A stretch of DNA of 64,000 bases from a virus (IMGVR_UViG_3300031994_000001:183799-247798); one strand, 5' to 3'; shown: positions 1 to 64,000, counted from the first letter of the stretch. Notes: generated by a model from the sequence alone, not told the origin. Numbers and translations are program-made.

Positions 1-13
1 AGACGAAATCGCT

Positions 14-916
14 TTGCCGAAACGAATCAAGGATATGTTGTCCAAGGGCATACGGACAAATATGCTGTTCTACGGAACGCAGGGAACGGGAAAAACCTCA
101 ACTGCCAAACTTATGGTGAAGCAGTTCGGTCACAACTACATCTATATCAACTGCTCCAAGGAGACGGGAATTGACACAATCAGAGAGCGTATTCAGAACT
201 TCTGTATGACTTCCTCGCTGACCCAATCGAAAAGCGGTCTGAAGGTTGTCATTATGGACGAGATGGACGGTATGAGTGCGCAGGCTTACCAAGCGTTGCG
301 CGGCAGTATCGAAGAGTTCGCTTGCAACACCCGTTTCGTTGCCACCTGCAACTTCGTGTCGAAAGTACCCGAACCAATCCAAAGCCGTTTCGAATGCATC
401 AGTTTCGACTTCGAGGGTGAGGAAATGAAAGAGGTGAAGATTGCCTGCGTTTACCGCATCAAGGAAATTTGCGACAACGAGGGTGTGAAAATCACGAAAG
501 ACGCAATCTCCGCGCTTATCAAAAACAACTTCCCCGATATGCGCAGCATCGTGAACAAGTTGCAGACTATGATTCTGCAAGGCGTTGAGGAAATCAAGTT
601 GGAAGACGTGTCGAAGTACAATTCGAGTTTCACCGATATTTTTGAACTCGTCACCACGAGTAACGACCCCGTGAACAACTACAAGGTTCTCGTCAGCGAG
701 TACGCCAACAAGACCGATGATGTTCTCAACTCACTCGGCAGGGAGTTCATTCAGTACATCATTTCAAACAGAGAGGATTTGACACGGTTCATTCCGCATC
801 TCACCATAGCGGCTGCGAAGTATCAGAACCAAAAGTTCCAAATCATTGACCCCGTTGTGTGTATGCTTGCTTGCGTTGCCGAAATGCAGCAAATCATAAA
901 CCAAAAGATTGAGTAG
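14..916 (+). CDS. Clamp loader AAA+ subunit (RFC small subunit / T4 gp44-like), probably 5'-truncated by the window edge
   Basis: Walker A GTQGTGKT, Walker B VVIMDEMD, SRF(SRC-like) arginine finger, FPDMRSIVN motif; frame is open back to position 2. Confidence 0.9.
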   Translation: MPKRIKDMLSKGIRTNMLFYGTQGTGKTSTAKLMVKQFGHNYIYINCSKETGIDTIRERIQNFCMTSSLTQSKSGLKVVIMDEMDGMSAQAYQALRGSIEEFACNTRFVATCNFVSKVPEPIQSRFECISFDFEGEEMKEVKIACVYRIKEICDNEGVKITKDAISALIKNNFPDMRSIVNKLQTMILQGVEEIKLEDVSKYNSSFTDIFELVTTSNDPVNNYKVLVSEYANKTDDVLNSLGREFIQYIISNREDLTRFIPHLTIAAAKYQNQKFQIIDPVVCMLACVAEMQQIINQKIE

Positions 917-917
917 T

Positions 918-1226
918 ATGAAAGAAATTGTTTGGGGCAACAAGATTGTCTATAAGAAGAATTTTATCGAAAGGCTCTATTACAAACTAAAAGGGAAGAA
1001 AATAACTTTGGGGAAGAAGGAGATTTTCGAGTTCAAAGAGTTGCCGTTCTTTTTCAGAAACAAGCGCAGGTACAACAAACACGTGAAAAATGTCTTGTCT
1101 GTGACAAAGAAACTTATCGGCGAGACCGAGTGCAATATCTACGAAATGCAAAAGAAATATAGGGAAAACGAAAATAAAAAGGACATCAAGAAAAAACGCA
1201 AAAGACTGTTCGGGAGAAAGAAGTAA
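918..1226 (+). CDS. Hypothetical basic protein
   Basis: Lys-rich ORF starting at the ATG just after the clamp loader stop. Confidence 0.6.
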   Translation: MKEIVWGNKIVYKKNFIERLYYKLKGKKITLGKKEIFEFKELPFFFRNKRRYNKHVKNVLSVTKKLIGETECNIYEMQKKYRENENKKDIKKKRKRLFGRKK

Positions 1227-1229
1227 AAT

Positions 1230-1297
1230 TGTTGATAACTTTGTTGATAACTTTTTTCAGAAAAAATGTTGAGTGTATAAAAATTTTTGTATTTTTG
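1230..1297 (+). promoter_or_regulatory. Host-type (Bacteroidetes) promoter with tandem TGTTGATAAC boxes, copy 1
   Basis: TGTTGATAAC at 1230 and 1242; TAnnTTTG (-7) element TATTTTTG at 1290-1297; same architecture in 4 copies. Confidence 0.8.
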
Positions 1298-1340
1298 CAG
1301 CGTAATCAATTTCAGTATTAACCCTTAAAAATTTAGAGCA

Positions 1341-1823
1341 ATGAATCTTTATGAAATCACAAACGAGCAAGTTGAATTGAACAACCTCCTTGAAGAGTCT
1401 ATGGGCGAATTGACCCCCGAATTGGAAGCCGCCCTCGAACTGAACAGAGAGAATTTCCACACCAAGGCTGAAGGCTATGTGAAAGCCATCAAGAACTACA
1501 AGGCTGATGCCGACAGCATTGCCGAGGAAATCAAGAAATTGCAGGCAAAGAAGAAAACCTGCGAGAACGCCATCGAAAGAATGAAGACCGCCCTTTGCGG
1601 TGCTATGCAGATTTTCGATATGCCGAAAGTGCAGTTGGGTCTGTTTAAGGTTTCCCTCACCAACAGCGAAAGCGTCAATATCATTAACGAGGACGCTATC
1701 CCTATGGAATTTAAGAAAGTAAGGTACGAGATTTCCAAGACCGAACTGAAGAAAGCCATCAACGAGGGCGTGGAAATCGAAGGTGCTGAAATCAGAAAGA
1801 ACACCTCAATCACAATCCGATGA
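1341..1823 (+). CDS. Siphovirus Gp157-family protein
   Basis: M-LYEIT start, coiled-coil body, IP-EF and ISKTELKKAI...GVEIEGA C-terminus typical of Gp157. Confidence 0.85.
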   Translation: MNLYEITNEQVELNNLLEESMGELTPELEAALELNRENFHTKAEGYVKAIKNYKADADSIAEEIKKLQAKKKTCENAIERMKTALCGAMQIFDMPKVQLGLFKVSLTNSESVNIINEDAIPMEFKKVRYEISKTELKKAINEGVEIEGAEIRKNTSITIR

Positions 1824-2152
1824 AGAAAGAGACCTTTGTTAAACTTGTTGACACCCTCGTGAGTGTCTGCAAGAACAGAGACAAGATGAATGACGAGTTA
1901 GTGGCGGTGATTAAAAAACACCGCCACTGTAACGAAGAATTGTCGTTCAGAGATGCCATTTACGACTACACACTTGAAGATACCATCATTGACGTTATTG
2001 AAATGGAAATGGGCGTGTATGTTAGGGACAGAGTTGCCGACTATGTGTATGAGCAGCACGGCAGCAAACCCGTTTGTTCCCCGTACCCAATCCTTGATTC
2101 CGCAGAAGATTTGTATGACGATATAATGGAGAGCAATATATGCGGAAAATAA
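1820..2152 (+). CDS. Hypothetical protein
   Basis: ATGA overlap with upstream gene; co-oriented ORF. Confidence 0.7.
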   Translation: MKKETFVKLVDTLVSVCKNRDKMNDELVAVIKKHRHCNEELSFRDAIYDYTLEDTIIDVIEMEMGVYVRDRVADYVYEQHGSKPVCSPYPILDSAEDLYDDIMESNICGK

Positions 2153-2556
2153 TCCTACTTTCGATTATGCTTTTCTGCCTGCGCTGCAATGCGCAAAGGT
2201 ATGAAATCAATGAAGTGTTTTCAGTGTTGAACGCAACAACCGAGGAAACGGTTGAACGACTGTGTTCGATTGTCATAAAAGGCGACACGGCATACCTCAA
2301 CATATTCGACATACCAGCAAAGGTTGAAATCACACGAAAGGAAAGAGTGTGCGGGAAAACCGAAATTGTTGAGAACAATATTCTGTACCGTGACCGAATT
2401 TGTGGTAAGGTGTTCTTTTTTGACGATTCGTCCTATGTTTTCATAGGCAAGGTGAACGGCAACCGTATGGTTATGCTATCCATCGAATCATCAGATAATT
2501 ACATCTTTATAAATACAGAGTATTTGACACAAAATGGACACTTTTTTAAGCGATGA
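2140..2556 (+). CDS. Hypothetical protein with signal-peptide-like N-terminus
   Basis: MRKIILLSIMLFCLRCNAQ leader; fills the gap between neighbours. Confidence 0.65.
   Translation: MRKIILLSIMLFCLRCNAQRYEINEVFSVLNATTEETVERLCSIVIKGDTAYLNIFDIPAKVEITRKERVCGKTEIVENNILYRDRICGKVFFFDDSSYVFIGKVNGNRMVMLSIESSDNYIFINTEYLTQNGHFFKR
2508..2515 (+). promoter_or_regulatory. T4-type late promoter TATAAATA upstream of uvsW
   Basis: Exact TATAAATA 19 nt before the ATG at 2534. Confidence 0.5.
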
Positions 2557-4051
2557 TAAACGATTTATAACAATACGCGAATGCTCACAAGAAGAATACG
2601 ACCAAGTGAAAACAGCGTACACGAAGAAAGCGGACGGATACCGCTTCAACCCGTTATACAAGAAAAAATTGTGGGACGGCACGGTTTCCTATTTCAAGGG
2701 TGCTAATCTGCCATCGGGTACTTGGTCTTACCTCATAGACATTTCCAAACAATGTGGTTGGAAGTTGAGAATAGAGGGGCTTCGCGGACTTTTTGACAAC
2801 AACATAACACTTGAATCCTATACCGAATGGGTAAACAAATTCTTTGACGGTCTCCCGTTCACACCACGCGACTATCAGATAAAGAGCGCGTACAGAATAC
2901 TTCGGTACAGAAAGTGTCTGTCGGAACTCGCAACGTCTGCGGGAAAAACGCTGATATGCTTTATGGTGTTGGCGTATCTGATAGACAACAAAATAATCAA
3001 GGGCAAGGTGCTTATGATTGTGCCAACCGTTCAACTCGTGCTGCAATCTTCGGGCGACTTCGAGGAATACAACACGGACAAACTTCCCATTGTCATACAG
3101 CAGATATACGCAGGTTACAAAATGAAGCCCGATGCGAACATATTTGTCGGGACATACCAAACCCTTACGAAAATGGAGGAGTCTTGGTTCAAGCAATTCG
3201 ACTGTATCATAGTTGACGAGACGCACAAGGCAAAGGCGAAGTCAATCAAGGATATACTCGAAAGGTGTTGGCACTGCGAGTACAAGTTCGGTGTTACGGG
3301 TACGCTGCCGAAACCTAACAGCGCGGAATCGTTGACTCTGCAAACGTACTTGGGGCCGTTGGTGACGGAGGTCAAAGCCAAATCCCTCCAAGACCGAGGC
3401 TTCATATCAAACTGCAATATCGTGCAGATGCGTATTGATTATGTCAGCGAGGCGAAGAAATCCGAGTTCGCCGAGGCGTACAAGTTCCTTATGAAAAAGA
3501 AGAAAGGCTCTGACGCATTCAACCTTGAAAAGAACTTTATCATAGAGAACGAAAAGCGTTTCAACTTCATATCCGACTTGATACGGAAAACGACCAAGAA
3601 CACACTCGTTCTGTTCCACCGAATCATATACGGCAAGAAACTGTTTGAGTTCCTGCGGGCGAACCTGCCGAACAAACGGGTGTACTATATTGACGGAAGT
3701 ATAGACAAAGACATAAGAAAGGAGATAACCGACAGAATGGATAAGTTTGATGACGTTATCCTTGTTGCGAGTTTCGCCACATTGAGTACTGGTGTCAGCG
3801 TGAACCACATATACAATGTGATATTCACGGAGAGTTTCAAAAGCCCGTTTGTCATTATTCAGTCAATAGGTCGTAGTTTGCGTCTGAAAGACAAGGAGAA
3901 CAAGGAGAAAAACAAGGCGACAATCATTGACATTGTTGACGATTTCCGTTATGGAAAATATGTTAATTATCTGTACCGACACGGGGTTGAGCGTATGCGG
4001 ATGTACAAAGAGCAGCAATATCCCGTCATAATAAGAAAAGCGAAATGGTAA
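2534..4051 (+). CDS. uvsW: UvsW-like SF2 DNA helicase
   Basis: PRDYQ Q-motif, ATSAGKT, DETH, GVTGT, QSIGRSLR, IIDIVDDF, and C-terminal NYLYRHGVERMRMY as in T4-like UvsW. Confidence 0.9.
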   Translation: MDTFLSDDKRFITIRECSQEEYDQVKTAYTKKADGYRFNPLYKKKLWDGTVSYFKGANLPSGTWSYLIDISKQCGWKLRIEGLRGLFDNNITLESYTEWVNKFFDGLPFTPRDYQIKSAYRILRYRKCLSELATSAGKTLICFMVLAYLIDNKIIKGKVLMIVPTVQLVLQSSGDFEEYNTDKLPIVIQQIYAGYKMKPDANIFVGTYQTLTKMEESWFKQFDCIIVDETHKAKAKSIKDILERCWHCEYKFGVTGTLPKPNSAESLTLQTYLGPLVTEVKAKSLQDRGFISNCNIVQMRIDYVSEAKKSEFAEAYKFLMKKKKGSDAFNLEKNFIIENEKRFNFISDLIRKTTKNTLVLFHRIIYGKKLFEFLRANLPNKRVYYIDGSIDKDIRKEITDRMDKFDDVILVASFATLSTGVSVNHIYNVIFTESFKSPFVIIQSIGRSLRLKDKENKEKNKATIIDIVDDFRYGKYVNYLYRHGVERMRMYKEQQYPVIIRKAKW

Positions 4052-4908
4052 TAAACTATGTTACAAATGCCGAACTCTGCAATATCGTGAGGAACAACCT
4101 GCACAAGATTCCTCACGACATAGACGGCGTTATCGGAATACCGAGGGGAGGTATGTTCATCGCCACCATAATCAGCGAGTATTTCAACATACCGTTATAT
4201 TCGGTTGAGAGTTTCCTTTTCGGCAGCAGTATAGGCAGCGGCGAGGCGGGCAAGACTATGAAGAAAAGCAGCCACGGCAAATACCTTGTTGTTGACGATT
4301 CCGCAAGTTCGGGCAAGAGTTTCAAAAATATAAGGGCTATATTCGCTGAACGCAGCGAAAAATTCGTGTATTTGGCAGCAGTGTGTGACGACAGAAAGAA
4401 CCTTGACTGTGTTGACATAGTTCTTTCTTATGTCAGAGAGTTGAGGATATTTGAACTCAATCTTTTCAGAATACCTTTCATAAGAAGGTCAATCATAGAT
4501 TTTGACGGTGTGCTGTGTGAAAACCCGCCGAGAGACATAGACAAAGACGAGGAAAAATACATTGAGTTTATGAAAACGGCGAAGCCTATGTTTCCGCTAT
4601 GTTACCCGCCACTTGCTATATGCACGGGCAGGCTGCTGAAATATTCGAAAGAGACTATATCGTGGTTGAGGGAACGTGGTATTTCATACGGAAAACTCTA
4701 TATGCTTGACATACCGTCCATTGAAGAAAAATTGGAGAAAATGAACACGCCATCTGTCAAGAATATGAAGGCTACCGTTTACAAAAAGCACAAGGAAGCC
4801 GCTTTGTTCATTGAGAGCGACAAAATTGAGGCTATGCACATCTATAACTGCACGGGAAGACCCGTCTTGTGCATAGGTAATAACACATTGTATCAGAATC
4901 AGAAATAA
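4045..4908 (+). CDS. Phosphoribosyltransferase-fold / HAD phosphatase fusion
   Basis: GIPRGG and LVVDDSASSGKS (PRPP loop); C-terminal half has DFDGVLC (HAD DxD), CTGR, FIESD. Confidence 0.75.
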   Translation: MVINYVTNAELCNIVRNNLHKIPHDIDGVIGIPRGGMFIATIISEYFNIPLYSVESFLFGSSIGSGEAGKTMKKSSHGKYLVVDDSASSGKSFKNIRAIFAERSEKFVYLAAVCDDRKNLDCVDIVLSYVRELRIFELNLFRIPFIRRSIIDFDGVLCENPPRDIDKDEEKYIEFMKTAKPMFPLCYPPLAICTGRLLKYSKETISWLRERGISYGKLYMLDIPSIEEKLEKMNTPSVKNMKATVYKKHKEAALFIESDKIEAMHIYNCTGRPVLCIGNNTLYQNQK

Positions 4909-4927
4909 GTAAAACACACCTACAATT

Positions 4928-5854
4928 ATGAAAAACTACAAAGATGTAAAAGCACAGATATCCGCATTCGAGACGATATGCGAGGAACTTGAAGTTGATT
5001 TGCAGACGACAAACAGCGACAAGGAGTACAGAGAAATAGAGTCAACACTCGAACAAGCGAAAAAGAACATAGCCGAATTGGAGAATGTGTTAAGCACAAG
5101 CATACACGTCAGCATAACGGACACGTGCAGGTCATTCAGTCCTTGCGAGTTCGACATACCGATAAAACTCGGAAGCGTGAACTATATGGTGGGCTGCAAC
5201 GGCAGCGGAAAGACTACAATCTTGCAGAAGATTCGCTCCGATATGGATTCACTATACGATATAAACAAGAATGACCGTGACGGTATGACAAGTGTGAACT
5301 TGGATATAATTAAATTCGTACCTATTAAAATCAGCGGAGTGACCGATAAGTTCACCCATATATTCGCGTTGGATTCCATAGAGGACGACCCGTCAAACTT
5401 CATCAATTCGTCAACGGCATACGGTCTTGTCGCAGGCGGCGGTCTTGAAGTGCAGCATAGGTCAAAGGGAGAGAAGTCGAAGATTATGCTGTCAATGCTT
5501 ATCACAAAAATACAAAAGGTTCTCGGCTTCACCATTGACGATTACAAGAAAGGCGAAGATATTAAGGATTGCAGACCTCTGATTCTGATTGACGAGATTG
5601 ACGAGGGTATGGACTTTAAAAGTATGCTCACATACGACCGCCTGCTTTCCAACTTATGCAACATTTTCAACGCTACCGTGATATGCGTTACACACAATCC
5701 GTTGGTTTGCTTCGGGAACAGTAAGTACGACCAATGCCCCGTGTTCGACATCAAGCAAATGAAGCAGATAACAATAAGCGACTACATAACAAACGAAACG
5801 GGTATGCGTTTGCAGATGGTTATGCCGCCGTCAGAGGATAAACAAGATATATAA
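4928..5854 (+). CDS. ABC/AAA_21-type ATPase with N-terminal coiled coil
   Basis: GCNGSGKT, SKGE signature-like, LILIDEID, VTHN H-loop. Confidence 0.75.
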   Translation: MKNYKDVKAQISAFETICEELEVDLQTTNSDKEYREIESTLEQAKKNIAELENVLSTSIHVSITDTCRSFSPCEFDIPIKLGSVNYMVGCNGSGKTTILQKIRSDMDSLYDINKNDRDGMTSVNLDIIKFVPIKISGVTDKFTHIFALDSIEDDPSNFINSSTAYGLVAGGGLEVQHRSKGEKSKIMLSMLITKIQKVLGFTIDDYKKGEDIKDCRPLILIDEIDEGMDFKSMLTYDRLLSNLCNIFNATVICVTHNPLVCFGNSKYDQCPVFDIKQMKQITISDYITNETGMRLQMVMPPSEDKQDI

Positions 5855-5868
5855 CTTATATAAGAGAT

Positions 5869-6291
5869 ATGAAAGCACTTATCATTACATTGATTGTCAT
5901 TGCTGTATTGGTTCTGCTTGTTATTGCAGGCATTGCCATATCCCGCAGGATTATACGGAAAAAGTTTGAATCGGCATTCGGGTCTTTGCTCTTGAATCTT
6001 GCGATGCACGTAATATCGTTGAAACTTGACACCCTGCCCGATGAGGAAAATATGCCGAAACCAAAATTCTCCTATTTGGATTTTGTGTATGACAAAGACA
6101 AGAAAAGGCATTGGAGACGTAAGAATCGTAAGGCATACAAATTTGTAAGGACAACGGCATTTGACTTGATTGACAATAACGAGGTGTTCGAGAAACACGG
6201 TATGAGCAAGCCGAGCGGGTTGCTTCCCTATGACCTTGTTGACGAACACGGGAATCCGCTTCCGTCAGACGCAAAAATCAAATTAGATTAA
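5869..6291 (+). CDS. Hypothetical membrane protein
   Basis: N-terminal hydrophobic helix. Confidence 0.7.
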   Translation: MKALIITLIVIAVLVLLVIAGIAISRRIIRKKFESAFGSLLLNLAMHVISLKLDTLPDEENMPKPKFSYLDFVYDKDKKRHWRRKNRKAYKFVRTTAFDLIDNNEVFEKHGMSKPSGLLPYDLVDEHGNPLPSDAKIKLD

Positions 6292-6309
6292 CCCACAAAA
6301 CCAAAAAAT

Positions 6310-6645
6310 ATGAAAAATGTTTTAGCAATCATTGTTATCGTTGGCTTGGCTGTAATGTTCATCGCAGCGGAAGTCATCGCCCGTAATAAAAGACGGGACA
6401 AAATGAAAGAGATTCTGAAGGTCGGCAGACGCATAGTGGTCTATGACTATATACCGTTTTTAAATGAATGCAACTATCTCGGCAGCGGAACTATAATATC
6501 CTGCGGCGACCGCAAGTTCACCTACGTTATGGGTGACGATTCCAAACACACGGAAAGATATGCCTCATTCGGGAAAACAATCTATACCGTTGAGGTGTAT
6601 GACGGCGATAAACTTGTTTACACAAACAACAGCGCGAAAAAATAA
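6310..6645 (+). CDS. Hypothetical membrane protein (paralog of 9785-10132)
   Basis: N-terminal TM; shared C-terminal VEVYDGD motif. Confidence 0.7.
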   Translation: MKNVLAIIVIVGLAVMFIAAEVIARNKRRDKMKEILKVGRRIVVYDYIPFLNECNYLGSGTIISCGDRKFTYVMGDDSKHTERYASFGKTIYTVEVYDGDKLVYTNNSAKK

Positions 6646-6654
6646 AGTTAGTAT

Positions 6655-6933
6655 ATGACAAAGGAACAACTTATAGAATTTGTCGAAGAGGCACACAAGA
6701 ATAAGGTACTTAACCTATTCCTCGTGTCTCTGATTACCTCGGAGAATACGGACGAGCAAAAGAAAGTCGCCCTTGACTTGGCTAAACGGTTGGTTGAATG
6801 CGCTGACGAAATCAACCTGCCGAAAACTGTAAAGGCACGGGTCAAGCGGTGTGCGAAGAAAACAATCACCACGCTTGAAATCGAATTGGGCTTGGCTGAA
6901 AGGAAAGAGCCGAAAGGTGAATCAGAAAAATAA
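6655..6933 (+). CDS. Hypothetical protein
   Basis: Co-oriented ORF ending at a terminator. Confidence 0.7.
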   Translation: MTKEQLIEFVEEAHKNKVLNLFLVSLITSENTDEQKKVALDLAKRLVECADEINLPKTVKARVKRCAKKTITTLEIELGLAERKEPKGESEK

Positions 6934-6965
6934 AAAGGCGGGAAGTTATCCCGCCTTTCTTTTTC
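6932..6965. terminator. Bidirectional intrinsic terminator
   Basis: AAAGGCGGGA-AGTTA-TCCCGCCTTT with A and T tracts, between convergent genes. Confidence 0.85.
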
Positions 6966-6974
6966 AGAGAGTTG

Positions 6975-7382
6975 CTATCTCTCAATGTAGTTGTGATTCA
7001 CAAGCGTTTCTTGAATATCGAAATCGCTTGCGAAGTAGAGAATGTGGAAAGTGATACTTCCAATCATTTCAGCCTCGTCAGCCATTTCATCGCCGAGGTC
7101 TGTTGTGAAAAATTCGGCGACATACCTCTTGTTGGTTTCATCGGGTGTGATTGTGTAGTATCCGTTTGATGTCTCGGCAACACCTGCGCAGCGTTGCATA
7201 AAGTCAATAAGTCCGACCATTTCGTTAGGGGCATAGTCGAATCCGTTGTCAATGCCTCTGTCCTTGTGTTCTGCGGAAAGGGTGGCATCCTCAATGATTA
7301 CGCTCAAATTATCTTGAGCCAATTCAGCAAACACCGTGTCGGGGTTGCTATACATTTCGTTTACTCTTTTAATATGTGTCAT
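6975..7382 (-). CDS. Hypothetical protein, possible internal virion protein
   Basis: MTHIKRVNE N-terminus resembles T4-like prohead-protease-processed leaders; last gene of the minus-strand unit. Confidence 0.65.
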   Translation of the reverse strand: MTHIKRVNEMYSNPDTVFAELAQDNLSVIIEDATLSAEHKDRGIDNGFDYAPNEMVGLIDFMQRCAGVAETSNGYYTITPDETNKRYVAEFFTTDLGDEMADEAEMIGSITFHILYFASDFDIQETLVNHNYIER

Positions 7383-7403
7383 AGTCTTTAATTTTTTGCA
7401 TTG

Positions 7404-7838
7404 TTAAAACATCGGCGTGTCGTGACGGTATTCCCGTTTGAGCAACGACAGAACGTGGTTGTTCGGGTAAACGCCGCGACCCGCAAGATTGGTTATCTTG
7501 TATCCGTAGCAGTCCGCAAGAAACCTGCCGACCGCCTGCGAGCGGGAGACACCCGCCCTGCAATGTATGTAGAAATCTTTTCCGATATTCTCCGCTATAA
7601 AGTCGTATATGGTTTTAGCCTCGCTGTCGGTAAGACCCTTTATTCCACTAACATCATAGTCGTTCACATCCCAAAAGTCAATGTTAAGCACGCGCTCCGT
7701 GCCGTTCTTGAAGTAGTGTGAACCTCCATTCGGTTCGCTTATGGAAATGACAGCCATATTGTCGGAAATCGAATCCAAATATCCGTTGTCCGCCATATAT
7801 TTGTCAAACAGCCTTCTACTGAATATGTATGCGTTCAT
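7404..7838 (-). CDS. Dual-specificity / tyrosine phosphatase-like protein
   Basis: HCRAGVSRS catalytic P-loop. Confidence 0.85.
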   Translation of the reverse strand: MNAYIFSRRLFDKYMADNGYLDSISDNMAVISISEPNGGSHYFKNGTERVLNIDFWDVNDYDVSGIKGLTDSEAKTIYDFIAENIGKDFYIHCRAGVSRSQAVGRFLADCYGYKITNLAGRGVYPNNHVLSLLKREYRHDTPMF

Positions 7839-8845
7839 TATCTTTTGTTTAGTTTGTTTATGAGTTCCTTTTGTTCCGCTTTGACATCAGCCGCCATATC
7901 GTCATATTCAACTCTGTTGTCCAATGTATCTTCAACACAGACGTGTCTGCCGCTTCTGCCTAACATAAAAAACTCTGTGTTGTATTTTGCTTTCAGTCTT
8001 TCAAGTGCTTCTTGGCACAATCTATTGTATTTTTCCTCGTTAAAATTCTCTGGCTCAACATTCACATCCCACAATATATGCTCGTCTGAAAGTTGCAGAT
8101 AATTCATACCGTCATCTTCATTATAATATGTTTCGTAGTCACCGTAAGCGTATGAGGCATATTTGTAAAAGTTGTTAATATCTTCAACAATGCGCTCGCA
8201 ATCTATGTGCAACTCCACGCAATATATGCAGACATTTGCGAAGTTGTCGGTGTATTCGGCAAACGGGTATTCAAAGTAATATTCTTTGTTGTTGCCTACT
8301 GCTCCGCCAAGAACAATGGGATTCGGCAGGTTTTGATGTGCATATCCGCCACCGTAATTAAATTCAAGGTCTATTGAATCATTGCATTCGTCATTAAGGA
8401 ATTTCTGCAAGTATTCGGAATATCCCTTTATTTTCTCAACGACAGCCTTGTTGTTTTTCAACCTATCAGCCGTTATAGGCTGTATGTTGAGTTTTTCGTT
8501 TACTTGGACTTCGTAATGGTCGGATATGTATTCGAGAAAATCGTCTTTTTTCACCCACCAAACCGAAGTGCCGCCGTGAACCCAAAGGTCTTCATCATCC
8601 TCATACATAAACATATTGTCATCGCCGTCAGAAGTTATTCCGTTGTAATAGTCATTTGTTGACCATTTGTCAATAAGGTCGTTGCATATTTCCATTGTTA
8701 TCTTCCAATGCTCACTTCCGTTGATTGTTTTGCGCTCCCCCGTGAAAGCGGCGGTGTTGAAATCGAAATGAAATCCCTCGAATTTGACGCTATAACCTGC
8801 GCCCGCGCCCTCGGCTATGAATTGGTCTAATGATAAAATTTTCAT
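7838..8845 (-). CDS. Hypothetical acidic protein, possible internal virion protein
   Basis: MKILSLDQFIAE leader; internal VNEKLNIQPITADRLK; preceded by TATAAATA. Confidence 0.7.
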   Translation of the reverse strand: MKILSLDQFIAEGAGAGYSVKFEGFHFDFNTAAFTGERKTINGSEHWKITMEICNDLIDKWSTNDYYNGITSDGDDNMFMYEDDEDLWVHGGTSVWWVKKDDFLEYISDHYEVQVNEKLNIQPITADRLKNNKAVVEKIKGYSEYLQKFLNDECNDSIDLEFNYGGGYAHQNLPNPIVLGGAVGNNKEYYFEYPFAEYTDNFANVCIYCVELHIDCERIVEDINNFYKYASYAYGDYETYYNEDDGMNYLQLSDEHILWDVNVEPENFNEEKYNRLCQEALERLKAKYNTEFFMLGRSGRHVCVEDTLDNRVEYDDMAADVKAEQKELINKLNKR

Positions 8846-8866
8846 AATCTCGTTTGTTTAACCATA

Positions 8867-8874
8867 TATTTATA
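8867..8874 (-). promoter_or_regulatory. T4-type late promoter TATAAATA (minus strand)
   Basis: Plus-strand TATTTATA 22 nt upstream of the minus-strand ATG at 8845. Confidence 0.6.
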
Positions 8875-8876
8875 AG

Positions 8877-8944
8877 TGTTGATAACTCTGTTGATAACTT
8901 TTTTGAAAAAATGTGATGAGTGTATGAAATAATTTGTATTTTTG
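8877..8944 (+). promoter_or_regulatory. Host-type promoter with tandem TGTTGATAAC boxes, copy 2
   Basis: Boxes at 8877 and 8889; TATTTTTG at 8937-8944. Confidence 0.8.
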
Positions 8945-8967
8945 CGATGTCTTAAAAACGATAAGCA

Positions 8968-9327
8968 ATGAGTATGAGATTCAAGTCAAAAAAGGAATTG
9001 GAAAACGCAATCAGAGAGTCAATCACGACCAATCCGAAACGCGCCATTGACGCTATGCTGCGGATATTCGAGTACCAAACCGCTGACGAGCAGGCGTGCG
9101 GTACGGTGAGCAAACTTAACGGTGTCGGATTCGTCTGCACCGATGCCCCGATTCTCACCTCGTTCTGTGAAAGATACAAGAAATTCGGCAATCTCACAGA
9201 GCGTCAGATTGAGTTTCTTATGAAGAAAATCGGGAAATACGCAAAGCAACTAACGACCCAAGCAATCGAAAAGGGGTTGTATGTCAAGGAAGGCAGTATG
9301 TGGATTGTCAACAAATCAAACAAGTAA
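8968..9327 (+). CDS. Conserved phage hypothetical protein
   Basis: QTADEQ...NGVGF...DAPILTSF...LTERQ pattern familiar from phage proteins. Confidence 0.75.
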   Translation: MSMRFKSKKELENAIRESITTNPKRAIDAMLRIFEYQTADEQACGTVSKLNGVGFVCTDAPILTSFCERYKKFGNLTERQIEFLMKKIGKYAKQLTTQAIEKGLYVKEGSMWIVNKSNK

Positions 9328-9347
9328 TCACCTTAAATACCTTTATT

Positions 9348-9773
9348 ATGAGTTTTGCGAAATACGATGACGGCATTGTAAAAAAATGCGAGATGGTTTA
9401 CACCAACCGTGTGAATAAAATAGAGGACATAAAGATTCTCGCTGACGGCACATACCTTGGATTCAAGGTCTGTATTCTTTCCTATGGCACACACCCCTGC
9501 TGCTATTTCAAACTGAACGAGGGTGACAAGTTCATTGGCGAGGATATGGACAATATCCCATTAAACTGCCACGGCGGTCTCACGTTTGCGCGGAAAACCG
9601 AAAAGGATTCCCCGATGGGTGAGGGTTATTGGCTCGGTTGGGACTATGCACACTACGGAGACGCAGACGGCAGCGGAATATTCGAAATGCTCGGAATGTC
9701 GGGTAAGAAGTACACAACCGATATGCTCGTTGCCGACTTGAAAGAGGCTATCAAACACTATGTAACACTTTAA
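9348..9773 (+). CDS. Conserved phage hypothetical protein
   Basis: CHGGLTF and WLGWDYAHYGD motifs; start moved to ATG 9348. Confidence 0.75.
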   Translation: MSFAKYDDGIVKKCEMVYTNRVNKIEDIKILADGTYLGFKVCILSYGTHPCCYFKLNEGDKFIGEDMDNIPLNCHGGLTFARKTEKDSPMGEGYWLGWDYAHYGDADGSGIFEMLGMSGKKYTTDMLVADLKEAIKHYVTL

Positions 9774-9784
9774 TTGAACGTCCT

Positions 9785-10132
9785 ATGGAAAAACTTATAG
9801 CATTCGGATTTGTTTTGCTTGTTATCTTTATGTGGATTGTCACAGAGGAATTGTCAAGCAGGAAGTTTCTCAAAGAACGAAGGGCTATCCTTACTGAAGG
9901 CAGGAAAATCATATTTTTCGCTTGTGTCAACAAGGAGTTTGACGATTGGAAACAAATTGCTTCCTGCGTCATTGTTGACTGCCGTGACGAATATTTCAAG
10001 TGCAAGTACAGTGACGGCACAGTTGACTATATCAGATACACATACCTCGGCGAATATGACGACAAGGTTGAAGTTTATGACGGTGACACCCTCGTTATGA
10101 GGACTGGGTTCGCCCTTCGTTATGACTATTAA
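9785..10132 (+). CDS. Hypothetical membrane protein (paralog of 6310-6645)
   Basis: N-terminal TM; VEVYDGD motif. Confidence 0.7.
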   Translation: MEKLIAFGFVLLVIFMWIVTEELSSRKFLKERRAILTEGRKIIFFACVNKEFDDWKQIASCVIVDCRDEYFKCKYSDGTVDYIRYTYLGEYDDKVEVYDGDTLVMRTGFALRYDY

Positions 10133-10143
10133 AGCAAAAGGTT

Positions 10144-10563
10144 ATGAATATTGTAAAGGCATTTGAAAAGGCTTTCGCCCAAAAGGAACGCTTGGGCTGG
10201 GATAAAATCTACGTTCTCGTTGATGTTCACGACACCATTATGAGCGGCGTGCATAAAAAAGACGAGCCGTATCTTTGGTACGATATGGCGTTGGTTGGTC
10301 TGAAAATGCTTTCTTCCCGTGACGACATCTGTCTGATTATGTGGACGGGTTCGCACGACACGAGGATAAGACAGACGCTTGCTGAACTTGAAAAACGTGG
10401 CATCCATTTCGACTATGTGAACGAGAACCCCGAAGCGGAGGACAACGATTTCTATTGCAGCACAAGCAAGATATATTTCAATGTCGGCATAGACGACAGA
10501 TTCGGATTCGAGGCGGAGAAAGATTGGGCTGACATTGTTAGATTTCTGACAAACTCAAAATAA
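10144..10563 (+). CDS. HAD-superfamily phosphatase-like protein
   Basis: LVDVHDTI, MWTGS, FDYVNENPE, K..F...IDDR. Confidence 0.8.
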   Translation: MNIVKAFEKAFAQKERLGWDKIYVLVDVHDTIMSGVHKKDEPYLWYDMALVGLKMLSSRDDICLIMWTGSHDTRIRQTLAELEKRGIHFDYVNENPEAEDNDFYCSTSKIYFNVGIDDRFGFEAEKDWADIVRFLTNSK

Positions 10564-10570
10564 CTGAAAT

Positions 10571-10978
10571 ATGGAAAAGGAAAGATTATTGACTTTGTGT
10601 AACTGCCTGCTGTCCGACAATGATGCGGAGCGAGACACCGCCGAGGAAGTCTTGATTCGGTATTTCGCCCCGCTGTTCAAGAAATGGTATGAGCGGATAC
10701 ATAAGTATTTGGGAATGAACATCTCGTATTATGAATATTACAACCCCGACAGCGGTATGTTCATTCGAGTAGTGTATGCCCAAAACAAAAACACACTGTC
10801 GTTTTATTATTATGACGAAATACGTTCTTGTGAGGATGTTGTTGAAGTTGACATAAATGAAATCACAAACGGCAACTTCCTTGACAGAGAGGAATACGAG
10901 GCCTGGCGAACAGAGGTAATGTATCACGAAAGCAGACTTTGCGAACTTAAAAAGAATCAACCAAAAGAAGTGTTATGA
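10571..10978 (+). CDS. Hypothetical protein (tandem paralog of 10975-11433)
   Basis: Shared KWY...KY.G.NIS.Y..Y and NF.(D/E).EE...W motifs. Confidence 0.7.
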   Translation: MEKERLLTLCNCLLSDNDAERDTAEEVLIRYFAPLFKKWYERIHKYLGMNISYYEYYNPDSGMFIRVVYAQNKNTLSFYYYDEIRSCEDVVEVDINEITNGNFLDREEYEAWRTEVMYHESRLCELKKNQPKEVL

Positions 10979-11433
10979 AAAAAGAAGAATTAAAAGAGTG
11001 GATTTACAAAATCAACGATGACTCGAAGTCGGTTACAAAAAACGCAAAACGCATTGTGATTGACGAGTGCGTTCCTTTCATCCAAAAATGGTACAATATC
11101 GTCACCAAATACGGCGGCGGTAACATTTCTAAATACGATGATTATCGTGATAACCGAGGTGAGATTGATGACGTGTCGTTCAATGTGTCCAAATCGGAAC
11201 TGACATTCCATTACTCTGACGGTTGCAGGGGTGAATATATTGAGGACTTCATAACCGTCAAATTGAACAACCTGCTTGACGAAAACTTCTTTGAGAAGGA
11301 GGAACTGCGTGTTTGGAAAAAAGCGGTTGCTTTTACCGAAAAAACGCTTGCCGAATACAAGGAAAAGGTTATGCGAATCGAAGAGACTTTGGCAGACCTA
11401 AAAGCCAACAAACCGAAAGTAAAAACCGAATAA
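10975..11433 (+). CDS. Hypothetical protein (tandem paralog of 10571-10978)
   Basis: Shared motifs; ATGA overlap. Confidence 0.7.
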   Translation: MKKEELKEWIYKINDDSKSVTKNAKRIVIDECVPFIQKWYNIVTKYGGGNISKYDDYRDNRGEIDDVSFNVSKSELTFHYSDGCRGEYIEDFITVKLNNLLDENFFEKEELRVWKKAVAFTEKTLAEYKEKVMRIEETLADLKANKPKVKTE

Positions 11434-11443
11434 AAATATTGTT

Positions 11444-11929
11444 ATGAACAAAGACAGAATGATAGACGTTAGCAAGTTCAGAATTGGCAACTATGTCATT
11501 TCAAGGGGTGAAATCACGAAGATAATCGGAATCCGCACCGACACGGACGACCCCACCTATCTGTGTGAGAACTGCGATATTTGGATGCCCGTGGTTGAGG
11601 GCATACGGCTGAACTTGGAAATCCTCCAATACAATCGTTTCGGTATGTCGGACGACAAGAGTTACGGCGTATTGAGAACTACGTTCAACCCGTTTGGCGA
11701 ACGAGGGTTCAAGGAGTTCGAGGACTGCATTATAATTGACCTTAAAATGCCGCAGTCCTGCTTGGTGAAGCATCAATACCTGCAATATCACGAAGGGTTC
11801 AAACCAAGTCTGATATGCAGGAAATACGATGGGGAAATCATTTACTTCCACGAGTTGCAGAACATTATGTCAGTCTGTGAAAACAAGGTCGAAATCAAGA
11901 TTGACCCCAATATGAAAATTCAACAATAA
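11444..11929 (+). CDS. YopX-like phage protein (HELQ family)
   Basis: FRIGNYV start, IRLNLEILQYNRF, YFHELQN. Confidence 0.6.
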   Translation: MNKDRMIDVSKFRIGNYVISRGEITKIIGIRTDTDDPTYLCENCDIWMPVVEGIRLNLEILQYNRFGMSDDKSYGVLRTTFNPFGERGFKEFEDCIIIDLKMPQSCLVKHQYLQYHEGFKPSLICRKYDGEIIYFHELQNIMSVCENKVEIKIDPNMKIQQ

Positions 11930-11934
11930 CAATT

Positions 11935-12414
11935 ATGGACAGAAGAGAATTTATCGCAAGGAAAGCCCACGCAATCGTTATGGGCGATTTGGACAAATAT
12001 GTTGTCCTTAAAGAAGATGAGAAAGGTCGCTATATCGAATACGCATTCAAGGATGGCGCACCGCACGACAACCGCTGTCTGTCTTGGTATGTCACGTTGC
12101 AGCCGAAAGCATTGAAGCGTAACGGTCACGACATCAAGGAATGGAAACTTTGTGAAGTCGGTCAAATATACAGACTTCTCGAAAACAACTGCGGCGAGGG
12201 TGACAAGAAAGGTGATGAATACTGCGCCGCAGGTCATCTCCGCGAAAAGTGCAGAAGCAACTACCCGCATTGGACTTATGATGAACCCGTCAAGTGCGCT
12301 TGTTGGAGTCTGTGGAGATTGGAAGACTTGGGTCAGTTGAGCATCCCGCTTGACAAAGTGGTTGACTATATGCACGAACTTGTGAACCTGCAAAAAGAAA
12401 AGCACGAAAGTTAA
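11935..12414 (+). CDS. Hypothetical protein
   Basis: Co-oriented ORF in a gene-dense run. Confidence 0.7.
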   Translation: MDRREFIARKAHAIVMGDLDKYVVLKEDEKGRYIEYAFKDGAPHDNRCLSWYVTLQPKALKRNGHDIKEWKLCEVGQIYRLLENNCGEGDKKGDEYCAAGHLREKCRSNYPHWTYDEPVKCACWSLWRLEDLGQLSIPLDKVVDYMHELVNLQKEKHES

Positions 12415-12432
12415 ACCAATAAACCGACAATT

Positions 12433-12894
12433 ATGAAAGAAGAAATTATGAATGTCAAGGTGTTCATCGCCGATGACGGAAAGAAATTCCTTGACGAAGA
12501 CGAGTGCAAGAGATACGACAAGATAATCAAGAACATTCGCTATTTCTTGGTTAAGCACACACCCGACTTGACCGAAACGGGTCTGTTTAAGGAAATCAGC
12601 GTTGTCGCTGTTTATTCCGAAAACGGATACCATCGTGAAATCGTTGAGCGTTGGTGCGTTGAAGAATGGAAATACTGCATTCTCGGCGTATCTGTGCAGG
12701 GTTACGGATTCCAACCGCACTTCGAGATTATCGAAGGCACGGGTGATGACATCGTGAAAACCCGTTGGAACAACTATGTCTATGACCAAAGGGTTGATTC
12801 CTTCAGATATAAGAAAAAGTTGTTCCTATCCCCGATACGTGTTGAGGGATTCCCGAACAACACGGACTATTACGAAAAATGGTTCAAACTCTGA
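12433..12894 (+). CDS. Hypothetical protein
   Basis: FIADDGKKFLDEDECKRY motif common in phage proteins. Confidence 0.7.
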   Translation: MKEEIMNVKVFIADDGKKFLDEDECKRYDKIIKNIRYFLVKHTPDLTETGLFKEISVVAVYSENGYHREIVERWCVEEWKYCILGVSVQGYGFQPHFEIIEGTGDDIVKTRWNNYVYDQRVDSFRYKKKLFLSPIRVEGFPNNTDYYEKWFKL

Positions 12895-12927
12895 TAAAAA
12901 AATTTTTTATTCGACATTTTTCGGAAA

Positions 12928-12940
12928 TTTTTATTATATT
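12928..12940 (+). promoter_or_regulatory. Phage promoter-like motif TTTTTATTATATT upstream of tRNA-like RNA A
   Basis: Motif recurs 11 times, always intergenic and upstream of a gene. Confidence 0.7.
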
Positions 12941-12968
12941 GTATTGTAAAGTTCTTTGAAAACCCATA

Positions 12969-13134
12969 AGGTGTGTAGCATAAACAATGCGCGGCGTGCG
13001 TCTATTTTTTTTTCGGTTCTTGTCTTAAAGAACACAGCAGCAAAACTCACTATCATCTGTATTTAATAAATTTCAATCAAAATCATTCCGCGAGACGCTT
13101 TGCCGATATGCGGGTCACAACCCCGCCACACCTT
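12969..13134 (+). ncRNA. tRNA-scaffolded ncRNA A (degenerate D and T loops, large anticodon-arm insert)
   Basis: Acceptor AGGTGTG/CACACCT; D stem GCAT/ATGC; stem CGGCG/TGCCG extended by GCGTCT/AGACGC; T stem GCGGG/CCCGC with 7-nt loop; insert has GTTCTT/AAGAAC hairpin and AAGAA-N5-CAGCA. Confidence 0.75.
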
Positions 13135-13185
13135 TGTTTTGAATCCCTTGTATTTCTACTCATAATAATTATTTTTGTTGAAGAA

Positions 13186-13219
13186 AAAAGGAAGCCCGTT
13201 TGGACTTCCTTTTTCTTTT
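13186..13219. terminator. Bidirectional intrinsic terminator
   Basis: AAAAGGAAG...CTTCCTTTT hairpin between ncRNA A (+) and the ligase gene (-). Confidence 0.7.
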
Positions 13220-13236
13220 TGTGTTGTCGGCATAAG

Positions 13237-14589
13237 TTACACTTCCCTGCCGTTCTCGTCATACACACACTTGACTGTCGGGAATCGCATACTCGTTCCA
13301 CCTTTTTGATTCTTGGTTTCCTCGAAATACTTGACGCTTATTGTGCGACCGAGGATTTCTTCGGGGTGTTCGGCATAGTATATCCTCTGTTGTTTGTTGA
13401 ACCCGCTTCCGACACCTACACGATTGCCCTTGTAGTCAATCACCACATTGGTAAGAACGTGCCGCACAACCTGCTTGCCGTCCTCAACCATACGCATATC
13501 GCCGAGTTCGTAGTCAATCACGGTGAACTCATCGTCCAGAAAATCCTTTACTTTAAGCAGGTTGTTCGTGCGCTTGCCCTCGTAGGCGACATCGCGGCGA
13601 ATCATAAGACCCTCCCATTTCTTCGCCCTTGCCTCGTCATAGAGCGTGTTGAACACTTCGTTGCTTTCGACTTTGGTCTGCTTCAGCATCTTTATATTGT
13701 TGCCGACAATTTCCGCATTGTCCAAACAGAACTGCCGCAGGTCTTCCAACCTCAACGAAAGATACCTTCCGCCGCCGCAATACAGTTCTTCCAATGTGAG
13801 TTTGTCGAACACTTGGTAGCAGGGATTAGGAATTGTGTAGTCTTTTTTCCTAACGAGTTTTACAATGCTTATGAAATCCTCGTTGCCGAGCAGGTCAACT
13901 ATGCAGAGTTCACCGTCAAGAACGAAGTTGTCTTCGGGACATTTTTCAAGGATTCGTTTCAGCACGCCGAGTGTAAGGAACTCCTTTTTCTGTCTTGAAT
14001 AGAATTTGACCAATCCGTTGCGCTTTATCGCTATGCACCTCACGCCGTCACATTTGCGGGATGCCCACCAATCCTGCGTGGTGAAGTCAACCTTTTCGGC
14101 AATGTCGAAATACTTGTTTGCCAAAGCGACACCGAAATTCTCGTTGATTGTGTCGAACCCTTTGAGGTCGAATACTGTTTGGATTGTGTTCGCAGCCACA
14201 CCGCAGCCGAAGTCCTTGTCTATGATGTCAAGGAAAAGGTTGGAGACCGCAAGGTCTTTTTTGCGCAGGGCGTTCCGTATCGAAGCACAAATCTCAACAG
14301 CATAGTTGCCAGTTATTTTTCTCTCCGAAAGTGATTCGAGTACATACATAATGTTCTCATCGGAAACGGTCTCGGCGCATCTGTCGGACTTGCATTTCAG
14401 AATGTTGTCTGCTGACACATAGAATCTGACGTGGGGGTTGGCAATGAAGTTGAACACTCTCATAGCGAAGTCGCTGTCCGCAGTTTTCTTGTATTGTTCA
14501 AGCATTTCACGCTTTTTGTTCAGCGATGAAGTTTCCATTAGATGTTGCTGCAAATCAGAGAGTTTCTTGAATTGTACCAAATTTTCCAT
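13237..14589 (-). CDS. lig: ATP-dependent DNA ligase
   Basis: RKCDGVRC (KxDG), VLDGEL, QVFD, EGLMIR, LLKVK, and OB-domain VGSGF...RFP. Confidence 0.92.
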   Translation of the reverse strand: MENLVQFKKLSDLQQHLMETSSLNKKREMLEQYKKTADSDFAMRVFNFIANPHVRFYVSADNILKCKSDRCAETVSDENIMYVLESLSERKITGNYAVEICASIRNALRKKDLAVSNLFLDIIDKDFGCGVAANTIQTVFDLKGFDTINENFGVALANKYFDIAEKVDFTTQDWWASRKCDGVRCIAIKRNGLVKFYSRQKKEFLTLGVLKRILEKCPEDNFVLDGELCIVDLLGNEDFISIVKLVRKKDYTIPNPCYQVFDKLTLEELYCGGGRYLSLRLEDLRQFCLDNAEIVGNNIKMLKQTKVESNEVFNTLYDEARAKKWEGLMIRRDVAYEGKRTNNLLKVKDFLDDEFTVIDYELGDMRMVEDGKQVVRHVLTNVVIDYKGNRVGVGSGFNKQQRIYYAEHPEEILGRTISVKYFEETKNQKGGTSMRFPTVKCVYDENGREV

Positions 14590-14612
14590 AGTGAAATTTT
14601 TAAAATTGCAAT

Positions 14613-14662
14613 TATTTATATTCGTTTTTTATTATATCAATATCGGATGGGTTGTATAAATA
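14613..14662. promoter_or_regulatory. Divergent promoter region between lig and nrdD
   Basis: TATAAATA on minus (14613-14620), TTTTTATTATAT on plus (14626-14637), TATAAATA on plus (14655-14662). Confidence 0.6.
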
Positions 14663-14739
14663 AAATCCCGATGCAACCCGTCAAAAGTAAATAATAAAAA
14701 TTGTCCAAAAATAATTATCGAATATAAAGACTAACTGAT

Positions 14740-16905
14740 ATGCGCGTATTAAAAAGAGACAAAACGATTGAGAAATTTTCCAAGATGAAAATTCGCAAAT
14801 CACTTCAAAAAACATTCAAGTCAAGCAAAGTTAAATTCTGTGCAGAATGTTATGACGAAATTATCAAGAACATAAACGCTGCCTACTTAAACGAGAAATC
14901 CGATGTGCTTGATATTAACAAAATCCAAGACATAACAGAATCAACGCTCGTCAAGTGCGACCTGCCCGAAGTGGCGAAAGCGTATATTCTGTACCGCCAC
15001 GAAAGAGACAGAATCAGAGAGTTCGCAAAGCAGAAGCAGGACTTCATTGAGAGTTACAAGAAGGCGTACAATACTGCCGACAACACCATTGACGACAACT
15101 CCAACGTGGCAAACAAGAACATAGGCGTTCTGAATGCGGAAATCCACAAAAAGGACAACATCCAAATCAACAGATTGACCGTAACCAACAAAATCCACGA
15201 CCTCTACCCCGATTTTGACGCGAAGCAGTATTGCAGGGATTTGGAAGACCACATTATCTACAAGAATGACGAGAGTTCATTCGCCTGCATCAGCCCGTAC
15301 TGCGTGGCAATCACAATGTACCCGTTCCTTATCAACGGTATGAAGGACTTGGGCGGGCTTTCGGCAAAGCCCAAAAACCTTGACAGTTACTGCGGTATGC
15401 TCGTGAACCTTGTGTTCGCTTTGTCAAGTCAGTTCGCAGGTGCTGTCGCACTTCCCGAAGCGTTGCTTTGTTTCGACTATTTCGCAAGAAAAGAGTGGGG
15501 TGACGATTACATTGACCACATCGAAGAGCCTTGTAAGAGCAACTTTTGCGCAACGCAGAGAACCGTGAAAGAACAAATCCATCAGTATTTCCAACAAATC
15601 ATTTATTCCATCAACCAACCCGCAAGCGCGAGGGGTATGCAGAGCGCGTTTGTCAATTTCTCGTATTTTGACGAGCCGTTCTTCCACGGAATGTTCGATG
15701 ACTTCGTGTTCCCCGATGGAACGAGACCCATTTGGCGTTCACTCAATTGGCTGCAAAAGGAGTTTATGACTTGGTTTAACGAGGAAAGATTGAAGTGTGT
15801 ACTCACATTCCCCGTGGAGAGTTTCGCTATGATTTACAAAGACGGCGAGTTTGTTGACAAAGACAACTTCAAGTTCGTTTGTGACGAATATTCACGCGGT
15901 CACAGTTTCTTCACTTACATCAGCGACAGCGTTGATTCGTTGAGTTCCTGCTGCCGTTTGCGCAACAACATCACGACTCACGAGTTCAATTTCACCAACG
16001 GGAACATTTCCGTACAGACGGGTTCAAAGTCCGTTATTTCACTCAACCTTTCCCGTATCGTGCAGAACGCTGTCAAGGATTTCGACAATCCGCAGGATAG
16101 ATTGGAGAAGGACACTATCTACGAGGCTATCCGTAACTATCTCATTGACGTACTCGGTCGCGTTTACATTTACCATAACGCATACAACCAACTTCTGTGG
16201 GATATGTACGAAGCCAAACTTATGCCCGCATACGATGCAGGGTTCATCCACCTTGACAAACAGTATCTAACAATCGGCTTGAATGGACTGAACCAAGCGG
16301 CTGAATTTCTCGGATTGAAATGTACCAAGAACAAACAGTACGGCGAGTTCTGCCATATGATATTCGGTACTGTGAAAGAGCAAAACGCGCTTCACAAGAC
16401 AAAGCACACAATGTTCAACACCGAGCAAGTTCCCGCTGAAAGCCTCGCGGTAAAGAACTACAATTGGGATAAGGAGGATGGATATTGGGTTCCAGAGGAT
16501 ACGAACCTTTACGCAAGTTATATCTTCAAGCCGAATGACCCGAATATTTCCGTTCTTGACAAAATCGAAATGCACGGGCGCGACTATATTGGCGACTATC
16601 TTGACGGCGGTTCAGCAGCCCATATTAATTTGAGCGAGCATTTGACAACAAAGCAATATGACGTTCTGCTGCACCACGCAGCAAAGACGGGTTGCCAATA
16701 CCTCACTTTCAATGTTCCGAACAGTGAATGCGAAGCCTGCGGTTGGATTGGCAAGACCCCCGTTGACGAATGTCCGCACTGCCACAGCAAGAGCATTGTG
16801 TATTGGGACAGAATCATCGGCTACCTCACCAAAATCAGAAATTGGAGCGAGGGAAGGCGCATTGAGCAGAAGACCCGTGTTTACACAAAGAATGTGAATG
16901 TTTAA
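14740..16905 (+). CDS. nrdD: Anaerobic (class III) ribonucleoside-triphosphate reductase
   Basis: N-terminal ATP cone, SSCCRL active-site cysteines, PAESLA, CEAC...CPHC Zn site, RIIGYL glycyl-radical motif. Confidence 0.95.
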   Translation: MRVLKRDKTIEKFSKMKIRKSLQKTFKSSKVKFCAECYDEIIKNINAAYLNEKSDVLDINKIQDITESTLVKCDLPEVAKAYILYRHERDRIREFAKQKQDFIESYKKAYNTADNTIDDNSNVANKNIGVLNAEIHKKDNIQINRLTVTNKIHDLYPDFDAKQYCRDLEDHIIYKNDESSFACISPYCVAITMYPFLINGMKDLGGLSAKPKNLDSYCGMLVNLVFALSSQFAGAVALPEALLCFDYFARKEWGDDYIDHIEEPCKSNFCATQRTVKEQIHQYFQQIIYSINQPASARGMQSAFVNFSYFDEPFFHGMFDDFVFPDGTRPIWRSLNWLQKEFMTWFNEERLKCVLTFPVESFAMIYKDGEFVDKDNFKFVCDEYSRGHSFFTYISDSVDSLSSCCRLRNNITTHEFNFTNGNISVQTGSKSVISLNLSRIVQNAVKDFDNPQDRLEKDTIYEAIRNYLIDVLGRVYIYHNAYNQLLWDMYEAKLMPAYDAGFIHLDKQYLTIGLNGLNQAAEFLGLKCTKNKQYGEFCHMIFGTVKEQNALHKTKHTMFNTEQVPAESLAVKNYNWDKEDGYWVPEDTNLYASYIFKPNDPNISVLDKIEMHGRDYIGDYLDGGSAAHINLSEHLTTKQYDVLLHHAAKTGCQYLTFNVPNSECEACGWIGKTPVDECPHCHSKSIVYWDRIIGYLTKIRNWSEGRRIEQKTRVYTKNVNV

Positions 16906-16921
16906 CATATATGACTTATAT

Positions 16922-16955
16922 AAAAGCGGGTGCGACTGCCGCATCCGCTTTTTTT
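16922..16955 (+). terminator. Intrinsic terminator after nrdD
   Basis: AAGCGGGTGCG-ACTGC-CGCATCCGCTT followed by a T tract. Confidence 0.85.
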
Positions 16956-16969
16956 AATACCAGAACCTT

Positions 16970-17983
16970 ATGATTAGCATTATAACCCCCGCACACAAGG
17001 TGCTGCCGTGGTACAACGCTCGGCTCATAAACGTGTGCAGCCAAGACTCTGACGAGTGGGAGTGGATTATCCTTGACAACTCGAAGGACGGATGCGTTAA
17101 AGAATATGTTGACCGTTTCTTTACTGAAATGCAGGGTGTGAATTACTTGCATTGCAGGTCTAAAATCAAAGTCTATCACGAGCCGCAGTTTTCTGACATA
17201 CCGCTTGTTGACGGTAAAATGGGCAAGATGTGCAATCGAATGCTTGAACTCGCAACGTGCGATGATGACGGATTCTTTATGCGTCTTGACTTTGACGATT
17301 TTCTGTGTGACGGGAGTATCCGTATAATTAACAAGGCTATCCGTATGAATCCCGACAGCGAATTTATCACGGGTCAAATAGGCGATTGGCTTGTTATGAC
17401 AAAGAACGGGGATTTTGACTATTGCGATTTCAGCGATGCGTTCAACCACGACCCCGATGACTTGCTTGAAGTTATGCGGTGCGAGAAAATCTGCGACCCG
17501 TCATTGATTGACGAATACAAAGCAAGAATACAAAAATACGGGCTGACAAGAAAACTTGTTAGCGCACCCTGCCGTGTGACATTACCATATACCGAATTTA
17601 ATTTTTTTCGAAACGAAGTGCAGACTTTGGGCGCGGGTTGGGATATGTTCGGCGGAGTTGAGCATCCCCTTTGTTTGAAGAAAAGCGCGTTTCTGAAAAA
17701 GATAGGCGGATTCGTAACGAACAATTCAAAAGAGGATTTGGTGAGCCTACTCTATGTGACGAGATTCGAGAACATTGTCTATATAGACAACGCACTTTAC
17801 CTCCGCTGTGTAGTATGCAGCAAACGCGGAAGATTCTATTATATGGACAGCGGCACTATTGAGGTATGCAACCAAGCAAACAAGCAGATAGAGTGGGATA
17901 TAATCACTTCCGAACTTAAAGAGAATTACAGCAGGCTCGGATTGTTCGGGCTTGTAGTACCAAAACGCATTAAATTCAACTAA
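16970..17983 (+). CDS. GT-A fold (GT2-like) glycosyltransferase 1
   Basis: ISIITPAH start, WEWIILDNSKDG, RLDFDD (DxD). Confidence 0.75.
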   Translation: MISIITPAHKVLPWYNARLINVCSQDSDEWEWIILDNSKDGCVKEYVDRFFTEMQGVNYLHCRSKIKVYHEPQFSDIPLVDGKMGKMCNRMLELATCDDDGFFMRLDFDDFLCDGSIRIINKAIRMNPDSEFITGQIGDWLVMTKNGDFDYCDFSDAFNHDPDDLLEVMRCEKICDPSLIDEYKARIQKYGLTRKLVSAPCRVTLPYTEFNFFRNEVQTLGAGWDMFGGVEHPLCLKKSAFLKKIGGFVTNNSKEDLVSLLYVTRFENIVYIDNALYLRCVVCSKRGRFYYMDSGTIEVCNQANKQIEWDIITSELKENYSRLGLFGLVVPKRIKFN

Positions 17984-17985
17984 CA

Positions 17986-18999
17986 ATGATTAGCATTATA
18001 ACACCTGCCCACAAGGTGATTCCTTGGCACAATGCTCGCCTCATAAACGTTTGCGAGCAAGATTCCGATAATTGGGAATGGGTTATTCTTGACAACTCGA
18101 AAGACGGGTGCGTCAAAGATTATGTAGAGCGTTTCTTTATTGAAATGCAGGGTGTGAATTATCCGCATTGCAAAGACAAAATCAAAGTTTATCACGAGCC
18201 GCAGTTCGCCGACATAACTATTGTTGACGGCAAGATGGGCAAGATGTGCAACAGACTTGTGGAATTGTCCGAATGCGGCGATGACGGATTCTTCCTGCGA
18301 CTTGACTTTGACGATTTTCTGTTCAAGGGCTGCATCCGTATGCTCACAGAAGCAATAGAGGCATATCCCGAAACCGAGTTTGTCACGGGTCAACTGTGCA
18401 ACAACCTATGTCAGAAATTCAGTGACGGCGAGTTCTATTACAATGACGGCTCGGCTTCTTGGTATGTCGTTCCCGAAAACCAACTTCAAGTTCTGATACA
18501 CGAGGGTTTCGGGAAAATTGAAGGTTTCAATGAGTTTGCCGAGAATATAAGGAATAACTATCGTAACATTGCTCCGAGATATTTGGTTGACTGTCCGAGT
18601 GAAATTGAAATACCGAACACGGGTCTCGTTTTCTACGGCAGGAACGTACTCACATTGAGAGACGGTTGGGGAATGTTCGGAGTGCCAGAGCATCCGCTGT
18701 GTGTGAAAAAAGGCGCGTTCATTGAAAAATTAGGCGGCTTTGTCACGGACAACACGAAAGAGGATTTGAACCGATTGTCATACCCGCTTGTGTTCAATGA
18801 GCAGGTATGGATTGACAACCCTCTGTATATGAGGTGTTTTCAAATAAATGATTCATTGCAGATGTGCGGTACGACAAACATTGTCCGTGAGCAATGCAAC
18901 TACGAGAACGAATACTATTACAAGGCGAGAACACTCAAAGCGTTCTACGAGAAATACGGATTGTACGGAAAAGTGATTCCACATAGAATAAAGTTCTGA
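17986..18999 (+). CDS. GT-A fold (GT2-like) glycosyltransferase 2, tandem paralog
   Basis: Same length (337 aa) and near-identical N-terminal ~110 aa; divergent central region. Confidence 0.75.
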   Translation: MISIITPAHKVIPWHNARLINVCEQDSDNWEWVILDNSKDGCVKDYVERFFIEMQGVNYPHCKDKIKVYHEPQFADITIVDGKMGKMCNRLVELSECGDDGFFLRLDFDDFLFKGCIRMLTEAIEAYPETEFVTGQLCNNLCQKFSDGEFYYNDGSASWYVVPENQLQVLIHEGFGKIEGFNEFAENIRNNYRNIAPRYLVDCPSEIEIPNTGLVFYGRNVLTLRDGWGMFGVPEHPLCVKKGAFIEKLGGFVTDNTKEDLNRLSYPLVFNEQVWIDNPLYMRCFQINDSLQMCGTTNIVREQCNYENEYYYKARTLKAFYEKYGLYGKVIPHRIKF

Positions 19000-19073
19000 T
19001 GTCCGAACATTTTTTCTTGATTTTTATTATATGAAAATATAAGACTAATACAAATCAACAAAATCACAGTATT

Positions 19074-19772
19074 ATGGGTTACGAAATTGATTTCATTCCA
19101 ACGAAAGAATTTATCGAAGAAAAGATAAAACCGTTGATGGCATACAAGTTGAAACCAACGGAGATTCCGATTACGGAAACGGAAATATTGGTTTACGTTA
19201 TGAAAAACGGAGAGGAAACACGTTCCGTTATGAACCACCTCTATTTTCAACTGAAATACTTGCGTGAATCAGTCCGTATAGCAACTATACAAGATGCCAT
19301 AAAACAGTTTGAAAGCGAGGGCAGGATTTGGTACTGCGGTTGGGAATATGCAAAAGACAGTTACAGTCAAGATATTGACGATGTTACCAACAATGTGATT
19401 CGTACATTCACTTTGCTGAAGCAGACTGTACCGACTGCTGACTATTTCAAGGATGGCGACCACTATTACAAAAAGGTGAACGAGATTGAGGAGCAACTTG
19501 AATACTTCACCGACACTTGCAGGGATGCAACCATATACGAGATTATGGATTTGCTGCGCCCGTTTGTCGAAAAAGACGAGGACGAGGACAATGAGAAAGA
19601 CGATGAGAAAGACGAAACATTTGGCGGTTGCTTCGGTAAAACGGATGACGGCGGAATTGGCGGCTGTTTCGGTGTGATTGACAATGAAGACCAATTCAGA
19701 CCGTTGCCAGGGGATGAAGTCATTCTTGGCTCGGACGGCGATTTGCCAAAAACAAAAGCAGACAACATTTAA
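19074..19772 (+). CDS. Hypothetical protein with acidic low-complexity tail
   Basis: ORF downstream of the TTTTTATTATAT motif at 19021-19032. Confidence 0.7.
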   Translation: MGYEIDFIPTKEFIEEKIKPLMAYKLKPTEIPITETEILVYVMKNGEETRSVMNHLYFQLKYLRESVRIATIQDAIKQFESEGRIWYCGWEYAKDSYSQDIDDVTNNVIRTFTLLKQTVPTADYFKDGDHYYKKVNEIEEQLEYFTDTCRDATIYEIMDLLRPFVEKDEDEDNEKDDEKDETFGGCFGKTDDGGIGGCFGVIDNEDQFRPLPGDEVILGSDGDLPKTKADNI

Positions 19773-19807
19773 TAACATTTAGTATAAACTTTAAATTTAT
19801 CAAAGTA

Positions 19808-20599
19808 ATGGGAAAAATCTTAAAACTTGAAAATTGTGACAAAAACGCTTTGCTGTCATTGGTGAAGCAGATGGTGGTTGTTGACAAGTATATGAACATT
19901 CGTGTCAGCAAGGAGTTCACCGATTCATCTTCCTACACGGGTCAAAAGGATGTTGTGAAATACATCAAGACCGAAAACGCCTCATTGTTCGAGAGCAAAT
20001 ACGAATTGGACAAACCCGTGCGTATGTGCTTCATCAACGGCGTGAAGATTATGCTCTACCTAAACCAATTCGACATTGACAAGGTTAACCTTGAAATCCG
20101 CTATGAGGAATACGAGGACGAGTACTACGCAACCCGCGTGACATTCTTGGGCGGCGACTTGAAGATGACCGAAATGTGCGCCGACCGTCAATATGACGGC
20201 ATCAACATCGCACCAATCAAGGACGAGATTATGCAGAAACTGCTTGACACAAGCAACACAACGGTCAATTTCGACATTTCAAAGGATACCGTCAAGTCTA
20301 TGAAGGCTCTGTGCGGAATCGAAAAGAACACCTCTTGGTTCGAGTATGTCATTGCCGACAGCAAGATTTCCGTCCGCGAGAGAACCGACTTGGAGGAAGA
20401 GGATTCCGTCTTCTTCAACAAGGTCATTTCCGACACGGAATACGATGACGAAGCCTTGGTCGTACTCTGCAAGAAAAACGTGTTCGAGGCTATGAACACT
20501 CTCCTTGACTACAATGTCTGCATCTGCAACGATGACAGCAAGATTGTTTACAAGCACGAGGAGAAAGATTCCGAAACCTATATTATCGCTGCAATTTAA
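19808..20599 (+). CDS. Putative sliding clamp (gp45/PCNA-like)
   Basis: 263 aa, acidic, alternating beta/alpha two-domain pattern; clamp loader present in the window; no diagnostic motif. Confidence 0.45.
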   Translation: MGKILKLENCDKNALLSLVKQMVVVDKYMNIRVSKEFTDSSSYTGQKDVVKYIKTENASLFESKYELDKPVRMCFINGVKIMLYLNQFDIDKVNLEIRYEEYEDEYYATRVTFLGGDLKMTEMCADRQYDGINIAPIKDEIMQKLLDTSNTTVNFDISKDTVKSMKALCGIEKNTSWFEYVIADSKISVRERTDLEEEDSVFFNKVISDTEYDDEALVVLCKKNVFEAMNTLLDYNVCICNDDSKIVYKHEEKDSETYIIAAI

Positions 20600-20877
20600 T
20601 GAAAGCGGTAGGCAAATACATAGTATTGAGGCAAGACCCGCGCCAAAACTTTATCGGCGGATTGTATATACCAGAGCAAATACAGAGCGAAAAGGTAATC
20701 AATCCGCCGTACAGCGGCGTGATTGATTCGGTCGGAGAGGATGTGGTTGGGTATGCGAAAGGCGACCACATAGCCTTTGACGATATGTGCAGACCGTGGT
20801 TGGTTGAGATTGACGACCACGATGTTATAGTAATCAAAGATACTGACGTTGTTTGTAAATTTAGAGATGAAAAATAA
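20599..20877 (+). CDS. groES: Co-chaperonin GroES-like protein
   Basis: MKAVGKYIVL, GGLYIPE mobile loop, GVIDSVGEDV...KGD, VIKDTDVV. Confidence 0.8.
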   Translation: MKAVGKYIVLRQDPRQNFIGGLYIPEQIQSEKVINPPYSGVIDSVGEDVVGYAKGDHIAFDDMCRPWLVEIDDHDVIVIKDTDVVCKFRDEK

Positions 20878-22465
20878 TTTTTGCGATTACATACTGAAAA
20901 GGGGCGGTGAACTGCGAAGCCTTGAAATACCTTACGAGTTCTCGAAAGGTCTCGGACTTTGTAACCCGTCCGTTTTTATAGACGGAGATGACATATTGGT
21001 AAATGTGCGCAGGGTAAACTATGCCCTGCACACCTCGGCGGATGTATATGAGTGGAACTCGGCATACGGCCCAACGAACTATCACCACCCCGATACCGAT
21101 GTCAAACTCCGTACCGACAACTTTATGATGAAACTTGACGACAATTTCAACATCATTCCAAGTACGATTCGGGAAATTGACTACTCGAAATTCAACAAAA
21201 AGCCGATTTGGGATTTTGTCGGCGAGGAAGACGTGAGGATTGTGCGTTGGGACGGCAGGCTGTTTGTAACGGGTTGCAGGCGCGATGTCAAGACAAACGG
21301 TGAATCACGAATGGAGTTGAGCGAACTTGATTCCGACTTCAAGGAGATTTCAAGAACCCGTGTTCCCGCAGTTGACGACACTTCGTATTGCGAAAAGAAT
21401 TGGATGCCGATTCTTGACAAACCATATCATTTCGTAAAGTGGTGCAATCCTCTTGAAATTGTCAAGTTCGACCCAAAGACGGGCAAGACTGAACGTGTCG
21501 TTTCCAAGTCATACAAGGTTGAGAGCAAGGAACAACTTTGTGATTTGCGCGGAAGCAGCCAAGTTTTGAAGGTTGATGACTACTACATTGCCTTGGTTCA
21601 CGAAGTAACGCTTTGGCGTAACAGATACAACGAGCGTGAGGGTGACTATTTCAACCGATTCATCGTTTGGGATAAGGATTGGAATATAGTCAAACTTTCC
21701 GAAAGGTTCTTGTATATGAACTTTGAGGTTGAGTTCGGTGTCGGTCTCGCCTACAAAGACGGAAAATTCTTGATTCCTTTCGGCGTGTATGACAACACAC
21801 CGTTTATGCTTGTCGCCTCAAAAGAAAGCATTTTCGGCTATATCGGTCTGACCGATGAGGTGAAACCTTCCGACTATTCGACAGACGGGGACTTGACACT
21901 CGTCAAAAACTACATTGCCGATATGAGGAATCCATACGCTTCATACGAAGTCGGTATGGACTACTATATGCGCAAACAGTATTGCTGCGCACACGCATTT
22001 TTCCTGCGGTCGGCGCAGATGAGTGTTGAGGCATTCCAAAACGCCAAGGAGAAATACAAGAAAATAGGTTACGATGCGTTCTATATGTGCCAAAAGTGTC
22101 TTGAACATCTTGGTAACAGAAAGGACAAAATGCTTGCCCAATACCAACAACTCATTGATTGGGACACGGAGCGTTTCGAGGCATATTACGAACTGTCAAG
22201 CCTATACTACGGATTCGGAGAAAACTTCAACAATCACTATGTGGCACTCGGATATGCGGCGATTGCAAAGTCAAAACGGCACACGACCGTAACCAAAATG
22301 CCGCAGGATGAATACATAACCCCCGACAGAATTATGCTGCAATACTATATATGTAATTACAGATGCTATAAGGACTATGTTGCCGTTGACGGTTTGCGTC
22401 ACCTTTTGGCGTGCGGCTCTACTGAAGTGAAACGATTGATTAAATCATTAAACCTTAATATATGA
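20867..22465 (+). CDS. Glycosidase-like five-blade beta-propeller with TPR-like C-terminus
   Basis: NPSV, EDVRI, EKNWMP, RGSSQ, EFGVGL blade motifs; helical Y/A-rich C-terminal region. Confidence 0.65.
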   Translation: MKNNFCDYILKRGGELRSLEIPYEFSKGLGLCNPSVFIDGDDILVNVRRVNYALHTSADVYEWNSAYGPTNYHHPDTDVKLRTDNFMMKLDDNFNIIPSTIREIDYSKFNKKPIWDFVGEEDVRIVRWDGRLFVTGCRRDVKTNGESRMELSELDSDFKEISRTRVPAVDDTSYCEKNWMPILDKPYHFVKWCNPLEIVKFDPKTGKTERVVSKSYKVESKEQLCDLRGSSQVLKVDDYYIALVHEVTLWRNRYNEREGDYFNRFIVWDKDWNIVKLSERFLYMNFEVEFGVGLAYKDGKFLIPFGVYDNTPFMLVASKESIFGYIGLTDEVKPSDYSTDGDLTLVKNYIADMRNPYASYEVGMDYYMRKQYCCAHAFFLRSAQMSVEAFQNAKEKYKKIGYDAFYMCQKCLEHLGNRKDKMLAQYQQLIDWDTERFEAYYELSSLYYGFGENFNNHYVALGYAAIAKSKRHTTVTKMPQDEYITPDRIMLQYYICNYRCYKDYVAVDGLRHLLACGSTEVKRLIKSLNLNI

Positions 22466-23688
22466 AAATACTTGCCAATACCATAATGGGTAGCGGCGGC
22501 ATTATATGCCCCGTCAAAATAAAGGATTGCGACACCGTGAAAAACAGAGGGATTTCAAACCCCTCCATTGTGAACCACAACGGAAAGAAACTGATAACAT
22601 TCAGAAGTTGCGACTACACATTTTTCGCTTCGGTAAAACCGAATCTGTCACACCATATACTTGTGTGGTATCCCATTGACAGACCAAACGCCCACACACA
22701 TCTGAACTCAAGGAATGTTATCTGCGAGTTTGACGATGACTGCAACGTGTTCAACCCGAAGCAGTATTTGACGGAACACGGGTACGATAAATTCAACGGT
22801 TATGAGGATATACGGCTGTCGTCATTTGACGGGGTGCTGTATGCCTCCGCCTCGCATCCGACAAAGAACGGCATTCCTATGCGTATATGCAAGTTGGACG
22901 ACAACTTCGAGTTGGTGTCGTTTGACGAGTACAGCAGCGGGAACCCAGAGAAGAATTGGATGCCCGTTATGGACAAAAAGGGCGTGTACTATTACCTCGC
23001 TCCCGAAAGGGTGATTGCTGTTGAAAACGGCAATGTGACGGATATAAGAAACGTGCATTGTGAGGATAGGTTCAGCGGTTCTTCCCAACTCGTTCCTTAC
23101 AACCTTGAAGGAACTGACGGGTATGTGTGTGTTATTCACAGAGGAACTATTGAAAGTTATAACGACAAGGGCAACTACATTCTGAACTACCTGCACAAAT
23201 TCTTGTTCTTTGACAGAGACTATAACTTGGTACATCAATCGGATTGGTTCAGATTCACGGGATTCCCGATTGAGTACACCTGCGGTCTTATGATTGAGGA
23301 CGGAATTGTCACACTTCCATTCAGCATTATGGATTCATACTCTTTCATATCGAAATTCAGCACGAATGTACTTGACGACCTGCTCCTTTGGAAGAACGAC
23401 AAATTCTACAATGAGAATCCGAATGACATAAGCGGTGAACTCGGCGACCTGCGTTTCAAATTGGGCAGGATGATAATGGACGAGGACAGCACCAACTATG
23501 CGGCGAAGATTGCGGTCTCCACATACCTTGCAACAATGTCGAAGTCCAATAAAGAGGCTATAAATATGTATGAGTATGCTTTGGGTGTCTTGGGCAGTTT
23601 CGACAGCAACCAAGAGAACAAATACTTCCATTCGCTTCTGTTCCAAGACCACGCGATAAACCAAATAAAATATTTGAAAGAAAAATAA
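22462..23688 (+). CDS. Glycosidase-like beta-propeller, tandem paralog
   Basis: NPSI, YEDIRL, EKNWMP, SGSSQ, EYTCGL. Confidence 0.65.
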   Translation: MKILANTIMGSGGIICPVKIKDCDTVKNRGISNPSIVNHNGKKLITFRSCDYTFFASVKPNLSHHILVWYPIDRPNAHTHLNSRNVICEFDDDCNVFNPKQYLTEHGYDKFNGYEDIRLSSFDGVLYASASHPTKNGIPMRICKLDDNFELVSFDEYSSGNPEKNWMPVMDKKGVYYYLAPERVIAVENGNVTDIRNVHCEDRFSGSSQLVPYNLEGTDGYVCVIHRGTIESYNDKGNYILNYLHKFLFFDRDYNLVHQSDWFRFTGFPIEYTCGLMIEDGIVTLPFSIMDSYSFISKFSTNVLDDLLLWKNDKFYNENPNDISGELGDLRFKLGRMIMDEDSTNYAAKIAVSTYLATMSKSNKEAINMYEYALGVLGSFDSNQENKYFHSLLFQDHAINQIKYLKEK

Positions 23689-23689
23689 T

Positions 23690-24196
23690 ATGGAAAACTA
23701 CGCATTCTTGATGGTGAAGTACGACACCCCGTTGGTGATTGAGAAACTTCACAAGGACATTGACCCCGAAGACGTTTACGAATACGGAAACGAGCAATTC
23801 GGATTGGAGAAAGACACACACGTCACTCTCGCTCCCTGCCTTGACAACGGAATAACTGTTGTTGAATTGAAGAAATATCTCAACCCGATAGGTTCATATT
23901 CCGCCTGCATAGGCGAGTTGAGTATGTTCGAGTGTCCCGATTTTGATGTGCTGAAATATGATGTGACCTGCCAAGCGTTGCACGAATCAAACGCGAAGAT
24001 TGGTGCGCACCACACTATGCACACGGAACACACTTACCATCCGCATATGACCGTAGCCTATATGAAAAAAGGCTGCGCGAAGAAATATATGCTGCCGAAA
24101 TACAATGCGTTCCCAATCCTATATGTTCCCGCAAAGTATTTTATGTGGAGTTTCTATGACAATTCAGACAACCAACAACGCATAAACTTTTTGTAA
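23690..24196 (+). CDS. 2H phosphoesterase, T4 gp57B/Acb1-like
   Basis: Two HxT motifs: THVTL and YHPHMTVAY; ~170 aa. Confidence 0.75.
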   Translation: MENYAFLMVKYDTPLVIEKLHKDIDPEDVYEYGNEQFGLEKDTHVTLAPCLDNGITVVELKKYLNPIGSYSACIGELSMFECPDFDVLKYDVTCQALHESNAKIGAHHTMHTEHTYHPHMTVAYMKKGCAKKYMLPKYNAFPILYVPAKYFMWSFYDNSDNQQRINFL

Positions 24197-24197
24197 T

Positions 24198-24755
24198 ATG
24201 ACACGATGTAACATAGTTGTAAATGACAGCACTGACACGCTGTATATCTATCATCATTGTGACGGCTATCCAAAAGGCGTGGGTCAGCAACTAATTAAAT
24301 ACCTGCAATGCAACACACCGTTGAGTGCGCAGGATGTGCTTGACGGTCTTGTCTTTATGTACGGAGAGGAGTACGAGGAAACTTCAAGCGTACACGGTGA
24401 CATAGAGTATCTTTACACCATTGACATTCGTGACGACAAAATCTCGCTCAAATGCGATGACGTTTACGCAAACAAAAAGGCATTCAGTTGTGACTTTTCC
24501 AAAGGCGATGTCATTGAAACCGCATTGAGCAAGAAAGACATTGAACGCCTTGAAGTCACCATTGAAATGAAATACGACACGCCGAAAAGCAAAGTTTACC
24601 AAAATATGCCCGTTGATATGAATATCCCGCAGAGGAAATTCGTTGATATGGTCGTTGATGAGGTTACGGAATATTTGAAAAAGAAAAGTTTACCCGACCA
24701 TATAACAATAAGAACAACATTAACACCAAATGATACTGAAAATAAACACGACTAA
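24198..24755 (+). CDS. Conserved phage hypothetical protein
   Basis: IYHHCDGYP..VG motif. Confidence 0.7.
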   Translation: MTRCNIVVNDSTDTLYIYHHCDGYPKGVGQQLIKYLQCNTPLSAQDVLDGLVFMYGEEYEETSSVHGDIEYLYTIDIRDDKISLKCDDVYANKKAFSCDFSKGDVIETALSKKDIERLEVTIEMKYDTPKSKVYQNMPVDMNIPQRKFVDMVVDEVTEYLKKKSLPDHITIRTTLTPNDTENKHD

Positions 24756-25077
24756 AGGCAACCACCTCATAAACACAGCAGACATCGCCAAGGTCACGCA
24801 GGACGGCGGAGCAGGTGGTATCGGTAAAATTACCATAATGTATATGTGCGGACTGATGTACACGTTGGAACTCGAATACGGCGAATCGAAACGAGTGTTC
24901 GACTTCATATCCGACTGCTTGAAAACGGAGCATCACTTTTCCGTGTACGGTGAGGAAAAGCCGCCGAAAGACCCAAGGAACGAAGGAAACACCTCGTACA
25001 GCGGCGGTGACGGTAAATATTCATCGAATATGACACCACTTCCTAACCTTGACAAATGCACTCTCATAACTGATTGA
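24730..25077 (+). CDS. Hypothetical protein
   Basis: Co-oriented ORF. Confidence 0.65.
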   Translation: MILKINTTKGNHLINTADIAKVTQDGGAGGIGKITIMYMCGLMYTLELEYGESKRVFDFISDCLKTEHHFSVYGEEKPPKDPRNEGNTSYSGGDGKYSSNMTPLPNLDKCTLITD

Positions 25078-25107
25078 TTTTCTGTTTTATGATTTTTTTT
25101 TGTTTGT

Positions 25108-25152
25108 AAAAATCGGAAATGCTTTGCGCGTTTCCGATTTTTTTATTATATT
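25108..25152 (+). terminator. Terminator-like hairpin overlapping a TTTTTATTATATT promoter motif
   Basis: AAAAATCGGAAA...TTTCCGATTTTT; the T tract doubles as the promoter motif at 25140-25152. Confidence 0.65.
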
Positions 25153-25181
25153 ATATCGTAACAACTTTAATTTTTTATAAT

Positions 25182-25544
25182 ATGAAAAACCAAATCGAAA
25201 GAATTACCAAGGGGCGTTATCACTACACAGTCAACGCCGAGAAGGGCGTGGTGGTCTGCATCACGTCAAAGAAGTTCAACGGTGACGAGTACCAAGGAAA
25301 GGGTATCTCACGCTGCAACAAGGATGACCAATTCAACAAGGAGTTGGGTATGGAAATCGCCAAACTCCGCGCCATCCAAAACTGCAACAAGACAATGTAC
25401 CGCTGCGAGTTCAGCGGTGTGCGCAACGACTTCCTCCAAAAGAAGATTGACTATTGGACTTACCTGCTCAATATGAAAACCTATTTGGAGGGTCAACGCA
25501 AGAAACTCGCCGAAGACCTCAACAAACTCACAAAGGATTTGTAA
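25182..25544 (+). CDS. Hypothetical protein with G.S.C..DD.F....G..IA..RA motif
   Basis: GKGISRCNKDDQFNKELGMEIAKLRA; start at ATG 25182 after the promoter motif. Confidence 0.7.
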   Translation: MKNQIERITKGRYHYTVNAEKGVVVCITSKKFNGDEYQGKGISRCNKDDQFNKELGMEIAKLRAIQNCNKTMYRCEFSGVRNDFLQKKIDYWTYLLNMKTYLEGQRKKLAEDLNKLTKDL

Positions 25545-26308
25545 TGAATCCGAAATGCGTAATCGTGCCAGATGTCCACGGCAGGGGATTTTGGCGCACA
25601 GCCATATCCCTTTGCCCCACGGACACACCGATAGTCTTTCTCGGTGACTATCTTGACCCATACGGTTTCGAGGGAATAACACCATACGAAGCGGTTGAGG
25701 TGTTCAAGGAAGTCATAGCGTTCAGAAAGGCTAACCCCAATGTCGTGCTTCTGCTCGGAAACCACGACTGCACCTATTTCATAGGAAAAAGCATCTGCGA
25801 GTGCCGTTGCAACTATGAACAGTATGACGAAATAAGAAAACTGTTCAAAGACAACGCGGAACTTTTCGGCATAGTTCATCCGTTTAGTGTTGGCAAAAAG
25901 AAATTCATTCTGTCGCACGCGGGAATCCAACCGAAATGGCTCGAAGACTATGGTTATACCGTTGACGACATTGAAAAGTTCAATGGCTATATCAAAGGGT
26001 TCGATGAGGAAAGTGAAAGGTTCAAGGGTGCTTTGAGTGCAGTCAGTTACTATCGCGGTGGAATCGGATACTCGGCTTCGCCAATTTGGGCTGACATACG
26101 GGAATACGGTTTGAAAATGAATGATTTGAGTGCGTTTGACTTCTATCAGATTGTCGGACACACATACATAGAAAAACCCGTTGTCGTTGGTAAAATCACC
26201 TGCATTGACGTGCAGAGGGTATTCTGCATAGGTGATAACGGAAAACTTTACGACTACGAAACAGAAAAGGAAATCAAGAACGATGGAAGAACAAATAATG
26301 GAAATTGA
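25544..26308 (+). CDS. Calcineurin-like metallophosphoesterase
   Basis: DVHG, GDYLD, GNHD, SHAG, GHT motifs; TAATG overlap. Confidence 0.9.
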   Translation: MNPKCVIVPDVHGRGFWRTAISLCPTDTPIVFLGDYLDPYGFEGITPYEAVEVFKEVIAFRKANPNVVLLLGNHDCTYFIGKSICECRCNYEQYDEIRKLFKDNAELFGIVHPFSVGKKKFILSHAGIQPKWLEDYGYTVDDIEKFNGYIKGFDEESERFKGALSAVSYYRGGIGYSASPIWADIREYGLKMNDLSAFDFYQIVGHTYIEKPVVVGKITCIDVQRVFCIGDNGKLYDYETEKEIKNDGRTNNGN

Positions 26309-26606
26309 GGGGCATTGCAGAGAATCCCTGCAAATGTGGAGTGAAGTGCTTACCGAATCAAATACAAAAGGTTGGGGTATTCACTTGAATTTCACGAGTG
26401 ATGACGCTAAAAATGCCCTGCGCATAGCGACAAATATCTGCTCCAACATAGCAATCAAGAATGGAAAAATCCGCACAGTTGAAGATGCGGAAAAAATCGG
26501 CGATGCAATCAGAGAATTTGTTTGGGATAACTTTGGCATTGACACAACCAAAAGTAACGAGAATGGCGAACAAGAATCAGACGAAAGTTTACAAGTACAG
26601 CCTTAA
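26283..26606 (+). CDS. Hypothetical protein
   Basis: Co-oriented ORF. Confidence 0.65.
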   Translation: MEEQIMEIEGHCRESLQMWSEVLTESNTKGWGIHLNFTSDDAKNALRIATNICSNIAIKNGKIRTVEDAEKIGDAIREFVWDNFGIDTTKSNENGEQESDESLQVQP

Positions 26607-27027
26607 TGGAAAACTTCTTGCTGTCTATGACAGCATTTCCATTGCCGCCAAAGACAACAAGATTTCGACAACCTGCATCGCCAACGCAATGTACGGCGGT
26701 ACTAAATTCAATATCAGTCACAAGAATATTTGGCTTCGCGAATCTATGGTTGGGGAGATAGACAAAATCGTTGCCGACCGAAAAAAGGCTGTGACGTTGG
26801 AGGGAAGAATGCACGCGACCATCAAGAAAAGCGAACCCATTGACAACAAGGTTGAGCGCAGGGGCAACTACATATTCATAGAAAAGAACTTGCCCGCCGT
26901 TGAAAGGTGCATACGCTGCGCTATGTATAACAGCACTATGGAATGTCCGCCCTGCGACAAACGCGACAGAGAAGATGGCAAGGAGGGGTATTGGAGATAT
27001 TGCAAACCGATGAATGTTGAATATTGA
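26563..27027 (+). CDS. NUMOD1-like DNA-binding domain protein
   Basis: KVYKYSLNGKLLAVYDSISIAA...I..A motif; Cys-rich C-terminus; no nuclease motif seen. Confidence 0.6.
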   Translation: MANKNQTKVYKYSLNGKLLAVYDSISIAAKDNKISTTCIANAMYGGTKFNISHKNIWLRESMVGEIDKIVADRKKAVTLEGRMHATIKKSEPIDNKVERRGNYIFIEKNLPAVERCIRCAMYNSTMECPPCDKRDREDGKEGYWRYCKPMNVEY

Positions 27028-27029
27028 TT

Positions 27030-27224
27030 ATGTGGGTGGCAAGAGACAAAGACGGAGGTTTGGCGGTTTATCGGGTGAAACCGATAAGAGATGCGCGGAA
27101 TTGGTCGTGCGACCGAAAGGTGTCCTGCGAATGGAGACCCTTGTGGTTCGGGTTCGATGACTTGAAATGGGAGGATGAACCGCTCGAAATTGACGATATG
27201 TACCTCGGATTACTACTTTGGTGA
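27030..27224 (+). CDS. Small phage hypothetical protein
   Basis: MWVARDKDG.L..Y..KP.R...W family motif. Confidence 0.7.
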   Translation: MWVARDKDGGLAVYRVKPIRDARNWSCDRKVSCEWRPLWFGFDDLKWEDEPLEIDDMYLGLLLW

Positions 27225-27242
27225 TACATAACTTATATATAA
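27221..27242 (+). repeat. 22-bp dispersed element GTGATACATAACTTATATATAA
   Basis: Exact inverted copy at 43088-43109; 18/19 match at 37922-37940. Confidence 0.8.
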
Positions 27243-27310
27243 ACACAATCATATCAACCTATAAAACAAGCATTTATAAAGAAAAATTTTTTTGTTGCGA
27301 AATTCAGATT

Positions 27311-27323
27311 TTTTTATTATATT
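27311..27323 (+). promoter_or_regulatory. TTTTTATTATATT promoter-like motif upstream of the DUF2828 gene
   Basis: Recurrent motif, 89 nt before the ATG at 27412. Confidence 0.7.
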
Positions 27324-27348
27324 ATCACAGTTGCAAATGTTTTTCAAA

Positions 27349-27388
27349 AAGAAGTTTTCAGCATTTGTATAAGTAATCAAACTTCTTG
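27349..27388 (+). promoter_or_regulatory. 5'-leader RNA hairpin carrying AAGAA-N5-CAGCA
   Basis: AAGAAGTTT (27349-57) pairs with AAACTTCTT (27379-87); CAGCA at 27359-63; same determinants as the tRNA-like RNA inserts. Confidence 0.65.
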
Positions 27389-27411
27389 CAAACCAAAAAA
27401 ATCGTATCAGT

Positions 27412-28932
27412 ATGATTGAACAAATGAAAGAAACATTGAACTCGGACGGCTACAATGTCGCCTACTCCGAAAACGGCGCAAAAATGTACGCAACAACGGG
27501 CAAGAACCTGCTTGACTTGTTCTTCAAAATCCCGATGTTCCGTAAATTCAAGGCAGGCAAACTGCCAAACGGTTCTAACCTTCAGAACTTGTTTATGCCC
27601 GCCCTCACCGAGAACCGCGAACTCTTTGCGAAGTTTATGTTCTACCTGCGCGATGTCCGTGGCGGCGTTGGTGAACGTGATATGTTCCGCAATATGTTCT
27701 TGTGGTTCTCCGACAACTATCCGCAGGAGGCAACGAAACTCATCGGATTCATTCCCGAATTTGGTCGTTGGGACGACCTTGTGTTCATCGCTGTAAACAC
27801 CCGCAGCAACGAAGTCTGCGAGGCAGCGTTCAACATCATCAAAGCCCAACTCGAAGCCGACAAGACTTCCGACCATCCTTCCTTGCTCGCCAAGTGGATG
27901 CCCTCTATCAACGCGGGCAACAAGGCGAAGAGCGATGCGAAGTTCGTCATTTCCAAACTCGGTATCATCAGCGCAGATTACCGTAAGATGCTCGCCGAAC
28001 TCCGTAAGAAAATTGACATTGTGGAGACCCACATTGCGTCAAAGACCTACGGTGAAATTGACTACGAGAAAGTGCCTTCCGTGGCTAACACCCGTTACGC
28101 CAACTTGTTCTTGAAATACGATGAGGACAGACGCAGGGCATACCTCGGCGCACTTGTCAAGGGCGAAGCCAAAATCAACGCTTCCGCCGTGTTCCCGCAC
28201 GACATTTGGAAGAAACTGCACGAGAGCAACTGCGACAGAACCACTGTCAACGAAATGTGGAAGAATCTTCCCGACTTCGTTAAGGGAGACACGGGTACGC
28301 TCGTTGTCCGTGACGGTTCGGGTTCTATGACTGTCCGTCTGCCGAACTCAACAACCCAAGTGCTTGACATCGCTTCCGCTTTGAGCGTGTACTTTGCCGA
28401 GCGTATGACGGGCGAGTTCAAGGGCAAGTTCATCACCTTCAGTTCAAACCCGCAGTTGGTTGACATTTCGGGTGCAAAGAACCTCTACGAAGCATACAGC
28501 ATTCTGCGCTCCTACAACGATTGCAGCAACACTGACATCGAAAAGACGTTTGACCTTGTGCTTGACACCGCAGTCAGACATCAAATCCCGCAGAGCGAAC
28601 TGCCGAAGCAACTCCTCATTATCTCCGATATGGAGTTCGACTACGCGCACTCCGTGGGCTACTACTCTCAAAGAGTGGACGATGACACGCTGTTCACCAC
28701 AATCGCCAAGAAGTACGAGAAAGCGGGCTACCAACTTCCGAAACTCGTGTTTTGGAATGTCAACTCCCGCACTGGTGCCATCCCAATGACCCAAAATCCC
28801 AACGGCGTAATCTTGGTTGCGGGTTACTCACCTGCAATCTGCAAGATGGTTCTCTCCGAAGAGACCGACCCGTACTTGGCTCTTGTCAAGGTGCTGATGG
28901 GCGAGCGTTATTCTCAAATCACATTAGGATAG
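27412..28932 (+). CDS. DUF2828-family TROVE/Ro60-like protein with C-terminal VWA domain
   Basis: SENGA...LDLFF, LRDVRGG.GER, FGRWDDL, LLAKWMPS, IDYEKVPS, MIDAS DGSGSM, IISDMEFD, VFWNVNS, GYSP. Confidence 0.85.
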   Translation: MIEQMKETLNSDGYNVAYSENGAKMYATTGKNLLDLFFKIPMFRKFKAGKLPNGSNLQNLFMPALTENRELFAKFMFYLRDVRGGVGERDMFRNMFLWFSDNYPQEATKLIGFIPEFGRWDDLVFIAVNTRSNEVCEAAFNIIKAQLEADKTSDHPSLLAKWMPSINAGNKAKSDAKFVISKLGIISADYRKMLAELRKKIDIVETHIASKTYGEIDYEKVPSVANTRYANLFLKYDEDRRRAYLGALVKGEAKINASAVFPHDIWKKLHESNCDRTTVNEMWKNLPDFVKGDTGTLVVRDGSGSMTVRLPNSTTQVLDIASALSVYFAERMTGEFKGKFITFSSNPQLVDISGAKNLYEAYSILRSYNDCSNTDIEKTFDLVLDTAVRHQIPQSELPKQLLIISDMEFDYAHSVGYYSQRVDDDTLFTTIAKKYEKAGYQLPKLVFWNVNSRTGAIPMTQNPNGVILVAGYSPAICKMVLSEETDPYLALVKVLMGERYSQITLG

Positions 28933-28936
28933 TGCT

Positions 28937-29347
28937 ATGGGATACATTATCGTAACTGCGATTGTTGCTTTTTGGGTGGGTGTGATTGTGGGCTACGCAA
29001 TCGCCCCCGCCTTAAAAAAGCAAAACGAGATTGACCGACAAATCGAAGAATTTGTTGAATCTGACGGTTCTTGCGAGGACAACAATGACAACGATGAGCA
29101 GCCGCAGTTGAAATCGGCGCAAGTCAATGACGGCAAGTTTGAAATCGGCGATATTGTTATGAAGGACTTCGCCATCGAAAATCCTTTTGCACAAGACAGT
29201 TGTATGCTGATTACAAACAAGCGGCGCAATGAAAAGGGTGTTATGTACTATGAGTATATGTTTTGCGACAGAGACGGCAGAAGTACGGGTATGATAAGGT
29301 ACGGCGACACTCTTGACAGATGCACAAAAGTCGGTCATAAAAACTAA
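28937..29347 (+). CDS. Hypothetical membrane protein
   Basis: N-terminal TM helix. Confidence 0.7.
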   Translation: MGYIIVTAIVAFWVGVIVGYAIAPALKKQNEIDRQIEEFVESDGSCEDNNDNDEQPQLKSAQVNDGKFEIGDIVMKDFAIENPFAQDSCMLITNKRRNEKGVMYYEYMFCDRDGRSTGMIRYGDTLDRCTKVGHKN

Positions 29348-29385
29348 TATACACCATTCTTCACATTTATTCATAATCATTTTCC

Positions 29386-29422
29386 AATCGGGGTTGCAAG
29401 CAGTCAAGCAATCCCGATTTTT
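29386..29422 (+). terminator. Intrinsic terminator-like hairpin
   Basis: AATCGGGGTTGC...GCAATCCCGATT followed by TTT. Confidence 0.65.
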
Positions 29423-29430
29423 ATAAGCAG

Positions 29431-30111
29431 ATGAAACATTACGATTCGATAAACAGAGTGCAGGACGATGGATTCCTGCTTGGCAAGAGCGTGTGGGCGT
29501 TCAACAAATTGGACGGTCAGAACTTCGCTGTCAAATACAATCCGAAGAAAAACATATACGATTCATTCGGCAGCAGGAACAGAATGGTTGACGAGAATGA
29601 CGAGCAGTTTGGCTGGGCTGTGCGGCATTTCAAGGAATCACTGATACCGAATGTACTGTCGGAACTTGTAAAGGCAAATAAGGGCAAAAACGGCGTGTTT
29701 GCAGGCGTTGACGAGATAACATTCTTCTTTGAATGGTACGGGGAACATTCATTCGCAGGCAGGCACGACCCGTCAGACATACTCCGTCTGTCTCTGATTG
29801 ACGTGTTCCTCAAAAAGAAAGGCTACATTGAGCCTAAACCGTACTATGACATATTCTGCAAAGACGATAGGATTGAAACACCCGAACTCGTATTCAAGGG
29901 CATTTTGACAAACTCATTCATACAAGAGATACGCGACAACGATTGGACGAAAGCGGATTGTTTATACCCTATGGTGAAAGAGGGTGTCGTGTGCCGCTCG
30001 TCATCTCTGCTGAAAGGTCAGCGTATGCCGAAAGTGAAGTTCAAGACCCAATGGTGGCTTGACCGCTTGCACGAACTCTACACAGAAGAAGAGTGCAAAC
30101 TCCTCGAATAA
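29431..30111 (+). CDS. Rnl2-like RNA ligase (adenylation domain only)
   Basis: NKLDGQN (motif I), FFEWYG (III), LIDV (IIIa), KEGVV (IV), KVKFKT (V). Confidence 0.7.
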   Translation: MKHYDSINRVQDDGFLLGKSVWAFNKLDGQNFAVKYNPKKNIYDSFGSRNRMVDENDEQFGWAVRHFKESLIPNVLSELVKANKGKNGVFAGVDEITFFFEWYGEHSFAGRHDPSDILRLSLIDVFLKKKGYIEPKPYYDIFCKDDRIETPELVFKGILTNSFIQEIRDNDWTKADCLYPMVKEGVVCRSSSLLKGQRMPKVKFKTQWWLDRLHELYTEEECKLLE

Positions 30112-30147
30112 CCGAAATTTTTATTATATTAGTATAAATGTACGATT

Positions 30148-31107
30148 ATGATAAAGAGTGTTTTTTATCCGACAGAGGGCAGCGGCTACCTCTATGACAA
30201 ATACAAAAAACCCGAACCGCTTGAAACACGCAAGGGCAGGTCAACGAGATGCGATAAGGAAGTTTATGAACGTGAACTTGCCGACTACAACGAGTATGGC
30301 GAGACATACAAGCACCCGCTTGCAGCAAAACTCATAGGCAGGAAAATCACATTCGCCAACGACAAGATAAACATTATTTTCGGTGAGAACGCCTCTGGCA
30401 AGACCACCATCCTCAAATCCCTCTCCGCAGTCTGCAATGCGGAAGACGGTTGGAGTTCAATCATACGACCCATTGACCTTATGCACGTAAGGACACTCGG
30501 CGAGAATGTCAAGAAAAGCGATGTCAAGAAATACCTCAACAGCATACAGCCGAACACCTGCAATGTTGAATGGGACGGCGCACCCATATTCAAACACAAC
30601 TTCGGAGAAAACACGGGTGCATACACCGCCCCGATGAGTGACGAGTGTTTCGTTTGGTGGACTAAAAGCAAATCGCGTTTGAGCGCAATGCAGAAGGATA
30701 TGATGTTCTTGTGCAAGGTGTTCAACCTTATGTTGATAAAGGTGAAGTTCACAAACATATTTTCCAACTACATCAGAAAGTCGGAGATATGGAACAACTT
30801 GTGGCAGAGTTGCGTTGACGCACAAGTGGAATACTACAACGATTTCCCTATGGCACAGAGTGACGACTTGCAGAACACTTATCTGTTCGATGAGTTCGAC
30901 AAACATTTGAGCATAGCGAATGCCATAAACCTCTACACGGAATATCTGCCGAATGTGTTTGAAAAGTCAAAGCCGCAGATAATCCTTGTATCGCACTCGC
31001 CCATTGTTCTGTCAAAGGCTGTTGCCGATACGGGAATCTACAACTTGGTTTCCCTTGACGAAGAATACACAGAGACCTGCAAGAAAAGGTTGGCTGAAAT
31101 TTTCTGA
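30148..31107 (+). CDS. ABC/AAA_21-type ATPase
   Basis: GENASGKT, YLFDEFD, VSHSP. Confidence 0.75.
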   Translation: MIKSVFYPTEGSGYLYDKYKKPEPLETRKGRSTRCDKEVYERELADYNEYGETYKHPLAAKLIGRKITFANDKINIIFGENASGKTTILKSLSAVCNAEDGWSSIIRPIDLMHVRTLGENVKKSDVKKYLNSIQPNTCNVEWDGAPIFKHNFGENTGAYTAPMSDECFVWWTKSKSRLSAMQKDMMFLCKVFNLMLIKVKFTNIFSNYIRKSEIWNNLWQSCVDAQVEYYNDFPMAQSDDLQNTYLFDEFDKHLSIANAINLYTEYLPNVFEKSKPQIILVSHSPIVLSKAVADTGIYNLVSLDEEYTETCKKRLAEIF

Positions 31108-31157
31108 AATTTTGTGTTCATATCGGTTTTTTTATTATATTACATCAAAACGATATT

Positions 31158-31364
31158 ATGGAAGTACAATTAAGCCATTCAAGCGAACCCGTTGAGGTTG
31201 ACGGATTCAGAGTGAAAATACACGACAATGAGTTCCTTATCAAAGGGGTCGCTGACGGCTTGCATATTATTGAAATAACGAATGACAACATTATGATTCG
31301 CCCTAACACGGCAAACAGTGTTGTATTGGTAACAAGAACGAATAAATATGAAAAACACGGCTAA
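31158..31364 (+). CDS. Hypothetical protein
   Basis: ORF right after the promoter motif at 31129-31141. Confidence 0.6.
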   Translation: MEVQLSHSSEPVEVDGFRVKIHDNEFLIKGVADGLHIIEITNDNIMIRPNTANSVVLVTRTNKYEKHG

Positions 31365-31686
31365 ATCATCATTTTGGATTGTGGCGTTGTTTGTGTTTGT
31401 CGGACTGTTCATCGGTCTGATATTGAGCGCAACTTCGTCTTGCACAAGTGCGACAAACTGCAATCAGCAGGAGACAACACAAGTTAAAAACCAACAGCAG
31501 GAACTGCCCGAATACACGGATAGGTTTGTTCGCGTTGAGATTGGCAGACACAATATGGTTAATGTCGTTTACGACAAACATACGCGGGTTATGTATGCCA
31601 TATCAGCAGGCAATCATAACATTGGCAGTATGACTATGCTCTGCGATTCAACGGGCAAACCATTACTTTGGAAAGGCAATGAATAA
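31348..31686 (+). CDS. Membrane-anchored / lipoprotein-like protein
   Basis: TM helix, then VVYDKHTRVMY...GSMTML.D..GKPLLW motif. Confidence 0.7.
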   Translation: MKNTAKSSFWIVALFVFVGLFIGLILSATSSCTSATNCNQQETTQVKNQQQELPEYTDRFVRVEIGRHNMVNVVYDKHTRVMYAISAGNHNIGSMTMLCDSTGKPLLWKGNE

Positions 31687-32122
31687 AGTGAAATTGAACG
31701 AGAGAAACCTTATGGTCGGCGATTGGGTGTACTACGGTACTGACAGACCCAATATGGAAGGCGACTATGACGTGGTGTTTGAGATAAGGCAAATCACGCT
31801 TGACGACTTCAAGTTTTGGGCTGACAACGATTGGGACGATTCCGTATTCGAGGAATTTATCAAGCCCATTGACTTGTCGGACGAAATCCTCGAACACAAT
31901 TTTCCGACCTCGGAACTGTTGGCTTGGTGGAGATGCGAGGACAAAGACAAAGGCTACCATATCGAATACACGCCCGATGGCGACTTTCCGAGCGGCGATT
32001 ACGGTGAGTTTGTGGAATGCGTCAATAGTGTTCACGAGTTGCAGCACCTTATGCTCGCCCACGGAATCGAACACAAGATTGAAATTGAAAATTATATGTT
32101 CACAGAAAATATCGAATTATGA
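31679..32122 (+). CDS. YopX-like phage protein (HELQ family)
   Basis: LMVGDWV, KPIDLSDEILEHNF, VHELQH. Confidence 0.65.
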   Translation: MNKVKLNERNLMVGDWVYYGTDRPNMEGDYDVVFEIRQITLDDFKFWADNDWDDSVFEEFIKPIDLSDEILEHNFPTSELLAWWRCEDKDKGYHIEYTPDGDFPSGDYGEFVECVNSVHELQHLMLAHGIEHKIEIENYMFTENIEL

Positions 32123-32502
32123 CAAAGAAAGACATTATCGCACTTCGTGAATGCGAGGAGACACGGGAAAAATTGGCTCACAGTATCCTTTCGAGATATG
32201 CGAAAAAGAAAGGGTTTACCGAGTACAAATTCGACAACGGATACTACTGTTTCGCCGAAACAAAAGAGGGTGCGGAACGGAAGTACAAGGAATGGCTTGA
32301 CAGCAGGCTTCGTGACAAGAACGGCGCGATTCTCAAAGTCGGTGATGTCGTTCACAACAAGTGGGGCTACGACCTCGTAGTACACCGTGAGCGTCACGGT
32401 AAGTGCAAATGGTACGGTATGCTTGTGTGCAATATCGGACATTCCTGCGAGACAATCCCCTATGCGCTTATATCGGAAGAAATTGAACTTTTAAATGAAT
32501 AA
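32119..32502 (+). CDS. Hypothetical protein
   Basis: DKNGAILKVGDVV motif; ATGA overlap. Confidence 0.65.
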   Translation: MTKKDIIALRECEETREKLAHSILSRYAKKKGFTEYKFDNGYYCFAETKEGAERKYKEWLDSRLRDKNGAILKVGDVVHNKWGYDLVVHRERHGKCKWYGMLVCNIGHSCETIPYALISEEIELLNE

Positions 32503-32504
32503 AA

Positions 32505-32621
32505 ATGGAATACGTAGAATTTTTCTTTGGTAACTTTTGGCATTGGCTCGGTCTGTGGGTCATTGTCGCAACGATTTTCGGTGGAGCGTACATCCACATT
32601 TCAAACGACAAACGCAGATAG
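32505..32621 (+). CDS. Small membrane protein (38 aa), missed by the ORF track
   Basis: MEYVEFFFGNFWHWLGLWVIVATIFGGAYIHISNDKRR*; exactly fills the intergenic gap. Confidence 0.6.
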   Translation: MEYVEFFFGNFWHWLGLWVIVATIFGGAYIHISNDKRR

Positions 32622-32622
32622 T

Positions 32623-32898
32623 ATGGAAAAGTGCTTTGAAAAAACGCCTTGTGTCAAATTCGGTTGGCTTGATTCTGACGGCAAGATTGTCTATATAAAG
32701 AAAAAGGCATACGACACCGATAAGGAGGCAATCGAAGCGGCAAGGAAACTCAACGCAAGCCAACATCAAATAAGCAAGGCTGTGGCGTACAAGTGTCCTA
32801 TATGCTTCAAATGGCACATCGGGCGTAACGGAAAGACACTTACAGAAAAAGACAAACAACATTACAAACAGCAAAACGGAATGCTATGGAAAAGTTGA
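32623..32898 (+). CDS. Zn-finger-like hypothetical protein
   Basis: KKAY.T..EA...AYKCPICFKWHIG. Confidence 0.7.
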   Translation: MEKCFEKTPCVKFGWLDSDGKIVYIKKKAYDTDKEAIEAARKLNASQHQISKAVAYKCPICFKWHIGRNGKTLTEKDKQHYKQQNGMLWKS

Positions 32899-33362
32899 AC
32901 ATTTCAGACATCAGCAGCGGCGATTGGCTTTCAATCAACGGCAACGAAGTAAAGGTTATCGGCACAAACGAACTTCACAACTCCGTGTGTTACTTCGAGG
33001 AAGAATTGCAGGATATTGTTGAAGCGGACATCAGCGCGTTCTCGCCTATACCGATTTATCACGAGGCATTGCTGAAAAACGACTTTGTTTCGGAAGTCAC
33101 TTGGCACGGCATAGTCACGCTCACATATTCGGTCAAGAAAGACAAAGACATAGACTATGAGAATATGAAGTTCAGCACGGATATAACCGTAAGTGTTGAA
33201 ATGTTGGAAAAGGAAGACCACGTAAGGCACATCAAGATTGATGCTTTCAACAAACACGGGATTTTCAATTCCAAGCGTGTCAAAGCGGGCGAACCGCACT
33301 ATATCCACGAATTGCAGCACGCTATGCGTGACGCTCACATAGAAAAACAAATTGAACTGTAA
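32886..33362 (+). CDS. YopX-like phage protein (HELQ family)
   Basis: SGDWL, SPIPI...LLKNDF, YIHELQH. Confidence 0.65.
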   Translation: MEKLNISDISSGDWLSINGNEVKVIGTNELHNSVCYFEEELQDIVEADISAFSPIPIYHEALLKNDFVSEVTWHGIVTLTYSVKKDKDIDYENMKFSTDITVSVEMLEKEDHVRHIKIDAFNKHGIFNSKRVKAGEPHYIHELQHAMRDAHIEKQIEL

Positions 33363-33817
33363 TGGACAGCAACAGATTCGTTTCATACGATATTGCGCGA
33401 TACCTGCACAACATCGGCTTTTACAGCGATGAGTGCATTGCGTTGTACTACACGGGCTACCATACAACGGAGCGTGAGTTGGACATCAACACAGCCATAT
33501 ACGAGTACGGCGCGGAGGACTACCTTGAATCCCAATACGGAATCGAATGGCAACGGTTTCCATACTATCTCGCCCCAACACCGAGCGAGGCGTTGAGGTG
33601 GCTTCGTGAGAAAGGCATATATGTTTTTGTCAGACTTGACAACAAGTCGGAGATTGACAGAAGAGTTGTTGCCGAGGTGTGTGTGAAGGTGCGGTCGTTC
33701 ATTACAATCACCGTTTTGTACGACAACGATTCGTTTGAGGCTGCTGAACTGGCTGGTCTCAAATATGCGTTGGTGAATTTTGACGAATTAGATAAAATGA
33801 TAAATGGATATGACTGA
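33362..33817 (+). CDS. Hypothetical protein (APT-WLR paralog family)
   Basis: VSYDIARYLHNIGF, APTPSEALRWLRE, FEAAE. Confidence 0.7.
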   Translation: MDSNRFVSYDIARYLHNIGFYSDECIALYYTGYHTTERELDINTAIYEYGAEDYLESQYGIEWQRFPYYLAPTPSEALRWLREKGIYVFVRLDNKSEIDRRVVAEVCVKVRSFITITVLYDNDSFEAAELAGLKYALVNFDELDKMINGYD

Positions 33818-34523
33818 TTTTATGGCAGGTGAATGGGCTTACCTAAAAGTCCAAGAAAAAGACAAGCCTACACGTCTCACAAAGAAGATGTTGAATGACG
33901 GCATTGATGCGAAGCCTATCCCGTTGGATAGAACAACACTCATACGAAACGATTTCGGTATTGTAAAGCGCGATGACGAGGATTATTCTGACGGATTCAC
34001 ATACAGACTGAAAAACGACAGCGGCATATATGCAACTGTAAATGAAGTGTTCAAGCGTGACGGCACACAGAGTGACATTTGGCGTTTGCGCATAGTCTGC
34101 AACAACGGGTCGGTTGACTTGAACATCCGATATGTTCACGAACTGCAACGGCAACTCGGATTGTGTGGCATTCAGAGGTATATTAAGGTCTTTGATGACG
34201 GCATTGTGTTCGCCCCGTACATTATGGCTGACAGTGTTGGAACAGTCGGCAACATCGGCGAAATGGCAAAGAAAGAAGTCAATTCAAGATATGCAACGGT
34301 TGAGGTTGCGCCCAACACCTACGGAACGATGCCAAAATACAAGGTTGGCGACATATTCACCAAAAAAGGTTGCAGAGACTGTGCCGTTATGAAGGTGACG
34401 CAGATAATCCTCGGTTTAGAACCGATATATCACCTCGAACCCGTTAAAGGCATAGGATTGTCCGCTGAATGGTGTGAATCCGCATTGGACGAACTTTACA
34501 GATATGTTGAACGCAAAAATTAA
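33804..34523 (+). CDS. YopX-like phage protein (HELQ family) with C-terminal extension
   Basis: KPIPLDRTTLIRNDF, YVHELQ; second domain KYKVGD. Confidence 0.65.
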   Translation: MDMTDFMAGEWAYLKVQEKDKPTRLTKKMLNDGIDAKPIPLDRTTLIRNDFGIVKRDDEDYSDGFTYRLKNDSGIYATVNEVFKRDGTQSDIWRLRIVCNNGSVDLNIRYVHELQRQLGLCGIQRYIKVFDDGIVFAPYIMADSVGTVGNIGEMAKKEVNSRYATVEVAPNTYGTMPKYKVGDIFTKKGCRDCAVMKVTQIILGLEPIYHLEPVKGIGLSAEWCESALDELYRYVERKN

Positions 34524-34543
34524 CAACCATAAATTTTACGGCT

Positions 34544-34825
34544 ATGAAAAAATGCACGCTTTATGACGGCGAACTGAATGATATTGACATCAACAATGTT
34601 ATCGGAAAGGTAATCGAAATGAAAAAGGAATCAGACGAGGACGTGTTCCTGCGTTGGAACGGCGCAACTATGCGCATAACCAAAACAAGCACTGTGCAGG
34701 AAGTTCTTGATGATTACGACAGACAGACAAATGCAACGAACCTTCTTTGGAAAAAGGAGCATAACCTTTTGTTCGATGCCGAAACCGTAGCCAACAAGTT
34801 ATTGAAATTTTTAGCAAGTATATAA
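34544..34825 (+). CDS. Hypothetical protein
   Basis: Co-oriented ORF. Confidence 0.65.
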   Translation: MKKCTLYDGELNDIDINNVIGKVIEMKKESDEDVFLRWNGATMRITKTSTVQEVLDDYDRQTNATNLLWKKEHNLLFDAETVANKLLKFLASI

Positions 34826-34826
34826 A

Positions 34827-35432
34827 ATGAAAGACGAATACACCTCATCGGAAGAGTTTTACAGAGACTACGAGAAAGAGCATTGCCGCTGTCCTATTTG
34901 CGGGCAGAAAGGCGTGCAAACATCGCTTGTCGGTTACATCGCGGATTTGAAACGCCCCAACGAGTACAAGGACAAAAACCGAGTCATCTGTCACAACTGC
35001 GGATACAAAGGAATCTATCACGATTTGGTCGGCGAGGGTGACGTGGTTGAAAAGGTTGTCACATACAGAGTGGCGGAGGTGCTGCGCAGTTTGGGGTTCA
35101 ACAAGAGCAAAGACCATAATTGCAAGTTCGTCTATCTGTCGCCGAGAATAATAACCAAAGTCGGTTATCACATTGACCGAAATATGGTTTATGAAGCACC
35201 GACATTGGATGCCGCTATGGATTGGCTTCGCGAAACGCACAAAATCCACATTGAAATCCACGCAAGTCTTGAAGGCGAAAATGCGCAATCCCGCCGAGAA
35301 CTCAAATACTCATACGCCATTGTTATAAACAACGGCGACACCACAATAACAAGGGTGCAGAGCAACGAATACTACGACACATACGAGGAAGCCGTGAACG
35401 AAGGTATCTTTATGGCAACCCAATACATCTAA
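34827..35432 (+). CDS. Zn-ribbon + APT-WLR family protein
   Basis: CPIC...CHNC N-terminal; APTLDAAMDWLRE; YEEAVNEG. Confidence 0.7.
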   Translation: MKDEYTSSEEFYRDYEKEHCRCPICGQKGVQTSLVGYIADLKRPNEYKDKNRVICHNCGYKGIYHDLVGEGDVVEKVVTYRVAEVLRSLGFNKSKDHNCKFVYLSPRIITKVGYHIDRNMVYEAPTLDAAMDWLRETHKIHIEIHASLEGENAQSRRELKYSYAIVINNGDTTITRVQSNEYYDTYEEAVNEGIFMATQYI

Positions 35433-35436
35433 CAAT

Positions 35437-35925
35437 ATGGAAAAGGTATTAGTAGGATATGACAACGCAATGCTGCTGAAGAAATGCGGCTTTGACGAAC
35501 CCTGCCAAGATTTCTATTCGGACGATATAACCTATGACGGTAAATCAATATCGTTCAACGAACAACTTGAAATAATCAAGAGAGGCAGGGTGAATGAAAT
35601 AGAATGCAAGAACGGCGGCAAGTTGTTACACGGAAACGTGCGCAATTCCGATGATTGGGTTCACGAAAAAATAGCGGCAGCACCCGAACAGCACGATGTC
35701 ACCAAATGGCTTCGTGACACATACGGTATAATCATTCTAATCCGATTCGCCTACAAGTTCAAAGACAACAGCACAGACGGAGTGGAGTACACATTCTCCG
35801 TTTACGAAGAGAAACCCCGTGATTGGGGATATGAATGCGAAGAATATTGGGACAGATTCGAGGATGCTGTGGAAAACGGAATAAACCACGCATTGAACAA
35901 ACTTATAAAAATACAAGCAATATGA
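35437..35925 (+). CDS. Hypothetical protein (APT-WLR paralog family)
   Basis: VGYDNAMLLKKCGF, APEQHDVTKWLRD, FEDAVENG. Confidence 0.7.
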   Translation: MEKVLVGYDNAMLLKKCGFDEPCQDFYSDDITYDGKSISFNEQLEIIKRGRVNEIECKNGGKLLHGNVRNSDDWVHEKIAAAPEQHDVTKWLRDTYGIIILIRFAYKFKDNSTDGVEYTFSVYEEKPRDWGYECEEYWDRFEDAVENGINHALNKLIKIQAI

Positions 35926-36323
35926 AAGAACACGCAAAAGATTTGCTAAAAACACTTGCCGTTATTTGCATTATTGGAGTCGCAATCGGTTTGATTTTTA
36001 AAAAATGTGCGAAAGACGCGGAGGAAGCGATACCGTTCAAAATCAAAGGCGATGTCGAATATGTGTACGAGGGTGACAGCGTTGTGCATCACTACGAATT
36101 TGATGACCTTTTCGACCCCAACTCAAGGGTCAAGAGTATGAGTGTCGAATACTTTGCCAAGACGGGATATATGAACAGAATGGTCTTGGTTTGTACATAC
36201 AAGTTTTCAAATCATATAGCACAAACATACGAAAAGGAACTGTTCTACATACCCGACAGACGGTTCACGGTCAAGAACATAACTTGGCATTTCACACAAA
36301 CACGAGAAACAGATACGAAATAA
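35922..36323 (+). CDS. Hypothetical membrane protein
   Basis: N-terminal TM; ATGA overlap. Confidence 0.65.
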   Translation: MKEHAKDLLKTLAVICIIGVAIGLIFKKCAKDAEEAIPFKIKGDVEYVYEGDSVVHHYEFDDLFDPNSRVKSMSVEYFAKTGYMNRMVLVCTYKFSNHIAQTYEKELFYIPDRRFTVKNITWHFTQTRETDTK

Positions 36324-36324
36324 A

Positions 36325-36822
36325 ATGTTGACATACGCAAACACATTTAGAAGATTAAGAAAGGACGAGATATTGGATGCCGCCCTTGAAAGCCTTAATG
36401 GGTCAAATATGTTTTACGACCCAGGCGATGAGGTGTATCTTGTGAACGCGAGGTATTTAATCCGAAAGAAAATGTCGGAAATCCTGCTCTTGGATTCACC
36501 TATGCTTTCGATTGAGTATTCAGTTCTTGTGCGGCGTGACGTTTATGAAAGGCTTGCCGTTGCAGGCGTTAATACCAACCAAGAGCCTCCGAAGATAAAT
36601 GAGCAGAGGGTTGCCGTTCTTGAAAAGGCACGGCAAAGTATGATAGACATACCCATTAAAGGCTATGAACAATACGCAATCGTGCATTATATTATGAATC
36701 TGCAAAGGGATGAAATATCGGCGAAAAGCCTAATCCATCAGATAATGTCTCCGAAGGGAATGGCGTTTCTTTGGTTTGACGGTGAAAAGGATTTGTTGTC
36801 AATGCCGCTAATCAGATGGTGA
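36325..36822 (+). CDS. Hypothetical protein
   Basis: Co-oriented ORF. Confidence 0.65.
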   Translation: MLTYANTFRRLRKDEILDAALESLNGSNMFYDPGDEVYLVNARYLIRKKMSEILLLDSPMLSIEYSVLVRRDVYERLAVAGVNTNQEPPKINEQRVAVLEKARQSMIDIPIKGYEQYAIVHYIMNLQRDEISAKSLIHQIMSPKGMAFLWFDGEKDLLSMPLIRW

Positions 36823-36823
36823 T

Positions 36824-37585
36824 ATGAAGTACCAAGGCAACAAGAACAGATACCGAGCGGAAATTCTGCCGATAATCCTCAACGGGTGGAAAGGGTACAA
36901 CAGCGGTCGCTATTATGTAGAGCCGTTCTGCGGCAGTTGCAGCGTCCTGCAATACGTGAACGGCAAACGAATCGCCAACGACAAAAACAAGTACCTTATC
37001 GCTATGTGGAAATCCCTCGTTGCGAATAAGGATATGCCGAGAATCATAGACAAGGAGTTCTATGACGATGTGAGGGATTGCTTCTACGGCAGAAACGCCA
37101 AGTATTCGGACGATATTGTCGGTTGGGTAGGGTATATGGCTTCGTATAACGGTCGCTTCTTTGACGGAGGATACAGCGGTCACAATGTCGTTATAAAGGA
37201 CGGCAGCACCCGTGACTATATAACGGAAAACATAGAGAACACCATTGTCCAAATTCCGTACCTGCACGATGTTGATTTCAGAAGTTGCGACTACAACGAA
37301 CTTGAACTGCCGCCGAATTCGCTCGTATATGCAGACCCGCCGTACAAGAACACCAAGCAGTATATGTATTCAAAGGATTTCGACCACGAGGCGTTCTACG
37401 AATGGTGCAGGAAAACGGTCGCTGACGGACACACGCTGTTCATATCCGAATACAATATGCCAAGCGATTTCGAGTGTGTTTGGAGCAAGGATGTGACCTG
37501 CGCTATGAACCCGAACATAACAAAGAACAACACGGAGAAACTGTTTGTCCTTAAAGGCACAGTGAAACGAAAGACATTATTTTAA
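36824..37585 (+). CDS. dam: DNA adenine methyltransferase (Dam/D12 class)
   Basis: MKYQGNK, YVEPFCGS, YADPPY, FDHEAF.EW, FISEY. Confidence 0.88.
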   Translation: MKYQGNKNRYRAEILPIILNGWKGYNSGRYYVEPFCGSCSVLQYVNGKRIANDKNKYLIAMWKSLVANKDMPRIIDKEFYDDVRDCFYGRNAKYSDDIVGWVGYMASYNGRFFDGGYSGHNVVIKDGSTRDYITENIENTIVQIPYLHDVDFRSCDYNELELPPNSLVYADPPYKNTKQYMYSKDFDHEAFYEWCRKTVADGHTLFISEYNMPSDFECVWSKDVTCAMNPNITKNNTEKLFVLKGTVKRKTLF

Positions 37586-37617
37586 ATCGTGCAATCAAAT
37601 AAGTTAAACTCAAAACT

Positions 37618-37920
37618 ATGGATAATCGTTGCAAACAGATAAGTTATGGAAATAACCACGTCAAAGCGGAGTTCAAGTTAGCAAACGGTAGGACGTTTAT
37701 GACGGAGCAGATTAAATGTCCGATATGTGCCGCAAAAATGGAGATAGCGCAGATGACAACTTTGCCGAGAAACGAACTGCGGCTTCGAGACCGCACACCG
37801 CCGTTCTGCGGTATTGTCTGTGAATCGGTCAACACATACGAAAGCGTTATGCAATGTCCGAACAGATGCTGCACGCTGAACTTTGAACACGAGGTCACGC
37901 AGGTTGCTGTCGGCAATTAA
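37618..37920 (+). CDS. Cys-rich hypothetical protein
   Basis: CPIC and CPNRCC motifs. Confidence 0.6.
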   Translation: MDNRCKQISYGNNHVKAEFKLANGRTFMTEQIKCPICAAKMEIAQMTTLPRNELRLRDRTPPFCGIVCESVNTYESVMQCPNRCCTLNFEHEVTQVAVGN

Positions 37921-37951
37921 CATACATAAGTTATATATAAACCAAACCAAT

Positions 37952-38335
37952 ATGCAAAGAGACGAGGCTATATTTTTCCTCAAAGAAGTGTTTGAGGAAT
38001 TGAAGAAAGACTATCCGAATCTGACATACGGTACATACAATACGGGTGATGTCGGGTTTTTCACAAAAGACGAAAACGGGGTTGAATACCTTGTTGCATA
38101 CGCACCCGCAATTATGCAGAGGTTTCCGAAAGAGAACCGAGTGAAGTATTATATCAATTGCCTGCAAGTGCTTAAAAAGGGCTGCACCTCAAACATTGAT
38201 TCATACAAAATGGAAAATGTAATCGGTATGGTGTCGCTTGACGAAAAAGAGGTTTTATCACGATTCAAGCAGAGTATCAAGAGCGATATGGTGAAACTCA
38301 TAAACAAAAGAATGAACAGCGATGGAAAGGAATAA
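37952..38335 (+). CDS. Hypothetical protein
   Basis: ATG 37952 follows the ATACATAAGTTATATATAA element. Confidence 0.65.
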   Translation: MQRDEAIFFLKEVFEELKKDYPNLTYGTYNTGDVGFFTKDENGVEYLVAYAPAIMQRFPKENRVKYYINCLQVLKKGCTSNIDSYKMENVIGMVSLDEKEVLSRFKQSIKSDMVKLINKRMNSDGKE

Positions 38336-38780
38336 GGAATACAAGCAGATAATATTGAAGGCGCACGAATACAACGAAGCACTCAAAGGCAAGGTTGTTG
38401 ACAAAGTTGTGTTCAATGACAACGGCTCGTATGATACACAATTCTGTATCATAATGTTCACGGACAAAACCTATATTGCCATTGGCACTGGTTACAAAGA
38501 CCTTGAAAGCGGCAATGACGAACCAAACCTCGAAAACTACTGCGTCAATTCGCCCAACTGTGTTGACAGCGGATGTTTCGATTGTCACAGTTGGGTTGAC
38601 ACAGAAGGCAACCTGCATTTCTACGAGTGGATTCAGATTCTCAAAGACTTGGGTCTTTGGATTATAGACGAAAAAGAAGCCAAGGGAATTATTGACCGAA
38701 AGAACGCTGAATATGAGGAACGTGAGTATCAGAATTACCTGCGGCTGAAGGAAAAATTTGAGAAAAAGGAAAACACCTAA
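38322..38780 (+). CDS. Hypothetical protein
   Basis: Co-oriented ORF. Confidence 0.7.
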   Translation: MERNKEYKQIILKAHEYNEALKGKVVDKVVFNDNGSYDTQFCIIMFTDKTYIAIGTGYKDLESGNDEPNLENYCVNSPNCVDSGCFDCHSWVDTEGNLHFYEWIQILKDLGLWIIDEKEAKGIIDRKNAEYEEREYQNYLRLKEKFEKKENT

Positions 38781-38811
38781 TAAAAACTTTCGTTTTTTAT
38801 TATATGTGTAT

Positions 38812-39012
38812 ATGGATAAAGAAACAAAGTTGAATATAGTAAAGGCTTTGCACGCGGAAACGGGCTGCGGTCTTATGAAGATAACGCAATGCCTTGACTC
38901 ACTAATACACGCATTGAAGCACAAGCCTATGGTGAAAATGGATGTCGGCTACCGCTTGAATATGAAATGGGAAGAGTACGACCTCCGCACAGTAAGAAAA
39001 AACGCAGAATGA
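38812..39012 (+). CDS. Small protein resembling the EF-Ts N-terminal (UBA-like) / bL12 C-terminal helical motif
   Basis: KLNIVKALHAETGCGLMKITQCLD vs EF-Ts VKELR..TGAGMMDCKKAL; follows the promoter motif at 38794-38805. Confidence 0.5.
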   Translation: MDKETKLNIVKALHAETGCGLMKITQCLDSLIHALKHKPMVKMDVGYRLNMKWEEYDLRTVRKNAE

Positions 39013-39027
39013 CTAAAAGACAATGTT

Positions 39028-39417
39028 ATGGACGGAATGAAATATGACATTTATATGGACAGAGAGTGTGTCGCCTTGTGTGACGCTCTAAACGAACTGC
39101 CCGATGTAGAGACAACAGAAAGTTGCTGCGGGCATTTCGAGAACCCGTACCGAATTTGGTTCAGAACAAAGAACCCGTATTCGGTAGCCGTAATAGCGCG
39201 GGCAGTTGACAAACGGTATATCGGTATCGAAATGGGTTGGGAGTTGAATGTGGAGACATCCGATGCCGAATCAGACCCGCAATACTGTTTCTGCCTCCAC
39301 TCGGCGAGACCCTACGCCGATTACGGTGAGATGATGACTGACATCACAAAAATTATTGAGAATATAGAGTATTGGAAATCACCAACTTTTTACAACTATT
39401 TCAAATTTAACAATTAA
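39028..39417 (+). CDS. Hypothetical protein with TYW3-like T.ESC.GH motif
   Basis: LCDALNELPDVETTESCCGH resembles the L..IN......TTSSCSG N-terminus of TYW3-fold proteins; fold call tentative. Confidence 0.5.
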   Translation: MDGMKYDIYMDRECVALCDALNELPDVETTESCCGHFENPYRIWFRTKNPYSVAVIARAVDKRYIGIEMGWELNVETSDAESDPQYCFCLHSARPYADYGEMMTDITKIIENIEYWKSPTFYNYFKFNN

Positions 39418-39428
39418 AAATTATAGTT

Positions 39429-41015
39429 ATGAAGGAAATCTTTTCAAAGTCAGAAAATTTCAAGCAGGAATATTCTGCAACAATCGTAAGGGTCGGGGAA
39501 CTCAAGGACATTGAGAACTCCGACAACTTGAAGCAAACCATCATTGACGGATTCAGCGTTGTCGTCAACAAGAACGATGTCAAGGAGGGCGACTATATGA
39601 TTTACTGCAAGAACGAGACCGAATTGAACTCGGAGTACCTTGCCGTGAACAATATGTACGAAATCGGCGAGCGTCACCTTAACGCAAACTGTGTTGAGGT
39701 TGAGAAGTTGATTGCTGACGGCAAAACCGATGAGGCGAAGAAAATGGTCGGCTACTTCAACAAGAACGGTCGTGTCAAGATGATTCGTCTGCGCGGCTGT
39801 CCGTCTATGGGCGTTCTTATGCGTTTGGTGAGTTTCATCAATTGGGACGGCGCATTGGCTGATGTCAATCTCCAAGACTATGTTCACTACGACAGCAACG
39901 GCAACTTCGTTCCATTCGACTTCGACACCGTGAACGGCAAACTGTTCATCAAGGCATACGTGCCGAAAATCAACCCTTGCAGAAGCGGTGGCGGAAGCGG
40001 CGGCGGAAAGAAGAAGGACAAGTCAAAGAAGTTCGACCGAATGATTGAGGGCGAATGGGCGTTCCACTATGACACCAACCAACTCAACTCTAATATGTGG
40101 AGACTGTCTCCCGAAGACGTTGTGTATATCTCAACCAAGGTACACGGCACATCAATCTGTCTCGGCAACATTCTTGTCAAGAAGCCCACATTGCTTAACA
40201 AGTTCCGCGACTTCCTCAACTCATTCAAGGACAAGAAAATCAGCAAGTACGAGCGTCAGTTGAAGCGCACCGAGGACGATTTGCTGAAACTTGAACTCCA
40301 AAAGAAAATCGCAGTCGTTGACAACCGCAAGATTCGCAAGTTCGATACGGAATACTACAATGTGTATTCCTCACGCACGGTCATCAAGAACCAATACATC
40401 AACAAGCAGGTCAACAGCGGTTTCTACTCAACCGACATTTGGGGCGAGTACAACGAAATGCTGAAGGGCAAGATTCCGCAGAACGTGTCAATCTACGGCG
40501 AGATTGTCGGCTACCTCACGGGTTCGTCAAAGATGATTCAGAAGAACTACGACTACGGCTGTGAGGTCGGCGAGAACAAACTTATGATTTACCGTGTCAA
40601 CGAAAAGTTGGAGGACGGCACTCACAAGGAGTACGAGATTGATGAGGTTATTGAGTTCACCAAGCAGTTGGTCGCCCAATACCCCGAAATCGAAAGCAGG
40701 ATTCTGCCGTACACTCTGCTGTTCCACGGCAAACTCTCCGACTTGTATCCGCAAGTTGACAGAGCAAACCATTGGAACGAGAATATCCTTGAGGAACTGA
40801 AGAACGACAAGGAGCATTTCGGTATGGAACTTGACGAGCCTATGTGCAAGAACAAAGTTCCACGCGAGGGTATCTGTCTGCGTATCGCAAACGACCCCGT
40901 TAAGGAGTGCTTCAAGTTGAAGTGCCTCTACTTCCTCGGCAAAGAAGCAGCCAATATTGACAAGGGTGAAGTCGATATCGAAATGGCTGACAACTACGGC
41001 GAGCAACAACAATAG
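39429..41015 (+). CDS. RNA ligase, DRB0094/Rnl2-like with N-terminal tRNA-binding OB-like domain
   Basis: IENSDNL...VKEGDYMIY OB region; TKVHGTS (I), IYGEIVG (III), REGICLR (IV), FKLK (V). Confidence 0.85.
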   Translation: MKEIFSKSENFKQEYSATIVRVGELKDIENSDNLKQTIIDGFSVVVNKNDVKEGDYMIYCKNETELNSEYLAVNNMYEIGERHLNANCVEVEKLIADGKTDEAKKMVGYFNKNGRVKMIRLRGCPSMGVLMRLVSFINWDGALADVNLQDYVHYDSNGNFVPFDFDTVNGKLFIKAYVPKINPCRSGGGSGGGKKKDKSKKFDRMIEGEWAFHYDTNQLNSNMWRLSPEDVVYISTKVHGTSICLGNILVKKPTLLNKFRDFLNSFKDKKISKYERQLKRTEDDLLKLELQKKIAVVDNRKIRKFDTEYYNVYSSRTVIKNQYINKQVNSGFYSTDIWGEYNEMLKGKIPQNVSIYGEIVGYLTGSSKMIQKNYDYGCEVGENKLMIYRVNEKLEDGTHKEYEIDEVIEFTKQLVAQYPEIESRILPYTLLFHGKLSDLYPQVDRANHWNENILEELKNDKEHFGMELDEPMCKNKVPREGICLRIANDPVKECFKLKCLYFLGKEAANIDKGEVDIEMADNYGEQQQ

Positions 41016-41030
41016 TGCTTAACGCACAGC

Positions 41031-41148
41031 GGGCGTGTGGCTGAATTGGTAAAGGCAATTAAGTCACAAAACGGTTCTCGAAAGAGAATACAGCAGCAAC
41101 TTATACAAACTCACTTATCGTATGGCGGTTCGAGTCCGCCCGCGTCCG
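41031..41148 (+). ncRNA. tRNA-scaffolded ncRNA B with 48-nt insert in place of the anticodon loop
   Basis: Acceptor GGGCGTG/CGCGTCC; D arm GCTGAATTGGTAAAGGC; stem TAAGT/ACTTA; T arm GGCGG-TTCGAGT-CCGCC; insert TTCTC-GAAA-GAGAA then N5-CAGCA. Confidence 0.85.
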
Positions 41149-41152
41149 CAAA

Positions 41153-41269
41153 GGGAGTGTGGCTGAACGGTTAGGCGGCGGGATGGCAGATAATTCTTGA
41201 ACAAGAACTTTACAGCAACATTAACCAAGGTAAACCCGTGAGATGGTGGTTCGACTCCATCCGCTCCCA
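41153..41269 (+). ncRNA. tRNA-scaffolded ncRNA C with 52-nt insert in place of the anticodon loop
   Basis: Acceptor GGGAGTG/CGCTCCC; D arm GCTGAACGGTTAGGC; stem GCGGG/CCCGT; T arm GGTGG-TTCGACT-CCATC; insert TTCTTG-AA-CAAGAA then CTTTA-CAGCA. Confidence 0.85.
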
Positions 41270-41284
41270 CAAAAATTTAGAAAT

Positions 41285-42127
41285 ATGCTATTCAACGTAG
41301 ATTATCACATAACTGACATTTGCAACCTCAACTGTGCGCATTGCAGTCATTACTGTCCGTTGGTGAAGTTTATACCAAACACAAAGCACAAGTCGGTTGA
41401 GCAGATTACGGCAGACTTGACGCTGCTGTCAAAGCACAAGGACTATTTGGAGAGATTGGGCATATTGGGCGGCGAACCCTGCCTGCACCCGCAACTCTCG
41501 AAGATATTGCGAATCGCCCGTGGGCTGTTTCCGAAAACAAAAATCGTTCTGACGACAAACGGAACGCTGACCGAGAAATACCTGCGGTGGAAAGATGCCA
41601 TTGAGGAAAACGACATACAACTTTGTGTAACGCTGTACCCGTTCAAAGGGGATGAACAATCCGCTTGGCAGAATTTCAAGAGAATATCCGACTTCATACC
41701 GTCAGTTGATGTTTGGGCATATCCTGCGCAGGTAGGTATGACATATCACCAACTCGCATACGAACCTTGCATAAAGGATGATATGGATAGAGAGGAAAAG
41801 GATAAACTCGAAAGCAAGGTGTTCGGCTGTTACAAGCGTTGGCAATGTAACCAACTCAAAGACGGCAAACTTTGGATATGCCACTATGCCGCTTACTTGG
41901 ACATACTTGAAAAGGCGTTTCCAAACAAGGTGAATATCGGTCAAGACGCACAATGCTATTTGGACTTGAACAATGACAATCTGACCGAGCAGGACATATA
42001 CCAATGGCAATGCGAGACATATCCAAAAATATGCAAGCACTGTACCGATGTCCAACACGGCGGCTATGACGGCGAAACAGAGCCTTGGTGCAGGACAAAG
42101 TATGACATTTCCGAATGGGTTGAATAA
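41285..42127 (+). CDS. Radical SAM protein
   Basis: CNLNCAHC (CxxxCxxC), LGGEP, TTNGT, extra C-terminal Cys cluster; start at ATG 41285. Confidence 0.88.
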   Translation: MLFNVDYHITDICNLNCAHCSHYCPLVKFIPNTKHKSVEQITADLTLLSKHKDYLERLGILGGEPCLHPQLSKILRIARGLFPKTKIVLTTNGTLTEKYLRWKDAIEENDIQLCVTLYPFKGDEQSAWQNFKRISDFIPSVDVWAYPAQVGMTYHQLAYEPCIKDDMDREEKDKLESKVFGCYKRWQCNQLKDGKLWICHYAAYLDILEKAFPNKVNIGQDAQCYLDLNNDNLTEQDIYQWQCETYPKICKHCTDVQHGGYDGETEPWCRTKYDISEWVE

Positions 42128-42138
42128 GCAATAAACTT

Positions 42139-42879
42139 ATGCGAAACAGAGAAGAACTTAATAGATGTATAGCGCAATCCTTAAAGGATGGTCGTTTTTA
42201 TGAAAGATTTGTTGAAGCCCAAATCAAAATAAATTTTCCGCAGTCTTTCTGCAAGCACATTGAGGATTTTGACGACAATATGGTGTTTAGAGTTGACGGC
42301 AAACAATGCGCAAAGACGGAAGTTGATGAAAAATACCACATTGATTTGTTTTTGAAATTTGACAAAAACAAAGAACGGATGCAGAGTATGGATGCCAAAT
42401 CTCCAAAACGCTTGAAACGCCAAGACACATCATATAATTATAACATAGAGTACGTTGAATTTACCAATGTGAATGGAGAAGAAGGATGGGTTCGTGGCAG
42501 AGCGGATTTTATCGCGTTTGTTACAAATGTTGACATAATCATAGTTAGCAGACATTGGCTTTTCGGATATTCAAATGATATTGTGAAACCAAACACACCC
42601 ATTTATATCGGTAACATAGCAGACAAATATCCAAATGACTATCTACATAAATTGAGCAGAAGAAAAGACCGAAAGGATTTGATTACTATATTAAGCACGG
42701 AAGAAATACGCAAAATTGCCAAAGAGCAAAATGGATTGATTATGCGATTTGACAAAAGCATTGATTGGAATCAAATTGACCAAATGAGAAAAAACGGTGA
42801 AGATGTGACTGAATTGCTTGATGTTGACGCGACTGTTATTGATTACAGAAAGACTGAATCTGTCGCAGAAGCATCATAA
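42139..42879 (+). CDS. PD-(D/E)xK-like nuclease (possible homing endonuclease)
   Basis: HIDL...MDAK catalytic-like pattern, VEF...GWVRG.ADFIAF; AT-rich relative to neighbours. Confidence 0.55.
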   Translation: MRNREELNRCIAQSLKDGRFYERFVEAQIKINFPQSFCKHIEDFDDNMVFRVDGKQCAKTEVDEKYHIDLFLKFDKNKERMQSMDAKSPKRLKRQDTSYNYNIEYVEFTNVNGEEGWVRGRADFIAFVTNVDIIIVSRHWLFGYSNDIVKPNTPIYIGNIADKYPNDYLHKLSRRKDRKDLITILSTEEIRKIAKEQNGLIMRFDKSIDWNQIDQMRKNGEDVTELLDVDATVIDYRKTESVAEAS

Positions 42880-42885
42880 ACAGCA

Positions 42886-43014
42886 GGACGTGTAGCCAAA
42901 TCGGTAAAGGCAGAGGAGCGCAAAAGTTTCTTGTAAAGAAACAATCAGCAACCATAGCAAAGAAAACCTCGCATACACATAGGTGTATTGGTGGTTCGAG
43001 TCCACCCGCGTCCA
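42886..43014 (+). ncRNA. tRNA-scaffolded ncRNA D (class II variable arm) with 50-nt insert in place of the anticodon loop
   Basis: Acceptor GGACGTG/CGCGTCC; D arm GCCAAATCGGTAAAGGC; stem GAGG/CCTC; variable arm ATACAC/GTGTAT; T arm GGTGG-TTCGAGT-CCACC; insert GTTTCTT-GTA-AAGAAAC and AAGAA-N5-CAGCA. Confidence 0.85.
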
Positions 43015-43053
43015 CAATCTGACTTCATAACTATACGGCGTTCAAACGCCACA

Positions 43054-43081
43054 AAAAAAGCCGCCTTTCGGGGCGGCTTTC
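43054..43081. terminator. Bidirectional intrinsic terminator
   Basis: AAAGCCGCC-TTTCG-GGGCGGCTTT between convergent units. Confidence 0.85.
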
Positions 43082-43105
43082 CATTTCTTATATATAAGTT
43101 ATGTA

Positions 43106-43765
43106 TCACACAAAAACATACGCCGTTTTGCACTTGTCTGCAAAAATGTTCACAACATCCCGTATGTTACTACACAGAAATTCAACGTTATTGTCAATAA
43201 ACCAAGGTTTGTCAATAAAGATATGCTCCATCAAAAACGGAAGCCATATAGTCAGACTGCCGTTTTTACTGTCCCAACCTTTGCTCGTTTGGGATTCCTC
43301 TTTTATTCTCGAACCCACAAAATAAGGATTGTGCAAATCATTATTGTATATATCACGCATTTTGGCAGTCATTCTCGCTGCCTTGTTGTCACCATAGTCT
43401 TGTGCAAACAAGTCTCTGTCAAAAACAAAAAACAGCAACACAAACAGACATCCTTCACCCGTTCTTTCATTTTTTGGTATGAACGCAACTGTATTGACAC
43501 CCTCGTCATACTTGCCGTTTAACCAACGCTCGTTTATAGTTGCCCGTTTAGCCATTTCATCGCCGAATTCCGAATAGTAGAATCCGTTTGCGTAAATATG
43601 CAGGTGATTGTACTTTGTCTGCGGATAAAGCAGCAAGTGACCTGGCATACTGACATCCTGCAATATATTGTCTATGACCCTTGAAGTCTGTTCAACAAGC
43701 AGAATCTTGTTGTTCTGCATTTTAAGGTAATCCTTTGAAATCGGTGCTATTTGTATCTTGCCCAT
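43106..43765 (-). CDS. Hypothetical protein with KI.PI N-terminal motif
   Basis: MGKIQIAPISKDYLK; last gene of the minus-strand unit. Confidence 0.7.
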   Translation of the reverse strand: MGKIQIAPISKDYLKMQNNKILLVEQTSRVIDNILQDVSMPGHLLLYPQTKYNHLHIYANGFYYSEFGDEMAKRATINERWLNGKYDEGVNTVAFIPKNERTGEGCLFVLLFFVFDRDLFAQDYGDNKAARMTAKMRDIYNNDLHNPYFVGSRIKEESQTSKGWDSKNGSLTIWLPFLMEHIFIDKPWFIDNNVEFLCSNIRDVVNIFADKCKTAYVFV

Positions 43766-43767
43766 TG

Positions 43768-44868
43768 TTATAAGCCTAACTCTTTGCTTACTTTATTAAC
43801 AACATTCCTTATTTCTTTCGACAGTCTGTTAAATCCCGTAATGTCGTAAAATTCCTCCATAAGATGTTCGGGTACTTTGACCATCCCCGTGGAATGCGGC
43901 AAATGTTCCAACGATTTCAAATTGCAGCAGTCGTTGCAATAGAAGTTGTTTCTGATTGACTTCGGCGCACCTTCGAGCGATTCAAGTTTCTTGCAGTAAC
44001 TGCAATCGAACAAGCCGAACACCTCTTCGGGTACGCCGATGAGGTTTGTTATACTTGTATAGGAGCAGATGAAAGAGCCGCATCCCAAGGTTTTTGGAGC
44101 ATATTCGAGAGATTCAAGTCTGCCGCATTGACAGCAGTCGAATGTGTCGCTTATGTGTTCGGGCGCACCTTTCAATGATGTCAGACTGCTACAAGTTCTG
44201 CATCTGAACGAACCATTCACCTTTTTCGGTGCGCCTTCCAAATTGACCAACTTAACACAATCGGAACAGTTGAAATTGCCTCCGACATCAACGGGCGCGT
44301 GTTCAAGGCTGTTCAATTTCACACAATTTGAACAGTCAAACGTGCCGCTTACAGACCTTGGCGCATATTCAAGTGATGTCAGTTTGGCACACCCGCTGCA
44401 ATCAAACATACCGTTCACCGAATACGGCGCACCTTCCAACGACACCAATTCGTCACAACCCCTGCAATCGAAATTAGTGAATATATATTTTGACGCGCCT
44501 TTCAACGACTTTATTTTTCGGCAAAAGCAGCAGGCGTAAAAACCGCCGACATATTCGGGTGAGTGTTCAAGCGATTCAATGTTGGTGTTGCCGCAATTGA
44601 AATTGCCGTAAACCTTTCTCGGTGCGCCATCCAACGAAGTGAGTTCACGCATATTGCTGCAAATGAAGTCACCTTTTATCACGCCGAATTTAATGAGGAA
44701 GTGTCCGTTTTTGTCAAGCATACTCGGAGTGACTTTAACCGCTGTCTCGGAATCATACAAACGGGTCTCCCTATTATAGACGAGACCCATATCCTCCGCC
44801 ATACGCTTGGCTATAAAGTCATTCTGTATGTCTTTAAGCCTTCTTGCCGATACGGGTTGTATTTTCAT
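43768..44868 (-). CDS. Cys-rich leucine-rich-repeat-like solenoid protein (12 repeats of ~22 aa)
   Basis: Repeat L.SLEGAP..V.G.F.C..C; start placed at the ATGA overlap (44868). Confidence 0.85.
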   Translation of the reverse strand: MKIQPVSARRLKDIQNDFIAKRMAEDMGLVYNRETRLYDSETAVKVTPSMLDKNGHFLIKFGVIKGDFICSNMRELTSLDGAPRKVYGNFNCGNTNIESLEHSPEYVGGFYACCFCRKIKSLKGASKYIFTNFDCRGCDELVSLEGAPYSVNGMFDCSGCAKLTSLEYAPRSVSGTFDCSNCVKLNSLEHAPVDVGGNFNCSDCVKLVNLEGAPKKVNGSFRCRTCSSLTSLKGAPEHISDTFDCCQCGRLESLEYAPKTLGCGSFICSYTSITNLIGVPEEVFGLFDCSYCKKLESLEGAPKSIRNNFYCNDCCNLKSLEHLPHSTGMVKVPEHLMEEFYDITGFNRLSKEIRNVVNKVSKELGL

Positions 44869-45857
44869 AGCGCAAGCCTTATATTTTTGGTGGTATATGT
44901 GTTTAGTTTCAGACAACGTGTGTGATTGAACTCACCAATGATAGAGCCTGCGCCTTCAAGTGATTCGAGGTTGATGCAGTCGCTGCAATTAAACGAACCC
45001 GTCACCATTTGCGGTGCGCCTTCAAGCGTGGTGATGTTGTCGCAATGCGTGCAGGAAAACGACTGAACTTCCTGCGGTGCGCCTTTAAGTGATTTCAGCC
45101 CACGACAATACCCGCTCATAAACGCCCCTTTCACTATTTGCGGTGCGCCTTCAAGCGTTGTCAACCCGTCACATAGGTTGCAGACAAAATTGCCGTCAAC
45201 AATATTTGGTGCGCCTTCCAATGTCTTTATACCCGCCATAACGCAGGAAAACGAACCCACATAATCGGGTGAACCTTCAAGAGATGTTAGACTTGGACAG
45301 CATTCGCAGTTGAAATTACCCTTTACTGTTCTCGGTGCGCCAGACAAAGTTGTGAGGTTATCGCAATGCGAGCAGGAAAACCTGCCGCCTACAATTCTCG
45401 GTGAGCCGAACAGCGTGTGCAAACTTATGTTATTGTTGCAAACAAAATCGCCTTTTACCTCTTTCGGTGCGCCTTCAAGGGAAGTGAGGTTCTTGTTAAA
45501 TGAACAGTGAAAATGCCCGCCGACCTTTTCGGGAGAGTGTTTCAGATTCTTTATGCTTGTGTGGGAACAGTCAAAACTGCCGCCGACATAAGTCGGTGCG
45601 CCTTCCAACGTGGTGAGTTTATGACATTCGTCACATAAGAAGTCGCCTATCACAACGCCGAAATCCAAGATGAACCTGCCGTTGTCGTTTACGAGGGCAT
45701 CGGTTATAGTTATGCCTTCGAGACAATCATAACGCTTCGTGTCATTATTGTAGGTAAGTTCGTATGCGTTGACTATCCTCTGTATTTTAAGCCATTCATC
45801 AGTGTTTCTCAACCGAGCGGCGTTCACGGGTTTTATCTTTAACTTTGTACCTTCCAT
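44865..45857 (-). CDS. Cys-rich leucine-rich-repeat-like solenoid protein (11 repeats of ~22 aa), paralog
   Basis: Same repeat; shared Y..(E/D)T..YD...I..LG.FII.FG pre-repeat segment. Confidence 0.85.
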   Translation of the reverse strand: MEGTKLKIKPVNAARLRNTDEWLKIQRIVNAYELTYNNDTKRYDCLEGITITDALVNDNGRFILDFGVVIGDFLCDECHKLTTLEGAPTYVGGSFDCSHTSIKNLKHSPEKVGGHFHCSFNKNLTSLEGAPKEVKGDFVCNNNISLHTLFGSPRIVGGRFSCSHCDNLTTLSGAPRTVKGNFNCECCPSLTSLEGSPDYVGSFSCVMAGIKTLEGAPNIVDGNFVCNLCDGLTTLEGAPQIVKGAFMSGYCRGLKSLKGAPQEVQSFSCTHCDNITTLEGAPQMVTGSFNCSDCINLESLEGAGSIIGEFNHTRCLKLNTYTTKNIRLAL

Positions 45858-45872
45858 AATTTCTTTTATGGC

Positions 45873-45885
45873 AATATAATAAAAA
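45873..45885 (-). promoter_or_regulatory. TTTTTATTATATT promoter-like motif, minus strand
   Basis: Plus-strand AATATAATAAAAA 16 nt upstream of the ATG at 45857. Confidence 0.7.
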
Positions 45886-45910
45886 AATCAACACAAACAC
45901 AAAAAATAAT

Positions 45911-45978
45911 TGTTGATAACTCTGTTGATAACTTTTTCCGAAAAAAGTGATTGGTATATAAAAAATTTTGTATTTTTG
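45911..45978 (+). promoter_or_regulatory. Host-type promoter with tandem TGTTGATAAC boxes, copy 3 (left flank of island)
   Basis: Boxes at 45911 and 45923; TATTTTTG at 45971-45978; 65/68 identical to 49584-49651. Confidence 0.85.
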
Positions 45979-46010
45979 TGTCGTAATAAAAACATTCAAG
46001 TATAGCAAAG

Positions 46011-47477
46011 ATGACAACTGAAGAATTTATCACAAGAGCGAAACAAGTACACGGAGACAAGTACGACTATTCCTTGGTGAAGTATGTTAATGCTAATACA
46101 AAGATTAAGATTATTTGCAAAATACACGGTATCTTTGAACAAAGACCGCTTAACCATTTATATAATAGCCACGGCTGTCCAAAATGTGGTGGTAATAAGC
46201 GATTAACAAAAGACGAGTTTGAAATAAAGGCAAATGAAGTTCACGGTAACAAATATAATTATGAATATGTTGAATATATCAATGGTCAAACTAAAGTAAA
46301 AATTGAGTGTCCTACTCACGGTATATTTGAGCAAACACCAGGCAGTCATTTAGGAGGATGCGGGTGTCCAAAATGTCAGAAAGTAGAAGCCGCTAATAAG
46401 CAGCGATTAACAAAAGACGAGTTTGAAATAAAGGCAAATGAAGTTCACGGTAACAAATATAATTATGAATATGTTGAATATATCAATAGTCGAACTAAAG
46501 TAAAAATTGAGTGTCCTACTCACGGTATATTTGAACAAAAACCAAGTAGTCATTTAATGGGTCACGGCTGTCCGAAATGCGGTAATATAGTAAAAATGAC
46601 AGCAGACGAATTTTTAAAAAAAGGAATACAAATTCATAGTTCTGCTAATTATATATATGATTATGTTGATTATGTTGACTATCATACAAAAGTAAAAATT
46701 GAATGTCCTACGCACGGTATATTTGAAATAAGACCAAATAATTTTTTACGAGGACAAGGGTGTCATAAATGCGCATTGGAAAGAAATGCAAATAGACGCA
46801 AACTAACAAAAGAAGAATTTGAAACAAGGGCAAACGTAGTTCACGATAATAAATATGATTATTCAGAAACACAGTTAAACGGTGTTGATAAAAATGCTCG
46901 TATTCGTTGTCCATATCACGGATATTTTTGGCAACGTCCTTATAGTCATCTTTGCGGATGCGGGTGTCCAAAATGTAGTGGAACTGGAATTAGAAATTCA
47001 CATAAATTTAACCTCCTTGAAGAATTTGAGAGTGAGTATGCGTTCCGCACGTTCCTCGAAAACAATGACATTAACATTCTTCTTTTGATTATCACCAATA
47101 TAGAACCGAAATATAAGCCTCTGAAAAAGGACATAATGTTCGCGTTGAGACACGCTGACGAAATAAACCCCATACAATATTTGCGTGAAAAATACAGTTC
47201 GGAATCCAATGACAGTTTTGCTCAAAATACAAATAATACAGACATCACTTCAAGCGATTCAAATGATGATATTGTAAACGACATACTCTCACAAAAAATA
47301 AAGCCAAACATAAACGACAATTTATCAATAGGTGACATTATCAAGAATGACAGTGAAGAAATCCAAGTGATAAACAGATTGGACTGTGAACACCTTATTA
47401 CGCCAGAAATTCGTGAGTATATTATGAATAAGTTTATCAATGATATGCACCGTAACAAAATTTCAAGTAGCAAATAG
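46011..47477 (+). CDS. Five-repeat Zn-finger (DUF723-like, homing-endonuclease-associated) DNA-binding protein lacking an obvious nuclease domain
   Basis: Five H..KY.Y......KV.I.C..HG.F...P..H....GC.KC units; acidic Asn/Ser-rich C-terminus. Confidence 0.8.
   Translation: MTTEEFITRAKQVHGDKYDYSLVKYVNANTKIKIICKIHGIFEQRPLNHLYNSHGCPKCGGNKRLTKDEFEIKANEVHGNKYNYEYVEYINGQTKVKIECPTHGIFEQTPGSHLGGCGCPKCQKVEAANKQRLTKDEFEIKANEVHGNKYNYEYVEYINSRTKVKIECPTHGIFEQKPSSHLMGHGCPKCGNIVKMTADEFLKKGIQIHSSANYIYDYVDYVDYHTKVKIECPTHGIFEIRPNNFLRGQGCHKCALERNANRRKLTKEEFETRANVVHDNKYDYSETQLNGVDKNARIRCPYHGYFWQRPYSHLCGCGCPKCSGTGIRNSHKFNLLEEFESEYAFRTFLENNDINILLLIITNIEPKYKPLKKDIMFALRHADEINPIQYLREKYSSESNDSFAQNTNNTDITSSDSNDDIVNDILSQKIKPNINDNLSIGDIIKNDSEEIQVINRLDCEHLITPEIREYIMNKFINDMHRNKISSSK
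46198..46540 (+). repeat. Intragenic tandem duplication, 204-nt period
   Basis: 46198-46283 is identical to 46402-46487, and near-identity continues ~50 bp further. Confidence 0.85.
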
Positions 47478-47500
47478 TTACAACATTTAAAAACACTATT

Positions 47501-49579
47501 ATGACATTTGAAGAAGAATTGAAGTTGAGATTTGAAGAAGAATTGGATTCCATCAATGAAATGGAAAAACAAGGTTCAGAGGTATTCAATCATAAATTGA
47601 ACTATCAACAAAAACTTACTGTAACAAGACTTAAAAAACTTGATTTTTTTCTTAATTACAGTGACACGGGTGCAGGCAAAACAAAGGCTGCTATTTCATC
47701 GGCATTTTATCTTGGCGCAAAACATATACTTGTGTTCTGTCCCAAACAAGTGATGTCAACTTGGGAACAGCAAATCACCGAAGCAAAATTCGTTGATTCC
47801 GAAAACGTAGCAATAGGATATACAATTAAAAACTATAAAGATGGTTGCACCTTTGAAGTATTCAATTACGATAAATTCAACACCGAAGTTCGTGCAAGCA
47901 AACGAATTGAAAGATTACTCAATTCAAAGACTTATGATTTGATTGTATTTGACGAAATACACAGATTGAAAAACAAAAATTCGGAAACATACAAACAAAT
48001 TTTCAAATTGGTTAATATATTACGTAGAACCAATCCAAATGTTAAATTTCTTGGTGCTACTGCAACACCAATTACAACAAGTAACGCTGATTTGCAAGGT
48101 ATATATGAAATTTTGTCGGGCAAGCAGGCTGATGAACTAACAATGGGCAATCTTGCGTCCAAACTGTTAAATGCAAACAAGGTTCTTGAAACAAGTGGTT
48201 TTGGTTATTTTCCGAAAAGTGTTATAACTGTTAGATACAATGATATAGACGGAAACCACTTGTTTGAATCAGAACAAAATCGTGATGAGATTTTTAATAC
48301 AGAACTTGCTAAAATTGACGGAACGTCCATAGAAGAAGATTGCATTAAAAATAAAAGCAACATAAGCAAAATTGAAGAACTGCACCTTGAATTAAAATTT
48401 GAAGCATACAAGCACCTTATTAAAAAAGGAACTGTTATCTATACCGAATACACATACGGCGACACAATCCTTTTTAATTTGAAATACCTTGTTGAAAATG
48501 AATGCAATCTTACAACTTGTATTTACAGCGGTGAATACAAAGAAACCGATAGCGGTAACTCAATAGAAGAGTTCATAAAAGGCAACAAGGATGTCCTTAT
48601 AGCAACAAAATCTATGTGTGAAGGCGTGGACGGATTACAAAAAGTGTCAAACAGAGTGATACTTCACACAGTTCCTTCAGTATGGTCTGTTATGCACCAA
48701 CTGATAGGCAGGTTTGACAGACAAGGTTCAAACTTCGTTGCCGAAGGCGTTGACGTATATGTTCCTATGGTTGTATTCACACTCAACGACAGCACAACTG
48801 TATCGTTTGACGGCAGGCGGTGGAACAAGGCTATGATGAGAAAAATAAATGACGACATCGTAAAGGGCGGTCATCTTGAAGAAATATCTATTGCGGAAAA
48901 AAGAGATATGATTGATGATGTTGTTTCAAAACTTAAAGACAAATATGAAATGACAGAATTGCCCCGAAAAAATGTTGAGTTTGATATTGACAATAATGAA
49001 ATTGAGCGAAAAGAGCGTGTTAAGTCAATTATCAACGACTTTAATCAAAGAGGAAAAATTACTGATTCTGAAAAATTACACAAAGAATTGGAAAAATATC
49101 CAAGTTTATGGTTTGAATATCATAACGCGAGAGATGAGCGTATGAAAGAATGGAATGAAATACCATACGAACATATTGCTTCAAAAATTAAAAACAAAAA
49201 CAGCGTTGTTGCTGATTTTGGTTGTGGTATGAACCGTATGAAAGATTGTATTCCCAACAATAAAGTATATGCGTTTGACCACGTTGCAATAGACGATTCT
49301 GTAATCGCTTGTAATATGGCTCATACACCGCTTGACGATGAAAGTGTTGATGTTGCAGTTTTTTCTCTTTCATTATGGGGAAACTATGAGGACTATTTTA
49401 AAGAAGCATACAGAATCCTCAATTTTGGCGGATTGGTACATATTGCAGAACCGTCAAAATCTTATAATGAAGATAAAATAAATGAACTTATCGAAATGCT
49501 CAAAAGAAACGGTTTTGTGAAAGTTGGCGACATTGAAAACAGAGGTAAATTTTTCTATTTAACCTTTATGAAAATGTAG
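47501..49579 (+). CDS. SF2 (DExH) helicase fused to an Rrp8/nucleomethylin-like SAM methyltransferase
   Basis: DTGAGKT, FDEIH, GATAT, QLIGRFDRQG; C-terminal VVADFGCG, AFDH, ACNMAHTPLDDESVDVAVFSLSLWG. Confidence 0.82.
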   Translation: MTFEEELKLRFEEELDSINEMEKQGSEVFNHKLNYQQKLTVTRLKKLDFFLNYSDTGAGKTKAAISSAFYLGAKHILVFCPKQVMSTWEQQITEAKFVDSENVAIGYTIKNYKDGCTFEVFNYDKFNTEVRASKRIERLLNSKTYDLIVFDEIHRLKNKNSETYKQIFKLVNILRRTNPNVKFLGATATPITTSNADLQGIYEILSGKQADELTMGNLASKLLNANKVLETSGFGYFPKSVITVRYNDIDGNHLFESEQNRDEIFNTELAKIDGTSIEEDCIKNKSNISKIEELHLELKFEAYKHLIKKGTVIYTEYTYGDTILFNLKYLVENECNLTTCIYSGEYKETDSGNSIEEFIKGNKDVLIATKSMCEGVDGLQKVSNRVILHTVPSVWSVMHQLIGRFDRQGSNFVAEGVDVYVPMVVFTLNDSTTVSFDGRRWNKAMMRKINDDIVKGGHLEEISIAEKRDMIDDVVSKLKDKYEMTELPRKNVEFDIDNNEIERKERVKSIINDFNQRGKITDSEKLHKELEKYPSLWFEYHNARDERMKEWNEIPYEHIASKIKNKNSVVADFGCGMNRMKDCIPNNKVYAFDHVAIDDSVIACNMAHTPLDDESVDVAVFSLSLWGNYEDYFKEAYRILNFGGLVHIAEPSKSYNEDKINELIEMLKRNGFVKVGDIENRGKFFYLTFMKM

Positions 49580-49583
49580 TTCG

Positions 49584-49651
49584 TGTTAATAACTATGTTG
49601 ATAACTTTTTCCGAAAAAAGTGATTGGTGTATAAAAAATTTTGTATTTTTG
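49584..49651 (+). promoter_or_regulatory. Host-type promoter with tandem boxes, copy 4 (right flank of island)
   Basis: TGTTAATAAC at 49584, TGTTGATAAC at 49596, TATTTTTG at 49644-49651. Confidence 0.85.
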
Positions 49652-49677
49652 CAGCGTAATCAAAAACGATAAACGAT

Positions 49678-49875
49678 ATGAAAGTAAAACTGTATAATAT
49701 GAATGTTGTGACGGACATCATTGACTGCAACGACATAGACCACGTTGACAACCCGTGCTATTTCGATGATGTTGTCAGAGTACACCTCCGAAACCACCAA
49801 ACGAAACTTTGTGACGATTTGGTGTTTCTGACAGAGGAAGAATCCAAGGAAGTCAAAAGTACATTGAATTTTTAA
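49678..49875 (+). CDS. Small hypothetical protein
   Basis: First ORF after promoter copy 4. Confidence 0.6.
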   Translation: MKVKLYNMNVVTDIIDCNDIDHVDNPCYFDDVVRVHLRNHQTKLCDDLVFLTEEESKEVKSTLNF

Positions 49876-49892
49876 CCTATAAATCGGCAATT

Positions 49893-50261
49893 ATGGCACA
49901 CAAGAGAATCAGAGCAAGATACAGAAACTGCGACAGAATCCCTTACAAAAAGGGCGGCAGAGACAACAAGGACTACTTCAACACGAGGGGCGGCAATATG
50001 TGCTACACGCGCAACACAATCCGCATACCCTCGCTGAACGCGAACAACAAGACGTGGAACAACTTTTACAAACTGTTCCCTCGTTTGAAAAGATACCTTA
50101 TGGGCGACAAGACCGCGTTGTACGGCAAATTCCGCGAGACCGAGTATGACGAAAAGAACAATGTTCTGATTGTCAGAGAAGAGTGCTATGTTGGCGACCC
50201 GTTCAACCCGAAGTTCGGACGTTTCTATGTCAAAACGCACAAGTTCAAGAAAACTTGGTAG
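49893..50261 (+). CDS. Hypothetical basic protein
   Basis: R/K-rich co-oriented ORF. Confidence 0.7.
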   Translation: MAHKRIRARYRNCDRIPYKKGGRDNKDYFNTRGGNMCYTRNTIRIPSLNANNKTWNNFYKLFPRLKRYLMGDKTALYGKFRETEYDEKNNVLIVREECYVGDPFNPKFGRFYVKTHKFKKTW

Positions 50262-50300
50262 GATTCAGAATTTTTTATTATATTAAATCAAACGGGTTAT

Positions 50301-50477
50301 ATGACAAAGGAAGAAAAACGCGAAATGTTCAGACCGAGAATGTGGCATCTTTACGAGAACGGTGTTTGGATTGACACTTTATTTTCCCACAAGGAGGCTA
50401 AACGGGTGAAACACAGACTGACGGTCGAAGCATATAGGGATTTTCTTGATTTGACATATACTATTAAAAAAGCATAA
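50301..50477 (+). CDS. Small hypothetical protein (58 aa), missed by the ORF track
   Basis: MTKEEKREMFRPRMWHLYENG...; follows the promoter motif at 50272-50284 and abuts the next gene. Confidence 0.6.
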   Translation: MTKEEKREMFRPRMWHLYENGVWIDTLFSHKEAKRVKHRLTVEAYRDFLDLTYTIKKA

Positions 50478-50478
50478 A

Positions 50479-50979
50479 ATGAAAGAAACAAGAGACATAA
50501 AAATCTATCTCGCTTCCTCAATGGAATCGCAGTTCAGAGACAAAATCAAACAAGTTGCCGACATTCTGCGCAATACATTCAGAGATGTTTACGTTCCTAT
50601 GGAACACGTTGTCACTAACGCTTGGGACTACCCGAACAACGAGTGGGGTCTTATGGTGTTCGAGGACGATTTGAGCGCAATCAACAACTGCGACTATGTT
50701 GTGTTCCTAAACTACGGCAGGAAGAAAACCACTGCGGGCTGCGCTTGGGAAGCGGGCTACGCATTCGCCCTCGGCAAGAAAGTGTTTGTGGTTGATATGT
50801 GCGAGGACATCAACCGCGAAATCGAAAAGCGTATAAGCGAGGGCAAGCCCTACGAGATATTCGTCACTTCCCTTATGATTGAGAACGGCAGGTACGCCAC
50901 AATCAACGGTATCGAAGGTCTTATTGCTTACGATTGGGAAAAACTCCCGAAAACAAGAACAATGTTTGAACAAAAGTAA
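50479..50979 (+). CDS. Nucleoside 2-deoxyribosyltransferase-fold protein
   Basis: KIYLAS, VFEDDLSAINNCD, TAGCAWEAGYAFALGK. Confidence 0.85.
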   Translation: MKETRDIKIYLASSMESQFRDKIKQVADILRNTFRDVYVPMEHVVTNAWDYPNNEWGLMVFEDDLSAINNCDYVVFLNYGRKKTTAGCAWEAGYAFALGKKVFVVDMCEDINREIEKRISEGKPYEIFVTSLMIENGRYATINGIEGLIAYDWEKLPKTRTMFEQK

Positions 50980-50987
50980 CAACAATT

Positions 50988-52655
50988 ATGGAAAAGGAAG
51001 ATAAATCAGTAATTTGCCAAGTCATTATCCAAGCGGTAGGCGATGCCGCAGACGAACTCGGATATGACGCTTATATGGTCGGCGGCTATGTCCGCGATAT
51101 GATTATGAACCGCGAGTCCGATGACATTGACTTCGTTTGTGTCGGCGGAAAGACACCCGATGTCCGTGCTGGTATTGCGGTAGCCAACAGAGCGGCGCAC
51201 AAACTCGGCGTTGACAAAGTTGAGGAGTTCAAGAACTTCGGTACTGCCCACTTCGTCTATGACGGGGTTGAGGCTGAATTTGTCGGCGCACGCAAGGAGA
51301 GTTACAGCCGTGGAAGCCGCAAACCCGTTGTCGAAAACGGCACGCTCGAAGACGACCTCAACAGACGAGACCTCACAATCAACGCAATAGCGTACTGCGT
51401 GAACCGCAACAAGCGAGGCTACATCGACAAGTTCAATGGGGAAAAGGACATCAAGAACGGGATTATCCGCACCCCTCTTGACCCGAACATCACATTCTCG
51501 GACGACCCGTTGCGTATGCTCCGTGCAATTCGTTTCGCCGTGAGGTTCAACTTCAGCATTGAGGAACGCACGCTGAATGGCATCACCAACAACGCCCACC
51601 GCATTTCGATTATCTCTGCGGAGAGAATCAGCACGGAACTGAACAAAATACTTATGTCGAAAGACCCGTCACGCGGAATCCAACTGTTGCAGTACACGGG
51701 GTTGCTCAAACTTATCCTGCCGAGTGTTGCCGCATTGGATGAGGTCAAAACCGAGAAAGGCGTAAAGCACAAAAACAACTTCATTCACACGCTCGGTGTC
51801 CTGCAATATGTCAGCAACCACGGTGCAAGCCTCAATGTCCGTTGGGCTGCTCTGCTGCACGATATTGGGAAGACCAAGACCCGCAGGTTCGAGAACGGCA
51901 CTTGGACATTCAGATACCACGAGGTTGAGGGTGCGAAGATGGTTGCCAAAGTGTTCAACAAACTCAAACTGCCGCTTGACGATATGAAGCACGTCCAAAA
52001 ACTCGTTGAGTTGCATATGCGCCCGCAGGCAATCGTTGAGGAAGTCACCGATTCCGCAATCCGCAGACTTATGTTTGACGCGGGTGACGACCTCGAAGAC
52101 CTTATGCTGCTCTGTATGGGTGATGTCACCTCGAAAAATGACGAAAAGGTCAAGCGTATCCGTGCGGGTTTCGAGCATTTGAAAGAAAAGTTCGTTGACC
52201 TTGAGGAACGCGACCATATCAGAAACTTCCAACCGCCCGTGAATGGTGACGAGATTATGGCTATGCTCAATCTGAAGCCTGGGCGTGAGGTCGGTATGGT
52301 CAAAGAGAATATCAAGAACGCAATCCTTGACGGCGAACTCGAAAACGACCACGACAAGGTTGCCGCCTACATTATGCAGAAGTACGCGGGTCGTGACGGC
52401 ATCCGTGAGGATTCGCAGAAGAAAACTTCCATTGCCGACAATCAAGAGCAAAAACCCGTTGATAGCGTTGAGCAAATGGCGGAAAAATACGCGAAACTGC
52501 TGACCCACATTGACAGCCGTATGGAAGAATTGTGGGAACTGCTGCCCGATGGGGACAAAGCGCAGAAAGGAGAAATAACCCTTGAAGATGCCAACGCCCT
52601 CGGCAGATATATGGAGTTGGAACAGTTGGAAAATTTCATTGAATCACTTAAATAA
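50988..52655 (+). CDS. cca: CCA-adding tRNA nucleotidyltransferase (class II) with HD domain
   Basis: VGGYVRD, DDIDF, DLNRRDLTINA, SDDPLRMLRAIRF, HT..V...ALLHDIGK; short extra C-terminal tail. Confidence 0.92.
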   Translation: MEKEDKSVICQVIIQAVGDAADELGYDAYMVGGYVRDMIMNRESDDIDFVCVGGKTPDVRAGIAVANRAAHKLGVDKVEEFKNFGTAHFVYDGVEAEFVGARKESYSRGSRKPVVENGTLEDDLNRRDLTINAIAYCVNRNKRGYIDKFNGEKDIKNGIIRTPLDPNITFSDDPLRMLRAIRFAVRFNFSIEERTLNGITNNAHRISIISAERISTELNKILMSKDPSRGIQLLQYTGLLKLILPSVAALDEVKTEKGVKHKNNFIHTLGVLQYVSNHGASLNVRWAALLHDIGKTKTRRFENGTWTFRYHEVEGAKMVAKVFNKLKLPLDDMKHVQKLVELHMRPQAIVEEVTDSAIRRLMFDAGDDLEDLMLLCMGDVTSKNDEKVKRIRAGFEHLKEKFVDLEERDHIRNFQPPVNGDEIMAMLNLKPGREVGMVKENIKNAILDGELENDHDKVAAYIMQKYAGRDGIREDSQKKTSIADNQEQKPVDSVEQMAEKYAKLLTHIDSRMEELWELLPDGDKAQKGEITLEDANALGRYMELEQLENFIESLK

Positions 52656-52664
52656 TTTAGTAAT

Positions 52665-53276
52665 ATGAAACCTTACGTTTATTTGGCAGGACAAATTACA
52701 AAAAATTGGTGGCGAAACGCACTCACCAACACAGAGTACACCCCAAAAACAAGAATACCCTTTGTTGATGTAATGAATTATCACAAAGATGATTATTTTT
52801 ATTCAACTTATGAATGCGAAGATTTTATTGTAACTGGACCACACGCTGTTGGATGTGACCACGAATGCTTTCACGATTTTCCGCACGCGGCAAGTGGGTA
52901 TTGCCTTGGAAGTGGGGACACGTTTGTCACAACAAAAGAAGTATGTGATGCTTGTTGCGACCAAATAAAAAGGGCTGAAGTATTGTTTGCTTACATTGAA
53001 GAAGAAGAAGCATTCGGCACTTTTGCTGAAATTGGTGTCGCAAAAGGATTAGGCAAGTACATACATATTCTTTTCAAAACGAAAAAACTCGCCAAAAAAC
53101 TTTGGTTTTTATCCGAGATGGCTGACGCTTTTAGCATACAAGATGGTGAAGATACACCCGAAATAAGAAAGGCGTTTCAGAAATGTATGGTTGATTTTGA
53201 GCATAAGAAAATAAGTGATACTATTAAAGCAAACACAAAGGCTGCGGCAGAAAAAGCAAAAATGACAAAAAAATAA
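52665..53276 (+). CDS. Second nucleoside 2-deoxyribosyltransferase-fold protein
   Basis: YVYLAG, DQIKRAEVLFA, FGTFAEIGVAKGLGK; AT-rich. Confidence 0.7.
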   Translation: MKPYVYLAGQITKNWWRNALTNTEYTPKTRIPFVDVMNYHKDDYFYSTYECEDFIVTGPHAVGCDHECFHDFPHAASGYCLGSGDTFVTTKEVCDACCDQIKRAEVLFAYIEEEEAFGTFAEIGVAKGLGKYIHILFKTKKLAKKLWFLSEMADAFSIQDGEDTPEIRKAFQKCMVDFEHKKISDTIKANTKAAAEKAKMTKK

Positions 53277-53290
53277 TCAAATAAATCACT

Positions 53291-54157
53291 ATGGCAAGTA
53301 AAGACAGTTTGGGCGACCGTATGAAAGAGAACTACGAAGCCCGATTCAAGTTTAAGTTATTGAGACGCACACCCGTAATCATCAGAGTTGACGGCAAGGC
53401 GTTCCACAGTTTCACACGCGGGTTCAACAAACCGTTTGACCGTGTTCTGTCAAACGCTATGGACAGAACTATGAAAGCGTTGTGCGAGAATATCCAAGGC
53501 TGCGTGTTCGGATATGTGCAATCGGACGAAATCACACTCGTTCTGAACGACTACTCGAAACTCACAAGTTGCGCTTGGTTCGACAACGAGGTTCAGAAAA
53601 TGTGCAGCGTTTCCGCTTCTATGACTACTTCTTATTTCAACAGAGCGTTTGCCGATGAGGTTGCCAAGTTCAAAGACCTTAAAGACCTTGTGTCCAGACT
53701 GTTGAATAATCCGTCAGTTGATGTTGATTCCGTACTCAAAACCGAATACTACATTGACGATTACAGCAAGGCGGTTAAACTGTATGAAGCATACTCGAAT
53801 AAACTGCATACCGCTATGTTCGATTCGAGATGCTTCAACATTCCCGTTGAGGAAGTCACCAACTGTGTCCTTTGGAGACAGCAGGATGCCACCCGCAACA
53901 GTATCGAAATGGTCGGCAGAAACTACTTCAACAGCAGCGAACTGTACGGCAAGAACACGAGCAATATCCAAGATATGCTAATGGAAAAACACAGCGTGAA
54001 TTGGAACGACTTTCCCGTGAGATACAAACGCGGCTGCGCCTGCTTCAAACGCGAGACAGACAACGGCAGAACCGAGTGGTTTGTTGACTACGATATGCCA
54101 ATCATCTCAAAGGACAGAGACTACATTGAGAAATTCATTTTAACAAACAACAATTAA
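53291..54157 (+). CDS. thg1: tRNA(His) guanylyltransferase / Thg1-like 3'-5' polymerase
   Basis: GDRMK.NYE, RVDGKAFHSFT, YVQSDEI, FDSR, WRQQDA.RNS. Confidence 0.93.
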   Translation: MASKDSLGDRMKENYEARFKFKLLRRTPVIIRVDGKAFHSFTRGFNKPFDRVLSNAMDRTMKALCENIQGCVFGYVQSDEITLVLNDYSKLTSCAWFDNEVQKMCSVSASMTTSYFNRAFADEVAKFKDLKDLVSRLLNNPSVDVDSVLKTEYYIDDYSKAVKLYEAYSNKLHTAMFDSRCFNIPVEEVTNCVLWRQQDATRNSIEMVGRNYFNSSELYGKNTSNIQDMLMEKHSVNWNDFPVRYKRGCACFKRETDNGRTEWFVDYDMPIISKDRDYIEKFILTNNN

Positions 54158-54185
54158 ATTCATTAACAATCAAAAATTAAAAGTT

Positions 54186-54626
54186 ATGCTTACAATTATT
54201 TTAATGGTTCTTGCTGCGGCAGGATGTATCGTATGGGCTGTAAAGTCCGATTGGGACATTGAAGAAGTTGCCATTGCTTTGGCAATCGTAATGTGCATCT
54301 GTGTTGTTGTCACACTTCTCACACTTTGCAACCGAGGCAAACGCTTCGATTACACAATTGAGAAATACAACAACATCAAAGCGCAGGTTGAGGATTACAA
54401 CTCGCTTCCCGACAGTGCCAAACTCATTTCCCTCGAATATGACATCAGAGAGGACGTTTTGGATATGAACAACACAATCTCCAAGCACGAGGTTATGCAC
54501 GAAAGCATTTGGAAAGGATTGTGGTACAGCGAGGAAGTTGGAAACCTGCCAAAACTGCACATCATCGGCAAGAATGAAAATGAACTGCCGCAGGCTACCG
54601 AATTACCAACCGACCAAAACCAATAA
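54186..54626 (+). CDS. Hypothetical membrane protein (2 TM)
   Basis: Two N-terminal hydrophobic helices. Confidence 0.7.
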   Translation: MLTIILMVLAAAGCIVWAVKSDWDIEEVAIALAIVMCICVVVTLLTLCNRGKRFDYTIEKYNNIKAQVEDYNSLPDSAKLISLEYDIREDVLDMNNTISKHEVMHESIWKGLWYSEEVGNLPKLHIIGKNENELPQATELPTDQNQ

Positions 54627-54629
54627 GGT

Positions 54630-54929
54630 ATGAAGATTGACTTTGAAATGTGTCCGCAGCCTATGCCGATGAATTTTGATACTGTCAAATTCCTCGCCAA
54701 GAAAGGCAGTATGCACTTTGTGATTCTGCGAAAGACGGAAACCCGATACAGCGCAAAGACTTACAGAGACGAAAAAGTTGTCACGGAAAAAATCGGAACA
54801 TTGGACATACATCCGAATATCACCATATTGGAACACGATGTTTTCTATGACACAAGGTATCGTGACACGGAACTCCTTGGCTACTGCCCCATTGAGTTCC
54901 CAAGTCAATACAAAAACATTAACATTTAA
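54630..54929 (+). CDS. Hypothetical protein
   Basis: Co-oriented ORF. Confidence 0.65.
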   Translation: MKIDFEMCPQPMPMNFDTVKFLAKKGSMHFVILRKTETRYSAKTYRDEKVVTEKIGTLDIHPNITILEHDVFYDTRYRDTELLGYCPIEFPSQYKNINI

Positions 54930-54940
54930 TCCAAGCCACT

Positions 54941-55564
54941 ATGTACAGATTGTTTTTAACGGCACTCGGACTTTCGTCACAGCCGACAACGCAGGAAATT
55001 AAAAAAGACACAAGCGACCTGCCGTATCAACTGAAGGAAGTGGTGTTCACGGAAAAGGAGAAAAAGCGTCTCAATATCAACGACCGAGAGACCTATTACC
55101 GAATCACCAAAAACGGCAAGGTTGTGAACAATGCCATATTCCGCCAAGGCGCGTTCTCGTCAGACATAATTGACTTGAACACGAAACGCTATGTCGAACT
55201 GCTCACCTATGACGAGGAAAGATACAGCGACTACGTTATCAAGGAATGCAAACTGAAAAGCCCCTACTGTCTCAAAAGCCACAACTGCGTCTTCGATATG
55301 GAGACTCACGAGATAGTCTTCAAGACAAAGGACTTTATGAAAGACTACATTTTCATTTACGACAATCTGTGCGTGAACAACATTCGTGACGGCATTTGGT
55401 TTCTTACAGAAAGACGGTGGATTTTGGGCGATGCCAAATTGGAGAAATACATTGAAACAGACAAATACATTTTCGCCCACACAAACAAGTACGATTCGGG
55501 AAAGGTTGTCGTGTACCGAGTTGACAGAATTACGGGCGAGGTCATAAACTGCAACGAGATATGA
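54941..55564 (+). CDS. Hypothetical protein
   Basis: Co-oriented ORF. Confidence 0.7.
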   Translation: MYRLFLTALGLSSQPTTQEIKKDTSDLPYQLKEVVFTEKEKKRLNINDRETYYRITKNGKVVNNAIFRQGAFSSDIIDLNTKRYVELLTYDEERYSDYVIKECKLKSPYCLKSHNCVFDMETHEIVFKTKDFMKDYIFIYDNLCVNNIRDGIWFLTERRWILGDAKLEKYIETDKYIFAHTNKYDSGKVVVYRVDRITGEVINCNEI

Positions 55565-56049
55565 AAATCACATCAATCAAAAAAACAAAACACATCACCC
55601 CGCTCGGCGGCAGCGGCACGGGCTATTCAGAACCCGATGTGTTCAAGGTGTGCTGCGATGACGGCACTACCCGTGAAATAACCATTGACATTTGGTACAA
55701 GACCGCCGATTCAGTAAAGCGGGAGTTTGAGACCGAATTGCAAAAGGCATTCGGCGACACCTGCAAGAACCCTATGGAGGCATTCGGTATGTACTCCAAG
55801 GAAGTCGCCAACACAAGTTGCCCGTATTCCGTTGACGAACTTATGCGGAACGGCTTGGTCGGTTGCCCCGTTGACGACAGCGACAAATCGAAATCCATTG
55901 CAGATGACCCCTGCGAATACTGTTCGCTTATGTCTATGGCGGAGTGGAAAAACAAAACATTCGCCGACTTCCTGCGCGGGCTTCTGTTCGTATCGAACCA
56001 CACCATACTGCACGAGATTATCAACAACAAAATCCAAGAACTTGACTGA
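55561..56049 (+). CDS. Hypothetical protein with Cys motifs
   Basis: ATGA overlap; CPY..., CP..., CEYC. Confidence 0.65.
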   Translation: MKITSIKKTKHITPLGGSGTGYSEPDVFKVCCDDGTTREITIDIWYKTADSVKREFETELQKAFGDTCKNPMEAFGMYSKEVANTSCPYSVDELMRNGLVGCPVDDSDKSKSIADDPCEYCSLMSMAEWKNKTFADFLRGLLFVSNHTILHEIINNKIQELD

Positions 56050-56594
56050 TGAGTTACAAACCCGTTGAACGGTATGTTTCATACGAAACCGCCGCGCTGA
56101 TGAAGTCGCTTGGTTTCTATGTGAATTGGTGCAACCAATGGTACAACAACAAGGAGCAGGACGGGCATCCCGTATCTGTCGGATTCAAAAACTGTGTACC
56201 TGCCGCCACACAGCAGATGGCTATGGAGTGGATTCGCGACATTTACCACATTCACATATACGTTGACTACAACGGCGATATTGGTCAATACTGTTGGGCT
56301 GTCACCGACACGGAAAGCGGTGAGGCGAGACCCTATGACGGTTTGGGCGACACTTATCCCGAAACCGTGGAAAACGCCTTGCAGTACGTTATGAAATATG
56401 TGATTCCGAAAGACATTGAATGGCAAAAGGAACACGGGCAGCAAAACGACCAAGCGATACATCACGACCTGCTTCACAAATTCAATGAAGAGCATTGCGA
56501 GTTCTGTGGCACGCAACGCTGTATTGGTTGCTTCGATGAGGTTTGGCGCGAGGGCTGTGAAAAATTCAAAGAATTTATAAAGAATAACAAATAA
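56049..56594 (+). CDS. APT-WLR family protein with C-terminal Cys cluster
   Basis: VSYETAALMKSLGF, AATQQMAMEWIRD; HCEFCGTQRC..C...C tail. Confidence 0.7.
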   Translation: MSYKPVERYVSYETAALMKSLGFYVNWCNQWYNNKEQDGHPVSVGFKNCVPAATQQMAMEWIRDIYHIHIYVDYNGDIGQYCWAVTDTESGEARPYDGLGDTYPETVENALQYVMKYVIPKDIEWQKEHGQQNDQAIHHDLLHKFNEEHCEFCGTQRCIGCFDEVWREGCEKFKEFIKNNK

Positions 56595-56604
56595 ACAGAA
56601 AGTT

Positions 56605-57423
56605 ATGGAAGTAAAAGACGAAAAAGAAATCACTCCGAGTCAATATTTTGACTATATCAAGGAGGCAAAGAACACCATTACGACAGATGCGTTGAAAAAC
56701 TCATTCGAGATTTTCATCAAACTTGCCGAAAAATACAACAAACTCGGTCAGAAGGAATCGTTGAAGAAACTCTGTTTTCTCGCTGACACCCTCAAAAAAG
56801 AGGAACAACTTATTGAAATGGGAATCACCACCTATGTCTATAAGAGCGTGGTTGAGGACTATATCGAACACGTTGCCGACAAGACCGTCAAGATTGTCGA
56901 ACTTTCGAGATATATGCGGGAAATCCCAGACGAACTTGTGGAGACGGTGGAAAAAACGAAACCGCTGTTTGACGAATTCTATGTTCTGTTCACCGATTAC
57001 ACGGGCAAAGAAGAGCGCACCGTGGAGAAAGAACGCAGGGACAAAGACCCGATTCTGTTCGGCGTGTTCAAGAACCAATCCAATGTAGCCGACCGTTTCT
57101 ATTTCCTCGGCGATTGGATTGACGAGTTCTGTGACTTGACCCTTGACAAAATGATTGAGACCTACTCGGCATACACCAAAGAGAAAAACGGCAAGGCGAT
57201 TGACCCGACAGTCACCACAATAATCCCGCAGAGCAGCGATGAACTTATCGCCATTCTCAAGTCATACCACATTGAAGAGGACAAGAACAGCCATATCAAG
57301 TTGAGTGTTGCAAGCGGTGAAGCATTCGATACCACGCTGCCGTATTACAAGAAAACCGAAACCACCGATAAAACCAACGGCGGATTCTTCGACAAGGTTC
57401 GTTCAATCTTCAAGAAGCAATGA
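56605..57423 (+). CDS. Hypothetical protein
   Basis: Long ORF with strong codon bias; DPILFG motif. Confidence 0.75.
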   Translation: MEVKDEKEITPSQYFDYIKEAKNTITTDALKNSFEIFIKLAEKYNKLGQKESLKKLCFLADTLKKEEQLIEMGITTYVYKSVVEDYIEHVADKTVKIVELSRYMREIPDELVETVEKTKPLFDEFYVLFTDYTGKEERTVEKERRDKDPILFGVFKNQSNVADRFYFLGDWIDEFCDLTLDKMIETYSAYTKEKNGKAIDPTVTTIIPQSSDELIAILKSYHIEEDKNSHIKLSVASGEAFDTTLPYYKKTETTDKTNGGFFDKVRSIFKKQ

Positions 57424-57842
57424 CACCTAAAACCGACCTAACGGAAAACCGAGAGTTCAGCAGGATTCCGCAGCGCACATTCGTCTATGATGTCGTATCG
57501 TCTGAAGAATTGGGTGAAATGCTCAATATGACAAACGAAAAGTACGACCGCATACACGGGTGGGAGAGAATCTTCGGAAAGAAGTATCACACATCTGAAA
57601 GATACCGAATTTTCAATGATGAAGAGCAGTATATGTGCGATATGAAAACGCATTGCCTGCGCTGCGGGGTTGTCTTGCGGATTCCTTGGCGGAACAATGA
57701 CGGATTGTGTGTCGAATGCGCCCGCGACTTGGATGGGGATTTTAACAAGTTCCCGTGGCGTAACCTAAAGATTCAGCCTTGGGAAAACCCCGTTTCCGAG
57801 GAGGATGAGCGTACAAAAATGGATTTGTTCGGATTACGGTAA
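57420..57842 (+). CDS. Hypothetical protein with Zn ribbon
   Basis: HCLRCG...CVEC. Confidence 0.65.
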   Translation: MTPKTDLTENREFSRIPQRTFVYDVVSSEELGEMLNMTNEKYDRIHGWERIFGKKYHTSERYRIFNDEEQYMCDMKTHCLRCGVVLRIPWRNNDGLCVECARDLDGDFNKFPWRNLKIQPWENPVSEEDERTKMDLFGLR

Positions 57843-57898
57843 ATTTGATTTCGTCATTTGCGACTTTTTTATTATATTATGGTATAAGCAGTACAGTT

Positions 57899-58381
57899 AT
57901 GAACAATACCGAACACTATGTCAGTTACGATTTCGCCGAGTTCTTGGAAAGCATTGGCTATGACGGTGAATATCACGCATTGTACGCGAAAGGCGATGTG
58001 GAGGAGGGTTTGTACAGTCAAGGAAAACAGCAGATTATGAAGTTCAAGCGTGAGAAAGGCTACTTCTTTGCTGTTGACCAAATGTACCTCCACGAACTGA
58101 AACCGCAGAAAAACCTGCTCAAAGCACCGACATTGGAATCCGTGATGAATTGGCTTCGTGAAAAATACGACATATTGGTAAGCGTATGCATCGTTGACTC
58201 GAACACGGTCTATATGGGAGGCGAATACTACTACTGCCGAATATTCAAGAACAGAAGCGAAGAGCGCAAGTTCAGATACAATTTGGAGAAATTCGTCACA
58301 TACGAGGAAGCCGTGAATTATGCGCTCGAATACATATTCGTTAATTTTGAAATACTTTCACACATAGACAATGAATTATAG
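57899..58381 (+). CDS. APT-WLR family protein
   Basis: VSYDFAEFLESIGY, APTLESVMNWLRE, TYEEAVNYA; follows the promoter motif at 57866-57878. Confidence 0.7.
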   Translation: MNNTEHYVSYDFAEFLESIGYDGEYHALYAKGDVEEGLYSQGKQQIMKFKREKGYFFAVDQMYLHELKPQKNLLKAPTLESVMNWLREKYDILVSVCIVDSNTVYMGGEYYYCRIFKNRSEERKFRYNLEKFVTYEEAVNYALEYIFVNFEILSHIDNEL

Positions 58382-58700
58382 AACAAAGGAAATAATGGAA
58401 TGGGTAATCCCAGGCGTGTTCGTGTTTTTGATTCTGACGAGCGTGTTCGGTTACATCGGTGCAAAAAATCTCAACGCTACCCGAAAGGCGAACAACATTG
58501 AAGTCGGCGACACGTTCAAGGTTGAATATGTAACCGACAATCCGTATGAGGATAGTTTCATATTCGGCGGCAGGATTATAGACAAGAAAGGCAACTACAT
58601 ACTCTATGTCACCTCAAAAGGCGACACCTGCACCACCAACATACGCGACCCCTACACGTTGCCGAAATTTTTCAAAGTGACAGTTTACAAAAACAAATAG
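58371..58700 (+). CDS. Hypothetical membrane protein
   Basis: N-terminal TM. Confidence 0.65.
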   Translation: MNYRTKEIMEWVIPGVFVFLILTSVFGYIGAKNLNATRKANNIEVGDTFKVEYVTDNPYEDSFIFGGRIIDKKGNYILYVTSKGDTCTTNIRDPYTLPKFFKVTVYKNK

Positions 58701-58702
58701 TT

Positions 58703-59380
58703 ATGAGCAAATCAGAAATTACAATCAGAAGAAAAAGTGACGGCAAGGTTCTGAAAGACATAATCAACGATTCCTGCCAAGTCCACAATATCTATGACGG
58801 TGACACGCTTGTCGCATCGGAAAAAGACAGCGCAATCGGCTACATTGAAGGCAGCGGATTCTGTGATTGGTCTGACTACGAGGAAATAGGGCGGAAGAAT
58901 GATGCCCAAAAATTTTTCGAGAGTTTGGAGAATGTGTCGGAATACAACAAGAACCTTTTGGTCGCCGACTTGGGTATAAGGATTCCGTACAATGTCGTGT
59001 GCCATATTTCACAACACGTAAACGGAGGCGACTTGGAAACTGACGACATATTGAGGGCTGTTTACAAAGAAGGCGTTTGCGAGTTCGACCAAGCCATAGG
59101 ATTCGACCTTGGTGACTTCAATGTCGAAACGGATGTGCGCCCGTACTTGCGTCCTATGAGTTCTATGACAGAGAGCGAATACAAACAAATGAAGGAAGAG
59201 ACAGTCCATAACGATTTATACGGCAGCATTTTCAAATACGATTTGGCTGCATACCAAATCGCCGCACAAATCAAATGGCTCGCTATGCGGCATTTCGATT
59301 TCAACGACCTTATCGGTAGAGGTCTCGCAATAAAAGTGACGGAAGATAACAACCCATACAAAGATGAAAAAGGAAGATAA
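58703..59380 (+). CDS. YLRPM family paralog 1 (with N-terminal extension)
   Basis: VRPYLRPMSSMTE; WL...HFDF..LI.RGLA. Confidence 0.75.
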   Translation: MSKSEITIRRKSDGKVLKDIINDSCQVHNIYDGDTLVASEKDSAIGYIEGSGFCDWSDYEEIGRKNDAQKFFESLENVSEYNKNLLVADLGIRIPYNVVCHISQHVNGGDLETDDILRAVYKEGVCEFDQAIGFDLGDFNVETDVRPYLRPMSSMTESEYKQMKEETVHNDLYGSIFKYDLAAYQIAAQIKWLAMRHFDFNDLIGRGLAIKVTEDNNPYKDEKGR

Positions 59381-59780
59381 GTTGGAATTGCACAAGGCTC
59401 TTGCGAGCGGTCTCCCGCACGGTCTGAAGGTCGAATACAACGGCGACTTATATGACTTATATATGTTGGGTGTGGAAAACGCCGTAACGCTGAAGCCGTT
59501 TATGTCAAATCTCGAATCGCATCCGATTGAAACTGTCAAACCATACCTGCGCCCATTTTCTGATTTGACTGACAAAGAGAAGAAAACCATTGACGAAATG
59601 ACATACGGTGCAGGTATGGTGGGCAGAAAAAAGAGTGTCGAATGGTACAGCAACGCCATACATTTCCTTGACAAAATACACGTTGACTACCGTGGTCTCA
59701 TAAAGAAAGGACTTGCGGTTGAAGCACCAAAAGATATGTACCCCAAAAACACAGAAGATTATGGAAGTGACAATAATTAA
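59364..59780 (+). CDS. YLRPM family paralog 2
   Basis: VKPYLRPFSDLT; HVDYRGLIKKGLAVEAP. Confidence 0.75.
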   Translation: MKKEDKLELHKALASGLPHGLKVEYNGDLYDLYMLGVENAVTLKPFMSNLESHPIETVKPYLRPFSDLTDKEKKTIDEMTYGAGMVGRKKSVEWYSNAIHFLDKIHVDYRGLIKKGLAVEAPKDMYPKNTEDYGSDNN

Positions 59781-59973
59781 AAAACTGTTTCTGACAGTTG
59801 ACCTTGACATTCCCGAAAACGAAATCACCAAGGAGCGTGTTTCGGATGAAATCAAGAAAGTGATTGACGAACACGATGACCTCGAATGTTGGGACACCCA
59901 AGATTGGACGGGCAACGAGCGTTACGAGGCTTATGAAACCTACGGCGGAACTAATATTGAACTGAATTTCTGA
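59761..59973 (+). CDS. Small hypothetical protein
   Basis: Acidic ORF with overlapping junctions on both sides. Confidence 0.6.
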   Translation: MEVTIIKKLFLTVDLDIPENEITKERVSDEIKKVIDEHDDLECWDTQDWTGNERYEAYETYGGTNIELNF

Positions 59974-60293
59974 TGGAGATAAAGTGCAAAGAGGAACGGG
60001 AGATTTCCGAGGCTATCGTAGCCGCCCGAAAGATGCAGGAAGTTCTGTGGGGCGAATACAACGGCAAGTGGAACATTGAGGAATGGCGGCGTATGTTCAG
60101 AAAACGCATACAGAAGATTGACGACATAGACCCCACCAACCCGCACGCAAAAGTTGAAATGCGCAAACGCTTTATACAGAACGCCGCGCTTTCAATAGCC
60201 CTGCTCCACATAATCAACGAAAGCGGCATACCGACAGCGGAATGTAACATACCGAGTAACCTGCCGCAATACAGCGAACCTATAAAAAGTTAA
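59973..60293 (+). CDS. All-alpha hypothetical protein, possibly MazG-like
   Basis: Helical; IQNAALSIALL ending loosely resembles NTP pyrophosphohydrolase folds. Confidence 0.45.
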   Translation: MEIKCKEEREISEAIVAARKMQEVLWGEYNGKWNIEEWRRMFRKRIQKIDDIDPTNPHAKVEMRKRFIQNAALSIALLHIINESGIPTAECNIPSNLPQYSEPIKS

Positions 60294-60295
60294 AA

Positions 60296-60556
60296 ATGAA
60301 AAAGGAAGAAGTATTTGACATTAACGGAAAGAACCCGAAAGTCGGCGACCGAATTGCGTTGGCGGTTGGTTGGACTACGAACAACGCATACCTCAACGTA
60401 TGCGTCATTGACGAAATCATAGAGAAACCGACAACCGTTGTAATGAAGTTATCAATAGAACGGACTGGTCTGTGGAACAAACTCACCGAGGTCACTTGGA
60501 ACAGAAAGAATGTCATCAAGTTCCCTATGTCTCACTGCAAATTCATCATACTATGA
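60296..60556 (+). CDS. Hypothetical protein
   Basis: DINGKNPKVGDRIA motif. Confidence 0.65.
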   Translation: MKKEEVFDINGKNPKVGDRIALAVGWTTNNAYLNVCVIDEIIEKPTTVVMKLSIERTGLWNKLTEVTWNRKNVIKFPMSHCKFIIL

Positions 60557-60882
60557 AAAGAATGGGTGTCATAACTGACGGCAACTGTACGAAATTGGCT
60601 GTTGTGTGCCATAATCTTGACGATGACGGCACATTCGGTCATATCGGAAAAATGTACCAATTCGATGACGTGAAAGCCGTTATAAAGAAAGACTGCTATG
60701 ACGAGGCGGACATTCACTATTTCAGCAAGAACCCCAAAAAGATTTTGGCAGGAACAGAAGTGACGCTTAATGTGTATTGGATTAACTTCTACGGTTCTTA
60801 TTACAGAATAAGCCACGAGGGTCGCACATACGACATTAAAAAAAGTAACGTGTTATTCAAATTAGAAAACAAAAAGCAATGA
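60553..60882 (+). CDS. Hypothetical protein
   Basis: ATGA overlaps on both sides. Confidence 0.65.
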   Translation: MKRMGVITDGNCTKLAVVCHNLDDDGTFGHIGKMYQFDDVKAVIKKDCYDEADIHYFSKNPKKILAGTEVTLNVYWINFYGSYYRISHEGRTYDIKKSNVLFKLENKKQ

Positions 60883-61298
60883 CAGACGAAGAAAGAAACA
60901 TATTGACCGAGGATTTGTTCGGACGGCTCGCACACGAGGTCGTAATCAAGTTGCTGCCCGATGACGATGAGGAATATCTCTTCTCGGCAAGAATCAACGG
61001 CGGCAAGTGGCTGATAAACGATGCCTACTATGTTGACGAGGTGCGCCCGTACCTGCGCCCTATGGAATCAATGTCAATCGAAGAACTGAACGAGTGCGCG
61101 ATTGCTTCGGGTATCCGTGACATACCCTGCCCGAATTGGAAAAATGATGAGCCGACTGAACGGCTGAAACATTCAGCCAACGTGTTCAAGTGCGACAGCA
61201 GGCAGGTTGAATGGTTGAACACTCACCACTTCGACTACCGTGGTCTGATTGAAATTGGGTTGGCACTCGAAGCCCCCGAAGGGATGTATAACATTTAA
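60879..61298 (+). CDS. YLRPM family paralog 3
   Basis: VRPYLRPMESMS; WLNTHHFDYRGLIEIGLALEAPEGMY. Confidence 0.75.
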   Translation: MTDEERNILTEDLFGRLAHEVVIKLLPDDDEEYLFSARINGGKWLINDAYYVDEVRPYLRPMESMSIEELNECAIASGIRDIPCPNWKNDEPTERLKHSANVFKCDSRQVEWLNTHHFDYRGLIEIGLALEAPEGMYNI

Positions 61299-61300
61299 AT

Positions 61301-61861
61301 TTGAATAATATGAAAAAGTTACTTATCGTTGGTGATTATAATGACGCAGATTATGTAAAAGATGTTGTCAATGTTGAAGATTCTGTCTTTGAGAAGTTTT
61401 TTCCGTTTATGAAGGCAATCAATAATTTTGAACCTTATGTTCGCCGTAGTAAGGTTGGCGGTATTTGTGAACGTAATTGGATTAGCACGCGAGAAGAACT
61501 TGGAGAAAAGAACATCTATGAATCTTATCCTCAATTCACTACTGAATATATTGATGAGTTCATTGACATTTTTACAAGCGGTCTATATCCACCTTATGAT
61601 GACTGTGCTTGCCATACCATTATTGAAATTAGTGATGTAGTTACTGATGAAAAATATGTTGACTATGACCCAAGTCGGCAAGCATTTGAGAAGAAATATA
61701 GTCCTAAAGTAAAGGAATATCTTAAAAAAAGAAATGAGATTTATTCTTATAAACGCCCTTCTGATGGGAAACCTTTAAATTGCATTCCTTACACAGAAAT
61801 GAATGATTATGAGAATGAACTTATTCGTAAGTTATATACACTTTGGAAAGATTATCAATAA
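61301..61861 (+). CDS. Hypothetical protein, AT-rich cassette
   Basis: LLIVGDYNDADY start; T-ending codon bias unlike neighbours. Confidence 0.7.
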   Translation: MNNMKKLLIVGDYNDADYVKDVVNVEDSVFEKFFPFMKAINNFEPYVRRSKVGGICERNWISTREELGEKNIYESYPQFTTEYIDEFIDIFTSGLYPPYDDCACHTIIEISDVVTDEKYVDYDPSRQAFEKKYSPKVKEYLKKRNEIYSYKRPSDGKPLNCIPYTEMNDYENELIRKLYTLWKDYQ

Positions 61862-61862
61862 T

Positions 61863-62267
61863 ATGACAGAACAAGAAAAACAATTATTGTTGAAAGACAT
61901 CTGTACAAGATTGCCGTATGACGTTAAAATTGTATTGAATAAAAACGTCTATACTGTTAAAGGAATTGATTTAATCGTTACAGATGAAGGCGATTGGAAA
62001 TATGCTGTTACTGCAAAAGGTATTGCGCCTATTGAAATTGGTTTTGTCAAGCCATATCTGCGCCCGATAGAAAAAATGACGGAAATAGAATGGGAGGAGT
62101 TCACAAACATATACAATTGGTGTCACCCACATTCACGGTATATACTGCCGAAAGTGGGAGACATTGCCGAACCACTTGAATGGTTAAACGAACATCATAT
62201 AGACTATAATGGGCTAATCGAAAAAGGTCTCGCTATCGAAGCCCCCGAAGGAATGTATAATAATTAA
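61863..62267 (+). CDS. YLRPM family paralog 4
   Basis: LLLKDICTRLPY, VKPYLRP, WLNEHHIDYNGLIEKGLAIEAPEGMY. Confidence 0.75.
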   Translation: MTEQEKQLLLKDICTRLPYDVKIVLNKNVYTVKGIDLIVTDEGDWKYAVTAKGIAPIEIGFVKPYLRPIEKMTEIEWEEFTNIYNWCHPHSRYILPKVGDIAEPLEWLNEHHIDYNGLIEKGLAIEAPEGMYNN

Positions 62268-62272
62268 AGATT

Positions 62273-62731
62273 ATGACACAAGAAGAAAAACAACTGTTAT
62301 TGACAGACCTTTGCGCAAGGGCGCGATATAAGGTAAAGATTTGTGTGGCAAAAGGTGTACGCATCAATATTAACGGCAAAATAAAAGAAAAAAATTTGGT
62401 AGATACTGTATATGGAGTAATCTTTTATAACGATGAGCCTAAAATTGTAACTCCGCAAAATTTTTCATATTTGGATAGATATGGTATCTACAATTTTGGT
62501 GGTTGGAGTGTTGAAAGGGTAAAACCTTATCTCCGACCTATGTCAAATATGACAAAGAAGGAGAAGTGTGAATATAGAAATATTGATAGCAGGTCATATT
62601 CTTGTCCGATTGATTATGCACATATTCCTGCTTCGGATAGAATAAATTGGCTCAACGCACACCACTTCGACTACCGTGGATTAATAGAAAAGGGATTGGC
62701 ACTTGAATCGCCAAAAGGTATGTATGAATAA
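62273..62731 (+). CDS. YLRPM family paralog 5
   Basis: LLLTDLCAR, VKPYLRPMSNMT, WLNAHHFDYRGLIEKGLA. Confidence 0.75.
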   Translation: MTQEEKQLLLTDLCARARYKVKICVAKGVRININGKIKEKNLVDTVYGVIFYNDEPKIVTPQNFSYLDRYGIYNFGGWSVERVKPYLRPMSNMTKKEKCEYRNIDSRSYSCPIDYAHIPASDRINWLNAHHFDYRGLIEKGLALESPKGMYE

Positions 62732-62742
62732 ATTCGGAAATT

Positions 62743-63120
62743 ATGACAACTGAAGAAAAAGACATATTGTTCAAAGACCTCTGCGGCAGGTTGCCATACG
62801 GTGTGATATGCGACCTTTGGATGTGCAAAAATCCGAATGAAAAGATTACGGAAGTTCTAAAATTCGGGGGTCTGCGTATGTTTCACGAAGACCACATCAA
62901 TTTTAACATTAAACCGTATCTACGACCGATGAAGTCTATGACCGCAGATGAGGAAAAGGTGTTCCTATCGCTATCAGACCGTCTCGAATACGACAACAAT
63001 ACAGAGAACGTAGTGTTCACCACAAATGCCGTTGATTGGCTCAATGAACATCACTTTGACTACCGTGGACTTATCCATAAGGATTTGGCTAATGCAGCAC
63101 CCGAAGAAATGTACAGTTAA
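62743..63120 (+). CDS. YLRPM family paralog 6
   Basis: LFKDLCGRLPY, IKPYLRPMKSMT, WLNEHHFDYRGLI. Confidence 0.75.
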   Translation: MTTEEKDILFKDLCGRLPYGVICDLWMCKNPNEKITEVLKFGGLRMFHEDHINFNIKPYLRPMKSMTADEEKVFLSLSDRLEYDNNTENVVFTTNAVDWLNEHHFDYRGLIHKDLANAAPEEMYS

Positions 63121-63131
63121 AAAATGTTATT

Positions 63132-63410
63132 ATGATTGAACAAGTGTTTAGAATTACTTGCGATTGGTGCGGCGAGCAAACCATTTACAGCATCACGAAA
63201 AGAAAAGATGATGTGTTGGCGGACTATGCAAAACGTTTCCTTTTGTATAAGTTTGTCAATGTGAACCCGCTTGCTGACGAATTGTTTGCCAAAGACCGCC
63301 CTTACGTGGCAAAACACCTTATGTTCTGTTGTGAGAATTGCGCCGAACACTATTTCAACGAATCACCCGAAGAAAGGGGTCATTATAAAATCGTAAACAA
63401 GAAAAAATGA
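63132..63410 (+). CDS. Small Zn-finger-like protein
   Basis: CDWC...FCCENC. Confidence 0.65.
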   Translation: MIEQVFRITCDWCGEQTIYSITKRKDDVLADYAKRFLLYKFVNVNPLADELFAKDRPYVAKHLMFCCENCAEHYFNESPEERGHYKIVNKKK

Positions 63411-63841
63411 AAAACGAGGAAAAAGAACTTTTGGTAAAAGACCTATGTAGCAGGTTGCAACACGGCGTTATGCTGGATGTCACGTTTCACAACGATACTG
63501 ACGAATACACAAACGCATTCACTATGGTCGGTATAATGGAATCCGAAGTGTTGATTGAGCCAGAGTATGATGAGGAAAGTATGGGTATGATGGATACAAG
63601 ACCTATTCGTATTCCGATAGAGGATGTCAGACCTTATCTGCGTCCTATGGATTCTATGACCGAGGATGAGCGTGACGAATATAACGAGCAACACCATTTG
63701 GCGGGTTCGGGCAAATGGCTTGTTTGGGAGGATGAGGTTAATACAAGAACCGACTTTCTCAACGCACACCTTTTAGACCACAGAGGTCTCATTGAAAAAG
63801 GGTTGGCACTTGAAGCACCCAAAGGTATGTACAATTTTTAA
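63407..63841 (+). CDS. YLRPM family paralog 7
   Basis: LLVKDLCSRL, VRPYLRPMDSMT, FLNAHLLDHRGLIEKGLALEAPKGMY. Confidence 0.75.
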   Translation: MKNEEKELLVKDLCSRLQHGVMLDVTFHNDTDEYTNAFTMVGIMESEVLIEPEYDEESMGMMDTRPIRIPIEDVRPYLRPMDSMTEDERDEYNEQHHLAGSGKWLVWEDEVNTRTDFLNAHLLDHRGLIEKGLALEAPKGMYNF

Positions 63842-63851
63842 TCAAACAGAT

Positions 63852-64000
63852 ATGAAAAAAATCGTATTTTTATTGTTAGCGGTCTTTATGTTAGCAGGTT
63901 GCCGACAAGTTGACCATAGTTACAAAGGCAAAGTCCCAACGGGCTGTCAAATTATCATCATTGACGGTTGTGAATATGTTGATTTTGGCTACGGTCTCGC
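63852..64000 (+). CDS. Lipoprotein, 3'-truncated by the window edge
   Basis: MKKIVFLLLAVFMLAGC lipobox; IDGCEY motif. Confidence 0.65.
   Translation, partial: MKKIVFLLLAVFMLAGCRQVDHSYKGKVPTGCQIIIIDGCEYVDFGYGL

Follow-up and report, generated by a model that had tools for sequence, protein, structure and literature searches.

A rumen phage cassette that pairs a zinc-module array protein with a predicted Snf2-like ATPase carrying an Rrp8-family methyltransferase domain

Two adjacent ORFs of a 413,021-bp rumen phage, located at 46011-47477 (gene 1, 488 aa) and 47501-49579 (gene 2, 692 aa) of the 64,000-nt window analyzed here, are best read as two halves of one protein machine, judging from fused relatives, conserved adjacency, a conserved tail and a model of the complex. 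The first half is an array of zinc modules with a C-terminal tail, and the second joins a Snf2-like ATPase to an Rrp8-family methyltransferase. By sequence comparison, the nearest relatives of Rrp8 form a large family, as yet without a name, that spans phages, bacteria and archaea; in it, the Rrp8-type domain is always joined to a Snf2-like motor and mostly to zinc-finger arrays as well. Rrp8 has hitherto been treated as a eukaryotic rRNA enzyme, and this phage and prokaryotic family bears on its origin. The two ORFs had been noted in an initial annotation of the window, and their positions proved exact on re-checking; all features described below lie on the plus strand.

Domains of the two proteins

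The N-terminal part of the gene 1 protein (46011-46976, aa 1 to about 322) is a zinc array of five DUF723/DUF4379/CapR-type modules, each of about 60 aa (aa 1-59, 64-123, 132-191, 196-255, and 264-323) and each bearing C-x2-HG...C-x2-C. Pfam matches were obtained to DUF723 (E 2.4e-12), DUF4379 and CapR, the PHROGs matches (phrog_681 and phrog_559) are confined to non-catalytic parts of "endonuclease" families, and no nuclease domain was detected in the protein by Pfam, PHROGs, NCBIfam, or PADLOC. The initial annotation, which had read five zinc repeats of homing-endonuclease type and no nuclease in this gene, is thus borne out by the DUF723 profile match and the Pfam and PHROGs searches. Modules of this kind have been described, in repeated form, as the domains with which T5orf172 homing endonucleases and the repressor CapR bind DNA (bioRxiv 10.1101/2023.03.23.533998), and by analogy with these relatives the gene 1 array probably binds DNA. 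With T5orf172/HNH homing endonucleases and the PLE repressor CapR, gene 1 shares the repeated zinc modules, a module count that varies, recent duplication within the gene (91% DNA identity between modules 2 and 3) and occurrence in phages (bioRxiv 10.1101/2023.03.23.533998). It differs from the homing endonucleases in having no nuclease and in carrying instead a conserved tail that, in the model, docks on the ATPase-methyltransferase, or in relatives is fused to it. A single module is modeled by AlphaFold at a pLDDT of 96.6. No solved relatives of the module were found by sequence, by Foldseek (best E 0.8) or by a wide VIA-align search (best Z 3.7), which is no evidence for a new fold.

The remainder of the protein is a C-terminal tail of 164 aa (46983-47477, aa 325-488), the proposed adaptor for the gene 2 protein, which consists of two conserved blocks with an acidic linker between them. 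The tail is 42-58% identical in 20 partner proteins with one to eight zinc modules, so that close partner proteins differ in their number of modules, and it is colinear with the linker of the fused relatives.

The gene 2 protein begins with a Snf2-like SF2 ATPase (47501-48880, aa 1-460), assigned from motor motifs, Pfam and Foldseek. It has Walker A GAGKT at 57, DEIH at 151, TAT at 187, and QLIGRFDRQG at 400, and all motor motifs are invariant among 45 relatives. The full set of SF2 motifs earlier ascribed to this ORF was confirmed by these positions and by Pfam matches to ResIII, DEAD, SNF2-rel_dom, and Helicase_C, all over their cut-offs, that to SNF2-rel_dom being borderline (28.9 bits against a cut-off of 24.9) and that to ResIII higher (44.5 bits). 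The PDB matches listed by Foldseek are Snf2-family dsDNA translocases (E 1.5e-16 to 1e-13), namely Ino80, ISWI, Chd1, DDM1, Mot1, CSB, SMARCAD1, BAF, and SsoRad54; the sole non-Snf2 entry among those listed is 2zfu, at rank 16, which falls on the methyltransferase domain. The target-normalized TM to Snf2 structures reaches 0.65, at 12-17% identity in the structural alignments. Like the Snf2 translocases (Ino80, ISWI, Chd1, Mot1, CSB, and SsoRad54, bacterial RapA, and DISARM DrmD), the protein has a two-lobe ATPase with all motifs, but its sequence similarity to them is low and none of them has a C-terminal Rrp8-like methyltransferase. A helical linker follows (48881-49063, aa 461-521), modeled at pLDDT 50-64 for aa 461-510.

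The C-terminal domain (49064-49579, aa 522-692; PF05148) is a class I SAM methyltransferase of the Rrp8 family. Methyltransf_8 (PF05148) matches aa 522-691 at E 6.6e-33 with 114.9 bits, against a cut-off of 27, and the generic Methyltransf_11 reaches only 21.3 bits. The methyltransferase strings first noticed in the sequence lie at aa 569-627 of the 692-aa protein, with motif I, VADFGCG, at 570. Human RRP8 (structure 2zfu) is matched by sequence at E 6e-26 and by fold (2zfu_B) at a TM of 0.81, an rmsd of 1.6 Å and 35% identity; identity to eukaryotic Rrp8 is 40-48%, and essentially all methyltransferase residues invariant in the phage family are also present in human RRP8. The PF05148 match and the fold therefore confirm the Rrp8-type assignment proposed at the outset, the domain grouping neither with small-molecule methyltransferases nor with classical DNA methyltransferases. 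Its lack of a DPPY/NPPY motif was likewise confirmed: neither the gene 2 protein nor any of the 197 family members searched contains motif IV, (D/N/S)PP(Y/F/W).

With Rrp8/nucleomethylin the domain has in common PF05148, a superposable fold, the SAM motifs and an N-terminal YH...W...P element. It differs in that, from the sequence, it sits at the C-terminus of a Snf2-like ATPase that has a partner of DNA-binding type, and in that it belongs to a clade apart from all eukaryotic sequences. In the tree, a single branch (SH-aLRT 100) separates the helicase-linked sequences from eukaryotic and eukaryote-like Rrp8, so that the gene 2 domain is a member of the family and not an Rrp8 orthologue. The SAM-site residues D572, G574, G576, D593, and D617 are invariant in the 45 relatives; position 605 is N in gene 2 versus D in 42 of the 45. 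The enzyme is predicted to be catalytically intact, as the residues of both the ATPase and the SAM site are invariant across these relatives.

Pairing of the two genes

In most relatives, the zinc array, the ATPase and the methyltransferase are combined in a single ORF of about 1000-1450 aa (29-38% identity). Residues 1-479 of the gene 1 protein align with the first 469 residues of one such fusion, P0088 (39% identity, E 4e-94). Where the pair is split, the two genes are adjacent and in the same order in four unrelated phage contexts, namely this window and the loci L002, L168, and L169. A model of the gene 1-gene 2 complex, which the initial annotation had suggested as a check, gave an ipSAE of 0.75 (three runs), whereas none of three controls exceeded 0.00; a score of 0.75 was attained by 58 of 80 solved complexes and by 2 of 110 mismatched pairs. 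The runs share at least 25% of contacts, with a partner pLDDT of 41-51, and the fold of the gene 1 tail is uncertain in the model (pLDDT below 50 in one run). In it, aa 451-487 of gene 1 touch residues 2-15, 35-39, and 226-238 of gene 2, and the modeling suggests that the two proteins bind physically. The fusions, a conserved linkage of both genes and the controlled complex model therefore uphold the proposal that a sequence-specific binder acts together with a helicase-methyltransferase effector.

Proposed mechanism and alternative readings

The reading that we tentatively prefer, at slightly less than even confidence, is an ATP-driven methyltransferase that is recruited to specific dsDNA sites and probably acts on DNA. 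The five-module array of the gene 1 protein would read a long specific dsDNA sequence, and the tail would insert into the N-terminal helix and the helical protrusion of the gene 2 protein, which would serve as a Snf2-like ATP-driven dsDNA translocase with a C-terminal Rrp8-family SAM methyltransferase. At the chosen DNA sites, the motor would act on the duplex and the methyltransferase would modify a target exposed there, for which a DNA base is the likeliest candidate. Judged by the chemistry of Rrp8, the methylated position would be the N1 of adenine, which would require a flipped or unpaired base. The initial annotation had spoken of a modification of RNA or DNA. The Snf2-like fold of the ATPase, together with N-terminal modules that are of DNA-binding type wherever identifiable in the family, argues for recruitment to dsDNA, and for recruitment the choice is narrowed accordingly; RNA and DNA both stay in consideration as methyl acceptor, with a DNA base as our candidate.

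Counting against DNA as the target are the absence of motif IV, the RNA-oriented neighborhood in this phage and the fact that, to our knowledge, no member of the Rrp8 family methylates DNA. In addition, 1-methyladenine in DNA is a replication-blocking lesion, so that a beneficial DNA "mark" is hard to picture. A more speculative idea, which we consider rather doubtful, is that the cassette is a sequence-programmable DNA "lesion writer", a selfish or warfare gene resembling a homing endonuclease in which the nuclease has been swapped for a motor-assisted Rrp8-type methyltransferase. It would place 1-methyladenine, or another methyl group on the Watson-Crick face, at one long site in the DNA of a rival phage, a satellite or the host, leading to a replication block or to repair-driven copying of the cassette. 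As a corollary, this prokaryotic DNA-associated family would be the sister or the ancestor of eukaryotic Rrp8/nucleomethylin, a protein likewise associated with rDNA chromatin.

A DNA-tethered RNA methyltransferase is a real possibility, though an unlikely one. Here the array and the motor would direct the enzyme to particular genes, where RNA that is nascent or close by (rRNA, tRNA, or phage transcripts) would be methylated at the N1 of adenine, and translation would be altered during infection. The methyltransferase genuinely belongs to the Rrp8 family, the sole established activity of which is m1A on 25S/28S rRNA (PMC3553958), and in this phage the cassette lies among RNA-repair and tRNA-maturation genes, an RNA ligase and a CCA-adding enzyme. 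However, such RNA-related neighbors are not conserved at the cassette loci of other phages or of bacteria, the motor resembles dsDNA translocases and not DEAD/DEAH RNA helicases, and m1A is normally absent from bacterial rRNA (PMC3553958). The fast-changing number of modules also suits a conflict system more than the modification of a conserved RNA.

It is improbable, in our judgment, that the cassette encodes a site-specific remodeler or regulator, the motor of which evicts or shifts DNA-bound proteins (RNA polymerase or nucleoid proteins) at promoters or origins, the methyltransferase modifying a protein or being a SAM-binding regulatory domain. We know of no protein methylation by any Rrp8-family enzyme, and the strict conservation of SAM-site and family-specific residues in 45 relatives argues for catalysis on an Rrp8-like substrate. 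This reading draws on CapR, a transcriptional repressor built of the same zinc modules, and on Snf2 enzymes such as Mot1, RapA, and CSB, the Snf2-type ATPase of repair complexes bound to Pol II, which act on DNA-bound proteins (PMC8501970).

An unusual restriction-modification or defense operon, in which the methyltransferase would shield self DNA and a linked nuclease would cut unmodified DNA, is highly improbable, and the R-M-like system put forward in the initial annotation is accordingly not supported. It has a superficial likeness to helicase-methyltransferase defense proteins in its favor, the best PADLOC/NCBIfam matches of the gene 2 ATPase being DISARM DrmD, PbeA, and BrxH. Yet these lie far under the cut-off (40 bits against 610 for DrmD), and no curated NCBIfam or PADLOC model covers the family. 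Neither protein has a nuclease domain, the DNA-methyltransferase motif IV is missing, and a survey of 18 viral and 80 prokaryotic loci revealed no conserved third gene. Hardest of all to credit are two unrelated genes, a decayed homing endonuclease that has lost its nuclease beside a helicase-methyltransferase by chance: gene 1 does match just the DNA-binding parts of phage endonuclease families and is the only zinc-array gene of the genome, having no paralogues elsewhere in it, but the fused relatives refute this reading, which is also at odds with the complex model and with the conservation of both the adjacency and the tail.

Enzymes that combine a motor with a methyltransferase include fungal DNMT5, in which a Snf2 ATPase is joined to a C5 methyltransferase, and the likewise ATPase-coupled DarB of phage P1 and Type ISP and Type I R-M enzymes. 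In all of them the methyltransferase domain is of a classical DNA type (C5, or N6A with motif IV), and the Type I and ISP enzymes carry a nuclease. By analogy, the cassette would resemble them in building a DNA motor, a targeting part and a methyltransferase into a single enzyme, but its methyltransferase is of Rrp8 type, without motif IV, and it has no nuclease. If the preferred reading of DNA as target is true, the cassette would represent a new enzymatic DNA modification, a new type of effector in phage-host or phage-phage conflict, and a case from nature in which a targeting array is linked to an enzyme that modifies bases. With RNA as the target, the cassette would encode the first DNA-tethered RNA methyltransferase from a prokaryotic virus.

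Family distribution and genomic setting

Searches of deposited phages and IMG/VR with DNA or with a single protein pattern returned no close relatives, and the relatives of the cassette were retrieved by profile search. Species genomes of bacteria and archaea yielded 214 matches to the family, and many phages carry it too. Other members swap the zinc modules for an Arm DNA-binding domain, an integrase N-terminal part or sigma-70 region 4. Matches to TAL-effector, DnaJ, and DUF1818 in the bacterial N-terminal arrays were rejected as artefacts; in the cases checked they occurred alongside very strong DUF4379 arrays, with no individually significant stretch. The INT_rpt matches in bacterial relatives are sums of partial matches and were taken only as another repeat type with putative DNA binding. 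No literature on PF05148/Methyltransf_8 in phages, or on Rrp8 with Snf2 in bacteria, was found, in a search of incomplete coverage that leaves an earlier description possible.

The neighbors of the prokaryotic cassettes are heterogeneous. No conserved partner gene was found, any one gene family being shared by at most 5 of the 80 prokaryotic loci and at most 3 of the 18 viral ones, and in a Pfam census of 129 neighbor genes no family occurred more than twice. Of the 24 genes of locus L002, just three have homologues in this phage, namely the cassette pair and one further gene whose counterpart is located elsewhere in the genome, and in L169 a serine recombinase and a TnpB-like gene flank the cassette.

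In the rumen phage, the cassette has a GC of 0.339, against an average of 0.430 (sd 0.024) for 3.6-kb windows across the genome. Nowhere else in the 413,021-bp genome is a 3.6-kb stretch so AT-rich, the 0.15% of windows that are equally low all overlapping the cassette, and the AT-rich island of the initial annotation thereby holds genome-wide. The lowest GC of the genome, the module number of 1 to 8, the settings of L002 and L169 and the heterogeneous neighbors are suggestive of conflict or mobility. We propose that the cassette is a self-contained, horizontally mobile unit that came from lower-GC phages and stands under a promoter of the resident phage, and that its role is probably in genetic conflict, where it would mark or disable specific foreign, competitor or host DNA.

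A promoter-like element of 82 nt, composed of a TGTTGATAACT doublet, an A/T tract and TAnnTTTG, lies upstream of the cassette (45911-45992), and the next copy (49584-49665), 91% identical to it, starts the downstream transcription unit. These flanking direct repeats were considered as the ends of a mobile element and rejected: the element occurs in 22 copies across the 413-kb genome, and it is missing from the cassette loci of other phages, so that it is a feature of the resident phage, not a cassette end. A scan for sigma-70 promoters and terminators gave nothing above shuffled sequences, and Rfam and tRNA searches of the cassette gave no RNA gene match. No sister phage with an empty site was found, and the only near-identical contig keeps the same arrangement. 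Another contig ends at the edge of the cassette.

Domains of the two-gene island

The island consists of two adjacent genes, at 46011-47477 (488 aa) and 47501-49579 (692 aa) of the window, in exact agreement with the initial annotation; they encode the zinc-module protein P0001 and the ATPase-methyltransferase P0002, respectively. P0001 contains five modules of ~60 aa with an invariant C-x2-HG...C-x2-C signature, which match DUF723, DUF4379 and CapR in Pfam and the non-catalytic portions of phage 'endonuclease' families in PHROGs. No nuclease domain was detected in P0001 with Pfam or PHROGs, and its reading as five homing-endonuclease-type zinc repeats without a nuclease is therefore retained. 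In T5orf172 homing endonucleases and in the capsid-operon repressor CapR, such modules serve as DNA-binding domains that are repeated and recombine (bioRxiv 10.1101/2023.03.23.533998). A single zinc module is folded confidently by AlphaFold (pLDDT 96.6); the DNA-binding role of the P0001 modules rests on this literature, because sequence search, Foldseek and VIA-align found no solved structural relative of the module. Modules 2 and 3 (46193-46375 and 46397-46579) share 91% DNA identity, which indicates a recent tandem duplication within the array, if judged from sequence, and parallels the homing endonucleases described earlier (bioRxiv 10.1101/2023.03.23.533998). The expected target of so similar a pair of modules is a DNA sub-site repeated in tandem.

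The SF2 motif set of P0002 is complete, ResIII, DEAD, SNF2-rel_dom and Helicase_C each score above the Pfam cut-off, and the C-terminal Methyltransf_8 domain reaches 114.9 bits. Human RRP8 (PDB 2zfu) is the sole solved sequence relative (E 6e-26). In an AlphaFold model built from 45 relatives (mean pLDDT 84), the methyltransferase half and human RRP8 can be superposed with a TM of 0.81 and an rmsd of 1.6 A, and the ATPase half resembles Snf2-family dsDNA translocases, namely Ino80, ISWI/Snf2h, Chd1, DDM1, Mot1, CSB/Rad26, SMARCAD1, BAF and Sulfolobus Rad54 (E 1.5e-16 to 1e-13, among the Foldseek matches listed from the PDB). The only non-Snf2 match listed is 2zfu, at rank 16 and on the methyltransferase half, and no RNA helicase is among the listed matches. 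The motor and SAM-site residues are invariant across the 45-relative alignment except position 605, where P0002 has N instead of the usual D, a change found in 3 of the 45 relatives. Motif IV of DNA amino-methyltransferases is absent from every family member checked. Thus the full SF2 motifs, the Rrp8-type C-terminal domain and the lack of a DNA-methyltransferase motif, all first noted by eye, are borne out, and the profiles proposed for this check (Methyltransf_8, SNF2-rel_dom and ResIII on P0002, DUF723 on P0001) all matched.

The constituent domain families are already known, and the combination of motor and methyltransferase has precedents in DNMT5, DarB and the Type ISP enzymes. Within an incomplete coverage of the literature, no description, curated model or solved structure was found for this architecture, nor for any phage or bacterial domain of the Rrp8 type.

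One protein divided into two genes

P0001 and P0002 are one protein divided into two genes. A search of 5.8 billion proteins returned ~75 relatives of 650-720 aa with the layout of P0002 (55-74% identity), and a second tier of 1000-1200 aa (29-38% identity) in which DUF723/DUF4379 modules are fused ahead of the ATPase, a domain order that was confirmed. Residues 1-479 of P0001 align with the first 469 residues of one fusion protein (39% identity, E 4e-94), the remainder of which aligns with P0002. On IMG/VR contigs the fused form is one ORF of 1114-1443 aa at most loci and is split at a few; at 79 of 80 bacterial and archaeal species-genome loci the ATPase and methyltransferase share one ORF, the usual length being 1200-1400 aa, including an N-terminal extension of 500-700 aa.

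Where the protein is split, the linkage is kept. The zinc-array gene lies immediately upstream of the ATPase-methyltransferase gene in four phages with unrelated surroundings, namely that of the window and those of contigs L002 (285 kb), L168 (428 kb) and L169 (76 kb). Apart from the cassette pair, just one of the 24 genes of L002 has a homologue in the genome of the window, and it maps elsewhere.

The tail of P0001 (residues 325-488), two conserved blocks flanking an acidic linker, recurs with 42-58% identity in 20 partner proteins carrying 1 to 8 zinc modules, which supports a role as a putative adaptor to P0002. Complex prediction for tail and P0002, an approach already suggested for the pair, gave an ipSAE of 0.75 (three runs) vs 0.00 for the best of three controls, a mark attained by 58 of 80 solved complexes and 2 of 110 mismatched pairs, and supports a predicted binding of the two proteins. 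The runs agreed in at least 25% of contacts, and the fold of the tail is uncertain because its pLDDT is only 41-51. The predicted interface joins P0001 451-487 to the N-terminal helix (2-15, 35-39) and a helical protrusion (226-238) of P0002, and coincides with the point of polypeptide continuity in fused relatives. Fused relatives, kept adjacency and predicted complex together favor the earlier proposal of a sequence-specific binder with a helicase-methyltransferase effector.

Eight relatives of 440-530 aa (P0077, P0078, P0080-P0085) comprise the ATPase alone, or its C-lobe with the methyltransferase, and represent additional gene splits or else truncation at the ends of contigs. On a 137-kb IMG/VR contig (L021:3177-8024), seven ORFs of 109-367 aa make up a broken module copy, perhaps one in decay, or one in a phage with a reassigned stop codon.

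Family distribution and relation to Rrp8

With the methyltransferase domain as query, a full HMMER scan matched 2222 cluster representatives at E <= 1e-3, of which 1228 passed E <= 1e-10, and the family ATPase lies upstream of the methyltransferase in 98 of the best 150 matches. Scanning a single genome for each prokaryotic species with a profile yielded 214 encoded relatives, spread over Cyanobacteria, Bacteroidota, Chlamydiota, Verrucomicrobiota, Planctomycetota, Chloroflexota and Dependentiae as well as some archaea. Neither NCBIfam nor PADLOC has a model covering the family.

For the most part, the N-terminal extensions are DUF4379/DUF723/CapR arrays, which two censuses recorded in 20 of 69 and in 42 of 67 members. 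Another type of repeat was scored as INT_rpt; by summed partial matches, such arrays with a period of ~66 aa occur at L013:3724-8055, L017:4066-7962 and the cyanobacterial loci L113, L126 and L133. Occasional modules are an Arm DNA-binding domain, a sigma-70 region 4, an HNH-associated repeat and the N-terminal part of an integrase, the last seen in P0121 of a bacterial mobile element. All confidently identified N-terminal modules are dsDNA-binding types. Matches to TAL-effector, DnaJ and DUF1818 within the arrays were rejected as artefacts of zinc arrays. At L004:10001-13036 (a 93-kb contig of GCA_964440435.1), an integrase N-terminal/core-binding part replaces the zinc array, and this bacterial mobile element also holds a primase, AAA_25, a resolvase, a second integrase and a Gp49/HTH pair.

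No neighbor gene is conserved, none being common to more than 5 of 80 prokaryotic or 3 of 18 viral loci; no Pfam family is seen more than twice among 129 neighbor genes, whose functions extend from housekeeping to Type I R, Mrr, PIN and integrase. In L169 (5617-11752), the split cassette has a serine recombinase (Resolvase + MerR HTH) as its direct neighbor on one side and a TnpB-like gene (Cas12f1-like_TNB) on the other, which suggests a route for cassette movement.

The nearest named proteins outside the family are eukaryotic Rrp8 (40-48% identity). In methyltransferase-domain trees, the named eukaryotic sequences and unnamed ones of eukaryote-like length all fall on one side of a single branch (SH-like 100 in FastTree, 172 rows; SH-aLRT 100 in IQ-TREE, LG+C20, 81 rows). 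Because this fully supported branch sets them apart, the phage domain is no recent acquisition from a eukaryote; being unrooted, the trees are compatible with eukaryotic Rrp8 as sister of, or derived from, the prokaryotic family. Four unnamed, short metagenomic Rrp8-like proteins (P0239, P0240, P0243 and P0244; 199-361 aa), some on 14-44 kb contigs, fall within the eukaryotic clade beside green-algal Rrp8 and may come from picoeukaryotes or giant viruses.

Possible acceptor, role and genomic setting

Judged by its encoded domains, the cassette is a self-contained unit of modular DNA-reading array, intact Snf2-like motor and intact Rrp8-type methyltransferase, the three parts being physically coupled by fusion in relatives and here through the predicted adaptor interface. 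The array would dock onto a long, specific dsDNA sequence, the motor would track or distort the duplex, and the methyltransferase would modify something exposed at the docked site. As the methyl acceptor, a DNA base is ranked first, at a little under an even chance, because the recruiting and motor parts are both DNA-directed and the motor could supply the unpaired or flipped base needed for N1 of adenine. An RNA made or bound at the site is ranked second and appears unlikely: rRNA m1A is the sole known activity of the Rrp8 family (PMC3553958) and the phage of the window is rich in RNA-repair genes, but this RNA-gene context is not conserved. A protein acceptor, or a purely regulatory role, comes third and is improbable. 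The R-M-like system of the initial annotation is not supported, since P0001 has no nuclease domain, no neighbor recurs beyond 5/80 or 3/18 loci, and motif IV is missing.

In flavor the family is closer to a selfish or conflict element than to a housekeeping enzyme, because module number changes rapidly, its distribution is solitary and context-free, a recombinase and TnpB adjoin the cassette in L169, and cassette GC is low in the genome of the window vs close to that of the flanks in other phages (0.37-0.39 vs 0.37-0.40). The AT-rich island proposed earlier is in fact the lowest 3.6-kb stretch of the genome (GC 0.339 vs a mean of 0.430, sd 0.024, in 3.6-kb windows). That the family is a programmable DNA-lesion writer, categorically new, seems rather improbable.

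The 413,021-bp record, of which the window covers bases 183,799-247,798, is complete according to CheckV, and its genes are small, densely packed and mostly on the + strand; those near the cassette include an RNA ligase, a radical-SAM protein, a nucleoside deoxyribosyltransferase and a CCA-adding enzyme. An 82-nt direct repeat flanks the island on both sides (45911-45992 and 49584-49665) and comprises a TGTTGATAACT doublet, an A/T tract and a TAnnTTTG box. This element of ~80 nt has 22 genomic copies (17 on the + and 5 on the - strand), every one ahead of a transcription unit; further copies lie at 1230-1312 and 8877-8959, and 18 more in the genome. As it is absent at the cassette loci of other phages, the cassette stands under a promoter belonging to the resident phage, and another copy opens the unit that follows; the repeat as an element end was rejected on the same grounds. 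The 22 copies likely form a regulon with a dedicated DNA-binding factor. The TAnnTTTG box is similar to the Bacteroidota -7 promoter element and, by this analogy, hints at a Bacteroidota host. At 36824-37585 lies a 253-aa gene whose annotation in L087, a contig nearly identical to this genome, is Dam-type DNA adenine methyltransferase (PF02086), and the phage therefore additionally encodes a classical DNA methyltransferase.
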